Source of the DNA: a virus
Length of the DNA stretch: 64,000 nucleotides
Direction: 5' to 3' (one strand)
Virus record (IMG/VR): IMGVR_UViG_3300035703_004050
Span: 8,164 to 72,163 of that record
How positions within the stretch are numbered: the stretch's first letter is position 1; each line of letters opens with the position of its first letter. Below the pieces are notes generated by a model, which was given only the letters and a program-made list of their open reading frames with translations, was not told where the DNA came from and ran no database searches. The position numbers and the translations under genes were made by a program. Shown piece by piece: positions 1 to 64,000 of this stretch.

Positions 1-267
1 TTATCAAATATTAATTTAATAATTTCTGTAATCAACTGTTGTAAGAAAATAGGGGCTAAATTAATTTTGGTTAACTTTTTAGAAATGGAGATTGTACCGT
101 TAGCTTTTAAAAATTTAAATATTTTTTTAAACATCACAAAAAATAGCGGATTAATTGAAAAAAAATTTTTAGATTTTGGAATTGATAGCATACATCCTGG
201 ACCAAAACAACATTTAGAGTATGCAGATAAAATTCATAAGTTTATACAAGAAAGGTATTTTAAATGA
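1..267 (+). CDS. SGNH-like hydrolase/acyltransferase-type protein, 3' part (begins before the window)
   Basis: C-terminal DSIHPGPKQH (DxxHP) motif, also seen in 14673..15398. Confidence 0.45.
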   Translation, partial: LSNINLIISVINCCKKIGAKLILVNFLEMEIVPLAFKNLNIFLNITKNSGLIEKKFLDFGIDSIHPGPKQHLEYADKIHKFIQERYFK

Positions 268-608
268 AGAGTGGAAAAGTTTGGGGTAACACAGAATTAC
301 TTGAGGCAAATGGTGTATTAGAATTTCACCGTGCGGAGATAAAAGCAGGATATAGATGTTCAAAACATCTACACAAATATAAGTGGAATGGATTCTTTGT
401 CGAGTCTGGCGTACTTGAGATACATGTTTGGAAAAACAACTATGATCTAGTAGACATAACTGTACTAAAAGCAGGGGACTATACTAAAGTTCCACCTGGT
501 GAAAAACATATGTTTGTGTGTAAAGAAGACTGTGTATGTTTTGAATTGTATTGGGCAGAATTCGCTCACAATGATATCGAACGAGATAGTGTAGGTGGAG
601 AAGTATAA
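264..608 (+). CDS. cupin-domain protein
   Basis: SKHLHKYKWNGFFVESG ... VPPGEKHMF cupin motifs. Confidence 0.75.
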   Translation: MKSGKVWGNTELLEANGVLEFHRAEIKAGYRCSKHLHKYKWNGFFVESGVLEIHVWKNNYDLVDITVLKAGDYTKVPPGEKHMFVCKEDCVCFELYWAEFAHNDIERDSVGGEV

Positions 609-1320
609 TCTCATAGTAGTTAAATGGGGAAACTTGTATGGTCCTGAATACGTTATAAATTTGTATGAAGGAGCAAAGAGGTATACTACAGTCCCATTTA
701 ACTTTTATGTTTTTACTGATGATACTGAAGGATTGCCAAAGGATAAAAATTGGCAGTTTAAAAAATTGCCTAAATTTATACTACCGGCAAATAGAGCTTG
801 GTGGTATAAAATGGAAATATTTAATCAACTGCACGATTTACAAGGCAAAAACTTATATATAGATTTAGATGCAATTATTATTAAAGATCTTAAAATTTTT
901 TGGGATTTGATCCTAACAAACGGGTTGTATATTTGCAGGGATTTCAATAGGCAATTTTTGCCAAGCTACCAACATTGTAACAGCAGTGTGTTGGGTTGGA
1001 AAGATAACAGTTTTGATTACTTGTATAGAAAGTTTTCAAACAACATAGCTGAAAGTACAAAAAAGTTTCGAGGTGATCAAGACTTTATACAAGCATATGC
1101 GGGTTCAAGAATATTTTGGCCAGATGACACAGCAATGAGTTGGAAATGGGAATGTTGGCGTCGAGGAAAAGTTGGCTCAAAAAATTACAAATCAGATAAG
1201 CTGCAAACATTTATTAAACAAGATACACGCATATTAGTATTTCATGGTCAACCAAAACCACATGAATGCGAGGATAAACGTATGATTGAACTTTGGCGAG
1301 GAACAATAAAACACAAGTAA
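595..1320 (+). CDS. glycosyltransferase (GT-A, GT8-like)
   Basis: VKWGNLYG, WWYKMEIF, YIDLD (DxD), NSSV, GDQDFI, FHGQPKP motifs. Confidence 0.8.
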   Translation: MEKYNLIVVKWGNLYGPEYVINLYEGAKRYTTVPFNFYVFTDDTEGLPKDKNWQFKKLPKFILPANRAWWYKMEIFNQLHDLQGKNLYIDLDAIIIKDLKIFWDLILTNGLYICRDFNRQFLPSYQHCNSSVLGWKDNSFDYLYRKFSNNIAESTKKFRGDQDFIQAYAGSRIFWPDDTAMSWKWECWRRGKVGSKNYKSDKLQTFIKQDTRILVFHGQPKPHECEDKRMIELWRGTIKHK

Positions 1321-1360
1321 ATTTCCGCAGTGTTTCCTTTAAATAATTTAGGGGAACAAA

Positions 1361-1780
1361 ATGAACGCTCATGCCAAACTTCGCAAGCTAGTAAACAGCG
1401 CAGATAATTCATGTAGTGTTTTTACTCCAACCCCTTTACAAGTTGCTCGAACATATAACATACTCAACAAATGCATCTTTAACGGTAAGTTGAAAAAACC
1501 CAACATTATAATTAAACCTTTAGAAGAAATATGGGCACTATGTGAGGGTGATATCTATACAGGTGATGATCGTTTTGAAAATGATCCCGTTTGTCATAGG
1601 ATTATTTTACACCCACAATTTCCAACACGTAAATTTTTTATAGAAGTACTGGCACACGAAATGGTACACCAATATCAATGTGAATACTTAAACAGAATGG
1701 ACCACGGACAAACGTTCTGGGAATGGGAAGAAAAGCTAGGAAAATACAACTTACGATTGTTTTTGGCTAAAAATAGCTAA
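1361..1780 (+). CDS. SprT-like zinc metalloprotease
   Basis: LAHEMVHQYQ (HExxH) followed by DHGQTF. Confidence 0.75.
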   Translation: MNAHAKLRKLVNSADNSCSVFTPTPLQVARTYNILNKCIFNGKLKKPNIIIKPLEEIWALCEGDIYTGDDRFENDPVCHRIILHPQFPTRKFFIEVLAHEMVHQYQCEYLNRMDHGQTFWEWEEKLGKYNLRLFLAKNS

Positions 1781-1810
1781 ATGCTTGTTTTCATTACAGA
1801 ATTTTTTTGA

Positions 1811-1849
1811 TTGACATTTGGACACAATATAATACAATGCTTATAAATA
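1811..1849 (+). promoter_or_regulatory. sigma70-type promoter (TTGACA-16-TACAAT) followed by T4-type late promoter TATAAATA
   Basis: TTGACA 1811-1816, TACAAT 1833-1838, TATAAATA 1842-1849, SD AGGAG before ATG 1869. Confidence 0.6.
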
Positions 1850-1868
1850 AAGCAGTTAGGAGCAATTA

Positions 1869-2057
1869 ATGCGCGTTAATGAAGTTGTACGCCTTGAAGG
1901 CAAGAAGTTGCATGAAGCACTGGAAAAGGAAAACAGCACTGGTGTTGCTACTGCTAACCTTGTAAAGATTGTTGAGGCGCACCGCGCGGATAATTGGCAA
2001 CGTTTTGAAACTAACGAAGCGTTTGATGCTTATTTGGATAGCTTGGCGGAAAAGTAA
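1869..2057 (+). CDS. small acidic protein, possible antitoxin
   Basis: Good SD; C-terminus RFETNEAFDAYLDSL resembles RelB/DinJ-type tails; abuts the YafQ-like gene. Confidence 0.4.
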   Translation: MRVNEVVRLEGKKLHEALEKENSTGVATANLVKIVEAHRADNWQRFETNEAFDAYLDSLAEK

Positions 2058-2432
2058 GTGTCTGTAGTATTTGAGGTAAGTCCGCTTTTCCAAGAATCTG
2101 TTATCGTTATGAAGGCGAGACTTCCCAATATTATTGATTTAATTAGGGATTTTCGTGATTTTAAATCCGCAAATCCGCTTGCCGCATACGGAAATAGCGA
2201 TAAATCTTCTGCCCCAGATGGCAACTTTAATCAAGAAGTTCCTAAAATTCGTCATGCTCATTTAACACATGACGTAAGTATTTGGTACACTATTTCTGGA
2301 AAAAACCCAAATGTTATAAGACTTTACGGGGTATTTAGTCACGACCAATCCGGAACTGGTCAGCCCCCTGCCAGAAATGTTCAAAAAAAGCTTGCTAAAA
2401 AGATGGCAAAACAGACGTTTATTCGAGCGTAA
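2058..2432 (+). CDS. RelE/YafQ-superfamily mRNA interferase-like protein
   Basis: IRHAHLTHDVSIWY...IRLYGVFSHD resembles YafQ RxCH..D.L.IY...LRL..GSH. Confidence 0.55.
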   Translation: MSVVFEVSPLFQESVIVMKARLPNIIDLIRDFRDFKSANPLAAYGNSDKSSAPDGNFNQEVPKIRHAHLTHDVSIWYTISGKNPNVIRLYGVFSHDQSGTGQPPARNVQKKLAKKMAKQTFIRA

Positions 2433-2472
2433 ATTACAACTAAAAATTGTGCCAAAAAGATGCTTTTTTTGG

Positions 2473-2500
2473 TTGACACACCCAATATAGGCTGTATATT
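2473..2500 (+). promoter_or_regulatory. early sigma70-type promoter
   Basis: TTGACA-16-TATATT upstream of 2533. Confidence 0.65.
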
Positions 2501-2532
2501 AAGGATATAACAGCAAAGCAAGGAACTAGCAA

Positions 2533-2820
2533 ATGGCTTACGTAGTTTATGAAGTTGAGTCCACCCGCATTGCTACCCCCAAGCCGTACGGCAAGGAATA
2601 CTACGCCACTGAAGGTGCCGCAAAGGCGGCTAAGACGCGCATGGAAAAGGGCAAGCGTTGGGCTGGTAAGCAGCTTGAGGTTGCAGAAATTACTGTTTAT
2701 AAGACGCTTATTGAAAAGATGGTTGAGCGCACGAACCTCATGTCGGGCAAGAAGTATATGGAAAGCGTGAACACGCCCAACTATTGCAGCCCCGCTAGCG
2801 AAGCTTATTGGAGCATGTAA
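2533..2820 (+). CDS. early hypothetical protein (C-terminal TPNYCSPASEAYWSM motif)
   Basis: AAGGA SD, host-like codon usage, own promoter. Confidence 0.75.
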   Translation: MAYVVYEVESTRIATPKPYGKEYYATEGAAKAAKTRMEKGKRWAGKQLEVAEITVYKTLIEKMVERTNLMSGKKYMESVNTPNYCSPASEAYWSM

Positions 2821-2829
2821 AAATACCAG

Positions 2830-2857
2830 TTGACACACTCCTACAGTGTGCTAATAT
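2830..2857 (+). promoter_or_regulatory. early sigma70-type promoter
   Basis: TTGACA-14-GCTAATAT, similar to the Caulobacter-type -10 GCTANAWC. Confidence 0.65.
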
Positions 2858-2887
2858 CCAACTATAACGAAACTAGGAGAACATTTA

Positions 2888-3913
2888 ATGCAGTACGTGA
2901 CCATTAAGAACGGCAGCTACCGTAACGCCCCCGTTGTTGACACTGTGTTTCCGCTTATTAAGCCTTACCAAACTGGCGCTAAGGGCGGCTTTGTTACAGT
3001 TGATGCGCGTGATGTGATTGGGTTTGAGGGCTCGCCCGGTATTGTGCGTATTAAGGTTGAACCTGGTAACTATGAGGTTGTTGGAGAAAAGATGTCGTTG
3101 GAACCGATCCAGGTTGAAACTGCTCCGGTTGTTGAAGAGCCGGAAGAGCAGGTGATCGAGCGTATTGCTGAACGCTTTGCTATCCTTGAGGAGATGACCC
3201 GCGCTACCATTAACGGCGATGTCCGTGCGATGATTGTTGTGGGTCCGCCCGGCGTTGGTAAGTCGTTTGGTGTTGAAGCTGAGCTGCAAAAGAACGGTCT
3301 TATTGACCAGCTTGCGGGACGCCGTGCGCGTTACGAAGTTGTTAAGGGCGCAATGACCCCGATTGGTCTGTATGCCAAGCTGTATGAGTACAGTGAGGAA
3401 GGCAACGTTATTGTGTTTGACGACTGTGATAGCATCTTGCTTGATGACGTTTCCCTTAACGTGCTTAAGGCTGCACTCGACAGCTCCAAGAAGCGCACCA
3501 TCCACTGGAACGCAGACAGCCGACTGCTCCGCAGTGAGGGCATTCCCAACAAGTTTGACTTTAAGGGTGCAGTGATCTTTATTACTAACATTAAGTTCGA
3601 CAATGTGCGTAGTGCCAAGCTTAAGGATCACCTTGAGGCGCTTATGTCCCGTTGCCACTACTTGGATCTTACGATTGATACGGTGCGCGACAAGCTGCTC
3701 CGCATTAAGCAGATTGCACAGACGGGTACGCTGTTCCCTGCTTACGGTATGACCAACGAGCAGGAGCAGGAGATCCTGGACTTTATGTTCGATAATAAGG
3801 ACAAGCTGCGTGAGATCTCGCTGCGTATGGCGATTAAGCTTGCAGACCTGCGGCGCATGAGTGCTAACCGTTGGCAGGCGATTGCAATGAACACCTGCAT
3901 GAGAAGTCGGTAA
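2888..3913 (+). CDS. AAA+ family ATPase
   Basis: Walker A GPPGVGKS, Walker B VIVFDDCD, FITN sensor, SRC arginine finger. Confidence 0.85.
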   Translation: MQYVTIKNGSYRNAPVVDTVFPLIKPYQTGAKGGFVTVDARDVIGFEGSPGIVRIKVEPGNYEVVGEKMSLEPIQVETAPVVEEPEEQVIERIAERFAILEEMTRATINGDVRAMIVVGPPGVGKSFGVEAELQKNGLIDQLAGRRARYEVVKGAMTPIGLYAKLYEYSEEGNVIVFDDCDSILLDDVSLNVLKAALDSSKKRTIHWNADSRLLRSEGIPNKFDFKGAVIFITNIKFDNVRSAKLKDHLEALMSRCHYLDLTIDTVRDKLLRIKQIAQTGTLFPAYGMTNEQEQEILDFMFDNKDKLREISLRMAIKLADLRRMSANRWQAIAMNTCMRSR

Positions 3914-3953
3914 AGTTTCCCCCTACCGTTTCTCCTAGGACGGTAGTAACTTG

Positions 3954-3981
3954 AGGGCAGTGGCAACACTGCCCTTTTTTT
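3954..3981 (+). terminator. Rho-independent terminator
   Basis: AGGGCAGTG-gcaa-CACTGCCCT followed by a T run. Confidence 0.85.
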
Positions 3982-4019
3982 GTATTGCTATTACAAAATA
4001 GAAAGCATATATTAACAGC

Positions 4020-5168
4020 ATGGCATTGACATATCTTGAAGATTATATTGAATTCCTTTATGGCTCGTTGAATAAAAATGGAGAATCTGCCTCCGTTTTA
4101 TACAAGCACCTAACATCAAACGATACGATTAAACTGGCTACATATGATCGTAGCCCAGTTACAAGTATGGGAAGTTTTTGTGCTAAAACAAGAATTCAAA
4201 AAGAGCAGGAATGCTTGACTGATCGCCAAGTTGATCTAGCAAACAAGATAGTCTACAAATACAAGAGACAATTGGCAACTATTGGAGTGACCTTACCTGA
4301 TGAATCCGTTGGGTTGCCACTACGTCATGGTGTTAGGAAGATTGACCGTTCCAAATATTTGAACCATAACGTTGACGAAAAAACAGTCACGTTAAAGTTT
4401 CCATATGATCCCGCTAAGATTAGTTCCCTGCACAATTATGTCCAAAACAGTGCAGGAAATGTTGAGTGGGATAACACCAAAAAGGAATGGAAGATGGACT
4501 TAACAGAGGGCAATCTTCTAAAAATCTTGGAGTTATTCAAAAGCGAAGATCTAAAGATCTCTGAAACTTTAGAACCGTATATTGTTGACTTGTATAGTGC
4601 AACACCACGCAACTTGCCTTCGCTCTACTTACGCGATAATGCAATGCGTTTGGAAAACTGCCATAGCAGCGTTGAAGATTATCTAATTTCTAAAAATTGG
4701 AATCAAGATGATGTAAGCAACTTGTCTTATTGGGCATCAATAGCAGCAGGTCTTGCACTGCGTATTGATGAATCTGTAAAAGAAGAGTTGTCTAAACACT
4801 ATACTAATAGTGTAGTTGATATTATAACTCAAAGAAAAGTAACACTACCAAGCAACAATCAACCTGATGGCGCTTGGTACAATACTTTGCTTGAAGCAAA
4901 CCGTGCTTTAAACAAGAATCCTTGGATACTGCATCTAAACTGGTGGACAAATAAAACAGATTGGTCACCGTTTAGTAATTTGATTCGTCCTCTTACAAAG
5001 GATAGAAATCAATTTAGGGTATCCAAAGAATTTGCCGATCTTCTAACTAGCAATCAAAATGCAATTGTCATTGTTGATTCAGTAGTAGGCAGAGATGCTG
5101 TACGTAATTTTATTGAAAACAACTCGATAAAAATTGTATATATAAGTGATATCGGGCATGATCAATGA
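4020..5168 (+). CDS. hypothetical protein, coupled to UvsW
   Basis: 382-aa ORF with ATGA overlap to the next gene. Confidence 0.7.
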   Translation: MALTYLEDYIEFLYGSLNKNGESASVLYKHLTSNDTIKLATYDRSPVTSMGSFCAKTRIQKEQECLTDRQVDLANKIVYKYKRQLATIGVTLPDESVGLPLRHGVRKIDRSKYLNHNVDEKTVTLKFPYDPAKISSLHNYVQNSAGNVEWDNTKKEWKMDLTEGNLLKILELFKSEDLKISETLEPYIVDLYSATPRNLPSLYLRDNAMRLENCHSSVEDYLISKNWNQDDVSNLSYWASIAAGLALRIDESVKEELSKHYTNSVVDIITQRKVTLPSNNQPDGAWYNTLLEANRALNKNPWILHLNWWTNKTDWSPFSNLIRPLTKDRNQFRVSKEFADLLTSNQNAIVIVDSVVGRDAVRNFIENNSIKIVYISDIGHDQ

Positions 5169-6631
5169 AAAAATGTAAACTAGTAATTAAGGATGAGGTA
5201 AATGTAAAGTTTGAAAATCTTGACCTTGAAATGCGTAAGCTATTAAGCAAGAAGTTCAAATATCAAATACCATATGCTAGGCATTTACCAGCAGTGAGAC
5301 TAGGGCGTTGGGATGGGTGCGTAGCCTTCTTTCAATTAGGAGGCAGCACCTATCTTAATCTTTTGCCTGAAATATTTCCTATACTAGATCAAAAAGGATG
5401 GGAAATTGATTTAGAAGATTTGCGCCAAGAGAAGCCAGACTTCAACTTTGCAACAGTGACCGAAGATTCGTTTAGTCACATAAGTTGGCCTAAAGGACAT
5501 CCACAAGCAGGGCAACCAATTGTTTTACGAGACTACCAAGTTGAAGTAATCAATGGGTTCTTATCTAACCCTGGATGCTTGCAAGAAGTTGCTACAGGCG
5601 CAGGCAAAACTATTATGACTGCTGCACTCAGTAGTCGTGTTGAACCATATGGTCGTAGCATTGTTATTGTTCCAAACAAAAGCTTAGTAACACAAACAGA
5701 AGCGGACTACATCAATTTAGGATTAGATGTGGGAGTGTTTTTTGGTGATAGAAAAGAGTGGAACAAGACACATACTATTTGCACATGGCAAAGTCTCAAT
5801 AGCTTGTTTAAGAAATCACGCGATGGCGATATTGAAGATCTAGCTACATTTGGTATTGAAAAGTTTGTCGATGGCGTAGTTGCAATCATTGTTGACGAAG
5901 TGCATATGGCTAAAGCTGATGCACTTAAGACACTTCTTACTGGCGTAATGTCTAACATACCGCTGCGTTGGGGATTAACTGGAACTGTACCCAAAGAAGA
6001 TTTTGAGTTTATGTCTATCAAGTGCAGTTTGGGAGATGTTGTTAATAGACTTGCTGCTAGCGAACTACAAGATAAAGGAGTACTAGCACAATGTCACGTA
6101 CAAATCCTACAAACGCAAGAGACACAAGACTATAAGAATTATCAAAGCGAAGTTGCATATCTAGTTACTGATTCAAAACGTTTGGATTGGATTGCAGATC
6201 AAATAAAGCTAATGCGTAAAACAGGTAACACACTTATATTGGTAGACCGTATTAATTGCGGACAGGAACTTATTTCAAGGATAGATGATGCAGTATTCGT
6301 ATCTGGTAACACGAAGGCAAGCCAGCGTAAGGAGGAATATGACGAGGTTGCTGAAGCTAGCGACAAAGTTATCGTTGCTACTTATGGGGTTGCTGCTGTT
6401 GGTATTAATATTCCCCGTATTTTTAATCTTGTTCTTGTTGAGCCTGGTAAGTCTTTTGTCCGTGTTATCCAATCAATTGGTCGTGGCATACGTAAAGCAG
6501 AAGATAAAGACTTTGTACAAATTTGGGACATCACAAGCAACTGTAAATTCTCAAAGCGACATCTTACCAAAAGAAAAACCTTCTACAATGAAGCAAATTA
6601 CCCATACACAATACAAAAGGTAAATATTTAA
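5165..6631 (+). CDS. uvsW: SF2 DNA helicase, UvsW-like
   Basis: LRDYQ, ATGAGKT, DEVH, GLTGT, QSIGRGIR motifs. Confidence 0.9.
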   Translation: MKKCKLVIKDEVNVKFENLDLEMRKLLSKKFKYQIPYARHLPAVRLGRWDGCVAFFQLGGSTYLNLLPEIFPILDQKGWEIDLEDLRQEKPDFNFATVTEDSFSHISWPKGHPQAGQPIVLRDYQVEVINGFLSNPGCLQEVATGAGKTIMTAALSSRVEPYGRSIVIVPNKSLVTQTEADYINLGLDVGVFFGDRKEWNKTHTICTWQSLNSLFKKSRDGDIEDLATFGIEKFVDGVVAIIVDEVHMAKADALKTLLTGVMSNIPLRWGLTGTVPKEDFEFMSIKCSLGDVVNRLAASELQDKGVLAQCHVQILQTQETQDYKNYQSEVAYLVTDSKRLDWIADQIKLMRKTGNTLILVDRINCGQELISRIDDAVFVSGNTKASQRKEEYDEVAEASDKVIVATYGVAAVGINIPRIFNLVLVEPGKSFVRVIQSIGRGIRKAEDKDFVQIWDITSNCKFSKRHLTKRKTFYNEANYPYTIQKVNI

Positions 6632-7836
6632 TCAAACCCTAAATCAACTATTTCATTAGTTCTGTTAGGGAAATAATCTTCCATTACCCCTTCTCGATAC
6701 AAGTCTAGGGTAATACAGTGTAGTCCACCATCCCAAAAATATCTGTGTCGCCACGGTACGATAATTGGTTCTATTTTGTGCTTCTTGAAAAAAGCAAACG
6801 CTGTTTCGTTGTAGTTGTTAACACAAACATGATGCTCGTCTAGCATCAATACGTTGACATCAAAAACCGATTCTTCACAAAACCCAACCCAATCATTTAA
6901 CCATGTTTCTACAAATTGTATAAATTCATCGTTATTTTCTTCACCAGGTACCCACCATTTGCCATTTACTTTATTTTTAATTTTTATAAATCCTTCAATA
7001 AGGTCCCATGATTGATTTGGTAAGTAGCAAATATCCCAATTTGGAAATGTTTTTTCATACTGTTGAATTTCGTAAAGACTTAAAATTACTCCTGGTTTAA
7101 GAGTATGAAATGATCCATCATTGTGCCCACCAATATTTAAGGTATTAAATCTAATATCAGTGTGATTTTTTTTTAAATATTCAATAACTTGATTAGAAAT
7201 ATTTTGTTCTCTATAATCGATATACAAATCTTTTCCTACCAAAGTAGTTGAAGGTGGTGATGGTAATGTTAAATTTTTAATTCGATTCTTGTATTCCTCT
7301 TTAATTTCTGGTTTAATTTTTTCAAAATAATTTGGTTTTAGATAATCTTCATAAGTTAACCAATCTTTTCCTGCATGTATGTTAAATTCTTTTTCGCTAA
7401 TTTTTTTTGATAAATCTGCTGGCAAAGATTGATACAAATCAAGATCTTCCTTGTTATAATTTTTAAAAATGTTTATAAATTCGCCGTTTGCGTCACTGCC
7501 GTTACAATACAATTTGTTTCCTAACACAAATTGCCAATCTCTTGGTTGTAAAGGTGCTCGAGGAATGTTTTTTACTTTTCCCCTGTCGATAAAATTCATT
7601 ATTGATAAATTTAAATCAATGTCTGGTCTTAATACGTTACATCCAAAATCTTTTAAAACTTTTTCATAGTACTCTAAATCCTCTAGAGTTTCCTCAGTAA
7701 TTTTAGTTAATGCTGATCTAATTTTATCATTTTTAATGTCATGGTAAAAGCTAACAGGATAGCAATTTCCTAACACAACAGTTTTTAAAGTGTGCCATTT
7801 GCACCAAACATTATATTGGTTTTTATCTTTTAGCAT
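6628..7836 (-). CDS. amidinotransferase family protein (paralog 1)
   Basis: LKTVVLG, QPRD, GHNDG, FDVNVL, C-terminal DGGLHCITLDL catalytic Cys motif. Confidence 0.8.
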   Translation of the reverse strand: MLKDKNQYNVWCKWHTLKTVVLGNCYPVSFYHDIKNDKIRSALTKITEETLEDLEYYEKVLKDFGCNVLRPDIDLNLSIMNFIDRGKVKNIPRAPLQPRDWQFVLGNKLYCNGSDANGEFINIFKNYNKEDLDLYQSLPADLSKKISEKEFNIHAGKDWLTYEDYLKPNYFEKIKPEIKEEYKNRIKNLTLPSPPSTTLVGKDLYIDYREQNISNQVIEYLKKNHTDIRFNTLNIGGHNDGSFHTLKPGVILSLYEIQQYEKTFPNWDICYLPNQSWDLIEGFIKIKNKVNGKWWVPGEENNDEFIQFVETWLNDWVGFCEESVFDVNVLMLDEHHVCVNNYNETAFAFFKKHKIEPIIVPWRHRYFWDGGLHCITLDLYREGVMEDYFPNRTNEIVDLGFD

Positions 7837-7863
7837 CTTAGTTTTCTTAATATAAAATACATT

Positions 7864-9087
7864 TTAAATTTCAGTAATTGAATTAGTTCTATCAGGGAAA
7901 TAATCTTCCATTACACCTTCTCGATATAATTCAAGAGTAATGCAATGCAATCCACCATCCCAAAAATATCTATGACGCCAAGGAACAATTATAGGTTCAA
8001 TTTTGTGTTTCTTAAAGAAAGCAAAAGCAGTTTCATTGTAGTTGTTAACACAAACATTATATTTGTCTAACATCAAAACATTTACATCAAACACACTTTC
8101 TTCACAATACCCTACCCAGTCATTTAACCAAGTTTCTACGAAATTAATAAATTGATCGTTATCTTCTTCACCAGGTACCCACCATTTGCCATTTACTTTT
8201 TTCTTCATTTTTAAGAAATCTGATACTGCATGAAAAGATTGATTTTCCAAATAACATATTTCCCAATTTGGAAATGTTTTTTCATAATTTTTTACTTCTT
8301 CAATGCTAATAATTACTCCTGGTTTAAGAGTATGAAAACAACCATCGTGATGTCCTTCAATTACTAGTCTATTAATTCTTAAATCTTGACAATATTCTTT
8401 GTAAGTTTCGCAGATAAAATTACAAGTTTTATTACTACCGGTAGTATCTAAATATAAGTCTCTTCCAACTAATGTTGAGTTTCCAGCATCGTCGTAAGTA
8501 TTAATCATAAATGATGTAATTTCATCAAGTATATTTTGTTCAATATTTTCAAAATTGTTGTTGTAATAATTTTCGTAAGTTGGCCAACTTGATCCTTTTA
8601 AAATCTCATATTGATTTTTGGTTAACTTAATTACTTTATCAGTGATGTCTGGTTTGCGATTTTTAAAATTCTCAAAATTGATAATGTCTTTACTATTATA
8701 TTGATATAATAATTTTGCAATTTCGCCGTTTGCGTCTAATCCTTGTAGATACAACTTGTTGCCAATAATAAATTGATAATCTCTAGGTTGTAATGGTGAA
8801 CGAGGAATTCCTTGTCTAAAGCTATAGTATTCAGTGCTGTTAACATTAGCAAAATTTAGTATAGATAAGTTTTTATCTACGTGAGGTCTTAGTACAGTGC
8901 ATCCAAAATCTTTTAAAACTTTTTCGTAGTACTCCAAATCTTCTAATGTTTCCTCGGTAATTTTTGTTAATGCCGATCTAATTTTGTCATTTTTAATATC
9001 TTTGAAAAAATTTGGAGAATAACTATTTCCTAACACAACAGTTTTTAGGGGGTCCCACATATTCCAAACATTATATTGGTTGTTCAT
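7864..9087 (-). CDS. amidinotransferase family protein (paralog 2)
   Basis: WDPLKTVVLG, QPRD, GHHDG, DGGLHCITLEL; near-identical C-terminal half to paralog 1. Confidence 0.8.
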   Translation of the reverse strand: MNNQYNVWNMWDPLKTVVLGNSYSPNFFKDIKNDKIRSALTKITEETLEDLEYYEKVLKDFGCTVLRPHVDKNLSILNFANVNSTEYYSFRQGIPRSPLQPRDYQFIIGNKLYLQGLDANGEIAKLLYQYNSKDIINFENFKNRKPDITDKVIKLTKNQYEILKGSSWPTYENYYNNNFENIEQNILDEITSFMINTYDDAGNSTLVGRDLYLDTTGSNKTCNFICETYKEYCQDLRINRLVIEGHHDGCFHTLKPGVIISIEEVKNYEKTFPNWEICYLENQSFHAVSDFLKMKKKVNGKWWVPGEEDNDQFINFVETWLNDWVGYCEESVFDVNVLMLDKYNVCVNNYNETAFAFFKKHKIEPIIVPWRHRYFWDGGLHCITLELYREGVMEDYFPDRTNSITEI

Positions 9088-9135
9088 ACTTTACCTTTAT
9101 TGACTTATAGTAGTATATTACTTATACTGCAAAAT

Positions 9136-9471
9136 ATGGACATTTATCATATTTGGGCAAACAAAGAAGGTGATATCAGCGATATTGATTGGTATCATAA
9201 TCTAAAATCGTTCCTAAATCATTTAGTTTCTGAGAACAAAATGGTAAGCTATCGTATAACTAGATGTAAAATGGGATTTAGAAGTATACCCAATTTGCCA
9301 GAGTGGCATATTATGATGGAGTTTACTGATATGACGCAACTTGATGCAGCGTTTAAGCGTGTAGCACCATTAGAGGGCGAACTTGAAGCAAAGCACAAGT
9401 CGTTTAATCAGTTTGTTGCAGATGATATTCAACATGCATTATACAGGGATTGGCCAGATGAGATACGCTAG
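9136..9471 (+). CDS. DUF6614-like protein
   Basis: MDIYHIW...YRITRCKMGF...EWHIMMEF..MTQLDAAF; ATG at 9136 preferred over the ORF-track start. Confidence 0.55.
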   Translation: MDIYHIWANKEGDISDIDWYHNLKSFLNHLVSENKMVSYRITRCKMGFRSIPNLPEWHIMMEFTDMTQLDAAFKRVAPLEGELEAKHKSFNQFVADDIQHALYRDWPDEIR

Positions 9472-9898
9472 AATTGATTTAACGAAAACAAATTATCAAC
9501 GCCTAACTCCTCCAGCAACTAGATTTTTGCAAGGTCATGTTAATGTTCAAAATATGAACACACTTTATAAAAAGTATTGCCAATATAAGAAATTTAAAAG
9601 TGTGATGCCAATTTTTGATAGCGAATACAGAGACGAGAAAAATCATATTCATGGATACTACGATCCAATTACTGATAAACTAATTGCTTTTAGTCTTATT
9701 CGCGTTTATGATACGTCTAATGTCGAAGCAATACAGTTTGCTTGGGATTATGAAAAACCTGAACTCATGTTGGGTATTGAAAGTCTAAAAAATGAGTGTG
9801 CTTTTTATAAGGAAGCAGGATTTAAATATTATTATCTGGGCGGCGCTGATGAATACAAAAAACAATTTGATGGGTTTGAAATATTAGGTCCAGCATGA
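9458..9898 (+). CDS. aminoacyl-tRNA-protein transferase (ATE/Bpt) C-terminal-like GNAT protein
   Basis: KLIAFS...QFAWDY...LGIESL.NE..FYKEAGFKYYYLG matches the ATE_C layout. Confidence 0.55.
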   Translation: MRYARIDLTKTNYQRLTPPATRFLQGHVNVQNMNTLYKKYCQYKKFKSVMPIFDSEYRDEKNHIHGYYDPITDKLIAFSLIRVYDTSNVEAIQFAWDYEKPELMLGIESLKNECAFYKEAGFKYYYLGGADEYKKQFDGFEILGPA

Positions 9899-10401
9899 TA
9901 GAACAACTAAAAGCAGATGTTGCTACTTGGATATTAGATTGGGTAAGTGTGCATAATGATGCACTAGGAGTAACACCTTGTCCTTTTGCTAAACAAGCAT
10001 TAATTAATAATAAAATTGATTTTACAATTGCTGGTAATTTAGAAGTGTTGGTTAGCTTGCTTGAGATGATTGCTAAAACAGGACTAAAAAGCGAAGTACT
10101 AATTATAGGCATGCGTAAAGAAGCTATACATCATAGAGAGTTATCAAGTGTAGTGGAATTAGCCAATGTCAAACATTTAATGCCAGCAGGTTATGTTGCA
10201 TTGGAAGACCACCCCGATGACGAAGAATTTGTTAACGGGGTCAAGATGAATCAAGGCACCTGGGCGTTAATTTTAATACAAGCTACAGAAAAACTAAATC
10301 AAGCATCGCTGGTCTTGCAAAAGCAAGGCTATTATGACAACTGGACACAAGAAGAATATAACGATGTTGTCAGTTGGAGATTTAAGAAAGAAAAAGAATG
10401 A
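9895..10401 (+). CDS. DUF1415-like protein
   Basis: W...V...PCPFA and EDHP motifs. Confidence 0.45.
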   Translation: MIEQLKADVATWILDWVSVHNDALGVTPCPFAKQALINNKIDFTIAGNLEVLVSLLEMIAKTGLKSEVLIIGMRKEAIHHRELSSVVELANVKHLMPAGYVALEDHPDDEEFVNGVKMNQGTWALILIQATEKLNQASLVLQKQGYYDNWTQEEYNDVVSWRFKKEKE

Positions 10402-10898
10402 AAATTTTAACTGCCGAAAATACTAGTTATGAAATGAATGAGCTTCCAGAGTATGTAGAAGATCTTAGATTCTGTGTACTTGATAATAGTGATCCTAGAG
10501 ATCCAGATTATTTTTTCATACCGCTAGTGTTTTTGGAAACATTTAATGATCCAGCACTAGTACTAAAAATAGGAAAACATACCATAAAGATGCCATATAA
10601 CTGGCAACTATTGATTGGTGAACCTGACTATGGTGATCTAGAAGTTATACCGCTTACACGGTTAAATGATAGAAACTTTAAAGCGTTTACATTTAATCCA
10701 ATTACAAATGCGATTCCAAAATATGAAACGATACAGATTTTAGATGTATATCAAGATGTAAAATGGTATTTTCCTAAATTAAAGATGGGTCAAATATTAG
10801 CTATACCTCTAGATGAAAGTCCTAACCCTCCTTGTGCATATTTTGTAAAAGAGATTTCTAAACAAAGCGAAGTAGTGGATATTACAAAAGCATGGTAA
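10398..10898 (+). CDS. conserved phage hypothetical protein
   Basis: 166-aa ORF in an overlapping operon. Confidence 0.65.
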   Translation: MKILTAENTSYEMNELPEYVEDLRFCVLDNSDPRDPDYFFIPLVFLETFNDPALVLKIGKHTIKMPYNWQLLIGEPDYGDLEVIPLTRLNDRNFKAFTFNPITNAIPKYETIQILDVYQDVKWYFPKLKMGQILAIPLDESPNPPCAYFVKEISKQSEVVDITKAW

Positions 10899-11392
10899 AA
10901 AAGAACGAAGATTCAATCAGTTTAGATAATGTACTTCCAGCAATTGATCGCAAAGATATTGATTGGTGGGAAACACTTACACCTGGACAACAGAAGAAGT
11001 TCCCAGCCTGGTTGTATATGCGTTATGCATCCAATGTAAAAGGTGATGTAGATTTAGCAAGATATTATATTCTTGCAGTAAATGAACGTGTAAACAAAAA
11101 GTTTAATGATGTTCGAAAGCACAGCAAATTACAATACTTGTTAATGACAAGTGCTAGTCCAGGTATGGGCAAGCAATTTCATCAATATCTTGCTCCGCCT
11201 AAAGGAACTAGATCAAACAAAAAGCAACTTAAGATATTAGAGCAATTGTTTCCAAACGCAAATGATCTAGAGTTAGATGTGTTAGCTGAAGTTAATACAA
11301 CAAAAGATATAGAAGAACATTTGATTTCTCTTGGTTGGACTGACAAAGAAATCAAGAATGCGCTGTCCACAAAAGATACAGACGACGAATAA
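10892..11392 (+). CDS. clamp-loader small subunit (gp62)-like protein
   Basis: FPAWLYMRYAS...VN...LQYLL...KQFHQYL layout resembles T4 gp62; replication context. Confidence 0.4.
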   Translation: MVKKNEDSISLDNVLPAIDRKDIDWWETLTPGQQKKFPAWLYMRYASNVKGDVDLARYYILAVNERVNKKFNDVRKHSKLQYLLMTSASPGMGKQFHQYLAPPKGTRSNKKQLKILEQLFPNANDLELDVLAEVNTTKDIEEHLISLGWTDKEIKNALSTKDTDDE

Positions 11393-11432
11393 CTTTTTAT
11401 GTAATATATAATTGTAGAGGATATCTACAATT

Positions 11433-12182
11433 ATGGCAAAGTCAAAAGGTGTTATGAGCGAGTTTCTAGAAATTATCAAAGAGGCAAAAGCACAAGGCCC
11501 TATTGATCAAAATCATGTTTGTCAATATTGTGGCAAAGCATTTGTACGTGAATCAACATTAGCAGCACACGTTTGCGAAAGTAAACGCAGGTATCAACAA
11601 AAAGAAGAAGTAGGGGTGCGTCTTGGATTTCAAGCTTGGTTGCGTTTTTATGAACTAACACAAGGTGTTTCAAAAAAGAAAACGTATGATGACTTTATTA
11701 AAAGCTCATATTATATTGCTTTTACAAAGTTTGGTCGCCATCTTCATAATATCCGTGCTATAAACCCAGCAGCGTTTATTGAGTATGTAATCAAAAATAA
11801 TAAAAAATTAGATCATTGGTGCAGAGATAAATTGTATGAAGAATACTTGCTGCAATATCTGCAGCGAGAAAATCCACAGGATGCACTTGAGCGTGGCATT
11901 ATTGAAATGCAAACTTGGGCAGATGCAGAGCAAAGCGTAGTAAAAGACTTTTTTCGTTATGCAAATACAAACAAAATTGTTAGTATGATTGTAAATGGGC
12001 GTATTAGTCCATGGTTAATTTATTGTAGTGATACCGGACAATCTTGTTTGGGAAAGTTTAATGATGAGCAGATCGCAATAGTTTACCCTTGGATTGATCC
12101 AGAACTTTGGCAACGTAAATTAAAGACTTATGCTGCTGATGCTGAATGGTGTAGAGAAGTTTTAAATCAAGCAGGTTTTTAA
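11433..12182 (+). CDS. C2H2/C2HC zinc-finger protein
   Basis: CQYCGKAFVRESTLAAHVC. Confidence 0.7.
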   Translation: MAKSKGVMSEFLEIIKEAKAQGPIDQNHVCQYCGKAFVRESTLAAHVCESKRRYQQKEEVGVRLGFQAWLRFYELTQGVSKKKTYDDFIKSSYYIAFTKFGRHLHNIRAINPAAFIEYVIKNNKKLDHWCRDKLYEEYLLQYLQRENPQDALERGIIEMQTWADAEQSVVKDFFRYANTNKIVSMIVNGRISPWLIYCSDTGQSCLGKFNDEQIAIVYPWIDPELWQRKLKTYAADAEWCREVLNQAGF

Positions 12183-12421
12183 TGCGTTGGAAATCTGAAA
12201 CATATAAAGAAAAAAAAGAACGTTTAGAAAAATGGCGTAAATGTTTTGCATGGTTACCGGTTGTTATTGACGGCGAACGTGTTTGGTTAGAATGGGTATA
12301 TAAAAGGACTAAGATGTATCATGGTGGCATGGGAGATACTGTGTATGAAACCGAGTACGGAGACGCAATGTCGATCCTCAAAAAACAAAAGTTTGATGGA
12401 GAATACGATGGGCTTGAGTGA
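12182..12421 (+). CDS. hypothetical protein (FAWLPV..VWL family)
   Basis: Shares FAW.PV / WL / EY motifs with the next ORF. Confidence 0.65.
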   Translation: MRWKSETYKEKKERLEKWRKCFAWLPVVIDGERVWLEWVYKRTKMYHGGMGDTVYETEYGDAMSILKKQKFDGEYDGLE

Positions 12422-12701
12422 TGATCCCGCCACGTGGCATCGCAGTGTTCATAGTCCATATAGCGGTACTGCGTATCTTAATCCAACTTTTAGTCCATGG
12501 GAAGAATGGTTCGCATGGTACCCTGTAAAGAAATATTTTTATTTTGAAGATGCTGCATTACTTGGTATAAAAGCTTATCGTTGGATATGGTTAAAAAAGA
12601 TTAACAGACGTAAAGTAACGCATGGCCCTGCTTTCGTAGGTGTATCTAAAACTGATTGGGAATATGCTACATTAATGGAATTACTAAAACATGGACATTG
12701 A
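12408..12701 (+). CDS. hypothetical protein (FAWYPV..IWL family)
   Basis: GGAG SD before ATG 12408; paralog of the preceding ORF. Confidence 0.6.
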   Translation: MGLSDDPATWHRSVHSPYSGTAYLNPTFSPWEEWFAWYPVKKYFYFEDAALLGIKAYRWIWLKKINRRKVTHGPAFVGVSKTDWEYATLMELLKHGH

Positions 12702-13260
12702 TATTGACATTGGCAATCGAGATAACTTACTCAAGTTAATCAAACATGTTCCTGCTGCTATTAATAGAAACAATACCTGGTCTAAACACAATACAGGTGT
12801 TTATGTAACACAGATACCAGTTGATCCTATATCTAACTTTGCTACTATCGATTATCAAACAGCAGAAGATATTGGATATATCAAACTCGACATTCTCAAT
12901 CAATCAGTATATGAACAAGTCAAAGATGCAGAACATTTAGATAAGTTACTTTCAACTGAACCAATGTGGGAAATGCTGCAATACAAGGAATTTGTAGATC
13001 AAGTAGTTCATATAGGTAATCATTATGATACTATACAGCGTATACCAGAACCTATTAATAGCATTCCCCGTATGGCGATGTTACTCGCTATTATTAGACC
13101 AGCAAAACGACATTTAATTGGTAAAACGTGGAAAGAAGTTGGATTAGATGTTTGGAATAAACCAGCAGATGATGCTTATTACTTCAAAAAATCACATGCG
13201 GTTTCTTATGCACACTTAGTTAAGATACATATGAACTTGTTATGTAGGCTTGCGGACTAA
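12691..13260 (+). CDS. miniature DNA polymerase III alpha (DnaE)-like protein
   Basis: DIDID, KHNTGV, IKLDIL, AIIRP and YYFKKSHAVSY motifs of DnaE, all within 189 aa. Confidence 0.8.
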   Translation: MDIDIDIGNRDNLLKLIKHVPAAINRNNTWSKHNTGVYVTQIPVDPISNFATIDYQTAEDIGYIKLDILNQSVYEQVKDAEHLDKLLSTEPMWEMLQYKEFVDQVVHIGNHYDTIQRIPEPINSIPRMAMLLAIIRPAKRHLIGKTWKEVGLDVWNKPADDAYYFKKSHAVSYAHLVKIHMNLLCRLAD

Positions 13261-13614
13261 TTGAATCATCTTACGTTTAGTACGTTTACCAGCTATTTCA
13301 TGTAAACGTACAGCATGTCCTGCAAGTATTTCACACTCTTTAGTAATTAAAGTTTTAACGCAATATCTAAATTGTAACCAATCATCTTTTAGGAATATAT
13401 TAATGGGTATCATACGATTTGATTCCCACCACCATTGATTAGCTAATTCTAAAAACATTTTCTTATGATCGTCGGTTTTTAATGTATTGTAATCATATAT
13501 TGTAGTTACATCAACGTCTTGATTTTGTACTATACACACGTATTCAATATCAGAATAACGGATGATGGCAAAAAAAGGATATTTTTCTAATAATTGTTGT
13601 AAAGCTTCATCCAT
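13240..13614 (-). CDS. conserved phage hypothetical protein
   Basis: 124-aa ORF, WWWESNRMIPINIFL. Confidence 0.65.
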   Translation of the reverse strand: MDEALQQLLEKYPFFAIIRYSDIEYVCIVQNQDVDVTTIYDYNTLKTDDHKKMFLELANQWWWESNRMIPINIFLKDDWLQFRYCVKTLITKECEILAGHAVRLHEIAGKRTKRKMIQLVRKPT

Positions 13615-13688
13615 TCTAACTTTACTTATACCAAAAATATCTTTTGATTTGTTGACTAGAACACAGTTAATAACTATATTAAAGTGTT

Positions 13689-14669
13689 ATGAATTCTATC
13701 CAAGAAGCTATACGTTCAGTTATACCTGTAAAGCATAAAAATGCAAGTAAAGGATGGATCAGTTTTAATGCTCCATGCTGTACCCACAATGGCGAAACAC
13801 CGGACAAAAAAGGTCGCGGTGGTATGCATTTTGATAATAGCGGTGTTGTTTATCATTGCTTCAATTGTGGTTATAAAACAGGATGGCGACCTGGGTTGCA
13901 TTTTGGGTTAAAAATACGCAAGCTTATGGAATGGATGGGCATGGACGAAGGTCTCATAATGAGATTACAGTTTGATGCACTACGGGATTTGGATGAAGAA
14001 GTTGTATACCAAGAGCGTATCAAAGAAGCAATACAATTTGAATCACGTGAACTTCCAGAAAACACAATTGATTTAAAAGATGCAACCAATCAAGATGCGT
14101 TAGATACAATACAATATTTAAATAATAGAGGGTTTTATCTAAATGATTTTGATTGGATGTGGAGTAGTTCTGAAGGTTATAATCGCAGAGTAATAATTCC
14201 ATATACATGGGAAAACAAAGTAATTGGATACACTGCTCGCAGCATTGATTATCAAAGAAGTAAAGGAAAGTATATACAACACGTTGGAAGCGATTATGTA
14301 TTTGGCATAGATCAACAAAAGCGAGACAGTAAATTTGCTATTGTAGTGGAAGGTGTGTTTGACGCAATACCACTTAACGGACTTGCAGTTCTTACTAATG
14401 AAGTTAGTGATAAAAAAGCAGAAATAATCGATACGTTAGGTAGAGAAATTATTGTTGTTCCAGATAAAGATAAATCTGGTAAACACTTAGTTAATGCTGC
14501 ATTAAAGTATGGTTGGAGTGTAGCATTTCCAGATTGGCAGGAAGATGTCAAAGATTCTGCCGATGCTTGCTTACGTTATGGTAGACTTTATACAATGCGT
14601 TCAATACTTGCAACAAAGCAGTCAAACAAGCTAAAGATTGAACTCTATAAAAAAAAGAATAGGTTTTAA
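13689..14669 (+). CDS. DNA primase (T4 gp61-like)
   Basis: Zn-binding CC..H / HCFNCG, VVEGVFD TOPRIM, PDKDKSG. Confidence 0.85.
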   Translation: MNSIQEAIRSVIPVKHKNASKGWISFNAPCCTHNGETPDKKGRGGMHFDNSGVVYHCFNCGYKTGWRPGLHFGLKIRKLMEWMGMDEGLIMRLQFDALRDLDEEVVYQERIKEAIQFESRELPENTIDLKDATNQDALDTIQYLNNRGFYLNDFDWMWSSSEGYNRRVIIPYTWENKVIGYTARSIDYQRSKGKYIQHVGSDYVFGIDQQKRDSKFAIVVEGVFDAIPLNGLAVLTNEVSDKKAEIIDTLGREIIVVPDKDKSGKHLVNAALKYGWSVAFPDWQEDVKDSADACLRYGRLYTMRSILATKQSNKLKIELYKKKNRF

Positions 14670-14672
14670 ATA

Positions 14673-15398
14673 ATGTGGCATTTTCATGGGTGTAGTTTAA
14701 GCACAGACAACTACGTTAAAAACAAAGATGATGCCTACCCACGATTAGTAGGCAAACACTTCAATCAAACAGTTGATATAAAGGCAGTTATGGGTAACTC
14801 AAACCAAACTATCTTTTCGTGTGCAATTGACTCTTTGTTAGACGATTCTGTTAACACGGTGTTTGTGCAAATTACTACCCCCGGGAGGCAAGCATTTTAT
14901 CACGATTACAAATGTATAACATCTACTCTAGGTAAAACAAGCTATGAAATTCCAAATAAAAAGTGGCAAACATTTCTAGACGTTTTCAACTTACTTGATC
15001 AAGAATACAATCAGTTTGTTCTATTGTCACATTATGTGCCGCGGCTTGCTAAACTTGCAAGCATAACAGGAAAGCATCTACATTTTATTAATGGATATAT
15101 GACTATTGATCCTATATTTTTTAGCGACAACAAAGATGTAAATTACTATTTGTTAAACGACGATACAAAACGTATACTAAACTTTAGCAATAAACCAAAC
15201 GATAATATAGCGGCACAAATTGTTGACATAAAGCAGAAGCTAGCTTGTATGAAAGATACAAGTTGGGTAACGATAGTTAACCCGTTAAGGGACTATGCAG
15301 TTGATAAAGGGTTAGATGGATCGCACCCAGGGGTAAAGTCAAATAAAATTTTTGCAGAGATAATTATTGAATACTTAGAAAAAAAGCATGATAGATAG
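14673..15398 (+). CDS. SGNH-like hydrolase
   Basis: FHGCSLS, GNSN and DGSHPG motifs. Confidence 0.55.
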   Translation: MWHFHGCSLSTDNYVKNKDDAYPRLVGKHFNQTVDIKAVMGNSNQTIFSCAIDSLLDDSVNTVFVQITTPGRQAFYHDYKCITSTLGKTSYEIPNKKWQTFLDVFNLLDQEYNQFVLLSHYVPRLAKLASITGKHLHFINGYMTIDPIFFSDNKDVNYYLLNDDTKRILNFSNKPNDNIAAQIVDIKQKLACMKDTSWVTIVNPLRDYAVDKGLDGSHPGVKSNKIFAEIIIEYLEKKHDR

Positions 15399-16776
15399 CA
15401 AATACTCGGTAGATCTACAAAAACTATTCTTAGAAATAATGTTGGCTGATGCACAATCATTTGTGCGTGTACAAAACATTTATGATCCCGTAAACTTTGA
15501 TAAGAGCTTACGTGCAGCAGCAAACTTTTTGCAGGAGTATAGTAAGGATTATAACTCGTTGCCAACTATTGAACAGATTAAAGCTAGTTCAGGTGTAAAC
15601 TTGCAAAAGCTTGATGCTGTGGATGAAAGTATGGTTGATTGGTTTATGGATGAGTTTGAGTCTTTCACTAGACATGAAACGCTGTTGCGTGTAATTCTTA
15701 AGAGTGCCGATCTTATTGAAAAAGGCGAATATGATCCAATTGAAAAGCTAGTCAAAGATGCAGTGCAAATTTCATTAACAAGAGATTTAGGAACTGACTA
15801 CTTTGATGATCCCCGTGCTAGGCTTATGAAGCTTAAATCTAACAACGGGCAAATGAGTACTGGTTGGCCAACACTCGATAGCAAACTGTATGGCGGTTTT
15901 AATAGAGGCGAACTAGAAATCTTTGCTGGCGGATCTGGTGCAGGTAAATCTTTGTTTATGCAAAACCTAGCTGTTAACTGGATGCTAGCTGGTATTGATG
16001 GTGTATACATTACATTAGAGCTTAGTGAAGAACTTTGTTCTATGCGTATTGACAGCATGATTACAGGTGTTGCAACTAAGGAAATCTTCAAAGACCTCGA
16101 CACAGTTGAAATGAAGATCAAGATGGTTGGCAAAAAATCTGGTAATTTACGTATCAAATATATGCCGGCACAAAGCAATGTAAATGACTTACGTGCATAT
16201 TTGAAAGAATTACAAGTACAAACTGGTAACAAGATTGGTTATTTGTGCGTAGATTATCTTGATCTTCTAATGCCAGTTAGCGCAAAGGTTAGCCCATCAG
16301 ACTTGTTCGTTAAGGACAAATATGTATCAGAAGAGCTACGTAACTTAGCAAAAGAATTAAACATTGTACTTGTTACAGCTTCCCAGCTTAACAGAGGTGC
16401 AGTTGAAGAAGTTGAATTTGATCACAGTCACATCTCGGGTGGTATTTCTAAGATCAATACAGCAGACAACGTATTTGGTATCTTTACAAGCCGTAGTATG
16501 AAGGAGCAAGGGCGTTATCAACTACAGCTTATGAAAACACGTAGTTCTAGCGGCGTTGGACAAAAAGTTGAATTGGAATTTGATCTTAATTCAATGCGTA
16601 TTATTGATAATGGCGAGGATACCCAAAGTAGTTTTAAAAAGCCCAGCAGTTCTATTATGGATAGCATTAAAAATAAGACAAATGTTACCCCAAGTGAGGT
16701 TACAGACGTTCCAAAAGTAAATGCTGAGGTACAAAGTGCTAAGTTAAAGCAGATGCTTGCCAATTTGAAAAAGTAA
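15388..16776 (+). CDS. replicative DNA helicase (T4 gp41/DnaB-like)
   Basis: GGSGAGKS, ITLE, VDYLDL, TASQLNR, KTR motifs. Confidence 0.92.
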   Translation: MIDSKYSVDLQKLFLEIMLADAQSFVRVQNIYDPVNFDKSLRAAANFLQEYSKDYNSLPTIEQIKASSGVNLQKLDAVDESMVDWFMDEFESFTRHETLLRVILKSADLIEKGEYDPIEKLVKDAVQISLTRDLGTDYFDDPRARLMKLKSNNGQMSTGWPTLDSKLYGGFNRGELEIFAGGSGAGKSLFMQNLAVNWMLAGIDGVYITLELSEELCSMRIDSMITGVATKEIFKDLDTVEMKIKMVGKKSGNLRIKYMPAQSNVNDLRAYLKELQVQTGNKIGYLCVDYLDLLMPVSAKVSPSDLFVKDKYVSEELRNLAKELNIVLVTASQLNRGAVEEVEFDHSHISGGISKINTADNVFGIFTSRSMKEQGRYQLQLMKTRSSSGVGQKVELEFDLNSMRIIDNGEDTQSSFKKPSSSIMDSIKNKTNVTPSEVTDVPKVNAEVQSAKLKQMLANLKK

Positions 16777-16796
16777 AAAACAATAAATAGTTTATT

Positions 16797-17048
16797 ATGA
16801 AACGTAGAACTCGTAGCATACTTGATGAAATCACTAATATTGTCCCAGATCATGATAGGGGCAGCATTATTGAAAGCCGTGCCTTACACATTATTACTAG
16901 TGCTGTAAATCTAATTAATTTAATACGCGAAACGTACGATCCTGAAACAGCAGGGGAATTGGAGCGCAGACTGCTAAACAGCATTAGAGGGCAGGATTCA
17001 AGCAAGTTCATGCGTGGTATACGAAGGACAGACCGCAATGAAGATTAA
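16797..17048 (+). CDS. conserved late hypothetical protein
   Basis: AATAAATA at 16782-16789 directly upstream. Confidence 0.65.
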   Translation: MKRRTRSILDEITNIVPDHDRGSIIESRALHIITSAVNLINLIRETYDPETAGELERRLLNSIRGQDSSKFMRGIRRTDRNED

Positions 17049-17652
17049 TGAATTATTAAATGAAGGTCAACAGCTTGATGAAATATTTGGGTGGCTCAAG
17101 GGTACAGGTGATCAGATGACAAACAGATACCTTCCAGGTTTTATGCGTAAGTGGAAGGAATATATGACATTAGCACCGCAGACTGGTAATAGTCCAAACA
17201 ATCCTGAATATAGAGTAAAAGTTTTGAAGCAAATGCTAGCGCGTTATGTAAGGCCAGTTGGTGAAGAAATAGATGTTTTAAATAAACTGATTGCCGACGC
17301 CGGGCAAAATATTGCTAATGATAATACAATAAAGCAAATTGCTACTCGTGGAATTGCAATTGCATTGCAGCGAAGAATAGTTCCACCAGAAAAAGAAGCA
17401 GCAAAGAAAAAAGTAAAAGCAAAAACTTCTCCAACTAAAACTGCTCCGCCAGCCATTGGAACAGCTCCAATGGCTCCAAAAGTAACTTACTCCATTGCTG
17501 TTGGAACTCCTATAAAAGTAACGGATGCAACAGGAGATGTTGAGTATGTTTGGAATGGATCCGAATGGCGAAATGGTAGAACAGGCAAAACAGCTTCGAA
17601 AAAAATAGCAAACTACTTAACACAAGCAGCCCCAAAGGTAAAAAAGATATGA
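17038..17652 (+). CDS. putative head/virion protein
   Basis: Begins MKINELLNE...LDE; AAGGA SD; late operon. Confidence 0.55.
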   Translation: MKINELLNEGQQLDEIFGWLKGTGDQMTNRYLPGFMRKWKEYMTLAPQTGNSPNNPEYRVKVLKQMLARYVRPVGEEIDVLNKLIADAGQNIANDNTIKQIATRGIAIALQRRIVPPEKEAAKKKVKAKTSPTKTAPPAIGTAPMAPKVTYSIAVGTPIKVTDATGDVEYVWNGSEWRNGRTGKTASKKIANYLTQAAPKVKKI

Positions 17653-18335
17653 GTTTTGAATTTATCCAAGAACTTAGTGAAGCAAAGCTATTCCGCAATC
17701 CAACTAAACTAAAAGATGCTAGCGTAGGGCACCTTGCTGATAGTTTCTTTAATGCTATACTTGGTCTAGAAATACTAAAGCACACCGATCCAGCAGCAGC
17801 ACAAAAGTATGCTAAACAAACCCTTGCTTATGGCAATTTAAATGGATGGCGCAGTTCAGGCAGCGATCTACATAACATAGCACACTTGTTAATTAACAAT
17901 AGACGTTACACAGATAAATTAGATATTGATAGAGTAGTTACTGTTCCAGAACTACAATTTAAAACATATCTTAAAAATTTAGCACAAGGTAAAAAAGATC
18001 CAACATTTGATAGAAAGTTTTTATTGAATTTACAAAAAGGATTAGGTATTAATAGTGCCGGACTTAAATCAGCTCGAAGATTAATTGGTGACTGGCCACG
18101 CACATTACCAAATGAAAAACAGTTAGCAGCAACACGAGTTTACATGGGACTACAGCACGATTTACAACAAAGTGACATGTGGGCACCATATACACGAACT
18201 ATTAAACGAAATAAGCTTTTAATTAAAGATGCTAGCATCCCAGCAAGCATACGAGCAGGAACTCCTCTGTGGGCTAAAATGGCTGTAGCTGGGGTTGCTG
18301 GTTATGCAATTGGCAAAAAATTAGCATTGGCATAA
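17649..18335 (+). CDS. putative virion protein
   Basis: MSFEFIQELSE N-terminus; hydrophobic C-terminal segment. Confidence 0.55.
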   Translation: MSFEFIQELSEAKLFRNPTKLKDASVGHLADSFFNAILGLEILKHTDPAAAQKYAKQTLAYGNLNGWRSSGSDLHNIAHLLINNRRYTDKLDIDRVVTVPELQFKTYLKNLAQGKKDPTFDRKFLLNLQKGLGINSAGLKSARRLIGDWPRTLPNEKQLAATRVYMGLQHDLQQSDMWAPYTRTIKRNKLLIKDASIPASIRAGTPLWAKMAVAGVAGYAIGKKLALA

Positions 18336-18404
18336 CTTTTTTTAATCAAATTGCTAAATAAGTACAGCGCACAAAGCGCAGAAACTTAGATAAGGAAAAA
18401 TAAA

Positions 18405-18788
18405 ATGGCCGGTGTAACAAAAGTAAATGGCGATATGGGTGTAGCAAATGATCCACAGTTCTTTGGTGGATCAAAGATTGCATTCTTTGGTATGATCGTA
18501 AAGAACGGTTCAGCTCAAGCAGTTGATATGAGCGGTGAAGGTGGTGTTGGTGAAGCTTGGGAAGCAATTTATCAAGCAATTTCCCTAAAGGGTACTCCAG
18601 TACTATTCCAGTACCAGAGTGGTTCTTCAGGCGTAGCAAGTTGGGGCGTTGAGCTCAATGGTGCTGGTTGGACTGCTGCTGATCTTCAAACAGCAATCCG
18701 CGCACTTGGTGCTGACGTAGGTGCTAACAGCGTAGACGTTTCTGGTACAACTGTAACAGACGTTGGATTTAAGTTAGCTGCATCATAA
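18405..18788 (+). CDS. abundant small virion structural protein
   Basis: GCTAAATA late-type promoter at 18353, strong SD, Gly/Ala-rich, followed by a terminator. Confidence 0.6.
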   Translation: MAGVTKVNGDMGVANDPQFFGGSKIAFFGMIVKNGSAQAVDMSGEGGVGEAWEAIYQAISLKGTPVLFQYQSGSSGVASWGVELNGAGWTAADLQTAIRALGADVGANSVDVSGTTVTDVGFKLAAS

Positions 18789-18808
18789 TAGCTAAAAATT
18801 AAAATAAG

Positions 18809-18839
18809 AAAGCCGCATATATACTGTGCGGCTTTTTTT
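18809..18839 (+). terminator. Rho-independent terminator
   Basis: AAAGCCGCA...TGCGGCTTT followed by a T run. Confidence 0.8.
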
Positions 18840-19286
18840 ATGACTAAACATTTGCAATCTAAATATCGTGATCCTAGAATAGAACCGTATGAGTTAGCAA
18901 AATTAACTCCTATGGATTTGCATAGTGATGAACGTTGGCTTACTAGAGATTTGCCCCGTATTGTTGAATATGGGTTATGGTATCCTATAACATTGTACAA
19001 AGTTACTCCCGTTTGGTGGCACGGACTTTTCTCCAAATGGCGACCAAAGAATAATAGGTATGTTGATCCTATTGTTAACGAAGATGGATTAATTTGGGTA
19101 ATAAAGATGGGAAGTAATAGATATCAATGTGCCTTGCATTTAGGATACAAAACAATAGATGCTATAATGTTTGATAATGCTAATGATTGTGTTAAACTAA
19201 CTGTTTGGTTTAGGGAATGCGATCCTTTAAATAATAAAAACGCTCCAGCATATACTGGGGCTTATGAGTACAAAAATGTTATATAG
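18840..19286 (+). CDS. ParB/Srx-like domain protein
   Basis: GLWYPI...IKMGSNRY..ALHLGYKTIDAI. Confidence 0.4.
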   Translation: MTKHLQSKYRDPRIEPYELAKLTPMDLHSDERWLTRDLPRIVEYGLWYPITLYKVTPVWWHGLFSKWRPKNNRYVDPIVNEDGLIWVIKMGSNRYQCALHLGYKTIDAIMFDNANDCVKLTVWFRECDPLNNKNAPAYTGAYEYKNVI

Positions 19287-19689
19287 ACACCTTTTATTCA
19301 CCACAGTTGACATTACGCAAACTAATGTAAAAATTAAATCAAATATAGATGATTGGGATTTAAAAAGAAATCAACAACGAAACTTAGATACGTTAATACA
19401 GACAATTGGACTTAGAAGTCAGCCCACTAATATTCACATACGTAAATTTCCCAATTGTAAATTACATTATGCCTTAGGAAAAAATCTTCCTGAAATAGCA
19501 GCTATGTGGGAAATGGAATTTGATATAGAGCACGAAGGTGCTTTTGGAAAAGATTGCGAGCTTGTTCTAAAAGATTTAAATTACGTTCCTATTATTAATG
19601 GATTAACAGAAACTGAACCTGCATTCCCGCCAGTGTTCCAAAGCTATGGAACATTTAAAAATGTCCATATAATATTTTTACCCCGCTAA
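19264..19689 (+). CDS. hypothetical protein
   Basis: ORF with TTVDIT, RNQQRN motifs. Confidence 0.6.
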   Translation: MSTKMLYRHLLFTTVDITQTNVKIKSNIDDWDLKRNQQRNLDTLIQTIGLRSQPTNIHIRKFPNCKLHYALGKNLPEIAAMWEMEFDIEHEGAFGKDCELVLKDLNYVPIINGLTETEPAFPPVFQSYGTFKNVHIIFLPR

Positions 19690-19771
19690 TATAAATATTT
19701 TGTGTTGAAAAACACATTAGGCACAATATAGGCACCCATCAACTACTAATTTCAACTAATAAAGGGGTAGA

Positions 19772-20062
19772 ATGTCCTTATCGATTGAAAAACAAAGCCT
19801 AGAAGCACACGTTGATTTGTGTGCAGAGAGGTATGCTGGTTTGAAGGACGATTTAGCATCAATGTCCAAGCGAATTGAAAAGCTTGAAGATGGCATGAAT
19901 GAACGCATGGATAAACTCGAAACTAGCGTTACCGAGATCAAGGATATCTTAACTAAAAAAGAAACTAGTGCCCTACGTAGTATTATTGTTATTGGTTTAG
20001 CAATCATAGCTAGTTTAATTGGTACTGTTGGTGGATTAGTTTGGTACGTAGTAGCTCAATAA
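19772..20062 (+). CDS. coiled-coil protein with C-terminal transmembrane helix (holin/XhlA-like)
   Basis: TATAAATA at 19690-19697; heptad region then IIVIGLAIIASLIGTVGGLVWYVV. Confidence 0.5.
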   Translation: MSLSIEKQSLEAHVDLCAERYAGLKDDLASMSKRIEKLEDGMNERMDKLETSVTEIKDILTKKETSALRSIIVIGLAIIASLIGTVGGLVWYVVAQ

Positions 20063-20066
20063 GAGT

Positions 20067-20288
20067 ATGAAAAGAATCACTATCCTGTCTGGTGTTAACG
20101 TTTATATTTCCAACGAAATGATTAATATGTTAGATTTGATAGAATCAAACAAGGAAATTAAGTTTGATTCTTTAGAACTACCGCAAAAAAAGTTGCTTAA
20201 GGAATTGCACGAGCGTAACTTATTAGTTAGGAGAAGGAAAAACAATGAAGTTAGCTACAGCATACGATCAGGCATCAATTGGCGATAA
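20067..20288 (+). CDS. hypothetical protein (possible winged helix)
   Basis: 73-aa ORF in the late operon. Confidence 0.55.
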   Translation: MKRITILSGVNVYISNEMINMLDLIESNKEIKFDSLELPQKKLLKELHERNLLVRRRKNNEVSYSIRSGINWR

Positions 20289-20706
20289 ACTTAATAACTT
20301 AATTCAAGACACTCTTCCAACAATTACATTCCCAATTATATCAAAAGGTAGCGATTGGGTACGTGTAAATGATATCCTAATTAGGGAAACAAACGATACA
20401 TTTAAAGTTACTCGAAAAGGTGTTTTAATAACTCAATTTGCTAAAAAGTCGTGGGCAATTGCTTATGCTGTGGCGCTATGTCAAAGCGATTTTCAAACTT
20501 GTTTAACACTTAAAAATAACAATCTAAGAGTAGAAAAATACTTAGAAGAAATTGAACGTTATACCTATCATCTAGAACAAGCTAAAAATCGAGGTGATAT
20601 CTATAAGGAAAATATGTTTAGTGACCGTTTAAGTCGCACTATGAGCGAATACATAGCACTTATTGATGAAGTCTCTCCACTAATTAAAAGTCAATCATTT
20701 GTATAA
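20245..20706 (+). CDS. hypothetical protein
   Basis: ORF; exact start uncertain. Confidence 0.55.
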   Translation: MKLATAYDQASIGDKLNNLIQDTLPTITFPIISKGSDWVRVNDILIRETNDTFKVTRKGVLITQFAKKSWAIAYAVALCQSDFQTCLTLKNNNLRVEKYLEEIERYTYHLEQAKNRGDIYKENMFSDRLSRTMSEYIALIDEVSPLIKSQSFV

Positions 20707-20733
20707 ATAAGATATATAGTTAGGGATAACCAA

Positions 20734-21765
20734 ATGAAGCTTTCTGATATTGAAAAAACAAATAGTTCAGCAATGAACAAGAAGATGCGAGATGTGTTAG
20801 GATGGAATTTAAACTTAGATGCAATGACTGTAAGTTCTGCTACAAGCATGATGGAAAGCATTGACAGCAAGTTAGCAACAGTTCGTCAAAGTCATAAACT
20901 ACATGAAAGCCAAAATAATCCAAATTATGTTGGTATGATAATGGCAAAGCAAATTCTTGAAAGCTATGTTGCAGAAGCAATAAAGAAGAATGTAAAAGAA
21001 TCAGAACTTAAAGTTAAAGAAGGTAATAAGTTCAGCGGAGAATTAACTAAAGCAAAAGCTTCTGGAAAAGAAGAGTTTGAAGTTGATGGCAAGAAGTATA
21101 AAGTTTCTGGCGGAAAAACTGAAAAGAAAGTTGACGAGTCAAAAAAGAAGGTTAATGAAAAAGCAGTATCAAAGTCACAGCAACAAGCTGCTGGTGCTGC
21201 ACTAGCTGCAAAGCGTGGTGATGCTCCAAAGAGTAAACTAAAAGGCGCATCAAAAGAAATGATGGGCATGAGCACTAAGGAACTTGAAAAGTTTGCTAAG
21301 ACCAAGCACAAAGGTCTTCCAAAGAAGAAAGTTTCAGAATCCCGTTTATTTGAAGACGAGCTTGGACAAGCACAAGCAATGCTTGCTGCAAAGGACATGG
21401 TAGACTCAATGCAGGACATGATAGAAGATCTAAGCAAGATGCTTAACGAACAGCTTCCTCCACTTACAGACAGTATTCGTACAGCAATTGGTAGCGCAGA
21501 AGCAGATAGCTTTAAAGCAAGCGCAAGTTCAACACTTAGTTCATTGCTAACAACTGTACAGTCAAGCAGAGAAGCAATGGATCAAGCTGTACGTTCACTA
21601 AGTGGCGAACCAGCTGCTGTAAGTGTTCCAAGTGCCGGTGCAGACATGGACATGGGCGAACCAGATCTAGGTGATGATGATTTAGATCTAGGCGACGAGG
21701 ATGATTTTGGTGCTAGCGATGCTGCTGTAGGCGGTGATCTTCCAATGGGTCGTGAAAAGAGATAA
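20734..21765 (+). CDS. prohead core/scaffold-like protein containing a DUF3008-like segment
   Basis: TATAAATA 20702-20709; Glu/Lys-rich; AVSKSQQQAAGAALAAKRG...KGASKEM...TKHKGLP; acidic tail ending MGREKR. Confidence 0.6.
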   Translation: MKLSDIEKTNSSAMNKKMRDVLGWNLNLDAMTVSSATSMMESIDSKLATVRQSHKLHESQNNPNYVGMIMAKQILESYVAEAIKKNVKESELKVKEGNKFSGELTKAKASGKEEFEVDGKKYKVSGGKTEKKVDESKKKVNEKAVSKSQQQAAGAALAAKRGDAPKSKLKGASKEMMGMSTKELEKFAKTKHKGLPKKKVSESRLFEDELGQAQAMLAAKDMVDSMQDMIEDLSKMLNEQLPPLTDSIRTAIGSAEADSFKASASSTLSSLLTTVQSSREAMDQAVRSLSGEPAAVSVPSAGADMDMGEPDLGDDDLDLGDEDDFGASDAAVGGDLPMGREKR

Positions 21766-21770
21766 TATAA

Positions 21771-22124
21771 ATGCGTTTGTTTGAGATCGCCCCACAACGA
21801 ACAGAAGGTCCCGAACCAGTTCTAATGGCTATACTAAGTTACCTTAAGGGTAAAGGCGATCAAAGAGCATCAGGTGTACGTGTACCAATGTCCAGCATTG
21901 AAGCATTAATGCAAAATGCTGGACAATCTATTACATATGCTGAAATAGAAGATTTAAGACAAAAAAATCAAACAATTAACAATCTAATTAAAAGCATTAA
22001 TCAAGATGAAATCATCATTAACACTCAAAGCAATGATGAAGTAAGCGACGACCTAGAGTACCAACCTGGTGACGAACAAGATGTAGCAATGATGGCTAAA
22101 AGAGCAGCTACACGTCGTGATTAA
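21771..22124 (+). CDS. putative head-associated protein
   Basis: MRLFEI start, acidic C-terminus. Confidence 0.55.
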   Translation: MRLFEIAPQRTEGPEPVLMAILSYLKGKGDQRASGVRVPMSSIEALMQNAGQSITYAEIEDLRQKNQTINNLIKSINQDEIIINTQSNDEVSDDLEYQPGDEQDVAMMAKRAATRRD

Positions 22125-22160
22125 TTTGTTATTTTAAATAAAATCATTTAAACTTAATAG

Positions 22161-22847
22161 ATGTTATTAAAATCAATTTACGAGTATTCTAGTATTAAAA
22201 GAATACAATCTGATATTGGTCGTCAATATCTTACACCTGATGGTAACAAAGTTCCCAGCGTAACTACCATATTGGACAAAACAAAACCAATCGAAAAAGT
22301 CCAGGCACTAAACGAATGGCGTAACCGCGTTGGTCATGCACAAGCAGCAGAGATTACAAAGAATGCTGCAAATCGTGGCACTATCATGCACAAGCGATTA
22401 GAGGAATATATTGCAGGAGAAATGAAACCCCCTGGTTCAAATGTTGTTCATGCTCAGGCTGCTAAGATGGCAGATGCAATTATTGAACAATATATGAAAC
22501 CATTTGTAAGCGAAGTTTGGGGAAGTGAAGTAAACTTATATTATACTGGTCTTTACGCAGGCACAACAGACTGTGTTGGTGTTTGGAAAGGTGCTCCAGC
22601 TATAATGGACTTTAAACAAACCAATAAGCCAAAGAAACGAGAATGGATTGAGGATTATTTCCTACAATTATCTGCTTATGCTCATGCTCATAATCACATA
22701 TATGGTACAGAGATTAAACAGGGTATTATTCTTATGTGTTCTGGAGAAATAGAAACACAGCTATTTGAACTTAATTTAGAAGAGTTTGATAAGCATAGTG
22801 ATTTATGGTGGCAACGAGTTGAGCAATATCATCTAAAAAATACATAA
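22161..22847 (+). CDS. PD-(D/E)XK exonuclease
   Basis: PSVTTIL, RGTIMH, YAGTTD, MDFKQ, QLSAYA motifs. Confidence 0.85.
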   Translation: MLLKSIYEYSSIKRIQSDIGRQYLTPDGNKVPSVTTILDKTKPIEKVQALNEWRNRVGHAQAAEITKNAANRGTIMHKRLEEYIAGEMKPPGSNVVHAQAAKMADAIIEQYMKPFVSEVWGSEVNLYYTGLYAGTTDCVGVWKGAPAIMDFKQTNKPKKREWIEDYFLQLSAYAHAHNHIYGTEIKQGIILMCSGEIETQLFELNLEEFDKHSDLWWQRVEQYHLKNT

Positions 22848-22873
22848 ATAGTTAGATATAGCAGGATAACGAA

Positions 22874-24460
22874 ATGCCAATCATTACTATTAGCAAGATT
22901 CAACACAGATATGGTTTAGGGGAAAATTTACCACAATTGTCAGCAGCAGAATTTGGTTGGGCAATTGATCAACGTAGATTGTTTATTGGTAATGGTCCAA
23001 CAAGTGAAGGTGCCCCAAGTATTGGTAATACAGAAATTTTAACCCAATACAGCAACCTTTTAGAAGTAGCACAAAATTCCTATACTTATAAGGATGTTGC
23101 TGTTGGATATGAAGCAGTAACTGGCCCAAGCCCAGCATCGCCAACTACACGTAGTTTACAAGAAAAGTTAGACGACTTTGTTAACGTAAGAGATTATGGT
23201 GCTTTAGGTGATGGCGTTGTGGATGATACTGAAGCTATTCAAAGAGCGTTATCAGATTTATATACAAGGGACGCAAATCCTGCAGTTAGAAGAATACTTT
23301 ATTTTCCTGCAGGAAAATATTTAATTAGCGATACTATTAAAATACCTCCTTATGCTACATTACAAGGTGAAGGTAAAAATTGTACAATTTTGTTTACTAC
23401 AGATGACTCATTAGATTGTGTAGCACGTATTGCAGATAGTAAATTACAAGTTGGTTCATCAATTGGTATGAATGGTGCAGTACTTCCAGTATATATTACA
23501 ATAAATGATTTAACTTTTAACTCCAACTCATATGATATGGATGTTTTTATTCTTAATGCTAGCAAGTATATACATTTTAATCGTGTAGCATTTGATGGTA
23601 ATAGAAGTATTGTTCCGACTACAACTGGTACACTCGCAACCGGCGTAAAAATATTCAGTACGGAAATTAACATTTCTAGAAATATTGTTTTTAATGAATG
23701 TGAGTTTTCAGGACTTAACTACGGCACTATATTAGATGATGACATGGAAAACGTTGTATTTGATAAGTGTGTATTCAAAAAACTTTTTATTGCTGCTAAA
23801 ATAAGTGAATCTACATTAGGAACAGGTACAAGTGTGCTTGGTCCTCAAGGGTTGAGAATAACCAATAGTTTGTTTGATGAAATTTACAATTCAGCTATTG
23901 TAAACTATACAGAAAACAAGTTTACAAGCGCGTTTAATACATATTTGGATGTTGGTAATCAAAGCATAAACAATCCAACTTATCCAATTATAATATTTCA
24001 AGGTAGCGGTAGCGCAAGTATTTGCGACTCTTTCAAAAGAACTAATACAGAAAATTTATCAAGTCCTAGAATAAGTTACGATGATACTAAATCAATTTTT
24101 ATTGAACCATCACTTGGATTGTTTGTAGGTAAAAGACAAATTGAAGCAGGAGATGTAATTACATTAACTGATAATACTAGTGTTGCTACTAACACAACTA
24201 TCGCATTTAAGACTACAACTAAGTCACAAAAAGTTAATTACATAGCAACAAGAGATACTATAGTGAGAAATGGCACATTAGAAATTACTGCTACAGATGC
24301 AGGCATCACAGTTAGCGATAATTTTACTGAAAATGGTTCTGACATGGGACTAACATTAACAGCAACAATATCAGGATCCGATGTACTTGTAAAGTATACT
24401 ACAACTAATACTGGTGACGATATTACTTTCTCTTATAGCGTGGATCGCAATCTAATTTGA
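22874..24460 (+). CDS. tail fiber/spike protein with pectate-lyase-like beta-helix
   Basis: CATAAATA promoter; VNVRDYGALGDGVVDDTEAIQRA, LYFPAGKYLI. Confidence 0.8.
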   Translation: MPIITISKIQHRYGLGENLPQLSAAEFGWAIDQRRLFIGNGPTSEGAPSIGNTEILTQYSNLLEVAQNSYTYKDVAVGYEAVTGPSPASPTTRSLQEKLDDFVNVRDYGALGDGVVDDTEAIQRALSDLYTRDANPAVRRILYFPAGKYLISDTIKIPPYATLQGEGKNCTILFTTDDSLDCVARIADSKLQVGSSIGMNGAVLPVYITINDLTFNSNSYDMDVFILNASKYIHFNRVAFDGNRSIVPTTTGTLATGVKIFSTEINISRNIVFNECEFSGLNYGTILDDDMENVVFDKCVFKKLFIAAKISESTLGTGTSVLGPQGLRITNSLFDEIYNSAIVNYTENKFTSAFNTYLDVGNQSINNPTYPIIIFQGSGSASICDSFKRTNTENLSSPRISYDDTKSIFIEPSLGLFVGKRQIEAGDVITLTDNTSVATNTTIAFKTTTKSQKVNYIATRDTIVRNGTLEITATDAGITVSDNFTENGSDMGLTLTATISGSDVLVKYTTTNTGDDITFSYSVDRNLI

Positions 24461-24909
24461 TTTGGCACGACATTAGTTGTCGAGATCGTATATTAAAATG
24501 GCGAGAATGGCGCAATACCCTTTCTCTTTTGCCTCTCAACGATTGTTTAACTGAAGTAGCAGTAGCATGGGCAAAAGCACCTGTAGTAAATCATTATCTA
24601 ACACCAGATGATATAAATGAATGGCCAGATCCTTGGAACTTAATTAATGATAATATCTACTGTGATTTAAGTATTACGCTAGGTATGTTTTATACTCTTT
24701 CACTTTCCGATAATTCACATATTCCCAATAATATAAGCATAGAAATATATAAGACCAACGATGGTTGGGTTAATTTATGCTCGCTTGACAATGGATTATA
24801 CATGCTTAATTGGGAACCTAGAACTATTGTAAATAAATCCACGATCCCCAATTTAGGGAATCCAATTTTTAGTTATTCTAAAATTGACCTACAAAGCAAG
24901 TTAAATTAA
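24457..24909 (+). CDS. hypothetical protein
   Basis: 150-aa ORF, WPDPW motif. Confidence 0.6.
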   Translation: MIWHDISCRDRILKWREWRNTLSLLPLNDCLTEVAVAWAKAPVVNHYLTPDDINEWPDPWNLINDNIYCDLSITLGMFYTLSLSDNSHIPNNISIEIYKTNDGWVNLCSLDNGLYMLNWEPRTIVNKSTIPNLGNPIFSYSKIDLQSKLN

Positions 24910-24935
24910 ACTATTAAGTTATTAAAGGAACGTCT

Positions 24936-27239
24936 ATGAACAAAATTCAAGTAACAAAGCGTAATGGCGCCAAAGAAGATTTAAACCTAGATAAGCTACA
25001 CAAAGTAGTATTTTGGGCAACTGAAGGAATCGCTGGTGTAAGTGCTAGCGAAGTTGAACTTCGAAGTCAAATTCAATTCTATAACAACATTAAAAGTACT
25101 GAGATACAAGAAATGTTGATTAAGAGTGCTGCTGATTTAATTACAGAAGATAGCCCAAATTATCAATATGTTGCTGGTCGTTTAATTAATTTTCATTTGC
25201 GTAAGCAAGTGTATAGTCGCTTTTTGCCATGGAGTTTACTTGAAATTGTTAATAAGAACATTGAACGTGGACTATACGATAAAGAACTAATCAATTACTA
25301 TACAGAAGAAGAGTGGCGCAAGCTTGATAGCTACATTAAACATGATCGCGATATGGAACTTACATATGTTGCTATGGAACAGCTACGTGGTAAGTATCTA
25401 GTACAGAACCGTGTTAACGGTGAAATTTACGAAACTCCACAAGTGGCATATATGCTTATTGCTGCTACACTATTTGCAAATTATCCAAAGGAGACACGCA
25501 TTGGTTGGGTCAGAGACTATTACGAGGCAATTAGCAAGCATGATATCAGCTTACCCACACCAGTCATGGCAGGAGTACGAACACCGCAGCGTCAATTTAG
25601 TTCCTGTGTTCTTATTGAAAGCGAGGATAGCTTGGATTCTATCAACGCAACAGCTAGTTCAATCGTTAAGTATGTTTCGCAAAAAGCTGGCATTGGTATT
25701 GGTGCGGGAAGTATTAGGGCTATTAATAGTCCTATACGTAATGGTGATACCGCTCATACTGGCGTTATCCCATTCTTCAAATATTTTCAATCAGCCGTTA
25801 AGTCTTGTAGCCAAGGAGGTGTACGTGGAGGTGCAGCAACGCTTTACTATCCCATATGGCACCTTGAAGTAGAAGATTTACTCGTACTAAAGAATAACAA
25901 AGGAACAGATGATACCCGTGTGCGTCATATGGATTATGGTGTTCAGTTTAACAAGTTAATGTATGAGCGTCTTCTAACAGGTGGGGATATTACACTATTC
26001 TCTCCAAACGATGTACCAGGATTGTATGAAGCATTTTTTAATGATCAAGATAAGTTTCGCGAACTATATGAAACGGCAGAACGTAACACAAGACTACGAA
26101 AAAAGAAGATAAAAGCCATTGATTTGTTTAGTTCATTTATGAGTGAACGAAAAGACACTGGTCGTATCTATCTACAAAATGTAGATCATAGCAATACACA
26201 CAGTTCATTTGATGAAAAGAAGTGGCCAGTAAAAATGTCAAATCTTTGTGCAGAAATTACACTACCAACAAAACCACTTACACATATGTTTGACGAAGAA
26301 GGTCGCATTGCACTTTGTACACTAAGCGCAATCAACTGGGGTAACATTAAAGATCCAAAAGATTTTGAAAAACCATGTACACTAGCTATTCGTGGGCTTG
26401 ATGCATTATTAAGTTATCAAAATTATCCAGTATTAGCTGCGGAACTTTCTACAAACGATTTTCGCCCTCTCGGCGTTGGTATTATTAACCTTGCGTACTT
26501 CCTTGCAAAAAACGACGTAAGCTATAGTGATCCAGCAGCACTTGCACTTGTAGATGAATATGCAGAAGCATGGAGTTATTATCTCATTAAGGCCAGTGCA
26601 GATCTTGCAGCAGAGCAAGGTGCATGTGGTCTTAGCGAAGATACAAAGTATGCAAAAGGCATGGTACCATGCGATACACGTAAACTTGAAGTAGATGAAT
26701 TAGTATCTCACAATGAGCGTATGCCGTGGAACGATTTACGTGAACAACTAAAAGAAACTGGCATTCGTAATGCAACTGTTATGGCACTTATGCCAGCAGA
26801 AACAAGCGCACAAATTGCCAATGCTACAAACGGTATTGAACCTCCTCGCGCCTATGTTTCCGTTAAGCAGTCAAAGCACGGTGTGCTTAAGCAAGTAGTG
26901 CCTGGTTATCCGCGTTTAAAGAACAAGTATGAACTACTTTGGGATCAGCAGAGTCCAGAAGGTTATTTAAAGATTTGTGCTATTCTCCAAAAGTGGATAG
27001 ATCAAAGCATTTCAACTAATACTTCTTATAATCCAACGTTCTATGATGATGATAAGATTCCAATGAGTGAAATGCTTAAGCACTTAGTACTTTGCTATAA
27101 GTATGGAATCAAAACTCTTTATTACTTCAATACATTTGATGGTGCAGGTGAAGTAGATGTTGACAAGATGGTTAATAAAGCTGTAGAGTTAGAACCTGTA
27201 GTTACAGATGATGAATCTTGCGATAGTTGTGTAATTTAA
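24936..27239 (+). CDS. nrdA: ribonucleotide reductase class Ia alpha subunit
   Basis: ATP cone VTKRNG, FSSC, CSQGGVRGG, SNLCAEI, C-terminal CDSC. Confidence 0.97.
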   Translation: MNKIQVTKRNGAKEDLNLDKLHKVVFWATEGIAGVSASEVELRSQIQFYNNIKSTEIQEMLIKSAADLITEDSPNYQYVAGRLINFHLRKQVYSRFLPWSLLEIVNKNIERGLYDKELINYYTEEEWRKLDSYIKHDRDMELTYVAMEQLRGKYLVQNRVNGEIYETPQVAYMLIAATLFANYPKETRIGWVRDYYEAISKHDISLPTPVMAGVRTPQRQFSSCVLIESEDSLDSINATASSIVKYVSQKAGIGIGAGSIRAINSPIRNGDTAHTGVIPFFKYFQSAVKSCSQGGVRGGAATLYYPIWHLEVEDLLVLKNNKGTDDTRVRHMDYGVQFNKLMYERLLTGGDITLFSPNDVPGLYEAFFNDQDKFRELYETAERNTRLRKKKIKAIDLFSSFMSERKDTGRIYLQNVDHSNTHSSFDEKKWPVKMSNLCAEITLPTKPLTHMFDEEGRIALCTLSAINWGNIKDPKDFEKPCTLAIRGLDALLSYQNYPVLAAELSTNDFRPLGVGIINLAYFLAKNDVSYSDPAALALVDEYAEAWSYYLIKASADLAAEQGACGLSEDTKYAKGMVPCDTRKLEVDELVSHNERMPWNDLREQLKETGIRNATVMALMPAETSAQIANATNGIEPPRAYVSVKQSKHGVLKQVVPGYPRLKNKYELLWDQQSPEGYLKICAILQKWIDQSISTNTSYNPTFYDDDKIPMSEMLKHLVLCYKYGIKTLYYFNTFDGAGEVDVDKMVNKAVELEPVVTDDESCDSCVI

Positions 27240-27249
27240 AGAGGAAATA

Positions 27250-28362
27250 ATGAGCGTATTTGATATTAATAATAAGAGCGACCATACTAAAAGTTTGGCG
27301 TTTTTAGATCCAAATGGTGGTGTAACTATTCAACGTTATGATACTATGAAGTATCCAGCTATTGACAAACTTACTGACAAGCAGCTAAGTTTCTTTTGGC
27401 GTCCAGAAGAAGTTGATACACTGCGTGATGCTAAGGACTTTAAAGCTCTTACAGATCATGAACAGCATATCTTTACAAGTAATCTAAAGCGTCAAATACT
27501 TTTAGATAGTGTTCAAGGTCGCGCACCAAGTGTAGCGTTTGGTCCTATCTGTTCATTGCCAGAACTTGAGAATTGGATTACTACTTGGACATTTAGTGAA
27601 ACAATTCACTCACGTTCATATACACACATCATTCGTAATGTCTACGCAAATCCAAGTGTTATCTTTGATGGCTTAATGGACATTGCAGAGATTATTGATT
27701 GTGCTAAAGACATTAGTAAGAATTACGATGAATTAATTCATTACAATAATGTTCTTGCTACACTGCCAAAAACATACGAAGAAACACCCAATGCTGCCTA
27801 TAAACATAAACGAGCACTTTGGCTTGCGCTTATGAGCGTAAACATTCTAGAAGGTGTGCGCTTCTATGTCAGCTTTGCTTGCAGTTGGGCGTTTGCTGAA
27901 ACCAAACGTATGGAAGGCAACGCAAAGATTATCAAATTTATTGCAAGAGATGAAAATCTACACTTGGCGGGGACGCAACTCTTGTTAAAGACATTGCCTA
28001 AAGACGATCCAGTATTTGTACAAATTGCAGAAGAAACAAAAGAAGAAGCAATTAAAATGTTTGTAGATGCTGCTAATCAAGAGAAATCTTGGGCAAAGTA
28101 TCTATTTAAAGACGGATCAATGATTGGTCTCAACGAACAATTGTTAAACGAGTACGTAGAATGGATTACTGCTCGACGTATGCAAAGTGTAGGATTGCCG
28201 TGTCCATATAAAGTTGGATCTAATCCATTACCTTGGACACAAAAGTGGATTAGTGGTATGGAAGTACAAGTTGCACCTCAAGAAACAGAAATCAGTTCAT
28301 ACACTATTGGCGCCGTAAAACAAGACGTTAATGAAAATACATTTAAAGGAATAAGCCTATGA
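27250..28362 (+). CDS. nrdB: ribonucleotide reductase class Ia beta subunit
   Basis: FFWRPEE, LDSVQ, ETIHSRSY, EGVRFY, RDENLH, APQETEISSY. Confidence 0.97.
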   Translation: MSVFDINNKSDHTKSLAFLDPNGGVTIQRYDTMKYPAIDKLTDKQLSFFWRPEEVDTLRDAKDFKALTDHEQHIFTSNLKRQILLDSVQGRAPSVAFGPICSLPELENWITTWTFSETIHSRSYTHIIRNVYANPSVIFDGLMDIAEIIDCAKDISKNYDELIHYNNVLATLPKTYEETPNAAYKHKRALWLALMSVNILEGVRFYVSFACSWAFAETKRMEGNAKIIKFIARDENLHLAGTQLLLKTLPKDDPVFVQIAEETKEEAIKMFVDAANQEKSWAKYLFKDGSMIGLNEQLLNEYVEWITARRMQSVGLPCPYKVGSNPLPWTQKWISGMEVQVAPQETEISSYTIGAVKQDVNENTFKGISL

Positions 28363-28613
28363 AGACACTTACAATTTATACTAAACCCGGTTGCCAATAT
28401 TGCGCTGCGGCTAAACAATATCTTAATGAGCAAGGTATCGCTTATAATGAAGTTGATATTACTCTTAATGAAGATAAAGCAGATTGGTTGCGTAATCAAG
28501 GATTTAGAAGTTTACCAGTAATATATGCTGGAGATGAACCACTTATTAACGGTGGTTGGACTACACTCAAAACAATGCGTAAGCATGAAATTATGGAAAG
28601 GTTAGCAGCTTAA
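28359..28613 (+). CDS. glutaredoxin
   Basis: CQYC active site, RSLPVI, GG; follows nrdB. Confidence 0.9.
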   Translation: MKTLTIYTKPGCQYCAAAKQYLNEQGIAYNEVDITLNEDKADWLRNQGFRSLPVIYAGDEPLINGGWTTLKTMRKHEIMERLAA

Positions 28614-28945
28614 TGCTATTAAACAAATCATACAATCAAGGCGATGTAATTACTTTCAAACTAACAACTGGTGAGGAAGTAATTGCTCGCTATGAGGGCG
28701 AAACATTAACTGAATATCAAATTAAAAAACCAGTTACATTAGCACCAACTCCAAATGGTAATCTTGGAATGTTGCCATCCATGTTTTCTGTAGAGTTAAA
28801 TACAGTTACAATTAATTTGCAGAAGAGTGCTGTAGCAATGTCAGCACAGAGTCGTAAAGAAGTAAGCGATGAATATACTCGCGGAACTAGCGGCATTAAA
28901 CCTGCAAACTCAATTAACGAGTTATTAAATGTTAAAAACAACTAA
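28613..28945 (+). CDS. conserved hypothetical protein (Sm-like fold possible)
   Basis: TFKLTTGEEVIA motif. Confidence 0.6.
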   Translation: MLLNKSYNQGDVITFKLTTGEEVIARYEGETLTEYQIKKPVTLAPTPNGNLGMLPSMFSVELNTVTINLQKSAVAMSAQSRKEVSDEYTRGTSGIKPANSINELLNVKNN

Positions 28946-29516
28946 TACAAATGACGTTATTGTTATTGATGACTTTATACCTTTAAGTCTACAAGAACAT
29001 TATAAAAATGTGTTACTTAAAGAAAACTTTCCTTGGTATTATATGCAAGATATAACTACGGATAAAAATTTACAACTGAGACCTGCAGTTTCACATGTGT
29101 TGTATGATAATGGAACTAAAATTAGCCCACTTGAGATTGATATTTTAGCTCATCTAGGAGCAGAAAAGTTTGGGTGGGCAATTAATTCAATAGTAAATGG
29201 AAAAACTATTTTACAGTTCCCTTTAAATCAAGATTTAATTGGCACAGAAAAAGATAATTTACATATAGATATAGATCCATTTTATCCACATTTGGTTGTA
29301 TTATACTACGTTCTCGATGCTGATGGAGATACAATTATTACTAACGTCAAAACTGACGGCAAAACACCAAGTACAATTAAATTTGAAAATCAACCAATAC
29401 TACAAAAAATAACACCAAAGCAAGGTCGTGTTGTTCTTTTTAACGGTAGTCATTATCATACTGCTGAACAACCAAAAAATGGAATTCGTTGTGTTATTAA
29501 TTTAAACATTTATTAA
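28929..29516 (+). CDS. 2OG-Fe(II) oxygenase
   Basis: HID...LYYV..ADGDT...PKQGRVVLFNGSHYH...R.VIN. Confidence 0.8.
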   Translation: MLKTTNTNDVIVIDDFIPLSLQEHYKNVLLKENFPWYYMQDITTDKNLQLRPAVSHVLYDNGTKISPLEIDILAHLGAEKFGWAINSIVNGKTILQFPLNQDLIGTEKDNLHIDIDPFYPHLVVLYYVLDADGDTIITNVKTDGKTPSTIKFENQPILQKITPKQGRVVLFNGSHYHTAEQPKNGIRCVINLNIY

Positions 29517-29566
29517 AGCTTCATATTTTTCTAAGTTAAATACTATGTATTTAAAAGGATTGATGA

Positions 29567-29854
29567 ATGCCACGAGTAGTTCGAGAAGGTGATAAAAATG
29601 ATGCAGGCGGAAAAGTACTAAAAGGAAATTCTAACTTTATTGTAGATGGAAAACCAGTTAGTGTAGACGGTTCTCCAGTATCCGCACACAGGCCGTTTAA
29701 AAAACCACATAAACCAAATGGAACTCCAAAAACAGCTAATGGAACTAATCGATTCTTAGTTGATGGAATACCAGTTAATGTAATTGGCAATAAAGACACC
29801 TGCAAACATACTAGGGTAGAAGGCAGTCCTAATTTTTATGTGGCTAAGAGTTAA
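29567..29854 (+). CDS. PAAR-type tail-tip protein (gp5.4-like)
   Basis: MPRVVREGD, VDGKPV, VDGIPV..IGNKDTCKH, GSPN. Confidence 0.8.
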   Translation: MPRVVREGDKNDAGGKVLKGNSNFIVDGKPVSVDGSPVSAHRPFKKPHKPNGTPKTANGTNRFLVDGIPVNVIGNKDTCKHTRVEGSPNFYVAKS

Positions 29855-29865
29855 GGAAGCATTAG

Positions 29866-32800
29866 ATGGCAGATAAAATACCAATTCCAAAACCAAAACC
29901 TGCTGCGATAGCGGCCGCTAGACAACAAGCGTTATCGGGTGCAATTGGTAATGTAACAGGTGGTGCAAATACACTTACTAATCCACCAGGTGGAACTCCA
30001 AACTCAGGATGTTCTCCAGCGACCCCAACAGGTGAAGCGCCTCCAGCAGGTGAAAATGCAGTCCAAGGCCCAACAACAAACGCGCCCGGGGGATTAAGTG
30101 GTCCATTAGGTGGTGTAAGCCCTTCAGTTCAAAATATGGTTAGAAATTCTATACCTGCTGGGTGTAGAGCTCAAGTAACGCCTAATGGTGGAGCAAGACC
30201 AAGAGGTGTCGGGGGTTCTGCTCATCCAAGAGGGTTAGCAGTGGATACTAATTTGTTTTGCGGAGGTAAGCAACAATTCCGCGGTAGCCCGCAAATGAAT
30301 CAATATATTTCCAATTTGCATAAAAATGGTGCAAGGGGGTTATCATATTATAATTCAGGATTTGTCCATGCAGATTTAATGGGGAACAGAACAAGGCGCT
30401 GGGGATCAAATCAAGGATATGTAAATGCTTTAGCAGCAGGACAAGATCCAGGCCCTGGAGCAGCACAAGCTGCCCAAGAAGGTGGATATGGTGGTGGTGG
30501 CGATCCTTGCGGCGGCGGAGGCAGCGGCGGATGTCAACCTGTTCAAAGTTCTGCTCCACAGATTGCTTCAGGACTATCTCAAAATCTAGGAATGGATGTT
30601 CCTAGTATGGTTCAAGGACTAGCTGGTTCCTTACTTGGTGGTAGTCCTTTAGCAGCAGCAATGTCACAAGTTACAGGTGCAATACAGAGTGCTTTAGGTG
30701 CTGCTGGTGGTTTATCTGGTTTGCTTGGTGCATTACCACTTAGTCCAGCAGCTTTATCAGATCCAGCTGGGGCGATCTCAAAAGCTATAACTGATAAAGT
30801 AGCTGGAATGGGCGCAAATATTTTACCTAGTATTGTAGGCAATGTACCAGCAGGATTACAACAATTCTCTGGTATAGCACAAGGACAAATATCAGACAAA
30901 ATTACCTCAACAGCTAATCAAATTTTTTCAAAAAGTAGCCCACCACAATTAGATAAATTTATTAGCATTTTTAATGCTGCTAATGGGGCTCAAGGATTTT
31001 CTAGTGCTTTACAAGAAACTGTTGGTAACACTTTAAATAATGTGTTTGGTAATGCTGGTGAACTTTTTCAAAATCCTCAAAAAAATAATTGGGCTTTAAG
31101 ATCTTCTATACCAACAGAGGAAAATGAATTTATACAATTAAATGGTCCCTTTATTGGAGAAGTAAGTGATGCAGTTGCTCAAACTGTAGTTAGGAGTCAA
31201 TTTATTGGTGATCCAAAAACAGTTTTATCTAATTTAATTGGAAGATCTACTTTAAATGCATTCTCTTCTATGTTTTACGATTGGGACGCATATGTAACTC
31301 GAGGTTACGGTACTATAACAAATAATGTAATTCAACTTGGTACTGATTTTAAAAGTTTAGGAAAACTCGCTGATTTAAATGATATATTGCGTATTGGTAC
31401 TCCTGGTCAAATTTCTCAACAAATTATTTTAAATGGTGGAGGAGCAGCTACAGGTTTATTGAATTTTATGGTTGAATCGGGGTTATCGTTTTTTGATTTA
31501 TCAAGTGTTGAAAATGATCCAAAAGCTGCAGAGTTTTTAAAAAGCGTTGCAGATCCAGAATTAATAGATTATGTTAAGCAAATTTTAGAAATGGATTCTA
31601 ATCTTAATTTGTCAACTCTTGAAGATTTATTAGATACTAAAAAAATCTTACCACTTAGCTATGAATATAACTATTTTGAAAATTTAAATGATATTGCTGT
31701 TTTTTTAAGTATGTGTAACGGAGCAGGGCAAGTCACAACACTTCGCGCACTTGGTGAATTATTAGAATCATTTGAAGTATTATTTGATTCTTCTTCATTA
31801 ACTGGTGATCCCGCAGTTTATAATTATGAACAATTAACAGAGTTTTCTAGTCAATATGCACCAGTAAGTTATTTTTCAACAGATGGCACTTTAACTATTG
31901 CTGATTTTATTGGAACTGCTGCTGGGTATATACATGAAACAACTGTTCCTAGAATAGCTGAAATTCAAAATGAACTTTATCAAGATACTGAATACTTTGA
32001 TGATTACTTAGAATTATTAGAATTATTGCGTGATGCTGCAAATGGTAATTATAAAGTCTTAGGAACACCACCGGCTCCTAATACAGTAGTGATACCATCA
32101 ACTGCTGGTTATGGATTTGGGACATATCTAACTTTAGATGACGCAATGTCTGATATTGTTGATGCTATAGAAGAGGAATTAGCATTCATTTTAGAAACAA
32201 TACAAGAAGACGAAAATGATGAAGTTTTAGAATTAATTAGAGAATTAGATTCTCTGCATACAGAAAGTGCTATGCAATTAGCAAAGGAACATAAACTTAG
32301 AAAAGAATATGGTTTTCCTTTGGGACCAAGCAAAAATACGGATGAATTCATTGGTGATGGAGTAACTAGAGTTTTACCATTAACACAAGATATTGATACA
32401 GAAGATGAAATTAATATCTTTATAAGTGGTGTTTGGCAATCTCCTTCAAAATATACTGTAAATGCTACAGCTAATACAGTAACTTTGGTAACAGCACCGG
32501 CACAAGGTAGATTAGTTTCTGTAAATTATAAAACTGGAGCATTTAACGGAACTGCTAATAAAATGCAAGTTTGGGAATTCGCATCCAGTTTAGAAAACTA
32601 TGCATTAGAAACTGGATATGGAAAATCTGCAGATTTCTTAAGACGTGTAGTAACAAATGACGAATATGGACAAAGAATTAATGCCACATTAATGAACGCA
32701 AGAAACAAAGCTCGATCTGAAGCGGTAGGTTTAAATTGTCCAAATTTTGAAACAGTTAATGGTGCTAGCCCAACATACATAAATTATGTTAATTGGACTG

Positions 32801-33372
32801 GAGTATGGACTAGTAATGCAACTAGAGCAGCAGAAATATGGTTACAAGATAAACAAGACGTTAATGAAAGTTCTGAATATTTAATTAGAAGAATGAGTCA
32901 AAATAAAATTAATATCGAAGCAGAAATTGATTTACTAACATCAAACTTTGTAAGACAATTAATATTTTATAATAATGGAAACTTAGCCATAACTGATTTA
33001 ATGTCTGATTTATATAACGTTAATCAAAATAATAAAATATATCGCGATAACAGAAATGATTTGTTTATCAATTATTCAAATGAAATTACATCAGATGGAT
33101 ATATTTTAGGCCCATATAAAGAAATTTTAACAATAATTACAGATAAGGAAAATATTAGGAACGATGTTTTCACAACATCTGTTTCATTTAATACAGAATC
33201 TTATTTAAAATCTATTAATATAGATTTAAAATTATTAGTAACAATTATACAAAGAGTGCTAACTGTGAGTACTTCAAAATATTTGGGTATTTCTGAAAAT
33301 GATTTCAAAGAGATTTTTGGTATACAAAGTGTAAGCAAAGCTATTCTAAGAAACATAGTCAATAATTACTAA
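29866..33372 (+). CDS. large virion (baseplate/tail) protein with peptidase M15-like domain
   Basis: SAHPRGLAVD ... FVHAD (SxHx6D/HxD); Gly/Ala-rich linkers; follows PAAR. Confidence 0.65.
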   Translation: MADKIPIPKPKPAAIAAARQQALSGAIGNVTGGANTLTNPPGGTPNSGCSPATPTGEAPPAGENAVQGPTTNAPGGLSGPLGGVSPSVQNMVRNSIPAGCRAQVTPNGGARPRGVGGSAHPRGLAVDTNLFCGGKQQFRGSPQMNQYISNLHKNGARGLSYYNSGFVHADLMGNRTRRWGSNQGYVNALAAGQDPGPGAAQAAQEGGYGGGGDPCGGGGSGGCQPVQSSAPQIASGLSQNLGMDVPSMVQGLAGSLLGGSPLAAAMSQVTGAIQSALGAAGGLSGLLGALPLSPAALSDPAGAISKAITDKVAGMGANILPSIVGNVPAGLQQFSGIAQGQISDKITSTANQIFSKSSPPQLDKFISIFNAANGAQGFSSALQETVGNTLNNVFGNAGELFQNPQKNNWALRSSIPTEENEFIQLNGPFIGEVSDAVAQTVVRSQFIGDPKTVLSNLIGRSTLNAFSSMFYDWDAYVTRGYGTITNNVIQLGTDFKSLGKLADLNDILRIGTPGQISQQIILNGGGAATGLLNFMVESGLSFFDLSSVENDPKAAEFLKSVADPELIDYVKQILEMDSNLNLSTLEDLLDTKKILPLSYEYNYFENLNDIAVFLSMCNGAGQVTTLRALGELLESFEVLFDSSSLTGDPAVYNYEQLTEFSSQYAPVSYFSTDGTLTIADFIGTAAGYIHETTVPRIAEIQNELYQDTEYFDDYLELLELLRDAANGNYKVLGTPPAPNTVVIPSTAGYGFGTYLTLDDAMSDIVDAIEEELAFILETIQEDENDEVLELIRELDSLHTESAMQLAKEHKLRKEYGFPLGPSKNTDEFIGDGVTRVLPLTQDIDTEDEINIFISGVWQSPSKYTVNATANTVTLVTAPAQGRLVSVNYKTGAFNGTANKMQVWEFASSLENYALETGYGKSADFLRRVVTNDEYGQRINATLMNARNKARSEAVGLNCPNFETVNGASPTYINYVNWTGVWTSNATRAAEIWLQDKQDVNESSEYLIRRMSQNKINIEAEIDLLTSNFVRQLIFYNNGNLAITDLMSDLYNVNQNNKIYRDNRNDLFINYSNEITSDGYILGPYKEILTIITDKENIRNDVFTTSVSFNTESYLKSINIDLKLLVTIIQRVLTVSTSKYLGISENDFKEIFGIQSVSKAILRNIVNNY

Positions 33373-33413
33373 AAACGAATTGACAATAAATTGAAATAAA
33401 GTATAATACGTTT

Positions 33414-33713
33414 ATGGAACAAAACTTTTATTATGATTTCTCAGATTGGAACCAAAAGCGTAGTATGCTTTGGAAGTCAATTCAATTACGCGGTGATGGG
33501 ATAGTTATGATGGAATCATGGAGAGACCACAATACTCTCTACAAATTGATGACTAATGCTGATCAATATGCAATGCACATCCAACGTGAAGAAACCAATT
33601 GTCGTAGACTTAGGAAGCAAACAACACGGCATCGTAAGTTAATCAAAACTTTTGAAGAGACTTTCCAAACATTAGAAACTATGGCTATTATGTATAGGTT
33701 GACCTACGCATAA
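33414..33713 (+). CDS. hypothetical protein
   Basis: TTGACA-N-TATAAT promoter directly upstream, near-leaderless. Confidence 0.6.
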   Translation: MEQNFYYDFSDWNQKRSMLWKSIQLRGDGIVMMESWRDHNTLYKLMTNADQYAMHIQREETNCRRLRKQTTRHRKLIKTFEETFQTLETMAIMYRLTYA

Positions 33714-33723
33714 ATATGTCGAT

Positions 33724-33906
33724 ATGGAAACACATAAGAGAAGTATAGTTAAATCAATCACATGGCGTGTAATTGCAACTTTAATCGCAGCATATTGGGT
33801 AGGGTTTGAAATAGCAATTCTAATGAACATTGTTCAAACAATTGCTTATTACATACATGAAAGACTTTGGGTACACATTAATTGGGGACGCCAAACTAAT
33901 AATTGA
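33724..33906 (+). CDS. DUF2061 family small membrane protein
   Basis: ETHKRSIVKSITWR...YYIHERLW..INWG. Confidence 0.75.
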   Translation: METHKRSIVKSITWRVIATLIAAYWVGFEIAILMNIVQTIAYYIHERLWVHINWGRQTNN

Positions 33907-33931
33907 CCTAAAGATGCTTATCGCGTATAAG
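33903..33931 (+). promoter_or_regulatory. tmRNA promoter
   Basis: TTGACC-17-TATAAG. Confidence 0.6.
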
Positions 33932-33937
33932 TATATT

Positions 33938-34001
33938 TGTAAGCGTTGATAGTGCTTTAAAAACATTTGGGACCGGGGGGCAGTACCCCGCGCCTCCACC
34001 A
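33938..34001 (+). ncRNA. ssrA: permuted tmRNA, acceptor piece (5' end approximate)
   Basis: GAC-CGGGG-GGCAGTA-CCCCG-CGCCTCC-A-CCA: T arm with the alphaproteobacterial GGCAGUA loop, acceptor 3' strand, encoded CCA. Confidence 0.92.
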
Positions 34002-34013
34002 TAAGGAAATGGT

Positions 34014-34370
34014 ATGCGTATAAGTGAAATGACATTAGATGTACCAAACATTTTGTATCATGCCACTTATCGTCCATTGCTTAGTTCAATTAAAAAGAAC
34101 GGACTAGGTGGGACAGGTAGTGAAGTTAAACGATGGGATGATAGTATCCATGGAATCGTTTATCTTGCATTAGATCCAGATGTCGCTGAAAGTTATGCAG
34201 AAACAAGTGAAAATGTTCCTGATGAATGGCTAGATGAAATCGTAGTGTTAAAAATTGATACTACACAATTAGATAAATCTAAGTTTCGTTTAGATAAAAA
34301 CGTTCAAGATAACACAGGTGACACATTGGAATATAATGGAGTAATACCTATCTCAGCAATTTCCTTATGA
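34014..34370 (+). CDS. Tpt1/KptA C-domain-like (ADP-ribosyltransferase fold) protein inside the tmRNA intervening segment
   Basis: LYHAT..LLSSIKKNGL...VYLALD..VA..YA...IVVLKID...EY.G.IP..AI; AAGGA SD. Confidence 0.7.
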   Translation: MRISEMTLDVPNILYHATYRPLLSSIKKNGLGGTGSEVKRWDDSIHGIVYLALDPDVAESYAETSENVPDEWLDEIVVLKIDTTQLDKSKFRLDKNVQDNTGDTLEYNGVIPISAISL

Positions 34371-34371
34371 T

Positions 34372-34576
34372 GGGGGCGAACTAGGCTCGACCTGTGTATA
34401 ATAAGGGCAAGGGAGTTTACAGTGAGGCGACTGACTTTTACAGCGCAATATAATAAATGCAAACGATAACTTCGTTCGTAACGAGCAAATTGCTCAGTCT
34501 ATCGTAGTTCGCGACCGCGACCTCGTAGCAGCATAAGCTCAACGGGCCGTTGGGAGCCTTGGAACAGAATCCCAAC
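34372..34576 (+). ncRNA. ssrA: permuted tmRNA, coding piece; tag (A)ANDNFVRNEQIAQSIVVRDRDLVAA* at 34459-34536 (3' end approximate)
   Basis: GGGGGCG pairs with CGCCTCC including G3.U70; GAACTAGGCTCGAC D-loop analog; ATAAAT-GCA resume context; P2 complementarity TTTACA/TGTAAG and AGGGCA/TGCTTT to the acceptor piece. Confidence 0.92.
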
Positions 34577-34607
34577 ATTTGACACAGACACACAGAAAGG
34601 AAAAACT

Positions 34608-34832
34608 ATGTCATTAAATCCATATGAGATTCGTCTCGAACTTCTAAAACTAGCACAAACAACTCTAAATGAAAAGGCCTACAATTCTCGTCAAGCATTG
34701 ATGGATCAATATCAGTACGAACGTGAAAATAGTCCAAATACTGCTTTTCCAAAGCTTCCAACAATGCCTACTTCTGAGGAAATCATTGCTGAAGCCAAAA
34801 AACTTAATGACTTTGTAAGCAATAGTCAGTAA
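34608..34832 (+). CDS. conserved phage hypothetical protein
   Basis: NPYEIRLELLKLA...PTSEEIIAEAKKLNDFV; strong SD. Confidence 0.7.
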   Translation: MSLNPYEIRLELLKLAQTTLNEKAYNSRQALMDQYQYERENSPNTAFPKLPTMPTSEEIIAEAKKLNDFVSNSQ

Positions 34833-34930
34833 TGTAAAGTGGTAGGCACATACCGTAAAGTTGTGTCGTGAACGATGGATCGGTCACACGAAAGAGGACG
34901 CTGGATTGCGTAACCAGCACATAACATTTA
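34832..34930 (+). ncRNA. candidate structured RNA (three hairpins)
   Basis: GC-rich intergenic region with stems GGCACA/TGTGTC, GTGAnCGAT/ATCGnTCAC, GCTGG/CCAGC. Confidence 0.35.
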
Positions 34931-34947
34931 TAAATGGAGTATGAATA

Positions 34948-35433
34948 TTGAAGAACTATATTAAGTCTGCAATTGCAGCACTAGCACTTGTTGGCATGAC
35001 CACTACGAGCATGGCAACGGATTCAAATTCAGACAGCGCAGGGTTTAAGGTTGGTACACTTACATGCCACTTTGACACTAGCGTTGGTTGGGTAATTGGT
35101 TCCGTTAAGGAAGCTGATTGTCTTTACAAGGGACTAAACGGCGAAGAGCAGCTTTATACTGCTGAACTTGGTCGCCTTGGTGTGGACATTGGTGTAACTG
35201 GCGCACAGACAGTTGTTTGGGCAGTTATTGCTCCAGGTAAGGCACAACCAGAAAGCCTTGAAGGTACTTATGTTGGTGCTAGCGCAGAAGCAACTGCTAT
35301 TGTTGGGCTAACTGCTAATGCACTGCTTGGTGGTTTTAAGAAGAGCATTGCACTACAACCAGTAAGCATTGGTTCACAAACTGGACTAAACGTTGCACTT
35401 GGTGTTGGTTCACTACGACTAACAGCACAATAA
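34948..35433 (+). CDS. DUF992 family exported protein
   Basis: Signal peptide; GTLTC..GWVIGS..GVDIG..WAV.AP..Y.GASAEAT..ANALLGG..SIALQP..GLNVA.G. Confidence 0.8.
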   Translation: MKNYIKSAIAALALVGMTTTSMATDSNSDSAGFKVGTLTCHFDTSVGWVIGSVKEADCLYKGLNGEEQLYTAELGRLGVDIGVTGAQTVVWAVIAPGKAQPESLEGTYVGASAEATAIVGLTANALLGGFKKSIALQPVSIGSQTGLNVALGVGSLRLTAQ

Positions 35434-35437
35434 AATA

Positions 35438-35470
35438 AATAGGGCTCGTTCTTTAGAGCCCTATTTTTTT
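35438..35470 (+). terminator. Rho-independent terminator
   Basis: ATAGGGCTC...GAGCCCTAT followed by a T run. Confidence 0.8.
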
Positions 35471-35520
35471 CTTTGACTTATCAAAAATATCACTTATATT
35501 GTCTAGTATAGGAGAAAGCT

Positions 35521-35748
35521 ATGCTAGACAAAAATCAAATGGAACGTTGGCAAAAAGTTAATGCATTTCTTGAACAAGCACTTGATCAAGTTCAAAATGA
35601 CAAAACTAAAAGCCGCAAAATCAAAAACATTCGTTCAAAGCTAGCATGGGCTTTGGACCAATACGAAAGTGGTCTTTCAGGTAAAACTGAATTACTACAA
35701 AAGCTAACACCTGAAGTAGCAGAAAAGTTTCAAGAAATTTTAGGATGA
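35521..35748 (+). CDS. hypothetical protein
   Basis: AGGAG SD; ATGA overlap with tilS. Confidence 0.65.
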   Translation: MLDKNQMERWQKVNAFLEQALDQVQNDKTKSRKIKNIRSKLAWALDQYESGLSGKTELLQKLTPEVAEKFQEILG

Positions 35749-36350
35749 TTAAACTCCTTACATCATTGCCAAAAACACTATACGTCGCTTGTAGCGGCGG
35801 TGTAGATTCTATGGCTGCGTTGGACTTTTTGTCACGCAAACATGATGTAACCGCTGCATACTTTGATCATTATACAGCACATGGCATGGAAGCAAAACAC
35901 TGGTTGTGGCGTTATTGCCAAAACAAAAACATTCCTTTTGTTCACAGTGAATTATCTAGATCAAAATTGTCAGGTGAAAGTATTGAAGAGTTTTGGCGTA
36001 ATCAACGTTATGATTGGTTTGATACACTTCCAGGCACTGTCGTTACTGCACATCACTTGGATGATGCTGTTGAAACTTGGGTATGGGCTAGTATGCACGG
36101 TCAACCAAAGTTGCCAGAAATTTATCGTAACAATGTAATCCGTCCATTCTTAGCAACACCAAAACAAGAATTAATGGATTGGTGCATTAAGAATAACGTA
36201 CCATGGTTTGATGATACATCAAACACGGATACTAAATATATGCGTAACTATGTTCGACATGTTGCGATGCCTGTTGTCCAAAAGATTAATCCAGGTATCC
36301 AAAAGACTATCAAAAAGAAATTGCTTTCTAAATTAGATAGTGTATATTAA
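35745..36350 (+). CDS. tilS: tRNA(Ile)-lysidine synthetase, catalytic domain only
   Basis: ACSGGVDS PP-loop, TAHHLDDAVET, IRPFL, DTSN..KYMRN; adjacent CAT-anticodon tRNA. Confidence 0.9.
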   Translation: MIKLLTSLPKTLYVACSGGVDSMAALDFLSRKHDVTAAYFDHYTAHGMEAKHWLWRYCQNKNIPFVHSELSRSKLSGESIEEFWRNQRYDWFDTLPGTVVTAHHLDDAVETWVWASMHGQPKLPEIYRNNVIRPFLATPKQELMDWCIKNNVPWFDDTSNTDTKYMRNYVRHVAMPVVQKINPGIQKTIKKKLLSKLDSVY

Positions 36351-36359
36351 GTGGACAAT

Positions 36360-36436
36360 GCGCTGGTAGCTCAATTGGTCAGAGCAGCGGACTCATAATC
36401 CGTTGGTTGGGGGTTCGAGTCCCTCCCGGCGCACCA
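36360..36436 (+). tRNA. tRNA with CAT anticodon, probably tRNA-Ile2
   Basis: Cloverleaf GCGCTGG/CCGGCGC, anticodon loop CTCATAA, GGTTCGAGT T arm, encoded CCA; 9 nt after tilS. Confidence 0.9.
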
Positions 36437-36455
36437 TACACTTTAAGGAGCAAAC

Positions 36456-36971
36456 ATGCTTAAGAAAATTGCAACAGGTTTAGTCGCACTGGCATTGATG
36501 AGTTCAACAGCCATAAGCGCAGAAGTTTATAGACGCAACACAGGACAGTGGACTATTAGTGGTCATGTTGGAAACGGCGATGCCAGTTGTGTTGTAAGCA
36601 CATATTGGGGAAATGGTGCTCAAATTAATGTAAACGTTTTCCCACGTTATGATGGTAGTCAATATACTACTATGACAATTACAAATCCAAATTGGCGGCC
36701 AGTTAATGCACATATGAATGAACCATTCCTTGCTGACATTATTTTTATTGGACGTGCAATTGGAACTGTACGCTTAACAGGTGAATTCCAAATTTATGGA
36801 TCACGCAAAGTTATTTTGCGTAACTTATCTGGAGCATTTAGCGACTACTTTATTGCTGCACGGGAAATGATTATTTTTCCAGGCACAGCAGATGAAATGG
36901 TTGTTGGGTTACGCGGTACGCGCAATGCCAGCTATGCACTAACAGATTGTATTAACAGGGTATTACGATAA
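36456..36971 (+). CDS. exported protein
   Basis: Signal peptide; W.I.G...C motif and terminal Cys shared with the next ORF. Confidence 0.7.
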   Translation: MLKKIATGLVALALMSSTAISAEVYRRNTGQWTISGHVGNGDASCVVSTYWGNGAQINVNVFPRYDGSQYTTMTITNPNWRPVNAHMNEPFLADIIFIGRAIGTVRLTGEFQIYGSRKVILRNLSGAFSDYFIAAREMIIFPGTADEMVVGLRGTRNASYALTDCINRVLR

Positions 36972-37561
36972 TGAAAAAACTATTTGCTTCAACAATTCTA
37001 GCAGCTTCTCTATTTGTTACTCCGGTGCTAGCCGAAGGTGAGATTTTCTACGATGGTGGTGTAGAGGGTGCATGGAACATTTTTGGTAATGCAGGCAGCA
37101 CTACGCAAAATCCTGCTTGTGTAGCAGAAGTAACATGGCAAGATGGGAGCAAGTTTCAATTAATTAAAGATCTTGCTGATGGTGAACTTTATATTTGGTT
37201 TAAAAATAATGAGTGGAACATTTCAGATCCACCAGGCAATTATCCATTTACAATGAATATTGTTGATTCACGTGGCAATGTAATTAATGGTGAATTGCAA
37301 TATGAGCTTATTAACAAAAATACAATTGCTGTTAGAAAAATTGATGTAGATAGTTTTATCCCTCCATTTATGTCAATGGCAGAAATGCGCTTTGTCATGC
37401 CAGGTGATATTCAAAATGCTTATGTTACATTAAATGGTTCTTCAGGTGCAGTTGATAAACTTTTAGCATGTATTGATACTTTTGAAAAGAAACGTCCAGC
37501 ACCGGCCCCTGCTCAACCACCGGCAGATCAACCAAAGAAATCACTTGGTCAAGAAATATAA
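36971..37561 (+). CDS. exported protein (paralog-like)
   Basis: Signal peptide; W.I.G...C; Pro-rich tail. Confidence 0.7.
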   Translation: MKKLFASTILAASLFVTPVLAEGEIFYDGGVEGAWNIFGNAGSTTQNPACVAEVTWQDGSKFQLIKDLADGELYIWFKNNEWNISDPPGNYPFTMNIVDSRGNVINGELQYELINKNTIAVRKIDVDSFIPPFMSMAEMRFVMPGDIQNAYVTLNGSSGAVDKLLACIDTFEKKRPAPAPAQPPADQPKKSLGQEI

Positions 37562-38568
37562 TGATTATTGGGTTATTTAGTGATTTTAATGCAGGCGGAC
37601 ACTTTTTAAATTGGAGCCTGCATTTCCTAGCAGGACATAATGAATATTTTCTTTCTAAAAAAAATAAATTTCTACCTTTAACTAGTAACCCTCTAACTAA
37701 AATTAATGCACATGAATTTGCATCTAATGTGGCAATCGATGCTAATGAATTTGATAATTTGTTTACAAATTTAACAAATCGCTCTACTGATACATTCCAT
37801 ACTTTTCATTTGCAAAGATTTAAGAGTTTTGAATTTCCGCCTTCGCTAATTTGCAATAATACAAAAAATGCAAGCAACACTATCTGTAAAGTAAGTCAAA
37901 AAAATATATTCTTGCAAATGCCAAACAAGTACGTACTTTATAGTGCTAAGTACGAAGGTCGAGTTTTACCTACTAAATTAAATTCATTAACTGAATATTA
38001 TAAAAATTATGATGAACAACATAATGATTTTATCGATACTTTTTTTAGTGAATCAAAAAAAGTATGGGAAGAATCAAATTTTAACAAATGGGATAAGCGA
38101 GAATTTCTAGCTCTAAATATTCGTCCATATGATTATTTTGATTTATTGCCAAATTTTGATCAAACTATAGATCATTATCATTTAAGTTTTACAGAAATAT
38201 GCAACTTCTTTGATTCAACGGTATACAAGCTATTTGACTATTTAGATATATCAATTAACAAAGATAGATATTTAGAATGGTTGCCAATATATAAACAATG
38301 GCAATCTATACATATAGATCGTTTATTGTTTGTTGAATACTTCGACACAATTGTTAATAGTGTTATTAATAATTATTGTTTAGATTTGTCTAGATTTAAC
38401 CTGGACATTATTAGAGAAGCAACTATCCAACATGAGTTAATATACAAGCATGGGTTAACAATTAAAGGATGGGGACTTGAAAAGTTTCCAAATAACGCAA
38501 AAGATTTACACAAGTTAATAGAACCAAATGTTTATCATAAAGTTGAAAACATCTACGGGTTGTTATAA
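37561..38568 (+). CDS. hypothetical AT-rich protein (possible sulfotransferase-like P-loop)
   Basis: AGGHFLNW near the N-terminus; very low GC. Confidence 0.5.
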   Translation: MIIGLFSDFNAGGHFLNWSLHFLAGHNEYFLSKKNKFLPLTSNPLTKINAHEFASNVAIDANEFDNLFTNLTNRSTDTFHTFHLQRFKSFEFPPSLICNNTKNASNTICKVSQKNIFLQMPNKYVLYSAKYEGRVLPTKLNSLTEYYKNYDEQHNDFIDTFFSESKKVWEESNFNKWDKREFLALNIRPYDYFDLLPNFDQTIDHYHLSFTEICNFFDSTVYKLFDYLDISINKDRYLEWLPIYKQWQSIHIDRLLFVEYFDTIVNSVINNYCLDLSRFNLDIIREATIQHELIYKHGLTIKGWGLEKFPNNAKDLHKLIEPNVYHKVENIYGLL

Positions 38569-38581
38569 TAAGTAGTAATCA

Positions 38582-38887
38582 ATGGAGGAAAAGATGAAAA
38601 AGATTCTAACAACTATTACCGCAATTGCTATTGCAACAACAATGGTAATTACACCGGCAAGTGCTGACAATAGTGAGGAAATCGCAATTGGTGTTGGTGC
38701 GTTCCTTGGTGGGTTAATTATTGGTGAAGCAGTTCGTTCACGCCCACGTTATGTTGAACGTGTATACGTTGACGAACCAGTGTATGTACGCGAATGCTAC
38801 ACAAGAATTGTACGCAGGTACGATCCACATTATGGTCGTTACGTAAAGACTAAGAAAAGAGTTTGTCAGCTAGTCCCAGCGTATTAA
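38582..38887 (+). CDS. exported/membrane protein
   Basis: Signal peptide, Gly-zipper-like IAIGVGAFLGGLIIG, Cys pair. Confidence 0.65.
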   Translation: MEEKMKKILTTITAIAIATTMVITPASADNSEEIAIGVGAFLGGLIIGEAVRSRPRYVERVYVDEPVYVRECYTRIVRRYDPHYGRYVKTKKRVCQLVPAY

Positions 38888-39369
38888 GCTTCATTAGTGC
38901 TTAAAGCACCAGTAAACTTAGCAAACACCGGTCCTTGAGTTGGGAGCGGTGTTTTTGCTGGCCAACGTATTGCCTTTAATCTATTTTTAGCAATGCGTGT
39001 AATTGTTACAGCATTGTTTTGATTTCCGCCCAATACATGTAATGCATCCTTATCCTCGCTAACATAAAAGCCAACGTGGCCGCCACCTGATCTAGTGAAA
39101 ACTAACAATGCTCCAGGACTTGCTTTTTGTATTGGTACTCCCCAGCTTGCCCAGTTTAAAGCACCTAAGCTGTTTTGTCCAACTGGCAATCCACTTACTC
39201 TAAAGCAGTGTGCTACAAAGAGTCCGCACCATGGTATCTCGTCTGCATTGTAAAACTTAGCGATCCATCCTCCAATACCTTTTGCCCAGTTTAGGATAAC
39301 TGGGTTATGTCTATTTCCAACTATTTCTCTTGTTCCTAGCAAACTTTTTGCGGTACTAAACCATTGCAT
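38884..39369 (-). CDS. TIGR02594-type NlpC/P60/CHAP peptidoglycan hydrolase
   Basis: DEIPWCGLFV, GGHVGF, LGGNQ; late-type AATAAATA on the minus strand at 39393-39400. Confidence 0.85.
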   Translation of the reverse strand: MQWFSTAKSLLGTREIVGNRHNPVILNWAKGIGGWIAKFYNADEIPWCGLFVAHCFRVSGLPVGQNSLGALNWASWGVPIQKASPGALLVFTRSGGGHVGFYVSEDKDALHVLGGNQNNAVTITRIAKNRLKAIRWPAKTPLPTQGPVFAKFTGALSTNEA

Positions 39370-39462
39370 GTAAATTTTCCCCTTTATACACGTATTTATT
39401 GTAGAACGCTAAGTGTTTGAATTCATTAAGGAATCTTTTTTGCATTTTTGGCGTCTTTTTGG

Positions 39463-39490
39463 TTGACGCGGACTGCTTTGGTGCTAATAT
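39463..39490 (+). promoter_or_regulatory. early sigma70-type promoter
   Basis: TTGACG-14-GCTAATAT. Confidence 0.7.
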
Positions 39491-39527
39491 GTACATATAG
39501 CAGTTAACAACAAACAGGAAAACACAC

Positions 39528-39692
39528 ATGACCAAGTCCGAAATGCTTGCACTTGCTGCCGCCGCTACTGTTGCTGTTACCATTGCCCCTGCTGTTTACG
39601 CCAAGGGTGTAAAGAAGCCCAAGCGTGTTACCAAAGCACACGCAAAGCGTGTAGACGCTATTGTTTCTCGCTACATTAAGCCCGCAGCCTAA
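39528..39692 (+). CDS. 54-aa basic early protein ending in -AA (not in the ORF track)
   Basis: CAGGA SD; MTKSEMLALAAAATVAVTIAPAVYAKGVKKPKRVTKAHAKRVDAIVSRYIKPAA*. Confidence 0.7.
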   Translation: MTKSEMLALAAAATVAVTIAPAVYAKGVKKPKRVTKAHAKRVDAIVSRYIKPAA

Positions 39693-39697
39693 AACGG

Positions 39698-39725
39698 TTG
39701 ACAAGCGCCAAAAGTGCGCTATACT
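39698..39725 (+). promoter_or_regulatory. early sigma70-type promoter
   Basis: TTGACA-16-TATACT. Confidence 0.7.
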
Positions 39726-39754
39726 GCACAAGTAACATAAAACGCGAGGGAAAA

Positions 39755-40141
39755 ATGCAGACCATAGTCCGAGAAGAAACTACCAATACTACCCGTAGCT
39801 GTAATCCTCTTGGCAGCTTGCTTGATGCGCGAGACAAGAGCGATCGTGCTTATTTGCTGCACCACAAAAAGTTTAACAGCCCTGCACATATTGATCGTGT
39901 TGTCGCAGTGTGCCAAATACTTGAAAACTTTTTTAACTGTAAGGTTACGTACCTTACTTATCGTGGGCTTGGCAAGTTTGCTAAAAAGCCGTTTGAAAAT
40001 ATTAAGATGGAGCAGGTCGGGCACATTTTGAGCCGTACCCCTGTTGCTCGTAAGAATGAAAACCTCTATGGTCCGTTGATGGCGCTTGGCAACGTTGAAG
40101 TTGTTAGCAAGAATGGTCATCTTATTGTGAGGGTTTACTAA
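39755..40141 (+). CDS. early hypothetical protein
   Basis: GAGG SD before ATG 39755. Confidence 0.65.
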   Translation: MQTIVREETTNTTRSCNPLGSLLDARDKSDRAYLLHHKKFNSPAHIDRVVAVCQILENFFNCKVTYLTYRGLGKFAKKPFENIKMEQVGHILSRTPVARKNENLYGPLMALGNVEVVSKNGHLIVRVY

Positions 40142-40275
40142 TGCGTCTTTCTTTCCTGCTTATTTTGGTTCTGTTGCAGTTTACCATGCTTCCGTTTATG
40201 AGTATGGTAGCGCACAATGAGCACCCTGAGTTTAGGGTATATGGTAACACCATCGTTTATAAGGACATGAATTAA
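40141..40275 (+). CDS. small hydrophobic protein (44 aa)
   Basis: TAATG coupling on both sides. Confidence 0.5.
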   Translation: MRLSFLLILVLLQFTMLPFMSMVAHNEHPEFRVYGNTIVYKDMN

Positions 40276-40454
40276 TGGAATGGGTTTTGGTAATTTACGT
40301 TTACGCTGGCATGTGGGCTAAGGGCGATTCAGTTGCGCTGACAAACGTGCCAGTTGCTACGCAGGAACTTTGTATTTCCGCAGGTGAGCGACTTAGCGGA
40401 CTTACAAGTGGATCAAGTAAAACTCTTCGTTATGAATGTATAAAGGTGCAGTAA
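40275..40454 (+). CDS. small protein (59 aa, two Cys)
   Basis: AAGGA SD; MEWVLVIYV...C...C. Confidence 0.6.
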   Translation: MEWVLVIYVYAGMWAKGDSVALTNVPVATQELCISAGERLSGLTSGSSKTLRYECIKVQ

Positions 40455-40676
40455 ATGGGATACCGTGTCCTCGGTAAGCGCGACGAAAAATGGCAGCCCC
40501 GTAAGGGACTGGAAGGTCCGTTTTTTTATGCTAACGGCAAAGTGCTGTATTATGATCCTAAGGCTGGTGAGTATTGGGATCCCACAACGGACTTTTACAT
40601 GAGCCGTGAAGAAATGGACATGCTACACCAAATGACGGTTGACATTCTAGCAAAAGAGCATATAGTAAGAGTATGA
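40455..40676 (+). CDS. conserved phage hypothetical protein
   Basis: GLEGPF...VLYYDPKAGEYWDPTTDFY. Confidence 0.7.
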   Translation: MGYRVLGKRDEKWQPRKGLEGPFFYANGKVLYYDPKAGEYWDPTTDFYMSREEMDMLHQMTVDILAKEHIVRV

Positions 40677-40822
40677 CAAAGCGCCGCAAGCCGTTTACAT
40701 ACAAGACCATCAAAAAGAAGGATGGTTCCCGAGAGGTAACTGAGACTAGCGAGTTTGAGGTTACCAAATATTATTATGATGCAAATGGCATTTTACGTTC
40801 AGTAATTACTGTAGAGGAATAA
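40673..40822 (+). CDS. small hypothetical protein (49 aa)
   Basis: ATGA coupling; fills the gap in the operon. Confidence 0.5.
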   Translation: MTKRRKPFTYKTIKKKDGSREVTETSEFEVTKYYYDANGILRSVITVEE

Positions 40823-40823
40823 A

Positions 40824-41012
40824 ATGAACAGTTGGTTAGACCGTGGTTTGTTTGCAATGACATGGGTAGGGTGTATATGGATTGCAGACGCAACCATCGG
40901 CACTGGTACAGGTCGCACAAGTTTTCTTGCACTAATGATTGGTGCAGCTAGCATTGCGCTAGTTGGACTAGTCATTCAAGCATTTTCTAATGGAGCAAAG
41001 CGAAATGGCTAA
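40824..41012 (+). CDS. small two-TM membrane protein
   Basis: GAGG SD; two hydrophobic segments. Confidence 0.55.
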   Translation: MNSWLDRGLFAMTWVGCIWIADATIGTGTGRTSFLALMIGAASIALVGLVIQAFSNGAKRNG

Positions 41013-41223
41013 ACCAAAATACACAGTTGAAATACCCACACAGGAAGAATTTGAAAATATGTTTGGGGATATGTCTGAGGAAAAGTTCGAGGCTCAGATT
41101 GAAGCACTCGAAAATGTTGAAACAATGGACGAGCTAATTGAGCTTCTCCAAAGTGTTGGCGTAGAACTTGTTGATGAACGTAGTTGGGAACGGGGACCAG
41201 GACCGCATGACACAATCCATTAA
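41005..41223 (+). CDS. acidic hypothetical protein
   Basis: GGAG SD; Glu-rich. Confidence 0.6.
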   Translation: MAKPKYTVEIPTQEEFENMFGDMSEEKFEAQIEALENVETMDELIELLQSVGVELVDERSWERGPGPHDTIH

Positions 41224-41620
41224 GGTAACTGAACGTGTGCGCCGTGCAAGTATCAATTGGGTACTTGCTATGCAGAAGGCATATGGACAGGAAGTTGGTA
41301 TGAAATGTTTTGACGTAATGCGTGAAACATTTGGTGAGGAACTGTGTGGTGCTGTGCTATTTGGTATCATGGAAGGTGTACGTGGTGATTCTATCACTAT
41401 CCGTACAACTACTAGCGACTTAACACGTAAGATTGAAGCAATTAAGGAAATCCGTCACATTAGCGGGTGGGGCCTTAAAGAAGCAAAGGATGCTGTTGAG
41501 GCCGCCTGTTTTAATGATGTAAGTGTGTCGCTATCATACGATATGCTTAAAGAAGAAAATAGTCACAAGCTTGACAATTCAATCCGCGTACTTGAGCAAG
41601 TTGGAGTTACAGTATTCTAA
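41207..41620 (+). CDS. protein with ribosomal bL12 (L7/L12) C-terminal-like domain
   Basis: KIEAIKEIRHISGWGLKEAKDAVE. Confidence 0.8.
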   Translation: MTQSIKVTERVRRASINWVLAMQKAYGQEVGMKCFDVMRETFGEELCGAVLFGIMEGVRGDSITIRTTTSDLTRKIEAIKEIRHISGWGLKEAKDAVEAACFNDVSVSLSYDMLKEENSHKLDNSIRVLEQVGVTVF

Positions 41621-41958
41621 TGTCTGGTAGTAATATCTTTATTGTATCATGGGACATGACTGGACTTGAGTGTATCATTGACGCACACGAACTTCAAGGT
41701 GAAGATGTCATGCGAGCTCTGCGAGGTGATAAAGGCAGCAAGCTTGGACAAACATTGTTTTACTTGACAATGCGAGCTCGTGCTAATACCCATCGCCACT
41801 ATGAGATTTATACTATCCATACTACACCAGAGATTACTAAAGAGACACTAGCAGAACTGTTTAACGAAAATCCGCAAGCTGGTGCTGATTTAATTCGTAA
41901 ACATGGGTCTAAGATTTACAGTGACCGTTCGACAACTAAAACGCAGGTAATTACATGA
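41620..41958 (+). CDS. hypothetical protein
   Basis: WDMTGLE, RARAN.HRHYEIY motifs. Confidence 0.65.
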   Translation: MSGSNIFIVSWDMTGLECIIDAHELQGEDVMRALRGDKGSKLGQTLFYLTMRARANTHRHYEIYTIHTTPEITKETLAELFNENPQAGADLIRKHGSKIYSDRSTTKTQVIT

Positions 41959-42671
41959 GGATCATTGGAGGGCATGATTATTACGACAGCGCACTTGCAT
42001 ATGGTCGTGATGATGACATTTTGTTTGTGCGCGATACTCGTCAGTTTATGCACAAGGACACACCACTTGACTGGCCTGGTGTAGACGTTTTTGCTCACAC
42101 CCGCTATGCTCCAAATTTTGCTCATGTAGTTGATAAAAATTATAGGTATACACGATCACTTGTGCTTTACATTTGCGGTGTGCGTTATTTTGGTGTAGAA
42201 ATTTATGAGTCGTTTGGTGACTTCAAGGAAGTCATTTGGTCATACGACAAGCTAGTTGAGTATGCAACCAAACATAAGTTGAAGATTATTGACAACTCGA
42301 AGTGGAGTTGGCGTCCAGAACCTTCGCTTGAGCAACGTTGGAACATGAAAACAACCAAGGAGCAACTGGATTGGCTTATTGAAAATCGTGTTGCGCTTGC
42401 TGTTGGTGGATATGAGAACAACGAATTCCGTGATCCAAAAGATCGTATGGTTTGGTATTGTAACGATGCCAAAACGCATTCCCTGCGTTCGCTACAGTTC
42501 CAAAAGGTAATGGATCCGTTTACACTGTTTCAGGAGTTAAGCATGTTTGTTGGTAACCTTCCAAAGGATGGTCCACCAATGGTTCAAATTACTGATCCAG
42601 ATATTAAGATTGCAAAGCACGGATTTGATAAGTGGTCTTTCCGTCGTCATAAGGATGACGCAAAGAAATGA
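41955..42671 (+). CDS. hypothetical protein
   Basis: MRIIGGHDYYD start, KHGFDKWSFR end. Confidence 0.65.
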   Translation: MRIIGGHDYYDSALAYGRDDDILFVRDTRQFMHKDTPLDWPGVDVFAHTRYAPNFAHVVDKNYRYTRSLVLYICGVRYFGVEIYESFGDFKEVIWSYDKLVEYATKHKLKIIDNSKWSWRPEPSLEQRWNMKTTKEQLDWLIENRVALAVGGYENNEFRDPKDRMVWYCNDAKTHSLRSLQFQKVMDPFTLFQELSMFVGNLPKDGPPMVQITDPDIKIAKHGFDKWSFRRHKDDAKK

Positions 42672-42895
42672 TTGCTGATCGTGCAGAAGTTTTAGACTTA
42701 CCAGCATCAGAAGTTCTCCGTAAATTAAGTTACGGGGAACTTTTTCACGTATATGATTTAGGAGATTGGCTACGTCCTTTTTATTATGATCCAAAAAGTG
42801 CCAAATGGTACTTTGACAGAGATGATGTTTTCAGCTATATTGAACTAATAAACGCACTCAACAAAACATATAGGGCAACTAGAGCAAATGGATAA
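42668..42895 (+). CDS. hypothetical protein
   Basis: Coupled ORF. Confidence 0.5.
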   Translation: MIADRAEVLDLPASEVLRKLSYGELFHVYDLGDWLRPFYYDPKSAKWYFDRDDVFSYIELINALNKTYRATRANG

Positions 42896-43055
42896 AGTTG
42901 AACACATAGCACGTTCGTTATGTATTGCTGATGGTGTCGATCCAAACGGTTACACTCGTCTTGGATTTATGGGATTATTTGGTCCAACTGTAGTAAATTG
43001 GACTGGTTATATACGTCAGGCAATTGCTGCAATTGAAGCTATGGAGAAAAATTAA
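42888..43055 (+). CDS. small hypothetical protein (55 aa)
   Basis: MDKVEHIARSLCIADGVDP...; TAATG coupling to ligase. Confidence 0.55.
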   Translation: MDKVEHIARSLCIADGVDPNGYTRLGFMGLFGPTVVNWTGYIRQAIAAIEAMEKN

Positions 43056-44386
43056 TGACGCCGTGGGAAATTATTAAACAACTCGAATCAACTAACAGTC
43101 GTTTGGACAAGGAGCGCATTCTACAGAGTGTGCTGCTTACCATGCCTGAGGATAAGCAATTTTGGGAAGGTTGCAGGCTTGCATTTGACAGTCTAATTAC
43201 GTTTGGTATCAAACAAGTACCAATTAAAGAAGATGATAGTGGCAATGGTCTTGACTACGATAATTTTTCTCTCGCAATTACAGGTCTAGTTAATCGTTCC
43301 TTTACAGGCAATGCTGCTCGCGATCTTGTAGACCGTATGATGGCAAACGCAACACAAGACCAGTGGAACCATTGGTATCGCCGTATCCTCATTAAGGACC
43401 TGCGTTGCGGAGTGACCGAGACTACTATTAACAAGGTTCGCCCTAACACAGTGCCAGTATTCTCATGTCAGCTTGCTAAGGATGCTGCTGACCATGAAAA
43501 GAAGATGGGCGGCAAAAAGATTCTCGATTATAAGCTAGATGGTGTGCGTGTGCTTGCTGTTATTCAGCGAGTTGATACTGGTACTCTTACCTCTATGCTT
43601 ATGCCAAAGGTAACGCTACACAGCCGCAATGGTAAGGTGTTTGAAAACTTCAAGCACATCGAAAACGAAATTGCTATGGCGTTTAAGGATTTGGATGAAG
43701 ATTGGGTGCTTGATGGCGAAGTAACTAGCCGTACGTTCCAATCACTAATGACGCAGGTACATCGTAAGAAGGATGCTGATGCAAGCGATGCAGTGTTCAA
43801 TGTATTTGATGCAATCCCACTTAATGATTTTCTAAAAGGCAAGTATAAGAAAACGCAACATGAGCGTAGCAAACACCTTGTTGGTTTAGTTTATAGTTTT
43901 TTTGCTAATAGTAAGGTAGTTAAACGCCTTGATTACGTTGTTGCAGATCTTAACACAGATGAAGGCAAACAACAACTCGAGGACATGCGCGATTTAGCTG
44001 CAAAGATGGGACTCGAAGGTGTAATGGTAAAGGACGCTAATGCACCATATGAGTGCAAGCGCACAGATGCTTGGCTTAAGATTAAGCCAAACATTACAGT
44101 TGACCTCACAGTTGTAAATATTGAAGAAGGTACTGGACGCAATGAAGGTCGTCTTGGTGCCCTCGTCTGTAAGGGAGTAGACAATGGAAGAAGCATCTGC
44201 GTTAATGTGGGGTCTGGGTTTTCTGATGGGGATCGCGATGTTTTTTGGAATAATCGTAGCTCTGTTGTGGGACAAACCGTAGAAGTAAAAGCTGACGCAG
44301 TTACACAAAATCAAGATGGTAGCTATTCACTACGCTTCCCTCGCTTTTTGCGCTTCCGTGGATTTGAAGCTGGAGAGAAGCTGTGA
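43055..44386 (+). CDS. ATP-dependent DNA ligase
   Basis: KLDGVR, SRNGK, LDGEV, EGVMVK, WLKIK, SLRFPRF. Confidence 0.95.
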   Translation: MTPWEIIKQLESTNSRLDKERILQSVLLTMPEDKQFWEGCRLAFDSLITFGIKQVPIKEDDSGNGLDYDNFSLAITGLVNRSFTGNAARDLVDRMMANATQDQWNHWYRRILIKDLRCGVTETTINKVRPNTVPVFSCQLAKDAADHEKKMGGKKILDYKLDGVRVLAVIQRVDTGTLTSMLMPKVTLHSRNGKVFENFKHIENEIAMAFKDLDEDWVLDGEVTSRTFQSLMTQVHRKKDADASDAVFNVFDAIPLNDFLKGKYKKTQHERSKHLVGLVYSFFANSKVVKRLDYVVADLNTDEGKQQLEDMRDLAAKMGLEGVMVKDANAPYECKRTDAWLKIKPNITVDLTVVNIEEGTGRNEGRLGALVCKGVDNGRSICVNVGSGFSDGDRDVFWNNRSSVVGQTVEVKADAVTQNQDGSYSLRFPRFLRFRGFEAGEKL

Positions 44387-44622
44387 GCCGTAGATACGAT
44401 CTTTTCGAATACAAGCGAACTTTTTATTACGAGAAGAATGGCAATTGGTTTGTCAAACATGGAATAACTTACGACCTTAGAACTACCGCACAAGCTGATA
44501 TGGTAGTAGTAATTGAAGAAGACGGGTATGGACGCATAATTAAAGATCGTAGCTACGATACTAAAACATTAATTGATCCAGATGAAATGACTATGATTGT
44601 ATTAAAAGCAGAACCAATATGA
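44383..44622 (+). CDS. short paralog family member 1
   Basis: AD.VV...GYGRIIKDR...EMTMIVLKAE. Confidence 0.65.
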   Translation: MSRRYDLFEYKRTFYYEKNGNWFVKHGITYDLRTTAQADMVVVIEEDGYGRIIKDRSYDTKTLIDPDEMTMIVLKAEPI

Positions 44623-44855
44623 AACTGGTTACTTATTTCTTTGTAATGGAAGATAAAATCTACCGTCGAACTTTTGATGGTAATGCTCCTTGGTTTGAAA
44701 GAATGTCGGATCTTCATTATAAAGCAGATCAAATTATCGAGATAACTTATACTGGTAGGGGGAAAGTAATTCGAGATAAACTTACCGTGCCAGAAAAGAA
44801 ATACTTTACTAAAAAAGAAATTGTTATGCTATCCTTACAAGCAGAGACAGTATAA
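44619..44855 (+). CDS. short paralog family member 2
   Basis: ADQII...GRGKVIRDK...EIVMLSLQAE. Confidence 0.65.
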   Translation: MKLVTYFFVMEDKIYRRTFDGNAPWFERMSDLHYKADQIIEITYTGRGKVIRDKLTVPEKKYFTKKEIVMLSLQAETV

Positions 44856-45094
44856 TGGAAACTTACTTTTTAATCTATCATACAGGTAAAGTTTATCGTA
44901 AAGATATTAACGTTATCTCATCAGCTTCAATATGGCAACAATTATCAATGAAACTTGCAGCTGGTTCTGATTTGATTATTAAGTTAACAGAAAATGGTGA
45001 GGGATATTCTATAAAGAACAGGTATAAAGAAAACCCACAAATCTTTTCAAAAGACGACATGATTATGTTATCGTTACAAGCGGAGAATGTTTGA
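44855..45094 (+). CDS. short paralog family member 3
   Basis: SDLII...GEGYSIKNR...DMIMLSLQAE. Confidence 0.65.
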   Translation: METYFLIYHTGKVYRKDINVISSASIWQQLSMKLAAGSDLIIKLTENGEGYSIKNRYKENPQIFSKDDMIMLSLQAENV

Positions 45095-45390
45095 TGCATA
45101 CTTGCTATTATCACCAAGGTGAATCGTGGTATGTAATGGAACGTGATGATACACAAAAGCTTCTACTAGCAGACGTGGTTATTAAGTTAACTACAAATGG
45201 TAACGGAATCTTTGTCAAAGGGTTTCGTTCAGATTTAGAAGACGAACTAAAACTGCGAAAATACATGCCAATTGATTGCATGGCAAAAGAAGAAATGGTA
45301 CTCATAGCTTTGCGGGCTATACCTAAACCTGGTATTTTTATCCGTGAGCCAAGATTTGCACAACACCAAATATGGAGAAGTAAATGGTAA
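45091..45390 (+). CDS. short paralog family member 4
   Basis: ADVVI...GNGIFVK...EMVLIALRA. Confidence 0.6.
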   Translation: MMHTCYYHQGESWYVMERDDTQKLLLADVVIKLTTNGNGIFVKGFRSDLEDELKLRKYMPIDCMAKEEMVLIALRAIPKPGIFIREPRFAQHQIWRSKW

Positions 45391-45662
45391 ACGTAGTATT
45401 AAGAAAAACAGGAAAAAAAGATCCTTATAAAGAATTTGCACTGATGGTGCGTGATTATAATGGTATCGAAGTTGATTGGGAAACACTGTGCTACATGGAT
45501 TATTTCAGCGCAAGTCGACTTAACGGGGAAGAGATTAGTTGGTGGGATGGTGATGAAGAAATGAAAGAACCAGCGAGGGCATTACGTTTGGAACACCCAA
45601 GCTTACGTGAAGCATGGGAAAACTATCTAGTTCAAAAAGAATTGTTCACAAAACGTAAATAA
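45384..45662 (+). CDS. hypothetical protein
   Basis: HPSLREAWENY motif. Confidence 0.55.
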   Translation: MVNVVLRKTGKKDPYKEFALMVRDYNGIEVDWETLCYMDYFSASRLNGEEISWWDGDEEMKEPARALRLEHPSLREAWENYLVQKELFTKRK

Positions 45663-45666
45663 CAGT

Positions 45667-46083
45667 ATGGAATTTACTGTTTTTAGTGCTTTAGTAGAAG
45701 CAATACAAAAAATATTAGGTATTGCAGAAACACTTAGTCAAGCCGAGGAGCGACGTAGAGAACGTGTCGCTGCTTGGCTTAATCATTTAAGTGAAGTGAT
45801 TGGGGACATAGCAGATAAGATTGAGCTAGGACAATATCCACATGAAATGTGTGCTCAAATGGAAATAATGGTAATGCATTTTCCAAAGCTTGTTGATGAC
45901 TTAATTGAAAAAGAACTATTAGATTCTTTAATGGATTCGTTAGTTGCATCCACTAAAATTGAACAATTGTTTGGTGAGTTACACGAATTAGGCAAGCAAG
46001 AAAAAGATGAAAAACTCATAATACTACTAAATGCTAGTGGAAAGCTTGCAGGACTAGCTACCATAATAAAGCATATGGATTAA
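45667..46083 (+). CDS. hypothetical helical protein
   Basis: 138-aa ORF. Confidence 0.6.
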   Translation: MEFTVFSALVEAIQKILGIAETLSQAEERRRERVAAWLNHLSEVIGDIADKIELGQYPHEMCAQMEIMVMHFPKLVDDLIEKELLDSLMDSLVASTKIEQLFGELHELGKQEKDEKLIILLNASGKLAGLATIIKHMD

Positions 46084-46121
46084 TATTGCTTTAATTCAGC
46101 AACTGTAATAATAAATATTCC

Positions 46122-47120
46122 ATGCGTTTCTTTAACTTTTTCACATTAGCAGTTGCTATAATCATTTCTATCTGTGCTGCTTATTACAGCATTATAGGTT
46201 TAACTGCCATATTCGCTGCTGCGTTTTGGCCTATTATCATTATGGGTAGCGTGTTAGAGCTAGGAAAGTTAACAGGCGCAGTTTGGTTACACTTAAATTG
46301 GAAACATGCACATTGGTGGATCAAAGTATACATGGTCCCAGCAGTGGCAGTTCTCATGCTTATTACTAGCATGGGTATTTTTGGTTTCTTAAGCAAAGCC
46401 CATATTGAACAAACTGCTGGTAAGTTTGACGTAGCAACTCAAGTAGAACAACTTAATCTTGATGTTTCTGTACAACAGCAAACAATTGATAATAACAAAA
46501 AGTTAATCGCACAATTAGACGCCGCAGTAGATAGTTTGATTGGCGCTGCCACTACACAAGGTCAAGAAAAGCGCCAGCAAAATTCAAGAGAAGCACGTCG
46601 TGCTGCTCAAGAAGCAACTAAGTTACGTACATCACAAGAACCAGAACGTGCTAAGTTACAGGCTGAAATTGTAGCTGCATCAAACAAAATTGCTGAAATA
46701 AACAAAGCTAAGTTAGTATTAGAACAAGAAGTTAAAAAACTCGAAGTAGAAGTTGGTCCAATCAAGTATGTTGCAGAATTAATTTATGGTAACAACCCTG
46801 GGGTAGACACACTTGAAAAAGCAGTCCGTTGGATGATAATTATACTTGTGGTGGTATTTGATCCACTCGCGGTAGTGCTGATTCTTGCAGCAACCAGTGG
46901 ACTACAAACTCCTGTATCATTCTCTGCTATCCCTGCTGTAATGCCTGCTCGTAAAAAAGAAGAAGAAATACCTAACGATTCTGAGGAAGAACCAAAAAAA
47001 AACTTAACGGAAATTCAAATTCAAGAAGTATTGTTGCCAGAGTCCTCGTTAGAACCATCCGTGTCCCCCAAGAAATCATCCGCTACAAAACGCGCACCAA
47101 GAAAGTCGAAGTCCCAGTAG
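46122..47120 (+). CDS. membrane protein with 3 N-terminal TMs, coiled coil and a further TM (0-frame product)
   Basis: AATAAATA promoter; hydrophobic segments; FDPLAV. Confidence 0.75.
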   Translation: MRFFNFFTLAVAIIISICAAYYSIIGLTAIFAAAFWPIIIMGSVLELGKLTGAVWLHLNWKHAHWWIKVYMVPAVAVLMLITSMGIFGFLSKAHIEQTAGKFDVATQVEQLNLDVSVQQQTIDNNKKLIAQLDAAVDSLIGAATTQGQEKRQQNSREARRAAQEATKLRTSQEPERAKLQAEIVAASNKIAEINKAKLVLEQEVKKLEVEVGPIKYVAELIYGNNPGVDTLEKAVRWMIIILVVVFDPLAVVLILAATSGLQTPVSFSAIPAVMPARKKEEEIPNDSEEEPKKNLTEIQIQEVLLPESSLEPSVSPKKSSATKRAPRKSKSQ

Positions 47121-47788
47121 AGATAATCAAATACAGGACAAAGACCGTTGAGGTACCTGTTGAGAAAATTGTAGAGAAAATAGTAGAGGTTCCAGTTGAG
47201 GTTCAAGTTATTAAGGAAGTTGAGAAGATTGTTGATCGGCCCGTGCCGCAGACGATCGAGGTCATCAAAGAAGTAGAGAAGATCGTTGAAGTTCCAGTCG
47301 AGAAGATTGTTGAGCGTATTGTTGAAGTTCCCGTTGAAGTAATCAAAGAGATAATCAAGGAAGTACCTGTTGAGGTAATTAAAACAGTTGAAGTTCCAGT
47401 TGAAAAAATTGTTGAGCGCGTAGTTGAAAAACCAATTGAAGTTCCTGTTACAACTACTATTGAAGAACAACTTGCACCACAAGTTGATTCATTTGATCCG
47501 TTCTTACAAAAAGGTTCAGCAACATTTGGTACAGCTTGGCCCTCAAATCCTGCTAAAGGAGATTTGTTTTTAAAAGTTGACTCTAAACCAAATAAGTTGT
47601 ATAAATGGAATGGACGTAAATGGATAGAGATCGATAAACAAAGAGTAAATGACACACTAGTTTATGATACAGCATATATAGATTATGTAATCGACCAAGT
47701 ACGTCGCGGACATAGAGATTATGAAGATTTAAGTGAAATTGAGAAGAGTCAAATAGTTGCAAGAATTAAACAACAAAATAATCAATGA
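47003..47788 (+). CDS. -1 frame extension with VEVPVEKIVE repeats and C-terminal domain (probable frameshift product)
   Basis: Frame open from after TGA 46982-46984 to TGA ending 47788 with no ATG; slippery A9C at 46994-47003. Confidence 0.65.
   Translation, partial: LNGNSNSRSIVARVLVRTIRVPQEIIRYKTRTKKVEVPVEIIKYRTKTVEVPVEKIVEKIVEVPVEVQVIKEVEKIVDRPVPQTIEVIKEVEKIVEVPVEKIVERIVEVPVEVIKEIIKEVPVEVIKTVEVPVEKIVERVVEKPIEVPVTTTIEEQLAPQVDSFDPFLQKGSATFGTAWPSNPAKGDLFLKVDSKPNKLYKWNGRKWIEIDKQRVNDTLVYDTAYIDYVIDQVRRGHRDYEDLSEIEKSQIVARIKQQNNQ
47100..47450 (+). repeat. degenerate coding tandem repeat (V-E-V-P-V-E-K/V-I)n
   Basis: Recurrent GTTGAAGTTCCnGTTGA-like units. Confidence 0.75.
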
Positions 47789-48173
47789 TGAGCATGTAAT
47801 TGTTACAGCGCCAGATAGATTTTTTCAAGATTCAATAGTTGTATTGTTAGTTGATTGGCCAGCAGATTTAATTGATCAAGCATTGTCATCTATAAAAGGC
47901 AGTCAAACTCGTATTGCGATACACATATTTGACTACAACGATAGTGACTATAATTGGTTAATTGATGTAGCTAATCAAGCAGATGTAATAGCAATTAACC
48001 TAAATAGCATTAATCACATTGATTTGATTAAGGGACATCTAATATCAAAATCAAAAAGTTACTACTTTGGTAGATTAGGAATTAACAAGATTTTTTCCAA
48101 TTTTACTAATGACCCAATTGGGGAATTATTAGTTAAGATTGGTCAAAAAATATCGCAAATGGAGGAAAAATGA
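47757..48173 (+). CDS. hypothetical protein
   Basis: ORF coupled to rpsU. Confidence 0.6.
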   Translation: MQELNNKIINDEHVIVTAPDRFFQDSIVVLLVDWPADLIDQALSSIKGSQTRIAIHIFDYNDSDYNWLIDVANQADVIAINLNSINHIDLIKGHLISKSKSYYFGRLGINKIFSNFTNDPIGELLVKIGQKISQMEEK

Positions 48174-48403
48174 GCGATCGAAACGATGACTTTGAACGTC
48201 AAGGTCTATACGTCAAAGTAAAAAACAATGACGTAAACAAAGCTATGCGTAAGCTTAAGAAGATGATGACCGCAGAGGGAATCTTCCAAGAGTTACGCAA
48301 ACGTGAATTTTACGAGCCACCAAGCATTCGTAAGAAGCGCGAAAAGGCGCAGGCCGTAAAGCGTTGGAAAAAGAAGCAAGCAGAAATTTCAGAAAATCTT
48401 TGA
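48170..48403 (+). CDS. rpsU: ribosomal protein bS21
   Basis: VKVKNNDVNKAMRKLKK...EGIFQELRKREFYEPPS.RKKR.K..A.KR. Confidence 0.92.
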   Translation: MSDRNDDFERQGLYVKVKNNDVNKAMRKLKKMMTAEGIFQELRKREFYEPPSIRKKREKAQAVKRWKKKQAEISENL

Positions 48404-48444
48404 AATAACTCTTGTTTATTTTAAACTAGTAATTATATATAGTA

Positions 48445-48505
48445 GCGTAAAACAGTGCCATGAGGGCTGTTTTACGCATCTTGCTTAACAAAGGAGAAAA
48501 AGATG
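48445..48505 (+). promoter_or_regulatory. ROSE-like RNA thermometer in the Hsp20 5' UTR
   Basis: 11-bp hairpin 48445-48477, then TCTTGCT able to pair with SD AGGAGA. Confidence 0.6.
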
Positions 48506-48943
48506 AATACACTTACTAAGTTTGACTTAACCCCATTTAACCGTGCTACAGTTGGTTTTGATCGCGTATTTGATATACTTGATCGCCAATTTGCTAATTC
48601 TGTAAGCACAACTTATCCCCCATACAATATTATTAAGGAAGCAGAAGACAACTACAAGATTGAAATTGCAGTTGCCGGTTTCCGTGAGGATGAGCTAGAC
48701 ATTACTGTTAAGGATTATGTCCTTACTGTAACTGGGGAACAAAAGCGTGAAGAGAACGCCGAAGGTCCAACTTACCTTCACAAGGGTATTTCTGCTCGCA
48801 GCTTTACACGCACATTTACTTTGGGCGATCATGTTGAAGTAAAGGGCGCAGTAGTTCAAAACGGACTACTTGTTATTAGCTTAGAGCGTGAAGTTCCAGA
48901 AGAAGCAAAACCAAAGAAAATTTCTATCACTTTCCAGAAGTAA
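48503..48943 (+). CDS. small heat-shock protein Hsp20/IbpA
   Basis: VGFDR, YPPYNI, IEIAVAGF, YLHKGISARSF, NGLL. Confidence 0.95.
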   Translation: MNTLTKFDLTPFNRATVGFDRVFDILDRQFANSVSTTYPPYNIIKEAEDNYKIEIAVAGFREDELDITVKDYVLTVTGEQKREENAEGPTYLHKGISARSFTRTFTLGDHVEVKGAVVQNGLLVISLEREVPEEAKPKKISITFQK

Positions 48944-49069
48944 AGCCGTTGAACGGAAACACCGCGTAAGAGTTGGTATTGGGTGGTCTTACTTCACTTA
49001 AACTTACAGGCCTGTAAATTTTTCAGGTGTGAACTTTGATCTTAATGTAGTCCCAAAACTGGAAAGCAC

Positions 49070-49098
49070 AAGTGGACGGGGAAACCTGTCCACTTTTT
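49070..49098 (+). terminator. Rho-independent terminator
   Basis: AAGTGGACGGG-gaaa-CCTGTCCACTT followed by a T run. Confidence 0.8.
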
Positions 49099-49150
49099 CA
49101 TTTGCAATACGATACAATTATGTTATAGTAAAGTCTAACAGAGGATTAAA

Positions 49151-49459
49151 ATGGCTAAGACACAAACAACTACCAAAGTAAAAGTAAAGCCCCGCACGGA
49201 TATTGAACCACCACGTCAGTTTAAAGTCATTTATCTAAACGATGAAGTTACTACAATGGACTTTGTTGTCCAAACTCTTATGGAAATCTTTGATCATAAC
49301 GAAGAATCTGCAATGGACATTACTCAAAAGATCCATGAAGAAGGCAGTGCTGTTGTTGGCGTTTATTCATTTGAGATTGCTGAACACAAAGGTGTTGAGG
49401 TTACTGTAATGGCGCGGGCTAACGGATTTCCTTTACAGGTGAAAGTTGAGCCAGAATAA
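49151..49459 (+). CDS. clpS: ATP-dependent Clp protease adaptor ClpS
   Basis: FKVIYLNDEVTTMDFVV...IHEEGSAVVG...AR.NGFPL. Confidence 0.92.
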   Translation: MAKTQTTTKVKVKPRTDIEPPRQFKVIYLNDEVTTMDFVVQTLMEIFDHNEESAMDITQKIHEEGSAVVGVYSFEIAEHKGVEVTVMARANGFPLQVKVEPE

Positions 49460-49649
49460 GCTTTTCCTCAGTTACAGCTTAATTAAAAAGATTAAGGAAG
49501 TAACTGGGAAAGAGTTTGATTGGAAAGCAGGAACAGGTGAGGGCTGGCGAGTAGAAAGAGATACTGACGCGAGCTATGTTTTCAATATTATTTTTGATAA
49601 TGATGAATCTAAAATTATGTTTTTACTAAAATATGGAAATGGAAAATAA
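49446..49649 (+). CDS. hypothetical protein (F..D...MFLLKY family)
   Basis: Similar C-terminus to 61940 and 62139. Confidence 0.5.
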   Translation: MSQNKLFLSYSLIKKIKEVTGKEFDWKAGTGEGWRVERDTDASYVFNIIFDNDESKIMFLLKYGNGK

Positions 49650-50182
49650 TGGACGTAATGTTTGACCTCGAGACACTTGACACAAAACCGAGTGCAGTTA
49701 TTCTTAGCCTTGGTGCTATTAGATTTGATCCCCTAGAAGACGGAATCGATCACAATGACGGACGTTTAAGTATGCGCCTAGAGATTGATCCACAATCGGG
49801 TATGGGAAGAACTATTTCTGAAGACACAATTGCTTGGTGGGCTACACAAAGCAAGGAAGCGCAAGACGCTGCATTTGGTGACGATAACAGAATTCCAGTA
49901 ATTGAGGCAGTAGAAAAGTTTCACAAGTTTGTATGGGGTTGTGATAGGATATGGAGTCAAGGCAGCTTTGACGTAAACATTATGGAGCACCTATATACAA
50001 GTATTGGAAAACCATATACTTGGCAATATTGGCAAGTACGTGATAGTCGTACACTGTTTGACTTCGTAGATGGTGCTATGGATCGTACTAAGCATCACGA
50101 TGCAGTAGAGGATGCTATTGCACAAGCAGAAGCAGTACAACGGGCATTGCGTAAAATTGGTTGGAATGGAACGCGACTTTAA
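49649..50182 (+). CDS. DEDDh 3'-5' exonuclease (RNase T/DUF5051-like)
   Basis: MFDLETL, WSQGSFD, RDSRT, HDAVEDA. Confidence 0.85.
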   Translation: MDVMFDLETLDTKPSAVILSLGAIRFDPLEDGIDHNDGRLSMRLEIDPQSGMGRTISEDTIAWWATQSKEAQDAAFGDDNRIPVIEAVEKFHKFVWGCDRIWSQGSFDVNIMEHLYTSIGKPYTWQYWQVRDSRTLFDFVDGAMDRTKHHDAVEDAIAQAEAVQRALRKIGWNGTRL

Positions 50183-50498
50183 TATAGAACGCGACTTACA
50201 ACGTTCTGATAAAATACTTGAAAAAGTAAAAGGGTATGTTTACGCTCAAGCTCTTTATGCTGCACTCTGTAACAATACTTGGTTGCCATTAGATGTAATG
50301 AAACTTCTTAAAGATGATGGGTTTATGTGTAGTTGGCGTTATGCAGGGGGTCTAGTAGCAAGACTTAGGGGACACGGGGATTACATGGATTTCTATTGTT
50401 CTAGTTTAACAAACGATGTTTATATTCCTGAAGGTGTAGTTATTGATGAGATTGAAAACGATTTGAAAGAAGCTGGTTGGGTATTAAAGCGTAATTAA
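50166..50498 (+). CDS. conserved hypothetical protein
   Basis: YAALCNN, SWRYAGG, GDYMDFYCS. Confidence 0.65.
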   Translation: MERDFNIERDLQRSDKILEKVKGYVYAQALYAALCNNTWLPLDVMKLLKDDGFMCSWRYAGGLVARLRGHGDYMDFYCSSLTNDVYIPEGVVIDEIENDLKEAGWVLKRN

Positions 50499-51269
50499 TT
50501 TTGGATAATAAATGGGGAAGATTGAATCATCTGGTCTTCCCCTTGGGTTACTAACATAACGTATTCCATCAATAGTTTTATCACATGCTTCATCGTGATA
50601 ATGACCAAAGCACCATGTAGTTATTTTACCATTTGTGTCGGCTTCTAATACACGATTTAAATTAGAACTATACATTTTAGTTGAATCACCAGTTGCCATA
50701 TAGCTTGACAGATTAAACAAATCTTTTCTTGGAAGCGTATGTGTAACTACAACTATTTCATTAATCATTTCTGCTTTATTAAATTCACTAACAATATTAT
50801 ATAAAAATTCTCCGTTTTCAACAGATTCATCCCAAATGCTAATAGCAACTTCATTTGGTAAATTATATAAATTACAAAACTCGTCTATTTGTTCGTATTT
50901 AGGTATGTGTGGTTCAGAATAATCAAAACTCCACCAACCATTTGTACCAACAATTGCTACATTATCAAACACACAAGTTGAATCCCACAAATATGTAATA
51001 TTAGATTTTTTGCTGAGCTCTTCTTCTAACCATTCACAATTTTTTACAATGTTGAAATAGTCTGGTTTGTGTTCGTGATTTCCATCAACAAATATAACCT
51101 GTTTGTAATGGTATGATAATTGGAATAAAAAGTCTCTAGTAGTTGTTATTTTTTTTGAAACATCACCAGCCACAATACAGTTTAAGCTGGTTCCCAATCC
51201 TTTAAAATTCAATTTTTGATCTGCATCCCACAAATCAATGTGGAGATCTGAAATTAAGTCAAAATCCAT
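50484..51269 (-). CDS. metallophosphoesterase
   Basis: SDLH, AGD, GNHE, TH, FGHYH, NPRG. Confidence 0.88.
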   Translation of the reverse strand: MDFDLISDLHIDLWDADQKLNFKGLGTSLNCIVAGDVSKKITTTRDFLFQLSYHYKQVIFVDGNHEHKPDYFNIVKNCEWLEEELSKKSNITYLWDSTCVFDNVAIVGTNGWWSFDYSEPHIPKYEQIDEFCNLYNLPNEVAISIWDESVENGEFLYNIVSEFNKAEMINEIVVVTHTLPRKDLFNLSSYMATGDSTKMYSSNLNRVLEADTNGKITTWCFGHYHDEACDKTIDGIRYVSNPRGRPDDSIFPIYYPKLITL

Positions 51270-51374
51270 TATAACTTATTTACTTCAAATTGACTGGTAT
51301 GCAAATTTTGCAGTTGTAATTCTATGTTGCAAGTGCTAAGTATATATGCAATGCAATATGAAAAGAGGAAAAAG

Positions 51375-51551
51375 ATGATGATCGCAGGAATTGGTAGACT
51401 TTTAATCAATGGTGTATGTAGAGGAAATGAGAATGACGGAATTGTCCGCATGTTTGAAGTAGAATATGCAAAGGATTACCGTGCAGCAAGGCGTGCTGGT
51501 GTACACATTGATAGACATTTCGTAGAAGAGTTCCTAAAAGCTACAAAATAA
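51375..51551 (+). CDS. small hypothetical protein
   Basis: GAGGA SD before ATG 51375; TGC-rich boxes upstream. Confidence 0.55.
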   Translation: MMIAGIGRLLINGVCRGNENDGIVRMFEVEYAKDYRAARRAGVHIDRHFVEEFLKATK

Positions 51552-51587
51552 ATTGACTTTATAAAGTTGATTAAGCATAATAAATTC

Positions 51588-51947
51588 ATGCTCGTAGTAT
51601 TTGGAAAAGAAAACGCAGACAAGCTCAAGGATCGTATGACGCTTCTTGAGCTTGATACATTTATGCAGGATGGATTAGAAAGTCCTGTTACAGCTTATGC
51701 TGTGTTACAAGTTGAAGATATTCCGTTACAAGAACTTCCGCAACTTGAAAACATGACAACTTTACATAACACAATGTGGACAGAATATCGTGCTCGTAGA
51801 TTTAGTTTCTGTGAGCAGGCTATGGAACATTTACGCGGTAAATGGAAAGGGACGCTTGACAGTTTTTATGATGAGTTTAGTCAAAGAATTAAAACTTTGG
51901 AAAACTCTTCTCTTGATGAAAATTGGACAGGTATTATACATAAATAA
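51588..51947 (+). CDS. hypothetical protein (resembles the C-terminal part of adenylate/guanylate cyclases)
   Basis: LLELD...YRARRF..C...WTG layout. Confidence 0.45.
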   Translation: MLVVFGKENADKLKDRMTLLELDTFMQDGLESPVTAYAVLQVEDIPLQELPQLENMTTLHNTMWTEYRARRFSFCEQAMEHLRGKWKGTLDSFYDEFSQRIKTLENSSLDENWTGIIHK

Positions 51948-52005
51948 ATTTTTAAAGTACTTGGGTAATCCAAGATGAAAAAATTAGGTGTTTAATATTT
52001 TTATT

Positions 52006-52036
52006 AAAAAGGTCATATGAAAATATGACCTTTTTT
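52006..52036 (+). terminator. Rho-independent terminator (possibly bidirectional)
   Basis: AAAAAGGTCATAT-gaaa-ATATGACCTTTTT. Confidence 0.75.
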
Positions 52037-52058
52037 ATTAAATACGCTGGAGAATAAT

Positions 52059-52823
52059 ATGGACTTAGAAAAGCAATTTATAGCTATGGGAATGACACCC
52101 GTGCAAGCAAAAGAACATGCAGATAATTTTGTTAAAGGGTTAAAAGAATTAGGACTGTCTGATCAAAAAGAACAGCTAACAGAGGCTGTCCCAGCTACTA
52201 TGAGAATTGTTTCTAGCAACAATAATATTGCTAAAGCTTTATTAAGCGTGGGAGTAAAAGCAAACTTAGTCCAAATGTATGAACCTCATTTAACTAAAAC
52301 AATGCAGGAATTTTTCATTAACAATAAAAATAGAAGAGCAATGTTTTTAGCACAAATATTACATGAAAGTGCAATGCTATCAGCAGTAGTTGAGAATTTA
52401 AACTACAGCGAACAGGGTTTAGTTACTACTTTTAAAAAGTACTTTGATCGTAAACGAGCTCAACGTTATGCACGTAAACCACAACAAATAGCAAACTATG
52501 TGTATGCTAACCGTATGGGAAATGGCAATGAACAATCGGGGGATGGTTGGCGTTTTCGCGGCAGAGGTCTTATACAATTAACTGGCAAGGACAATTATGT
52601 TGCTGCTGGAAAAGGATTAGGGGTTGATTTGTTAAAGAATCCAGATTACTTGTTAAGCCCAGAAGGTGCATCGCGCTCGGCGGGTTGGTTTTGGAACAGT
52701 AGGAATTTAAACAGAACTGCTGATGCAGGAAATATACGAGAAAATACACGTTTAATTAATGGTGGATTTAAAGGATTAGATCATAGAACACAATTATATA
52801 ATTCATTATTAAGGGTGTTGTGA
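52059..52823 (+). CDS. glycoside hydrolase family 19 endolysin
   Basis: FLAQILHES, ENLNYS, GDGWRFRGRGLIQLTGKDNY, INGG. Confidence 0.9.
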   Translation: MDLEKQFIAMGMTPVQAKEHADNFVKGLKELGLSDQKEQLTEAVPATMRIVSSNNNIAKALLSVGVKANLVQMYEPHLTKTMQEFFINNKNRRAMFLAQILHESAMLSAVVENLNYSEQGLVTTFKKYFDRKRAQRYARKPQQIANYVYANRMGNGNEQSGDGWRFRGRGLIQLTGKDNYVAAGKGLGVDLLKNPDYLLSPEGASRSAGWFWNSRNLNRTADAGNIRENTRLINGGFKGLDHRTQLYNSLLRVL

Positions 52824-54074
52824 TCGATATAAATCATAATAATACTTAAAGACAGTGATGTTGTTTTCTATCTCACTCGCCAAATATTTTTTTTGTGTGT
52901 TATTAAAAATATCATGCAGTATTTTAAACTCAAAATTTTGAAACTCTTTAGAATTATATGATTCAATATCTGTAATAATTGATTGATTAATGTAGTTGAT
53001 ATCATTTTGATTCAAATTATTAATAAATTTATCAAACATTAGTGGTTCTTTAGTTTTATTGTGTTTTAATGCTTTTTCTAAATTGATAATCATTTCATCT
53101 CTTATAGTTTTTTCAAACCCATTGTAAAAGTAATTCCTGTTGTATAATAATATTTCTTTCATTTTATCCAACATCTGATGAATCTCAAATTCGCTTAGGT
53201 TACCAATGTAATCAATAATTTCTAAAATTCTTTTTAATCTTTCATTGTGATCTAAAATATCGTCATAATCTTCTGGCCAAAAATCATTAAATGTTTTGAA
53301 CCCATAATCCTTTAAGTACTTTAACGCTCCAGGGCTTGAAATTAAGATAAAAGGCCTACAACAAATAATAGGTCTAAACACTTTTTCAGTTAGATGTATT
53401 CTTTTTTCGTAAAATATTCTTTCAGTTACTAGATGACAAAATGAATTAATGAAATCTTTAGGGCTTATTGTATAGGAGTAATTTTGACTAATTGTTTCAT
53501 CAACATTATGAAATACATCTACATCTACATTGTGACAACTAACTATACTTTTATCTAAAAAATTATCAAGCAAGTGTTTTGCAATTATTAACCTATGTTC
53601 CCTATTTTTTAGTATGCGATTATAGCTACTAAATATTTTTGTAGGTCTCCAATTATTTTCAAAGTAAGATGCATGTTTGTAAAATCTATACCATTCTAAA
53701 GATAAAAATCCGTTACTAAACCAATAAAAATCAGCCCAACCAGAGGTAGCAAGCAGAGTATCTTTATCAACACTGTTTTTTTCGCTATTACTTAAAATGT
53801 GACTAGGGTTAAATCTATTCAACATATAAATTTTGTACAACCATTGTTTTTTAAATTCCGAAAAAAGTATTGGTTCTTGATCATGAAATAATATTTTACT
53901 CTTTGTTAAATTAGGGTACATATCGCCAAACAAATCATACTTAAAAGTAGGATCACCAAAATTAGCAGGATTGTTTTCTCCTAAATTTGGATAAATTTCA
54001 AAAGAAATATTATAATTGTTATTTTTGCAAACATCAATTAGTATATGATATAAGTTATAAAAAGGATCATTCAT
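52809..54074 (-). CDS. glycosyltransferase-like protein
   Basis: LVTE...LTEKVFRPI...PFIL...LKDYGFKTF..W.EDYD; likely start MNDPF at 54074. Confidence 0.55.
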   Translation of the reverse strand: MNDPFYNLYHILIDVCKNNNYNISFEIYPNLGENNPANFGDPTFKYDLFGDMYPNLTKSKILFHDQEPILFSEFKKQWLYKIYMLNRFNPSHILSNSEKNSVDKDTLLATSGWADFYWFSNGFLSLEWYRFYKHASYFENNWRPTKIFSSYNRILKNREHRLIIAKHLLDNFLDKSIVSCHNVDVDVFHNVDETISQNYSYTISPKDFINSFCHLVTERIFYEKRIHLTEKVFRPIICCRPFILISSPGALKYLKDYGFKTFNDFWPEDYDDILDHNERLKRILEIIDYIGNLSEFEIHQMLDKMKEILLYNRNYFYNGFEKTIRDEMIINLEKALKHNKTKEPLMFDKFINNLNQNDINYINQSIITDIESYNSKEFQNFEFKILHDIFNNTQKKYLASEIENNITVFKYYYDLYRSQHP

Positions 54075-55296
54075 GTTTTGTATTTCAATAATTGGATTAG
54101 GTAAGCTTGGTAAACCAACAGCGGATCTTATGATAGAACTTGGGCACGATGTTCGTCCATACGACAACGCATTCGATACTGGTTATCTATTTGAAGAAGC
54201 AATACGCGACCGCGATATAATATTTATTGCAGTTCCAACACCACATGATGCAGAATATGATGGCAGCAAACAAATTAGTCATTTAGAACCAAAAGATTTT
54301 GATTACAGTATTTTAGAACAAGTTGTAAATAATTGCCAACTCTATCAACCTAACATTCCAGTTGTTATTATTTCAACAGTATTGCCAAGTACAATACGCA
54401 GACTGTTTGGAAAATATGGGGACAAAATTATCTATAATCCATATCTCATTGGAATGGGTTCAGTTAAAGAAGATTTAAAGGATCCTGATATTTTAATTAT
54501 TGGTACACATGATGGGAAACCAAATGAAATTACAGATACATTGTTAACCATTTATAATCAAATGCACGACTATGCTTTTCCTTACGAAAAGATAAATATA
54601 GGTACTTGGGAAGAAGCAGAATCAATTAAGATATTCTATAACACTTTTATCTCCGCAAAACTTGCTCTTGTCAATATGATACAAGACGTTGCTATGAAAA
54701 CTGGTAACATGAATGTTGATGTAGTAACAAAAGCACTGCAAAATTCAACAAAACGTATTACAAGTTCTAAGTATATGACAGCTGGTATGGGTGACGGCGG
54801 TCCTTGTCATCCCCGAGATAACATTGCGCTACGTTGGTTAGCACAAGAACTTGATTTAGGATATGATATATTTGCAACTATTGTTGCATCTAGAGAAGTA
54901 CAAGCAAACAATTTAGCAAAATTTTTAGTTAAATTATCATTAGAAAACTCTTTACCAATCTACATACACGGTAAAAGTTTCAAACCCGGCGTTCCTTATA
55001 CAGAGGGCAGTTACAGTATACTTGTTGGGGAAGGTATTAAACGTATAACTGGTCAAGATCCAACCTATATCGATCCATTAACAGAAAAAGAACTTCCTAT
55101 GGATGTTAAAGGTGTTGTTTTATTAGCCCACAATGCTTCTGTTACGTATAACTATACTAGTAAGTATACTAACGATCTATACACTAATTTTATGGACGGT
55201 AGTATCATCGTAGATCCATGGCGAACATATAAACCCCAAGATCAATCAATAAAGGTAATACACTATGGCAATTCAAGGACCAGCACTACCTGGTAA
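54073..55296 (+). CDS. UDP-glucose/GDP-mannose 6-dehydrogenase family protein
   Basis: GLGKLG, AVPTP, STV, AESIK.FYN, GGPCHPRD, SFKP. Confidence 0.9.
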   Translation: MFCISIIGLGKLGKPTADLMIELGHDVRPYDNAFDTGYLFEEAIRDRDIIFIAVPTPHDAEYDGSKQISHLEPKDFDYSILEQVVNNCQLYQPNIPVVIISTVLPSTIRRLFGKYGDKIIYNPYLIGMGSVKEDLKDPDILIIGTHDGKPNEITDTLLTIYNQMHDYAFPYEKINIGTWEEAESIKIFYNTFISAKLALVNMIQDVAMKTGNMNVDVVTKALQNSTKRITSSKYMTAGMGDGGPCHPRDNIALRWLAQELDLGYDIFATIVASREVQANNLAKFLVKLSLENSLPIYIHGKSFKPGVPYTEGSYSILVGEGIKRITGQDPTYIDPLTEKELPMDVKGVVLLAHNASVTYNYTSKYTNDLYTNFMDGSIIVDPWRTYKPQDQSIKVIHYGNSRTSTTW

Positions 55297-56167
55297 AAAA
55301 CATCTACCATACGGGGGTGCTAGAGCAATCAATAATCACGTAATTACTGAGTTTATCAATTTTGTACTGGGTAAAGATTTTCAACAGCAAACTAAACAAC
55401 CAGATATAGTTGACGACTTTTTAGATAACTATGTTAACTGGTTGTCTAATTCTAAAATAAATCTTTTAACTGGGTTTGACAAGTTTCCATATAAAACTTA
55501 TGCAAACGGCACAACAGAAGTTTTTGATAAATGGTATATAAGATATAAGCATAGAAGATTGCGTATATTTCGTGGTGAATATATGTATCATTTTGCAACT
55601 TACAGAAATTTAGATATGCCTTACAAATGGTTAGAAGATGAACCATTAAAAGAAAATGATCATGTTATTATAAGCTTGCCTTTTGCAGATTCAGGTAATA
55701 TACGTCACGAAACAATTAGCATTTTAAATACTGCTGTACTGTTAAATGTACCAGTTTTAATAGATGCAGCATACTTAGGATTAACGCATAATCTAGAATT
55801 TGATTTTAGTCATCCAGCAATTGATACGATAGCTGTTAGTTTATCAAAAACATTTCCAGTAGCACATTTACGTATTGGTATGAGATTGATGCGAGAAGAT
55901 TATGATGATGGATTAGACATTTATCATAAAACTGGATATCAAAATCGTTGGGGCGCTACACTTGGTAATCAACTAATAACTAATTACAGTATAGATTATA
56001 ACCCAACATGTTATGAACACTGGCAAAGATTTAAATGTCAAGAAATGAATTTACGCCAAAGTAAAACAATATTGTTTGGCCTTGGCGGCGATGAATACAA
56101 ACAATATAATCGTGGCGGATTATACAATCGTTTATTTTTAGGAGATTTCTATGAACAAAGCATTTGA
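55265..56167 (+). CDS. PLP-dependent fold-type I enzyme (aminotransferase-like)
   Basis: NGTTE, VLIDAAY, SLSKTF...LRIG. Confidence 0.75.
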   Translation: MAIQGPALPGKKHLPYGGARAINNHVITEFINFVLGKDFQQQTKQPDIVDDFLDNYVNWLSNSKINLLTGFDKFPYKTYANGTTEVFDKWYIRYKHRRLRIFRGEYMYHFATYRNLDMPYKWLEDEPLKENDHVIISLPFADSGNIRHETISILNTAVLLNVPVLIDAAYLGLTHNLEFDFSHPAIDTIAVSLSKTFPVAHLRIGMRLMREDYDDGLDIYHKTGYQNRWGATLGNQLITNYSIDYNPTCYEHWQRFKCQEMNLRQSKTILFGLGGDEYKQYNRGGLYNRLFLGDFYEQSI

Positions 56168-56696
56168 TTGGACTTGGATGAAGGGGTATGCACCTTGGGT
56201 AATTGATCATGTCGATGAAATAAAAGCATTGCCTTATGCTAGGGAAAAGTTCAATAATGATGAGCAATTTAGAGCTTGGGAGTTAATAGGTTTTACCCCA
56301 CGAACTGGTGCATTATTTGATATGCGTCATACAAATCAACCAACTCTTACACAAAAGCTAATAGCCTTTGCTCTCAAGGAAGGTTTAGAAAATGTTGGTG
56401 TAAGTTACTATCGTATGGATAGAGGAGATAACCTTCCTTACCATAAAGATACATATAAGAAATACATTGAATTATTTGATTTAAAACAGCGCCGTAAAAA
56501 CATTGTTCGTTTTGTATTCTTCCCAGAGATAAGAATGAACGGGCACATCTTAGAAATTGACGGAAAGCTAATAGATTGGAAAGCTGGAGATTGGATTGCT
56601 TGGAGGTATGATACACCACATATGGCAGCTAATCTTGGAACAGAATCACGTTACACTATTCAAGTTACTGGAGTAATGCGTGAAGATTTCGAGTAA
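56151..56696 (+). CDS. 2OG-Fe(II)/cupin oxygenase
   Basis: LPYHKD...W.AGD...PH.AAN.G...RYTIQVTG. Confidence 0.7.
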   Translation: MNKAFDWTWMKGYAPWVIDHVDEIKALPYAREKFNNDEQFRAWELIGFTPRTGALFDMRHTNQPTLTQKLIAFALKEGLENVGVSYYRMDRGDNLPYHKDTYKKYIELFDLKQRRKNIVRFVFFPEIRMNGHILEIDGKLIDWKAGDWIAWRYDTPHMAANLGTESRYTIQVTGVMREDFE

Positions 56697-57696
56697 TAAC
56701 GAGTGGGATAAGTTAAAATCAATCGTTGTTGGAACTGCCAGCGGTGCAAACTGGCCAACAATGGATCCTACTTTTTCTATTAATTGGGAAGCAACTTTGT
56801 TTAAAGAACTTCCGCATCCAAAAGGTCCTGTGCCACAGCATGTAATAGATGAAGCAAATGAAGATTTAAATGAATTATCTAAAGTTTTAGAAAGTGCTGG
56901 AGTTAAAGTTTATCGTCCACATAATAACAATTATGCAGCATTGGTTGGAAATACTCGTTGGACAACTGATCAAATGTACGGCTATTGCCCGCGCGATACA
57001 CATTTAGTAATTGGAGAAAACGTAATAGAAGCACCGATGAGTTATCGTTCAAGACAAATGGAAGCAGATGTTTTAAGTGAAGTTAGACAAAAAGCAATAG
57101 AGCATGGTAGTAATTGGGTAGCTGCTCCAAGACCTGCTTTACCAATTGGTACACATTATTTGGCAAATGAAAAAGTACTGCTATCAGAAAACGAACCTAT
57201 ATTCGATGCAGCTAATTGTTTGCGATTAAACAGAGATATTTTATATCTTAAAAGTTGTACTGGCAATCGACGTGGAGCAGATTGGTTACAACGATTTTTA
57301 GGTAATGAATATAAAGTTCATGTGTTAGATGATATATACGCATACTCGCATATTGATAGTACCATTGCTCCAATTAACGAAGGTTTAGTAGTTCTCAATC
57401 GTTCCCGTATACGTTTAGAAAATATGCCAGAAATATTTGCTAAACAAAAATGGGATATTATTTGGTTTGATGATCCTGTTCCAATTCCATTTTTTCAATA
57501 TCCATATGCTAGCCCATGGATTGGTATGAACTTATTAATGCTGGATCCTAAGACTGCTATAGTGGATAAACATCAAATACATTTAATAAAAGAGTTAGAA
57601 AAGAAGAAAATAGAAGTATGGGCTTTAGAATTACGACATGCAAGAACACTTGGTGGTGGTTTTCATTGCGTAACACTAGATCTACACAGAGAATAA
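56680..57696 (+). CDS. amidinotransferase (glycine/inosamine-phosphate amidinotransferase family)
   Basis: NEWDKLK, CPRD, FDAAN, HIDST, GGGFHCVTLDL. Confidence 0.88.
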   Translation: MKISSNNEWDKLKSIVVGTASGANWPTMDPTFSINWEATLFKELPHPKGPVPQHVIDEANEDLNELSKVLESAGVKVYRPHNNNYAALVGNTRWTTDQMYGYCPRDTHLVIGENVIEAPMSYRSRQMEADVLSEVRQKAIEHGSNWVAAPRPALPIGTHYLANEKVLLSENEPIFDAANCLRLNRDILYLKSCTGNRRGADWLQRFLGNEYKVHVLDDIYAYSHIDSTIAPINEGLVVLNRSRIRLENMPEIFAKQKWDIIWFDDPVPIPFFQYPYASPWIGMNLLMLDPKTAIVDKHQIHLIKELEKKKIEVWALELRHARTLGGGFHCVTLDLHRE

Positions 57697-57728
57697 TAAG
57701 TATATAGAATCAAGGAATTTAAACATCA

Positions 57729-58397
57729 ATGAAAGATCTTAAGGATTTAGATAATTTTTCTTTAACAAGCACAAGTTTACAAGCAATAAACATTCCAAAA
57801 GCACAAACAGTAATTATGGCTGCTTTTAAAGAACTTAACCATCAACCAAAAGACGTATTGTCACTAAACGAAAATTGGGCAACGCTATTCTTAAAAGAAC
57901 AGGGATTGTCTGTTACTTTAATGAATGAACACAAAGCTAATAAAAAGTATGATACCATATTAGCTTTAGATGAAACATTGTGTAGATACTCTAGCGAATC
58001 AACACAAAAACAAGGTATCGTAAATCTTCTAAGTTTGTTAAATGACAATGGCATAATGCTTATCAGTCTAAGAGACTATAGAAATGGTAACTTCCACCGT
58101 AGACCATTAGGCGACACTGTAGTAAACGAAATCGACGGTGAACAGTACGTTACTGTAGAAGTTAATGAACACAATCCACGAGATAAACAATCGTGGAATC
58201 AAAAAATGTATTCAATATGCAATAATCAAATATTTGATGTGATTAATTGTGGTGATAGGCGTACTCTTTATTTTAAGCAACTTGCGAAGTATTCAAATGA
58301 TTTCAACAATACAAGTTTTGGAGTTTTTAAAGATTTGTATTGGAGAGGTACTTGGCGCAGAACTCCAGAACACTTATTATGGATCAAACATAAATGA
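57729..58397 (+). CDS. divergent SAM-methyltransferase-like protein
   Basis: KYDTILA...LLNDNGIMLISLRDY; canonical GxG motif not seen. Confidence 0.4.
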   Translation: MKDLKDLDNFSLTSTSLQAINIPKAQTVIMAAFKELNHQPKDVLSLNENWATLFLKEQGLSVTLMNEHKANKKYDTILALDETLCRYSSESTQKQGIVNLLSLLNDNGIMLISLRDYRNGNFHRRPLGDTVVNEIDGEQYVTVEVNEHNPRDKQSWNQKMYSICNNQIFDVINCGDRRTLYFKQLAKYSNDFNNTSFGVFKDLYWRGTWRRTPEHLLWIKHK

Positions 58398-59584
58398 TAG
58401 ATGCAAGCGAGATTGAAAAAGAAGTTAGATTAAGTATACAAGCTAAAATTAACTCTCTAGTTAAGGACGATCAAGTTTTAACTCTAGTATCTAGGATAAT
58501 AGATAGCATTGTTTCTGAACGTGTGACGTCTATTATTAATTCACAGTTAAACAACTTATTACAAAAAGGTAAACTAGAAAAAGAGCTAGATTTAAAATAT
58601 GATGATAAAATCAAAACTGTAATTGAACAAGAAGTTAGATCTAAAGCTGCTCATGCTGTAGCAAAGATTGATTTAGCTACAGAAATAGGAAAGCAACTTG
58701 AGCAGACTATAAACAATAAATTAAAAGCTATTGCTTTACCTGAAAAAGCTATTAAACATTCAAGCATAAACTGGGATGGGTTTGAACTATCTGCTAATGC
58801 GTTAGCTGAAGGTACTATTCAAAACTTTAACAGTACTGGTATACAGGATGCGGCTACTCAAGTTGAATTAACTGTAGTTGATGGCAGCGTTATTGTTGAA
58901 AATAGTTTAGTTGCTCGCAATGTCGTAATAAAAGAAAAAGTAGTTGCTGAAGAATTAGTAGTTGGGGATTTAAAAATTAATCGCCAGCTTATAATGAATG
59001 AAAGTATCAATAAGCAGTTCGTGTCTTTAATCAAGGATAATATAACTACAGAGTTATCAAAAAGAAAAATTGATATTGCTGCCAGTCCAATTTACTTAAA
59101 TGACAAAGAAGTCTTAAACGAAAATACACTGGGTTCAAACATTATCAATAGTAATTTGCGTAAGCTTGGGCGTTTAACTGAATTAAACGTAGGTGGCATC
59201 GCGCAATTTAACGATACGCTTTTAGTTACAGACGTTGGTAAAATTGGTATTAATACATCTGAACCTGAAGGAGTATTAACACTTTGGGATGACGACAGTG
59301 AATTAACCATTAAACGTTACAAAAAGAAAAATATGTATATTGGTACTATGCGAGATACTGATTTAAGTATTGGCACAAACGGTAATGTAAACTTGCTATT
59401 AAGAAAAGATGGCACAGTTGAAATGAATAACATACAACTAAATGGACTAAAAATATCAGTATCAAACAAGATACCAACTGGCGTTGGAACTCCAGGAGAA
59501 CTTGTAATCATGGACAATGCTGGAGAAAATGAACCATGGGCATATCGCTGTTTAGGTAACGATCGTTGGAAGGCTATTAAATGA
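58394..59584 (+). CDS. coiled-coil/beta-rich putative virion protein
   Basis: Helical N-terminus; SNLRKLGRL.EL, KIGINTSEP motifs typical of fibers. Confidence 0.5.
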   Translation: MIDASEIEKEVRLSIQAKINSLVKDDQVLTLVSRIIDSIVSERVTSIINSQLNNLLQKGKLEKELDLKYDDKIKTVIEQEVRSKAAHAVAKIDLATEIGKQLEQTINNKLKAIALPEKAIKHSSINWDGFELSANALAEGTIQNFNSTGIQDAATQVELTVVDGSVIVENSLVARNVVIKEKVVAEELVVGDLKINRQLIMNESINKQFVSLIKDNITTELSKRKIDIAASPIYLNDKEVLNENTLGSNIINSNLRKLGRLTELNVGGIAQFNDTLLVTDVGKIGINTSEPEGVLTLWDDDSELTIKRYKKKNMYIGTMRDTDLSIGTNGNVNLLLRKDGTVEMNNIQLNGLKISVSNKIPTGVGTPGELVIMDNAGENEPWAYRCLGNDRWKAIK

Positions 59585-60135
59585 ATATTGCTTTCTGTAT
59601 TGGTAACGGACCAAGTAGCAAAGCAGTTGATTTAACCAAATTAAAGAATGCTGGTCCTATTTACGGTTGTAACTCATTAATTCAAACGTTTGATTTAGAT
59701 AATACCATTGTAGTTGATCGAGCATTGCTAATAGATTTAATAGCACAGGGATATAATAAAAGAACTAATATCTATACACGTAAACGTTGGGCACCACTAG
59801 TAGAGGCAGAAAACTTACATTTTTTAGATGAACCAATTAAAAATCCCGTTAATAAATGGGACAATGAAATACATTGGGGAAGCGGAACACACGCATTAAA
59901 TTTAGCAGCAAAAAATCAAACTCAAATAATTGTTATGATTGGCTATGATTTATATAATTCATCTGTTGATCCAACTTGTTGGATATATCAAATAAACAAG
60001 TGTTTGGAGCTATATCCTGAAACGCAATTTGTTCAAATACAAAATAAGGATTGGGCTTGTCCCGCAGCGTGGGAAAATGATAACTTTTCTGTTGATACTT
60101 TTAAAAATTTACTAAAATTAATTAAAGGTCAATAA
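59581..60135 (+). CDS. MptE/GT29-like nucleotide-binding protein
   Basis: CIGNGPSS, YGCN, SGTHA, MIGYD. Confidence 0.55.
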   Translation: MNIAFCIGNGPSSKAVDLTKLKNAGPIYGCNSLIQTFDLDNTIVVDRALLIDLIAQGYNKRTNIYTRKRWAPLVEAENLHFLDEPIKNPVNKWDNEIHWGSGTHALNLAAKNQTQIIVMIGYDLYNSSVDPTCWIYQINKCLELYPETQFVQIQNKDWACPAAWENDNFSVDTFKNLLKLIKGQ

Positions 60136-60884
60136 TGTTACTTGCGGTTTTAAGCTATCCAAAAAATTATCATATTACACAAGTAGCAATAAAACATGCT
60201 ATCAAATACATTCCCGATATAACAAAAACAGCAATTATTTGGGATGATGCACATAAAATAAAACCATCAATGCCTATGCATGAAGCTCTTACAAATTGTA
60301 TATCGTATAATTGGAGTACCTTGCATAATGAAATACACTTTGATGGCAACAACTGGCTTGAACAACAGTTGGTTAAACTACATGCAGATTTGCTTTTAGA
60401 TGAAGATGAATTTATTCTAATGGATGGTGATTTGATCATAAATCAAACTATTGATCCAGCAAACATAATGTACAGCAATAATCTACCACGTATGCATGGT
60501 AACTATAATCACGTAAGAGAAATTTTAGGTTTAGGTACATATGATTTTTCAACCAATCCGTTTATGTATTATAAGTCGCAATGGTTAAAAAATATAAGAA
60601 CGTTGAGTGAAACCAATTCACATATGAAACTGACTGCTAAATTCAAAACAACTCCTTCTTTAAAGGAATGGAATCTCATGGCGCATTATGTTTTGGATGT
60701 ACTAAAACTTCCAAAAAGAATTGAATACTTCCATAGACGTAGCATAAAAGCAGCTAATTTTAATCAATGTTATAATGATTACGAAAATTTTGTATGTGAT
60801 GGTCCGGATAATATTGATTTGGCATTCTATGAAAATGAAGGCATCTTTATCGACAAAGCATTAATGTCCAAACTTGGCTATTGA
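60135..60884 (+). CDS. glycosyltransferase-like protein (DUF6492-like)
   Basis: WLEQQLVKL...ILMDGD. Confidence 0.5.
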   Translation: MLLAVLSYPKNYHITQVAIKHAIKYIPDITKTAIIWDDAHKIKPSMPMHEALTNCISYNWSTLHNEIHFDGNNWLEQQLVKLHADLLLDEDEFILMDGDLIINQTIDPANIMYSNNLPRMHGNYNHVREILGLGTYDFSTNPFMYYKSQWLKNIRTLSETNSHMKLTAKFKTTPSLKEWNLMAHYVLDVLKLPKRIEYFHRRSIKAANFNQCYNDYENFVCDGPDNIDLAFYENEGIFIDKALMSKLGY

Positions 60885-60908
60885 CAATGTTTTACAACAT
60901 GTTATGTT

Positions 60909-61943
60909 ATGTGTATGACAACACATCGTATCGGTTTCTGCTGCAAATATCTTGACAACGTTGACCAGCTCAACGGGTTCAAACCAAAAGATCCTGCCAA
61001 ATTACTCAATACAGGCGCAACTACAGTGCGCTGGCTTACGGAGAACAAATCCAAAGCAGAAGACAAGTTATGGGAACTTATTCGTTACAACTTGCATTCT
61101 ACATACAGGTTAGTAGAAACTGTGTCCAATTATCCGCTGCCGCTACGTATGATGCGCATCAGCAGCGATTTGTTGCCAGTTTACACAGAAAAAAATCACA
61201 AATACTTTTATGAACGCAAAGATGTTCAAGACTTCGCTGCTGCACAGTTTGCACGTATTGGCGAACTTGCACGTGCCAAAGATGTGCGACTCAGCTTTCA
61301 TCCTGGTCAGTTTTGTGTACTTGCAAGTGAACGTGAGGAAGTTGTAAATAACAGTGTAGAGGAGTTTGAATACCATGTTAACATGGCTCGTTGGATGGGT
61401 TACGGCGCTAATTGGCATGACCATGGTTTTAAAATTAATGTACACATCTCAGGCACACAGGGAGCAGAAGGTATCATTCGCGTACTCCCCCGATTATCTA
61501 CGGAAGCGCAGAATCTCATTACTATTGAAAATGAGGAAATGAAGTGGGGCTTGGATGAAACGCTTAAGCTCAAAAACCATGTGGCGATTGTTCTCGATAT
61601 ACATCACCATTGGGTTAAGAGCGGTGAATACATTCAAGCAAGCGATGATCGAGTTAAGATGATCGTTGACAGTTGGCGCGGAGTGCGCCCAACTATGCAT
61701 TACAGTATGCCTAAGAGCGAGTTTGTAGCAGCGCACCTTAACAATGAAGGTTTGCCAGACTATCACGCCGCACTTGCTGCTGGTGTTAAGAAGGCATCAC
61801 TCCGCGCACACAGTGACTTTTACTGGTGCAAGGCTGCTAACGAGTGGGCTGCTACATTTCATCCGCAGTTTGACATTCAAGCCGAAGCTAAGGCTAAGAA
61901 CTTAGCAAGCAGGTCATTAGCGCAGTCTCTTGGGATTGTATGA
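60909..61943 (+). CDS. uvsE: UV damage endonuclease UvdE/UvsE
   Basis: RIGFCC, RISSD, SFHPGQF, IENEE, LDIHHH, AHSD, EAKAK. Confidence 0.92.
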   Translation: MCMTTHRIGFCCKYLDNVDQLNGFKPKDPAKLLNTGATTVRWLTENKSKAEDKLWELIRYNLHSTYRLVETVSNYPLPLRMMRISSDLLPVYTEKNHKYFYERKDVQDFAAAQFARIGELARAKDVRLSFHPGQFCVLASEREEVVNNSVEEFEYHVNMARWMGYGANWHDHGFKINVHISGTQGAEGIIRVLPRLSTEAQNLITIENEEMKWGLDETLKLKNHVAIVLDIHHHWVKSGEYIQASDDRVKMIVDSWRGVRPTMHYSMPKSEFVAAHLNNEGLPDYHAALAAGVKKASLRAHSDFYWCKAANEWAATFHPQFDIQAEAKAKNLASRSLAQSLGIV

Positions 61944-62152
61944 AAATATACAAAGTTCATCCACATGATGTAGTAGAATTAACTGGTTGGTGTCTAGAAG
62001 TATTTGGCCCAGCTTATGCTTTGCCGCACTGGTGGAGAATAGAACGAATTAGCGGTGAATTTGAAATACCATTAAGGTATGAAATTAATATTCTAAACAA
62101 CGATGATGCAGCATTATATGTTTTGAGGTGGGAACATAATGGTAGAGATTGA
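61940..62152 (+). CDS. hypothetical protein (LRW family)
   Basis: WCLEVFG...DAALYVLRW. Confidence 0.55.
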   Translation: MKIYKVHPHDVVELTGWCLEVFGPAYALPHWWRIERISGEFEIPLRYEINILNNDDAALYVLRWEHNGRD

Positions 62153-62384
62153 ATATATGAAGTATAGACCTGCGGGTTATACAGATGATTTAGGAATTAT
62201 TGCTGATCGAAATCAATGGGTACGGGAACAACCTGAAGGATGGTATGTCTTTTGTACTTTAGATAAAATGGATCCTGTAAAAAATTGGTTAGATGAAAAT
62301 GATATACCGTATGAAAGGTGCAATTATCAATTTATCTTGACACGTGAACAGGACGTTGTTTTATTCAAATTGAGGTGGGCATGA
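62139..62384 (+). CDS. hypothetical protein (LRW family)
   Basis: DVVLFKLRW. Confidence 0.55.
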   Translation: MVEIEYMKYRPAGYTDDLGIIADRNQWVREQPEGWYVFCTLDKMDPVKNWLDENDIPYERCNYQFILTREQDVVLFKLRWA

Positions 62385-62632
62385 AGAAGACTTACTTTTA
62401 TCGTGTTAATAAAGAAGACATTTGGTATCGTGCAGAATTTGCAGAAGATACAGTAAATTGGCATGGGTGTGATCTTGAAGAAGTAGTTGAACTACAACCT
62501 GATGGCAGCGGTAAGTATAAGCGTTGCAGAGAAATGCCAATAAAGGAAGATTGCTTTTATAAGATTCCTGAGACTATGACGATGATTGCTCTAAAAGCAA
62601 GCCCAGTTGCGTTTTATGATCTAAAACAATAA
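62381..62632 (+). CDS. short paralog family member 5 (related to 44383-45390)
   Basis: EVVEL.PDGSGKYKR...ETMTMIALKA. Confidence 0.55.
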   Translation: MKKTYFYRVNKEDIWYRAEFAEDTVNWHGCDLEEVVELQPDGSGKYKRCREMPIKEDCFYKIPETMTMIALKASPVAFYDLKQ

Positions 62633-62655
62633 AGCCCCTTACGGGGCTTTATTTT
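62631..62655. terminator. bidirectional terminator between convergent genes
   Basis: AAAGCCCC-ttac-GGGGCTTT. Confidence 0.75.
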
Positions 62656-62920
62656 ACTTCTTTTTAGTAGTCTTTTTTGGTGCTGCTTTCTTAGCAGCAG
62701 GCTTACGTGGTTTCTTTTCTCTAACAGGTTTAGATTCAACAACTACTTCTGGAACTTCAACTGATTCCACTTGTACGCCAAGATGTCCTACGCCATTGTG
62801 AACAACAGCACTGGGCTCATCCTTAACTTCAGTTTCGCCAGCATAACCAACTCCACTGTGAGTATTTGGTTTTGGATCATTGTAATCTAAACCAAACATT
62901 CTCTTAATAAATTTAAACAT
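62654..62920 (-). CDS. late protein with Lys/Ala/Pro-rich (histone-like) tail
   Basis: CATAAATA on the minus strand at 62943-62950; KKPRKPAAKKAAPKKTTKKK. Confidence 0.65.
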   Translation of the reverse strand: MFKFIKRMFGLDYNDPKPNTHSGVGYAGETEVKDEPSAVVHNGVGHLGVQVESVEVPEVVVESKPVREKKPRKPAAKKAAPKKTTKKK

Positions 62921-62984
62921 ATGTTTTTCCTTTCTATGCTACTATTTATGCCAAGAAAACGTAGCACAAAATATTGACATTTCA

Positions 62985-63025
62985 TGCTGCAATGCATATA
63001 TTTGTATAAATAATGTTGCAATGCA
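62985..63025 (+). promoter_or_regulatory. tandem TG(C/T)TGCAATGCA boxes flanking a TATAAATA promoter (PhaR-like sites)
   Basis: TGCTGCAATGCA 62985-62996, TATAAATA 63005-63012, TGTTGCAATGCA 63014-63025. Confidence 0.45.
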
Positions 63026-63040
63026 AAAGGAATTAAAAAG

Positions 63041-63190
63041 ATGAAAAAGTTTTTTAGCAATTTATTCCGTGGACGCACTAATGAGGAGCGTATGCTTAGT
63101 TATCTAAGTCAAGCAACTGACAGGGTGCATTTAGAATACTTGCAACGTCAGTGGGATAGAATGAGTTATAATGAAAGGTCAATGTGGTAA
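63041..63190 (+). CDS. DUF3563-like small protein (49 aa, not in the ORF track)
   Basis: AAGGA SD; YLSQATDRVHLEYLQRQW. Confidence 0.55.
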   Translation: MKKFFSNLFRGRTNEERMLSYLSQATDRVHLEYLQRQWDRMSYNERSMW

Positions 63191-63261
63191 TGTGGCCTTA
63201 TAACGAAGAAGAATCTGAGTGGCTTAGCCACCCAAAGTATTAACATCAACAGGAGGATAAT

Positions 63262-63468
63262 ATGATGTTCGATTACCCAAGCTATGCCGACATGATCGGT
63301 TCAACACTTAAGACTATGTGGTCACCTTTGCTTCCAGAAAAGCAATATCGCGACACATTTAATGCCTTTATTGATGCAAAAGTTGATCTCAATAAGAGCA
63401 TTTACGAAGCTAATAAGAGCTTTGTAGAAAAGGTTAATGAAGCTTACAAGAACTCACAATTTAAGTAA
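63262..63468 (+). CDS. small amphipathic helical protein, phasin-like
   Basis: Strong AGGAGG SD; FNAFIDAK..LNKS; resemblance only. Confidence 0.4.
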   Translation: MMFDYPSYADMIGSTLKTMWSPLLPEKQYRDTFNAFIDAKVDLNKSIYEANKSFVEKVNEAYKNSQFK

Positions 63469-63502
63469 GCATATTTCTTTTTCTAGCTATAAATACTACG
63501 TT

Positions 63503-64000
63503 ATGGCTAGAAACATTTTTAAGAAAAAATTCTATATGTGGTGGTTGTCAATACTCTTGACCGCTACCACATTATTTTGGGCCCATTACATGGGGTTCAT
63601 TACAAAAATTTGGATTACAGATATTACCATGCTTAGTTCTGTAATTGCGTTAGGATTTTTATTTGCTAACGCAAAACTAGGATGGATTAGTTATCATTTA
63701 GATACAAATTATAACGCAGAACAAAAAGAAAAGCTGGTAAAAGAAACCAACACTGTTTGGTTCTTAAGCGAAATTGTTATGGCTATTGGTATGTTGGGTA
63801 CAGTTATTGGACTTATACATATGTTAGCAGCAAACGTAGTTAGTGATGCAAGCAATACAAATGCGCTACAAGGCACATTAAGTAGCATGTGGAGCAGCAT
63901 GGGATTGGCATTATATGTTAATGCAGTTGGTCTTATTGCCAGTATTATTCTAAAACTACAAGTGCATTTCATTGCAGGTGATTTGGACAATGAGGCATAA
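63503..64000 (+). CDS. MotA/TolQ/ExbB proton-channel family membrane protein
   Basis: IGMLGTVIGLI...MGLALY..AVGL; TATAAATA 63488-63495. Confidence 0.75.
   Translation: MARNIFKKKFYMWWLSILLTATTLFWAHYMGFITKIWITDITMLSSVIALGFLFANAKLGWISYHLDTNYNAEQKEKLVKETNTVWFLSEIVMAIGMLGTVIGLIHMLAANVVSDASNTNALQGTLSSMWSSMGLALYVNAVGLIASIILKLQVHFIAGDLDNEA

Follow-up and report, generated by a model that had tools for sequence, protein, structure and literature searches.

Few stable RNAs have been studied as thoroughly as the transfer-messenger RNA (tmRNA), and in its permuted form the spacer has been regarded as disposable. In the DNA described here, a 64-kb stretch of a viral genome (hereafter the window, meaning the whole stretch analysed), the two halves of such a gene are separated by 370 nt that hold an open reading frame of 118 codons. 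This arrangement raises the questions of whether the halves still form a working tmRNA gene, whether the frame between them is a real gene, and how one transcript might serve both. Our data suggest that the locus, from a large aquatic phage, is quite probably a functional tmRNA gene of the two-piece (circularly permuted) kind, with its stem-closed spacer used as a slot for a protein gene.

The tmRNA gene and the reading frame between its halves

All coordinates given by a first-pass annotation of the window match its letters on direct sequence check, and the features of the locus are as follows.

33903-33931, + strand: promoter-like TTGACC-17 nt-TATAAG (weak), directly upstream of the acceptor piece
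33939-34001, + strand: tmRNA acceptor piece (RF04321 model positions 1-63; stem scan agrees)
33974-33990, + strand: T arm with loop GGCAGTA, read from the sequence
33991-33997, + strand: acceptor 3' strand CGCCTCC, followed by ACCA at 33998-34001
34002-34371, + strand: intervening segment (spacer), 370 nt, one insertion in both Rfam tmRNA models
34002-34010, + strand: 5' arm of the spacer-closing helix, TAAGGAAAT, including the SD-like AAGGA at 34003-34007
34014-34370, + strand: cargo gene for a predicted ART-fold protein of 118 aa, similar to the NAD lobe of Tpt1/KptA (ATG 34014, TGA 34368-34370)
34359-34367, + strand: 3' arm of the spacer-closing helix, ATTTCCTTA, coding for the last three cargo residues, I-S-L
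34368-34371, + strand: leader TGAT ahead of the mature 5' end, its TGA being the cargo stop codon
34372-34579, + strand: tmRNA coding piece (RF04321 to 34536, RF01849 to 34579)
34372-34378, + strand: acceptor 5' strand GGGGGCG, read from the sequence
34549-34576, + strand: terminal hairpin of the coding piece, seen in the computed fold

The first-pass annotation had claimed a permuted two-piece tmRNA and had proposed Infernal with Rfam models as a check; both models scored over their cut-offs, RF04321 (tmRNA_permuted) at 101.6 bits over 33939-34536 (cut-off 47, E 1.2e-18) and RF01849 (alpha_tmRNA) at 73 bits against 50. Each aligns both halves together in a single alignment (model positions 1-213 and 1-355, respectively), with the entire segment 34002-34371 as the insertion. 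The claim is further upheld by a 7-bp acceptor stem (GGGGGCG with CGCCTCC), in which G34374 lies opposite T33995 as the G3.U pair and ACCA is encoded, and by an intact tag frame running from the resume codon GCA at 34459 to TAA at 34534-34536; the tag of 25 codons, ANDNFVRNEQIAQSIVVRDRDLVAA, ends in alanines and exceeds the consensus of the RF model in length. The precursor folds with z = -6.95. ARAGORN, also proposed as a check, made no call for the window gene, yet of 10 related loci it called a permuted tmRNA at no more than two, L080 and L142, and missed five loci at which Rfam confirms tmRNA (L003, L310, L326, L153 and L263), and its silence therefore weighs little. By analogy with known two-piece tmRNAs, two-piece processing, charging with alanine and SmpB-dependent trans-translation would be expected of the window tmRNA.

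The same cargo, predicted to have an ADP-ribosyltransferase (ART) fold, occurs in three distinct tmRNA backbones, those of the window and of two related loci, L003 and L310 (Rfam tmRNA scores of 78.8 and 122.7 bits). Their acceptor stems, GGGGGCG/CGCCTCC in the window, GGGCCTG/CAGGTCC in L003 and GGGCCCG/CGGGTCC in L310, all pair and all keep G3.U. They differ two-sidedly at 1-3 pairs, and such pairing-preserving changes separate the window from L003 at three pairs and from L310 at two. The tags are intact and begin with AND in all three (ANDNF...LVAA in the window, ANDSQFLQAVNA in L003 and ANDAFYGEMALAA in L310), ending in AA in the window and L310 and in NA in L003. Identity between the backbones is 67-81% in the ART spacer and only 46-67% in the tmRNA halves. 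Among the three spacer-borne copies of the cargo gene, pN was 0.10-0.23 against pS of 0.54-0.75, corresponding to a dN/dS of 0.06-0.14, as expected under the purifying selection that the first-pass annotation had made a test of the frame.

The frame (34014-34370) fills the spacer almost exactly, as had been noted, and has 82 close homologues at E <= 0.01 and 627 matching representative clusters at E <= 0.001; the nearest homologues of its product are P0002 (96%) and P0004 (81%). A blastn search of 33700-34800 against 50,697 phage records gave no match. A DNA contig from another study spans 33938-34422 with 21 differences, and in a second contig of the same run 67 other letters replace the spacer. 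Judged by its homologues and its dN/dS, the 118-aa ORF is a real, selected gene.

The spacer ends and proposed translation of the cargo

The arms at 34002-34010 and 34359-34367 are perfect reverse complements, and the 9-bp closing helix that they form is paired in both the MFE and the centroid folds; the isolated spacer also folds with its ends paired (z = -4.68). The survey of related phage tmRNAs used patterns that fixed part of the tmRNA sequence; its spacer figures refer to the matches listed, and its fractions thus describe a sub-lineage and not all phage tmRNAs. Spacer positions 2-10 pair in 88-98% of 93 phage spacers among the matches listed, with 4-6 pair types per position, against a mean pairing of 0.34-0.56 when the partners in the same listed spacers were slid as a control. 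The closing helix therefore covaries across the 93 spacers among the matches listed. The TGAT leader, three of whose four bases can pair with ACCA in the fold, is present in 71 of these 93 listed spacers of at least 28 nt, coding or not, and most surveyed spacers among the matches listed have no ORF at all, yet carry the conserved helix and the leader.

These observations change how two earlier readings are to be taken. An SD had been placed right after the CCA; AAGGA is indeed at 34003-34007, but the segment is an arm of the conserved closing helix. The stop codon had been placed 1 nt before the mature 5' end, and T34371 is indeed the single base between it and G1; however, the TGA is part of a conserved leader that is also found in non-coding spacers.

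We propose that, as in Caulobacter-type two-piece tmRNA, both tmRNA pieces and the spacer between them would lie on a single precursor. During transcription of the ORF, AAGGA at 34003-34007 would be single-stranded, and ribosomes could start at ATG 34014. Once the 3' arm at 34359-34367 has been made, about 20 stacked pairs may form, as the fold and the covariation suggest, comprising the 9-bp helix, ACCA/UGAU and the 7-bp acceptor stem; this stack would bury the SD ahead of the ORF and, at its other end, the stop codon with the three sense codons before it, and might thereby affect translation. A cut by RNase P before G34372 and 3' trimming to the CCA at 34001 would then yield two tmRNA pieces and a spacer RNA, the excision of the spacer during maturation being expected from other two-piece tmRNAs. 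We infer that the cargo is expressed from the spacer, and the stable-RNA precursor probably doubles as a messenger. Contigs of three metatranscriptome runs (X17, X18 and X19) are uninformative on expression, with no cover on 34020-34379; what they cover is tmRNA pieces of relatives with other spacers.

The first-pass annotation had envisaged the excised segment as a self-contained mini-mRNA. A possible, if doubtful, alternative is that the ORF is translated from the unprocessed primary transcript only and that the excised spacer is rapidly degraded debris. Folding of the spacer pairs the SD as well as the stop codon, and a paired SD would oppose translation; moreover, the retention of the helix and the leader without an ORF in most spacers among the matches listed implies that they serve processing rather than translation. 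Paired ends might, however, equally shield the excised RNA from exonucleases, and this alternative differs from the slot reading given at the outset only in which RNA species is translated.

The cargo protein and its probable exchange between spacers

An AlphaFold2 model of the cargo protein (pLDDT 81.3, pTM 0.77) was compared with known structures, as the first-pass annotation had suggested, and the NAD lobe of Tpt1/KptA was its best match. In Foldseek, the top 12 listed rows were all Tpt1/KptA (E 6e-5 to 7e-4), and 14 matches reached E <= 0.001, all Tpt1 among the matches listed. VIA-align against 48,161 chains ranked TkoKptA highest, with a Z of 10.4 and an rmsd of 2.6 A over 90 residues, and with model residues 5-118 falling onto chain residues 86-178 only; nearly all 50 listed rows were NAD-using ART-fold enzymes, ART toxins or relatives, and 24 chains had Z of at least 5. 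The family profile matches Tpt1 chains at E 0.001, with LYHAT aligned with LYHGT, and a fused relative, P0120, exceeds the Pfam Tpt1 cut-off (31.2 vs 26 bits). The cargo protein itself scores 12.9 bits against Pfam Tpt1 (PF01885), far under the cut-off of 26; hints of Tpt1 from PHROGs and Pfam all stayed below threshold, and Pfam ART-PolyVal, Arr-ms and DUF952 had no sequence match to the protein. An ESM Atlas search with the protein returned only unnamed viral clusters together with PARP and Arr leads.

In ARTs, strand 1 bears a conserved His (or Arg), strand 2 a Tyr (or Ser-Thr-Ser) and strand 5 a Glu. By Foldseek and VIA-align, the predicted model has the split beta-sheet NAD-binding fold of these enzymes. 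Candidates for the three catalytic residues, proposed from conservation and strand order, are H16, Y50 and E106 on predicted strands 13-19, 48-52 and 104-108. H16, G30, Y61, E63, D94 and Y107 are conserved in all 46 family sequences, Y50 in 45 and E106 in 43, the latter being replaced in the other three. His16, Thr18 and Gly30 fall at the places of Tpt1's NAD contacts; according to the accessible part of PMC8464070, the His and Thr of LYHGT contact the NAD ribose. The distance from the His to Gly30 is 14 residues, the same as from His99 to Gly113 in RslTpt1.

The resemblance stops at the NAD lobe. The accessible part of PMC8464070 gives the N-lobe of RslTpt1 as residues 5-78 and places Arg16, His17 and Arg64 of the catalytic tetrad within it, and this N-terminal winged-helix RNA lobe is absent from the 118-aa protein, which thus lacks the Arg-His-Arg of the tetrad. 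The family alignment has no invariant Arg and shows no conserved one at the fourth Tpt1 catalytic position. The cargo is therefore an ART-fold protein and not Tpt1: of the earlier proposal of a Tpt1/ART-fold protein, the ART, or Tpt1 NAD-lobe, fold stands, and identity with Tpt1 was rejected on the missing lobe, with its three of four catalytic residues, and on the Pfam score. On the predicted model, the cargo is a minimal ART-fold domain nearest to the Tpt1/KptA NAD lobe.

Relatives of the domain are embedded in multidomain phage proteins, as are the ART modules of phage polyvalent proteins, and Arr and DUF952, small stand-alone ARTs, are among its fold and feature matches; unlike the polyvalent-protein modules, the window copy stands alone, as a gene inside an RNA gene. 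In the fused relatives, which are phage proteins 250-1662 aa long, the accompanying domains are zeta-toxin-like kinase, GNAT, ART-PolyVal, ParB_N and LRR, of which the first four point to host-directed effectors. Internal proteins of T4 carry an N-terminal capsid-targeting sequence. The most likely role of the cargo is that of an accessory effector, which would bind NAD+ and modify either RNA or a host target.

The cargo varies between phages, as a survey proposed in the first-pass annotation confirmed. Spacer lengths range from 4 to 342 nt in 102 surveyed spacers among the matches listed, and 14 of the 25 spacers of at least 120 nt among these matches carry an ORF that fills at least 79% of the spacer. 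Near-identical tmRNA backbones hold differing cargo; L003 and L168 have 97% of the acceptor piece in common, with spacers of 373 and 143 nt. For the comparison of a tmRNA gene with and without the long insert, L168, L126 and a contig in run X2 served as natural short-spacer controls. Other spacer-cargo pairs gave pN/pS of 0.33-0.41. Pfam had no match for 9 of 10 other cargo ORFs, and the ORF in the L153 spacer is HNH-like (E 0.0033, below cut-off). Besides the ART-fold enzyme, examples of spacer cargo are small membrane peptides and an HNH-like protein. Since the same cargo sits in three backbones and other cargo in near-identical ones, the spacer looks like an exchangeable expression slot. 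The ART gene, for its part, lies outside any tmRNA at 146 of 149 loci (not de-duplicated between collections). This count and the variation of cargo between phages make a specific functional tie between enzyme and tmRNA unlikely on sequence grounds, and such a link was dropped.

The same observations bear on an improbable alternative, that the cargo is a true RNA 2'-phosphotransferase or a 5'-phosphate ADP-ribose capping enzyme acting on RNA ends, perhaps those of the released tmRNA pieces, with an RNA-binding part supplied in trans or unneeded. RNase P leaves a 5'-phosphate end on G1, and TilS-like and tRNA genes lie nearby. The NAD lobe that is the closest fold belongs to an enzyme that also caps 5'-phosphate ends, as stated in the accessible part of PMC12170183. 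Against this proposal stand the absence of the lobe that holds three of the four Tpt1 catalytic residues (PMC8464070, accessible part), the predominance of ART loci outside tmRNA genes, the unrelated cargo of other tmRNA spacers and the host-directed character of the domains in fused relatives.

A proposed single precursor and known tmRNA architectures

A very improbable alternative is that the tmRNA pieces are transcribed separately, the ORF lying on the upstream transcript and an internal promoter driving the coding piece. ATAACA-17 nt-TATAAT at 34309-34337, inside the ORF and 35 nt before G1, could be such a promoter, but its -10 is made by the codons E-Y-N, and L003 reads TATCAC at that place. 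Promoter-like sites number 3 against 6.6 expected in shuffles, and the promoter scan thus supports nothing either way; the covariation of the 9-bp helix between the spacer ends (93 spacers among the matches listed) is explicable only if one RNA carries both arms. Ahead of the acceptor piece, the weak site at 33903-33931 was left unlisted by the promoter scan because its last -10 base is G; its counterpart in L003 reads TTGTAA-17 nt-TATAAT. A 12/12 consensus promoter is found still farther upstream, at 33380-33407. The promoter and terminator scan of the region found no + strand terminator. That a mobile ART gene has inserted itself into the tmRNA gene and left it dead is hardly credible: ARAGORN makes no call and the 370-nt spacer is far longer than most of the 102 surveyed among the matches listed, but the Rfam score is twice the cut-off, in all three genes with the ART cargo two-sided changes have left the acceptor stem paired and both G3.U and the AND...alanine tags are retained, and Rfam-confirmed relatives are likewise missed by ARAGORN.

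The slot reading places the locus among the permuted two-piece tmRNAs of Alphaproteobacteria and of aquatic phages such as OM43 phage Melnitz, with which it shares the order of acceptor piece with CCA, segment, and coding piece from G1, the G3.U pair, the AND... tag and, by analogy, a precursor cut by tRNA-type processing. The window segment departs from these known cases in its length of 370 nt and in holding a selected gene of 118 codons, whose SD is part of the closing helix and whose stop codon belongs to the leader. A tRNA-Ala gene or a repetitive element has been described inside permuted tmRNA intervening segments (PMC11915505, accessible part), and a glutamine riboswitch in a tmRNA 3' domain (PMC9004378, accessible part). 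The first-pass annotation knew of no protein-coding tmRNA spacer, and our search of the literature, partial in its coverage, likewise found no printed description of one. A parallel is offered by tmRNA genes whose T-loop is interrupted by group I introns encoding homing endonucleases (PMC11915505, accessible part); there, too, a protein gene is nested in a part absent from the mature RNA. Unlike these introns, the window insertion lies between CCA and G1, where RNase P and 3' trimming would act instead of self-splicing, and spacer cargo is mostly not endonuclease, L153 alone being HNH-like. A group I intron was rejected on the wrong insertion site and on an Rfam scan of the window in which no intron family exceeded its gathering score.

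A more speculative and rather unlikely extension is that stem-closed phage tmRNA spacers are a dedicated swap slot, with recombination in the helix arms, mutually exclusive translation and tRNA-like folding, and self-limiting tagging. If so, translation of the cargo would exclude tRNA-like folding and give a short early pulse of cargo per precursor before maturation. After the RNase P cut, the message would end one base past the stop codon, and late ribosomes would become candidates for tagging by the released tmRNA, which would limit the cargo's own expression.

The minimal ART-fold family is widespread in aquatic phages and is without a Pfam model, and annotation pipelines that rely on ARAGORN miss both the tmRNA here and the reason why its halves lie so far apart. 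With a selected gene in the spacer, one precursor would be both the precursor of a stable RNA and a messenger. The processing helix and the leader incorporate the ribosome-binding site and the stop codon of the cargo, and the locus offers a concrete, testable case in which translation and RNA maturation would compete.

A permuted tmRNA gene and the ORF in its spacer

The first-pass annotation had read this locus as a permuted two-piece tmRNA gene, and two Rfam models bear this out, each holding both halves in one alignment: RF04321 (permuted tmRNA) at 33939-34536 with 101.6 bits (cut-off 47), and RF01849 (alpha-type tmRNA) at 33905-34579 with 73 bits (cut-off 50). In both alignments alike, the whole of 34002-34371 is a single insertion between ...CGCCUCCACCA and GGGGGCGAACUAGGCUCGAC, and the tmRNA precursor folds as expected (z = -6.95). 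ARAGORN did not call this gene; of 10 related loci, only 2 received a permuted tmRNA call from it, and five tmRNAs confirmed by Rfam (L003, L310, L326, L153 and L263) escaped it.

Parts of the tmRNA gene (by direct reading) and its spacer ORF
33974-33990, T arm, loop GGCAGTA
33991-33997, acceptor stem including G3.U, pairing with 34372-34378
34014-34370, spacer ORF (the cargo), 118 residues
34459-34536, tag frame, 25 residues, ANDNF...LVAA
34549-34576, terminal hairpin

Judged from its sequence, the spacer ORF is a gene. By a word-indexed search it has 82 homologues at E <= 0.01, mostly of 115-135 residues and 50-96% identical. An exhaustive phmmer search found relatives in 627 representative clusters at E <= 0.001 and in 338 at 1e-10; many of these carry the ADP-ribosyltransferase (ART) domain as part of a larger protein (up to 1,662 residues). 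The ART gene lies in a tmRNA spacer at two further loci, L003 (on a 249.6-kb viral contig) and L310 (on a 51-kb metagenome contig), and comparisons among the three spacer-borne copies gave pN of 0.10-0.23, pS of 0.54-0.75 and dN/dS of 0.06, 0.14 and 0.12, values that indicate purifying selection, in line with the coding role first proposed. The earlier remark that no described protein-coding tmRNA spacer is known agrees with the literature covered, which included parts of PMC11915505, PMC4131195 and PMC9004378 and in which we found none described for a permuted tmRNA gene. In the part of the 2025 tmRNA database paper (PMC11915505) that was covered, a tRNA-Ala gene and a repetitive element are the only items named as lying within such segments.

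The closing helix and the exchange of cargo

An SD just after the CCA and a stop just before the mature 5' end had been assigned to the ORF; both are present, but the SD is an arm of the precursor's helix and the stop is the TGA of the leader. The segments TAAGGAAAT (34002-34010) and ATTTCCTTA (34359-34367) are exact reverse complements of each other, ACCA can pair with the leader TGAT at three of four positions, and in the predicted fold the closing helix and the ACCA/TGAT pairing continue the acceptor stem. We surveyed viral contigs with a pattern of T-loop, stem and ...TCCACCA only, leaving the spacer free, and obtained at least 120 loci. Among the matches listed, the matching 5' strand was found in 106 of 120 loci, seven of the 14 loci lacking it have at most 56 bases after the CCA, and at least 102 different spacers, 4-342 nt long, were obtained. 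Of these, 93 (again among the matches listed) reach 28 nt; in them, positions 2-10 were paired in 88-98% with partners counted back from the fifth-last base, each helix position showed four to six pair types, and TGAT formed the last four bases in 71; sliding the partner by 1-3 bases lowered the mean over 12 positions from 0.86 to 0.34-0.56. That the pairing and TGAT are kept across the surveyed spacers argues that helix and leader are features of the tmRNA precursor itself, from which the cargo borrows its SD (the 5' arm) and its stop (the leader TGA).

Among the matches listed, 25 spacers reach 120 nt, and in 14 of them an ORF takes up 79% or more of the length, each such ORF being equalled by at most 2.5% of 200 shuffles. 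A second search with CCACCATAAGGAAAT, biased to this SD-like arm, added at least about 20 different tmRNA genes among the matches listed. Their spacers measure 25-492 nt, and their cargo is varied: an HNH-like ORF of 144 aa, shorter ORFs (64, 65, 55 and 25 aa) and a remnant of 12 aa. When 14 cargo-bearing loci were tested with Rfam, 13 were reported to contain a permuted tmRNA, L248 being the exception, and three pairs of other cargo gave pN/pS of 0.33-0.41. Cargo thus varies among related phage tmRNAs (HNH-like, 125-aa, 64-aa and others), a survey for which had been suggested at the outset.

By these comparisons cargo is uncoupled from backbone (the tmRNA halves flanking the spacer), and backbone from cargo. 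Between L003 and L168 the acceptor piece is 97% shared and the coding piece 73%, but the spacers measure 373 and 143 nt; the window, L003 and L310 are 67-81% identical in the ART spacer and only 46-67% in the tmRNA halves, and their tags differ. At L326:2484-3345, a permuted tmRNA (Rfam 92.1 bits) follows ~100 nt downstream of the ART gene, and the 402-nt spacer of this tmRNA contains another ORF, of 125 aa. One contig in another study's freshwater DNA run spans 33938-34422 with 21 differences, and in a second contig 67 other letters replace the spacer. Among 149 loci with the ART family (68 viral, 80 metagenomic and 1 genomic, duplicates kept), L003 and L310 are the only ones in which it is nested in a tmRNA, and an Rfam scan of 40 viral ART loci agrees with this placement.

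Three side observations concern individual loci. The end of the L326 ART gene, ...TTAATTTCTTGA, resembles a truncated 3' helix arm. The 12-aa ORF (MSESIPLFKVSL) in the 52-nt spacer of L174 matches both ends of the 64-aa cargo in the 208-nt spacer of L122, as if an internal deletion had removed a cargo gene and spared the helix arms. At L153:5808-6239 (minus strand), and also in L177, a 492-nt tmRNA spacer carries the 144-aa ORF with an HNH-like start; its Pfam HNH match (E 0.0033) is below the cut-off, and it may be a homing-type endonuclease in the spacer.

The encoded protein and its relatives

An AlphaFold2 model of the ORF protein (46 sequences) has a pLDDT of 81.3 and a pTM of 0.77. Foldseek gave 14 PDB matches at E <= 0.001; the best 12 rows are all Tpt1/KptA, the RNA 2'-phosphotransferase (E 5.8e-5 to 7.1e-4, query TM 0.54-0.59), followed by ART toxins, DarT and DUF952. 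With VIA-align against 48,161 representative chains, TkoKptA ranks first (Z 10.4, rmsd 2.6 A over 90 residues, 27% identity, model 5-118 against chain 86-178), two more Tpt1 enzymes come next (Z 7.9 and 7.2), and nearly all of the best 50 rows are ART-fold proteins. Over residues 9-41, the family profile matches Tpt1 chains (E 0.001-0.008), with LYHAT aligned to LYHGT; the Pfam Tpt1 model gives only 12.9 bits for the ORF protein and 31.2 bits for a fused relative.

According to the part of PMC8464070 covered, the C-lobe of Tpt1 alone binds NAD+, with contacts including His99, Thr101 and Gly113, and Arg16, His17 and Arg64 of the catalytic tetrad lie in the N-terminal RNA lobe. The ORF family conserves His16 (46/46 sequences), Gly30 (46/46) and Thr18 (44/46), and its His-to-Gly spacing of 14 residues is that of Tpt1 as given there. 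In contrast to Tpt1, the ORF protein spans the C-lobe only, without the RNA lobe or any invariant Arg, which rules out Tpt1 itself and argues for an ART-fold protein that is related to the Tpt1 NAD lobe and probably binds NAD. The original Tpt1/ART assignment therefore survives as an ART fold of the Tpt1 NAD-lobe type and fails as Tpt1. Classical ARTs carry an H-Y-E triad on strands in the order in which the conserved H16, Y50 and E106 occur here (predicted strands 1, 2 and 5), so that these three are candidate catalytic residues by conservation and strand order.

The majority of the 54 fused relatives scanned with Pfam have no Pfam domain.

Pfam domains in the 54 fused relatives
zeta-toxin/AAA_33 kinase, 3 relatives
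GNAT, 2 relatives
DUF4116, 2 relatives
DUF5661, 2 relatives
ART-PolyVal, ParB_N and LRR, 1 relative each

These fused forms resemble the injected multi-effector "polyvalent proteins" described in the part of PMC9503650 covered, in which tmRNA is unmentioned. The ORF ART is most likely an NAD-using accessory effector.

Unrelated cargo ORFs and many ART homologues have in common a start of the type MRIxE[LFIM] (MRISEM, MRIKEL, MRIKEF, MRIKDI); the observation covers the starts at window positions 34014, 1869, 17038 and 21771 and of the L003, L310, L248 and L326 cargo. Genes directly 3' of long fused ART forms begin MRANEF or MKAREF, and the broader start M[RK]x(1-3)E[FILMV] occurs in 4 of 204 window ORFs. 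Such starts resemble what we take to be the capsid-targeting N-terminus of T4 internal proteins. In addition, stand-alone ART genes at seven loci (L024, L028, L352, L358, L365, L377 and L383) have one and the same repeat on either flank, AAAGCACCTTTATCAAATTGAT...ATATTTATTA ahead of the ATG and AAAGCACCTTTATCAAATT past the stop, which looks like a repeated regulatory cassette.

Phage neighbourhood and proposed working

The source record (72,163 bases) is ~20% complete by CheckV, and genes in the window for a DnaB-like helicase, NrdA/NrdB, a DNA ligase and a tail-spike-like protein point to a large phage.

Neighbourhood of the tmRNA gene
33380-33407, sigma-70 consensus promoter TTGACA-16 nt-TATAAT (12/12), before the 99-aa ORF, ~530 nt upstream of the tmRNA
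upstream, 99-aa ORF
33724-33906, upstream, DUF2061 membrane protein
33903-33931, weak promoter-like TTGACC-17 nt-TATAAG
downstream, 74-aa ORF
34948-35433, closely 3' of the tmRNA, DUF992 protein, 161 aa, secreted-looking (Pfam E 1.5e-44)
35745-36350, downstream, PP-loop/TilS-like protein, 201 aa (Pfam ATP_bind_3, E 2.5e-33)
36360-36436, tRNA with anticodon CAT, 10 bases past the PP-loop/TilS-like gene (ARAGORN call, Met)

The pairing of the TilS-like gene with the CAT tRNA suggests that the latter may be a lysidine-modified tRNA-Ile2 carried with its own modifying enzyme. At L126:1386-9952, ARAGORN finds 25 tRNA genes in the 10-kb locus and misses the permuted tmRNA gene at ~5700-6000.

To the findings on RNA structure, ORF selection, fold and cargo exchange we add a proposed order of events. 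A single precursor would be made, for which 33903-33931 and 33380-33407 are candidate promoters; ribosomes would load before the SD becomes paired, the helix and acceptor stem would form afterwards, masking both SD and stop codon, and RNase P and 3' trimming would then free both tmRNA pieces and the spacer. As far as sequence comparison goes, the tmRNA spacer is a slot, an exchangeable gene site, and the particular point of this locus is its cargo, a minimal enzyme family of predicted ART fold.

Follow-up and report, generated by a model that had tools for sequence, protein, structure and literature searches.

A conserved, covarying stem closes the gene-bearing spacer of a predicted permuted tmRNA gene in phages

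We found that the spacer of a predicted two-piece tmRNA gene in a viral DNA holds an open reading frame (ORF) and is closed by a long helix whose arms overlap the Shine-Dalgarno and the stop codon of that ORF, and that the helix is conserved and covaries in phage relatives. We consider it likely that this is the helix that closes the intervening segment in a phage-type permuted tmRNA precursor, where it would hold the two acceptor strands in register. The window is the whole stretch of DNA that was analysed (64,000 nt), and all coordinates refer to it.

Two Rfam families identified the locus. RF04321 (tmRNA_permuted) matched 33939-34536 with 101.6 bits (cut-off 47, E 1.5e-19), its model being complete (1-213), and RF01849 (alpha_tmRNA) matched with 73 bits against a cut-off of 50. 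The 370-nt spacer was a single insertion between RF04321 model positions 86 and 87. The tRNA-like domain had a T arm, a 7-bp acceptor stem with G3.U70 and an encoded CCA, and its 3' half preceded its 5' half. The tag frame at 34459-34536, which aligned with the tag region of both families, read ANDNFVRNEQIAQSIVVRDRDLVAA and then a stop; its resume codon is for alanine and its C-terminus is hydrophobic. Judged by these features the locus is a permuted two-piece tmRNA gene, for which maturation and a role in trans-translation are predicted. The features of the locus were as follows.

33903..33931, + strand: promoter-like site found by eye and putative (TTGACC at 33903-33908, a 17-nt gap, TATAAG at 33926-33931)
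33939..34001, + strand: tmRNA acceptor piece, from the 5' extension onward (RF04321/RF01849 alignments)
33974-33990, + strand: T arm of the acceptor piece (RF04321/RF01849 alignments)
33991-33997, + strand: 3' strand of the acceptor stem (RF04321/RF01849 alignments)
33998-34001, + strand: encoded ACCA (RF04321/RF01849 alignments)
33998..34010, + strand: 5' arm of the closing helix, comprising ACCA and spacer bases 1-9; position conserved and covarying in phage relatives
34002..34371, + strand: spacer (intervening segment), 370 nt, predicted absent from mature tmRNA (RF04321 insertion)
34003-34007, + strand: Shine-Dalgarno AAGGA of the cargo ORF, 6 nt upstream of the ATG at 34014
34014..34370, + strand: cargo ORF, 118 aa, with its TGA stop at 34368-34370, 1 nt before G1
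34359..34371, + strand: 3' arm of the closing helix, made of the final three sense codons, the stop TGA, and U-1 of an RNase P-type leader
34372..34579, + strand: tmRNA coding piece (RF04321/RF01849 alignments), with the tag frame at 34459-34536
34372-34378, + strand: 5' strand of the acceptor stem, GGGGGCG; the G3.U70 wobble is G34374.U33995

A transcription start near 33939 was placed only from the promoter-like site and is putative; the consensus promoter scan left this site out because its rule demands T as the final base of the second hexamer. ARAGORN run on 30000-38000 returned a tRNA-Met only and missed the tmRNA altogether. The locus had no blastn match among GenBank phages, and the tmRNA of one relative (L073) matched these phages in T-arm-sized pieces only, covering 5-8% of the query. 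One RNA-library run (X17) yielded a single contig, which spanned 34399-34600 only and was unlike the window's sequence upstream of that part.

An earlier note, made from the letters of this DNA, had reported that ATAAGGAAAT (34001-34010) and ATTTCCTTAT (34359-34368) are exact reverse complements. Reading and a script check bore this out, and the perfect run proved to be 11 nt long, pairing 34000-34010 with 34359-34369. An inverted-repeat search returned arms of 20 nt (33991-34010 and 34359-34378) that were 90% complementary, the two non-matches being the acceptor wobble G34374.U33995 and the mismatch C33999.A34370. These arms comprise, in order, the 7-bp acceptor stem, ACCA paired with UGAU save for the one C.A mismatch, and the perfect 11-bp run, so that the note was right to extend the acceptor stem through ACCA/TGAT with a single mismatch. 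In the pair table, A33998-U34371 is followed by the C33999.A34370 mismatch and by C34000-G34369, and pairing is then unbroken to U34010-A34359; beyond this, G34011.A34358 is unpaired and two further pairs follow. The Shine-Dalgarno AAGGA lies entirely within the stem, and the codons ATT TCC TTA TGA (34359-34370) form the 3' arm, broadly as the note had described. The minimum-free-energy fold of 33939-34440 includes the helix (z = -5.45 for the whole fold). The rod is about 21 bp long in the window, a long insert-closing stem of the 23S rRNA IVS type.

We compared the helix among phage tmRNA genes found by scans that were anchored on the T stem and acceptor only, leaving the helix arms free to vary. 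Two acceptor types were sampled (CAGGTCC and CGCCTCC), and identical spacers were merged before counting; related lineages still share history. Hits were discarded if they contained no 5-bp T stem (25 rows) or no 5' strand in reach (7). Loci L311, L312 and L346 were left out because the sequence past their supposed G1 was unlike the coding piece, as were L423, L168 and L214, which had no 5' strand within the locus. Five acceptor matches (L007, L061, L066, L087 and L089) had the 3' strand inside the coding region and its partner more than 1100 nt off, and were dropped by eye as probable coincidences.

Among the matches listed (177 phage spacers), 153 of 162 distinct arm haplotypes formed at least 9 of 11 pairs; in 1000 shuffles of the partners the mean was 23.5 such haplotypes and the maximum 40. 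The matches listed included 137 different sequences of the 5' arm and 145 of the 3' arm, which nevertheless stayed complementary to their partners. In the gapless register, positions 6-14 were paired in 88-100% of the CAGGTCC-type genes and 91-100% of the CGCCTCC-type genes (86 and 91 among the matches listed), against 41-95% for shuffled partners. The C.A mismatch was retained in 85/86 and 84/91 genes of these types among the matches listed, and A73 could pair with U(-1) in 78/86 and 88/91. The median end of the helix was position 16-17 past the 7-bp acceptor stem (85 and 84 phage genes among the matches listed).

RNAalifold, applied to 44 diverse genes, predicted the T arm and the acceptor stem together with a closing helix of 10 bp, each pair of which had changes on both sides. 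Paired cells made up 95.3% of this alignment versus 75.6% after shuffling, and the covariation score was 0.529 versus 0.163 (0/500 shuffles as high in either case); slid registers were only 41-47% paired. Sense-strand G.U pairs were common (e.g. G-T in 46 cases at position 8, T-G in 53 at position 13), and few A.C or C.A combinations, as required for pairing in the antisense strand, were seen, which places the helix in RNA of the + strand. Covariation in the 44 genes and in the 162 haplotypes, with many compensatory changes, thus upholds the view that the helix is an RNA structure under selection and joins the distant tmRNA halves.

The helix did not depend on a gene in the loop. Loop size among the matches listed ranged from 29 to about 480 nt, and the helix was equally regular in the 136 spacers without a loop-filling ORF among the matches listed, including ORF-less spacers of 29-86 nt. 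The helix is therefore no adaptation to the insertion, and the sequences indicate that the gene was fitted into a stem-loop that already existed. The earlier note had argued for an adapted rather than accidental insertion. That much stands, in that no tmRNA part is damaged, purifying selection acts on the cargo and the layout recurs in diverged phages; what fails is the appeal to the helix as an adaptation to this insert. In alphaproteobacterial host genes the same gapless register was paired in 51-69% at positions 5-12 (80 genes among the matches listed), a count that would miss part of any bulged host hairpin. The stem appears to be a precursor-folding or processing element and, with host pairing at this level, only putatively an ancestral one.

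The cargo ORF had a dN/dS of 0.07-0.13 (three tmRNA-embedded copies) and 82 homologues were found; these values indicate that the 118-aa ORF is a real gene under purifying selection. A search of Pfam with the protein, at E up to 0.1, matched no family. Its AlphaFold2 model (pLDDT 78.2) had an NAD-lobe (ADP-ribosyltransferase) fold, and the top Foldseek matches were KptA/Tpt1 chains (E 2.8e-5 to 1e-3, query-normalised TM 0.51-0.58), with toxin-type ADP-ribosyltransferases below them. A profile match to 6e3a (E 0.0026) aligned the LYH(G/A)T region, query 8-41 with chain residues 90-122; as it covers query 8-41 only, the match does not extend to a two-lobe Tpt1/KptA profile. The model suggests that the cargo has an ADP-ribosyltransferase fold similar to that of the NAD lobe in Tpt1/KptA. 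The likeness lies in the fold of this NAD-binding lobe; the matched chains have 176-180 aa and the cargo 118, so that the N-terminal RNA lobe appears to be missing. Among 68 sequences, H16, Y19, Y50, Y61, E63 and Y107 were invariant and E106 nearly so, which makes them candidate catalytic residues. At most homologue loci the cargo domain sits inside long open frames of other phages.

Genes of other kinds occupied the same place in relatives. Loop-filling ORFs were found in 8/8 spacers longer than 250 nt (0.1 expected) and in 19/42 spacers of 131-250 nt (1.4 expected) among the matches listed. Where both mature flanks were at least 90% identical, 45 of 63 gene pairs had spacers less than 60% identical. 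DNA contigs from two public runs joined 34001 or 34004 to 34368 via 67 or 194 other letters. The other cargos included an HNH homing endonuclease (L238; phrog_655, 6.7e-15), a DUF2061 protein (72.6 bits) and a CxxCxxCC domain (29.4 bits). These comparisons indicate that phage tmRNA spacers are an exchangeable slot for genes, on which our literature searches found no paper. We also observed that the differing cargos of L002 and L333 have common first codons.

For the inserted genes, the purine-rich 5' arm doubles as Shine-Dalgarno, and the invariant UGA of the 3' arm as stop. Among the matches listed, the stop was the UGA at -4 to -2 in 27/41 ORF-bearing spacers, and a Shine-Dalgarno-like 4-mer occurred within the first 12 nt in 29/41 of these versus 29/136 of the others. 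Of the 30 ORF-bearing spacers with a Shine-Dalgarno among the matches listed, 23 had it beginning at helix positions 6-8 and 7 had it outside, distal to the stem; it was fully paired in 19 and paired save for one base in 26. ORF-bearing stems were richer in G.U and weaker than the others (median -13.1 versus -15.8 kcal/mol among the matches listed, p = 4e-6). Were clamping of long loops its main role, the stem should be strengthened in the long ORF-bearing spacers, and the weaker stems there tell against that. The earlier suggestion that the stem gates translation of the cargo is plausible but unproven, and the stable panhandle RNA that the note also raised is hypothetical.

Taken further, that suggestion would make the helix mainly a translational switch that masks the Shine-Dalgarno and stop of the cargo, with tmRNA maturation secondary; the protein would be produced only for a brief time during transcription, or only as long as passing ribosomes prevent the stem from closing. 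The fully enclosed Shine-Dalgarno of the window and the paired positions just given would agree with this, as would the weaker, G.U-richer stems, which are expected if initiation competes with the stem. However, a stem that is equally regular in ORF-less spacers, plain hairpins of 29-86 nt among them, cannot have arisen for the cargo; the 7 of 30 distal Shine-Dalgarnos (among the matches listed) do not fit, and the weaker stems may merely reflect a purine-rich Shine-Dalgarno paired to U. We consider a switch of this kind unlikely. We give still less credence to separate transcription of the two pieces. Pairing of the arms in trans would then extend the intermolecular acceptor helix from 7 bp to about 21 bp and so let the pieces meet ahead of trimming, and the 3' trailer of the first transcript would carry the ORF as an ordinary gene. 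Covariation fits pairing in cis or in trans alike, and a promoter-like ATAACA, 17 nt, TATAAT (10/12 matches) does lie at 34309-34337, inside the ORF and about 35 nt before G1. But the scan found this 1 site against a shuffle average of 3.5, which is not significant; the same stem occurs in spacers of 29-60 nt, too short to hold a promoter, and passages in PMC3985003 describe permuted tmRNA as coming from a single precursor.

The arms might instead be DNA-level borders of a mobile cassette, a target of recombination or homing with no RNA structure. Spacers are indeed swapped between nearly identical tmRNA genes, the L238 spacer holds a homing-endonuclease-like gene, and the common first codons of L002 and L333 could be read in the same way. 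The many distinct arms, complementary still, are unlike a fixed recognition site, G.U is tolerated on the sense strand only, and a nuclease-family match was obtained for just 1 of the 10 largest cargos tested; we therefore think this account very improbable. The least credible account is chance complementarity in a tmRNA gene broken by a foreign gene. Mononucleotide shuffles of the 701-nt region contained a perfect 10-mer inverted repeat somewhere in 21% of cases, which makes the repeat by itself weak evidence. The probability of the helix at a fixed place, flush with both acceptor strands, is about 1.2e-6, however, and every tmRNA feature is intact. Loci L002 and L060 also share the same stem and the same cargo (65-68% protein identity), the stem being kept through G-C to G.U changes. 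The comparative data on phage relatives make a chance origin untenable, and we regard it as already refuted on these alignments.

Under the preferred reading, that of a closing stem in the tmRNA precursor, we infer as follows which enzymes process the RNA and where, in what sequence the steps occur, and what regulatory use the masking may have. The stem would stack on the 7-bp acceptor through A73-U(-1), the C74.A(-2) mismatch, C75-G(-3) and A76-U(-4), and continue for about 10-12 more pairs, giving a rod of roughly 21-23 bp. Formed in the primary transcript, it would keep the acceptor strands in register whatever the loop content; the tRNA-like domain would then fold, RNase P would cut at G1, next to the conserved U at -1, and the spacer would be removed, possibly following a double-strand cut by RNase III. 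The length of the rod fits a typical RNase III substrate. A fully paired ACCA and leader is generally considered unfavourable for RNase P, a hindrance that, we speculate, the conserved C.A mismatch may relieve. Because the stem would insulate tmRNA folding from the loop content, phages may repeatedly have placed small genes there. Most often these genes extend across the 3' arm and stop at the UGA, invariant in the UGAU leader, which explains the Ser-Leu ending of this protein and of other cargos. Since the closed stem hides the Shine-Dalgarno, translation probably precedes tmRNA maturation, the cargo being translated while the 3' arm is unmade or covered by ribosomes.

A more specific version, which we offer tentatively and hold to be possible rather than likely, is that the precursor is a two-state RNA in which the closing stem of about 21 bp acts as a ribosome-sensitive timer for cargo versus tmRNA. 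Polymerase and then ribosomes on the loop and 3' arm would keep the Shine-Dalgarno free and the cargo would be made; with the stop 1 nt before the cut site, the last ribosome would also cover G1. Once ribosome traffic lapsed, the stem would shut, silencing the mRNA and committing the molecule to tmRNA maturation. In the RNA phage MS2, the coat-replicase interaction is a long-range helix that masks a ribosome-binding site until translation or folding kinetics open it. The likeness is a Shine-Dalgarno paired hundreds of bases downstream in a translated RNA, which ribosome passage could open; the present helix, known from sequence, differs in that the Shine-Dalgarno pairs with the last codons of the ORF itself and that the helix also belongs to the precursor of a stable RNA.

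Two-piece permuted tmRNA genes are known from Alphaproteobacteria and from aquatic phages such as Melnitz (PMC9004378), and are modelled by RF04321 and RF01849; the work on Caulobacter is that of Keiler, Shapiro and Williams (2000), as cited in passages of PMC3985003 and PMC11915505. The present gene shares with them the order of acceptor piece, intervening segment and coding piece, the encoded CCA, G3.U70, an ANDNF-type tag and, as we propose, removal of the spacer without religation, for which passages in PMC3985003 name RNase P and a 3' endonuclease as the proposed enzymes. It differs in that the spacer is 370 nt long and encodes a protein under selection. Alphaproteobacterial spacers measured 3-127 nt, and those longer than 86 nt contained no loop-filling ORF (116 genes among the matches listed); the phage stem is also longer than theirs and its register is fixed. 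As contents of permuted spacers, passages in a 2025 tmRNA database paper mention a tRNA-Ala gene and a repetitive element and nothing else (PMC11915505). The same passages describe group I introns that interrupt some tmRNA genes, some with LAGLIDADG homing endonuclease genes. There too a tmRNA gene harbours a protein gene, and the phage L238 spacer likewise carries a homing-endonuclease-like gene; those introns, however, lie in the T loop, self-splice and are religated, whereas the present ORF occupies the permutation spacer, between CCA and G1, with no ribozyme involved. In the 23S rRNA IVS of Coxiella burnetii with its S23p ORF, passages in PMC4990558 describe a stem-closed, ORF-holding insert in a stable-RNA gene, excised without religation to leave a functional RNA in two pieces, as would apply here. 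By that account, excision of the IVS by RNase III was shown, the IVS RNA is rapidly degraded, and its ORF is decaying and apparently untranslated in vivo. In contrast, the host RNA here is a tmRNA, the ORF has a Shine-Dalgarno and a low dN/dS (0.07-0.13), the loop is exchangeable and RNase III is only putative.

Spacers of permuted tmRNA have so far been regarded as short throwaway RNA, and here the spacer encodes a selected protein, in a fast-turnover gene slot located in large uncultured aquatic phages. Since ARAGORN missed the tmRNA, annotators will report the gene or the tmRNA, rarely both. One helix would serve tmRNA folding, ribosome binding and translation termination together, and the 3' arm of the RNA dictates the Ser-Leu end common to unrelated cargos. 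A stable-RNA precursor that doubles as an mRNA would be a compact system for competition between translation and RNA maturation. If the two-state reading is true, the arms would be a portable ribosome-binding and stop module, and the spacer a general plug-in slot from which small genes are expressed with the timing and level of tmRNA.

The window comes from an IMG/VR virus record of 72 kb, whose estimated completeness is ~20%; the window is low in G+C, and almost every long ORF lies on the same strand. The features in and around its tmRNA gene were as follows.

29866–33372 (+): 1168-aa protein, upstream of the tmRNA locus; N-terminal third Gly/Pro/Ala-rich
33724–33906 (+): DUF2061 membrane-protein gene, 60 aa (36.8 bits), directly 5' of the tmRNA promoter-like site
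33939–34536 (+): circularly permuted tmRNA (Rfam RF04321, 101.6 bits, cut-off 47; RF01849, 73 bits)
34014–34370 (+): cargo ORF, 118 aa, the sole long ORF in the 370-nt spacer
34309–34337 (+): promoter-like ATAACA-17 nt-TATAAT, within the end of the cargo ORF, ~35 nt 5' of G1 of the coding piece
34948–35433 (+): DUF992 protein (151.7 bits) with a signal-peptide-like start
35745–36350 (+): PP-loop protein, 201 aa (PF01171, E 2.5e-33)
36360–36436 (+): tRNA with anticodon CAT, 10 nt after the PP-loop gene

The Rfam alignment placed one long insertion in the tmRNA, between the encoded CCA (ending at 34001) and G1, the first base of the coding piece (34372). ARAGORN, run on 30000–38000, missed this gene. 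The tag frame (34459–34536) translated to ANDNFVRNEQIAQSIVVRDRDLVAA, which is of alphaproteobacterial type; the DUF992 protein agrees with this, its family being typical of Alphaproteobacteria. A consensus promoter scan of 33700–34700 returned the 34309–34337 site alone, and it was not significant against shuffles. Should the PP-loop protein be a lysidine synthetase of the TilS type, the CAT tRNA may be tRNA-Ile2 rather than tRNA-Met, and the two would make up a phage-borne enzyme–substrate pair.

The earlier note had paired two 10-mers at the ends of the spacer, and direct reading and a script both bore out their exact reverse complementarity. Perfect pairing extends over 11 bp (34000–34010 with 34359–34369). 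Together with the pair A33998-U34371 and the acceptor stem (33991–33997 with 34372–34378, including a G.U wobble), it makes a continuous rod whose sole break is C33999.A34370, and this rod was present in the minimum-free-energy fold of the 502-nt precursor. The cargo's Shine-Dalgarno sequence, AAGGA (34003–34007), lies within the 5' arm, 6 nt from the ATG, and the 3' arm consists of the final three sense codons plus the TGA. A 10-mer inverted repeat turned up somewhere in 21% of shuffles of such a region, which is not rare; the chance of one at exactly this fixed position is ~1e-6.

We scanned viral contigs with T stem and acceptor motifs only (two acceptor types), so that there was no selection on arm sequence, and bacterial genomes with one of the two motifs. 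Removal of chance matches left at least 88 and at least 106 distinct phage spacers for the two acceptor types, and at least 116 alphaproteobacterial spacers. Helix positions were counted in a fixed gapless register from the discriminator base. In the phage genes among the matches listed, positions 6–14 were paired in 88–100% (n = 86) and 91–100% (n = 91), and most positions showed three to six pair types. Shuffling the partners gave 41–95%, and slid registers far less. At position 2 the C.A mismatch was itself conserved (85 of 86 and 84 of 91 of these genes); U at −1 was conserved too, and the helix typically ended 16–17 positions past the acceptor stem. At least 9 of 11 pairs were kept in 153 of the 162 distinct arm haplotypes among the matches listed (partner shuffles: mean 23.5, maximum 40). 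RNAalifold on 44 diverse genes recovered a closing helix of 10 bp, every pair of which had changed on both sides; 95.3% of cells were paired vs 75.6% when shuffled (0/500 shuffles as high) and 41–47% in slid registers, and the covariation score was 0.529 vs 0.163 (0/500). The covariation across homologous loci that the earlier note had called for was thus found, both in the 44 genes and in the 162 haplotypes among the matches listed. Sense-strand G.U pairs were frequent in these haplotypes and their antisense equivalents rare, which assigns the structure to the tmRNA precursor RNA. Alphaproteobacterial host genes among the matches listed also had hairpins, far less regular (51–69% paired at positions 5–12; median helix end at position 9), figures in which the gapless register may undercount bulged hairpins.

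An AlphaFold2 model of the cargo (pLDDT 78.2) best matched the NAD lobe of KptA/Tpt1 and next toxin-type ADP-ribosyltransferases. A profile search matched the Tpt1 LYH(G/A)T region (E 0.0026), a Pfam search matched no family, and the RNA lobe of Tpt1 was absent. On these grounds the cargo is an ADP-ribosyltransferase-fold protein rather than a Tpt1. We found 82 homologues and examined their DNA loci at 53 viral and 80 metagenomic places. In most, the domain lay within long open frames or stood alone with no tmRNA around. The frames usually reached hundreds of codons beyond it in one or both directions (e.g. L004, L059, L007 and L085). The domain resembles a single module in very large phage proteins with many domains, and it also occurred in Prevotella Lak megaphages (33–36% identity).

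The cargo sat inside a permuted tmRNA spacer in three distinct genes: the window's own, that of L002 (viral contig of 250 kb; 78.8 bits with RF04321) and that of L060 (122.7 bits). These cargos shared 65–68% protein identity with dN/dS of 0.07–0.13, which shows that the ORF is translated and under selection. All three genes retained the stem; a synonymous TCC to TCT change converts one G-C pair to G.U, and a TGA to TAA change in L002 costs one extra mismatch. A fourth tmRNA, L073 (92.1 bits), had arms as in the window with an unrelated 125-aa loop ORF, AAGGA ~20 nt from its start codon, and a member of the window's cargo family just upstream as a free gene.

Phage spacers of 29–86 nt among the matches listed were plain hairpins whose 5' arms were not Shine-Dalgarno-like. 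ORFs in longer spacers were much commoner than in shuffled interiors.

Loop-filling ORFs by spacer length, among the matches listed
>250 nt: 8/8 (shuffle expectation 0.1)
131–250 nt: 19/42 (shuffle expectation 1.4)
87–130 nt: 14/61 (shuffle expectation 5.7)

The 4 bacterial spacers >86 nt among the matches listed held no such ORF. The cargos of different spacers were mutually unrelated and included the following.

HNH homing-endonuclease-like protein (phrog_655, 6.7e-15)
DUF2061 membrane proteins (72.6 bits)
CxxCxxCC domain protein (29.4 bits)
many short hydrophobic peptides

The HNH gene (L238, 5958–6425, +, 156 aa) fills a 482-nt spacer and ends in Val-Ser-Leu plus TGA, as other cargos do. 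DUF2061 was the spacer cargo in L357 (72.6 bits) and L452 (22.3 bits). Genes such as DUF2061, and the window's cargo family in L073, seem to move between positions upstream of the tmRNA and inside the spacer.

Spacer turnover is fast. Spacers were <60% identical in 45 of the 63 phage tmRNA pairs among the matches listed with both mature flanks at least 90% identical, and loci L323 and L360 had 100% identical flanks around spacers of 49 vs 172 nt. Public DNA-run contigs match the window's tmRNA halves, yet 67 or 194 other letters link 34001 or 34004 to 34368; one of these runs also has a contig with the window's cargo, 21 letters different. Unrelated cargos shared first codons (MRIKELTES in L002, 2989–3030, and in locus L333; MRIKD in L073), and L073 and L333 shared an extra stretch between AAGGA and ATG, which suggests cassette-exchange breakpoints within the ORF ends.

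Literature searches yielded no account of a permuted tmRNA spacer that encodes a protein; the supplementary tables of PMC11915505 and PMC9004378 may list spacer lengths. In its available text, the 2025 tmRNA database paper covers 79 phage sequences and, of spacer contents, mentions only a tRNA gene plus one repetitive element (PMC11915505), and that of the Melnitz paper describes 53 two-piece phage tmRNAs with no mention of spacer ORFs (PMC9004378). The closest published analogue is the Coxiella 23S rRNA intervening sequence, excised by RNase III; its ORF, according to the available text, is decaying and apparently untranslated (PMC4990558), unlike the window's cargo in both respects.

The arm-unbiased sample among the matches listed held 41 ORF-bearing spacers and 136 others, and the spacer counts in this paragraph refer to it. 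The stop was UGA at −4 to −2 in 27/41 and lay 12–15 nt 5' of G1, just before the 3' arm, in 12/41. A Shine-Dalgarno sequence (at least 4 nt, spacing 3–12 nt) was found in 30/41, starting at helix positions 6–8 in 23 of the 30; it was fully paired in 19, paired at all but one base in 26 and beyond the stem in 7. SD-like words within the first 12 nt occurred in 29/41 ORF-bearing vs 29/136 other spacers. A Ser-Leu C-terminus was present in 14 of the 82 cargo homologues and in unrelated cargos reading through the same arm; judged from these sequences, the C-terminus of cargos is dictated by the 3' arm.

The earlier note had argued from the helix for an adapted rather than accidental insertion. An adapted arrangement is supported, but the helix itself did not arise for this insertion, as empty spacers carry identical stems. 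It had also raised gating of cargo translation. Where the arms are reused as a ribosome-binding site, masking of the Shine-Dalgarno is automatic, and translation would precede closure of the stem or go on under ribosomes that hold it open. Phages may exploit such masking as a timer, and the weaker stems of ORF-bearing spacers (median −13.1 vs −15.8 kcal/mol, p = 3.8e-6, among the matches listed; −15.3 kcal/mol in the window) point to some selection on access; the Shine-Dalgarno sites left unmasked (7) and the stems of empty spacers argue, however, that gating is not the stem's reason for existing.

We concluded that the stem did not arise in response to this insertion and is probably ancestral in the phage-type precursor. 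U(−1) would be compatible with RNase P processing, and a rod of ~21–23 bp would suit RNase III. The available text of a review names RNase P and tRNase Z as the probable enzymes and goes no further (PMC3985003). Most likely, the stem keeps the acceptor strands in register and offers a defined maturation substrate. Genes in the loop find both a ribosome-binding site and a stop codon already in place in its arms.
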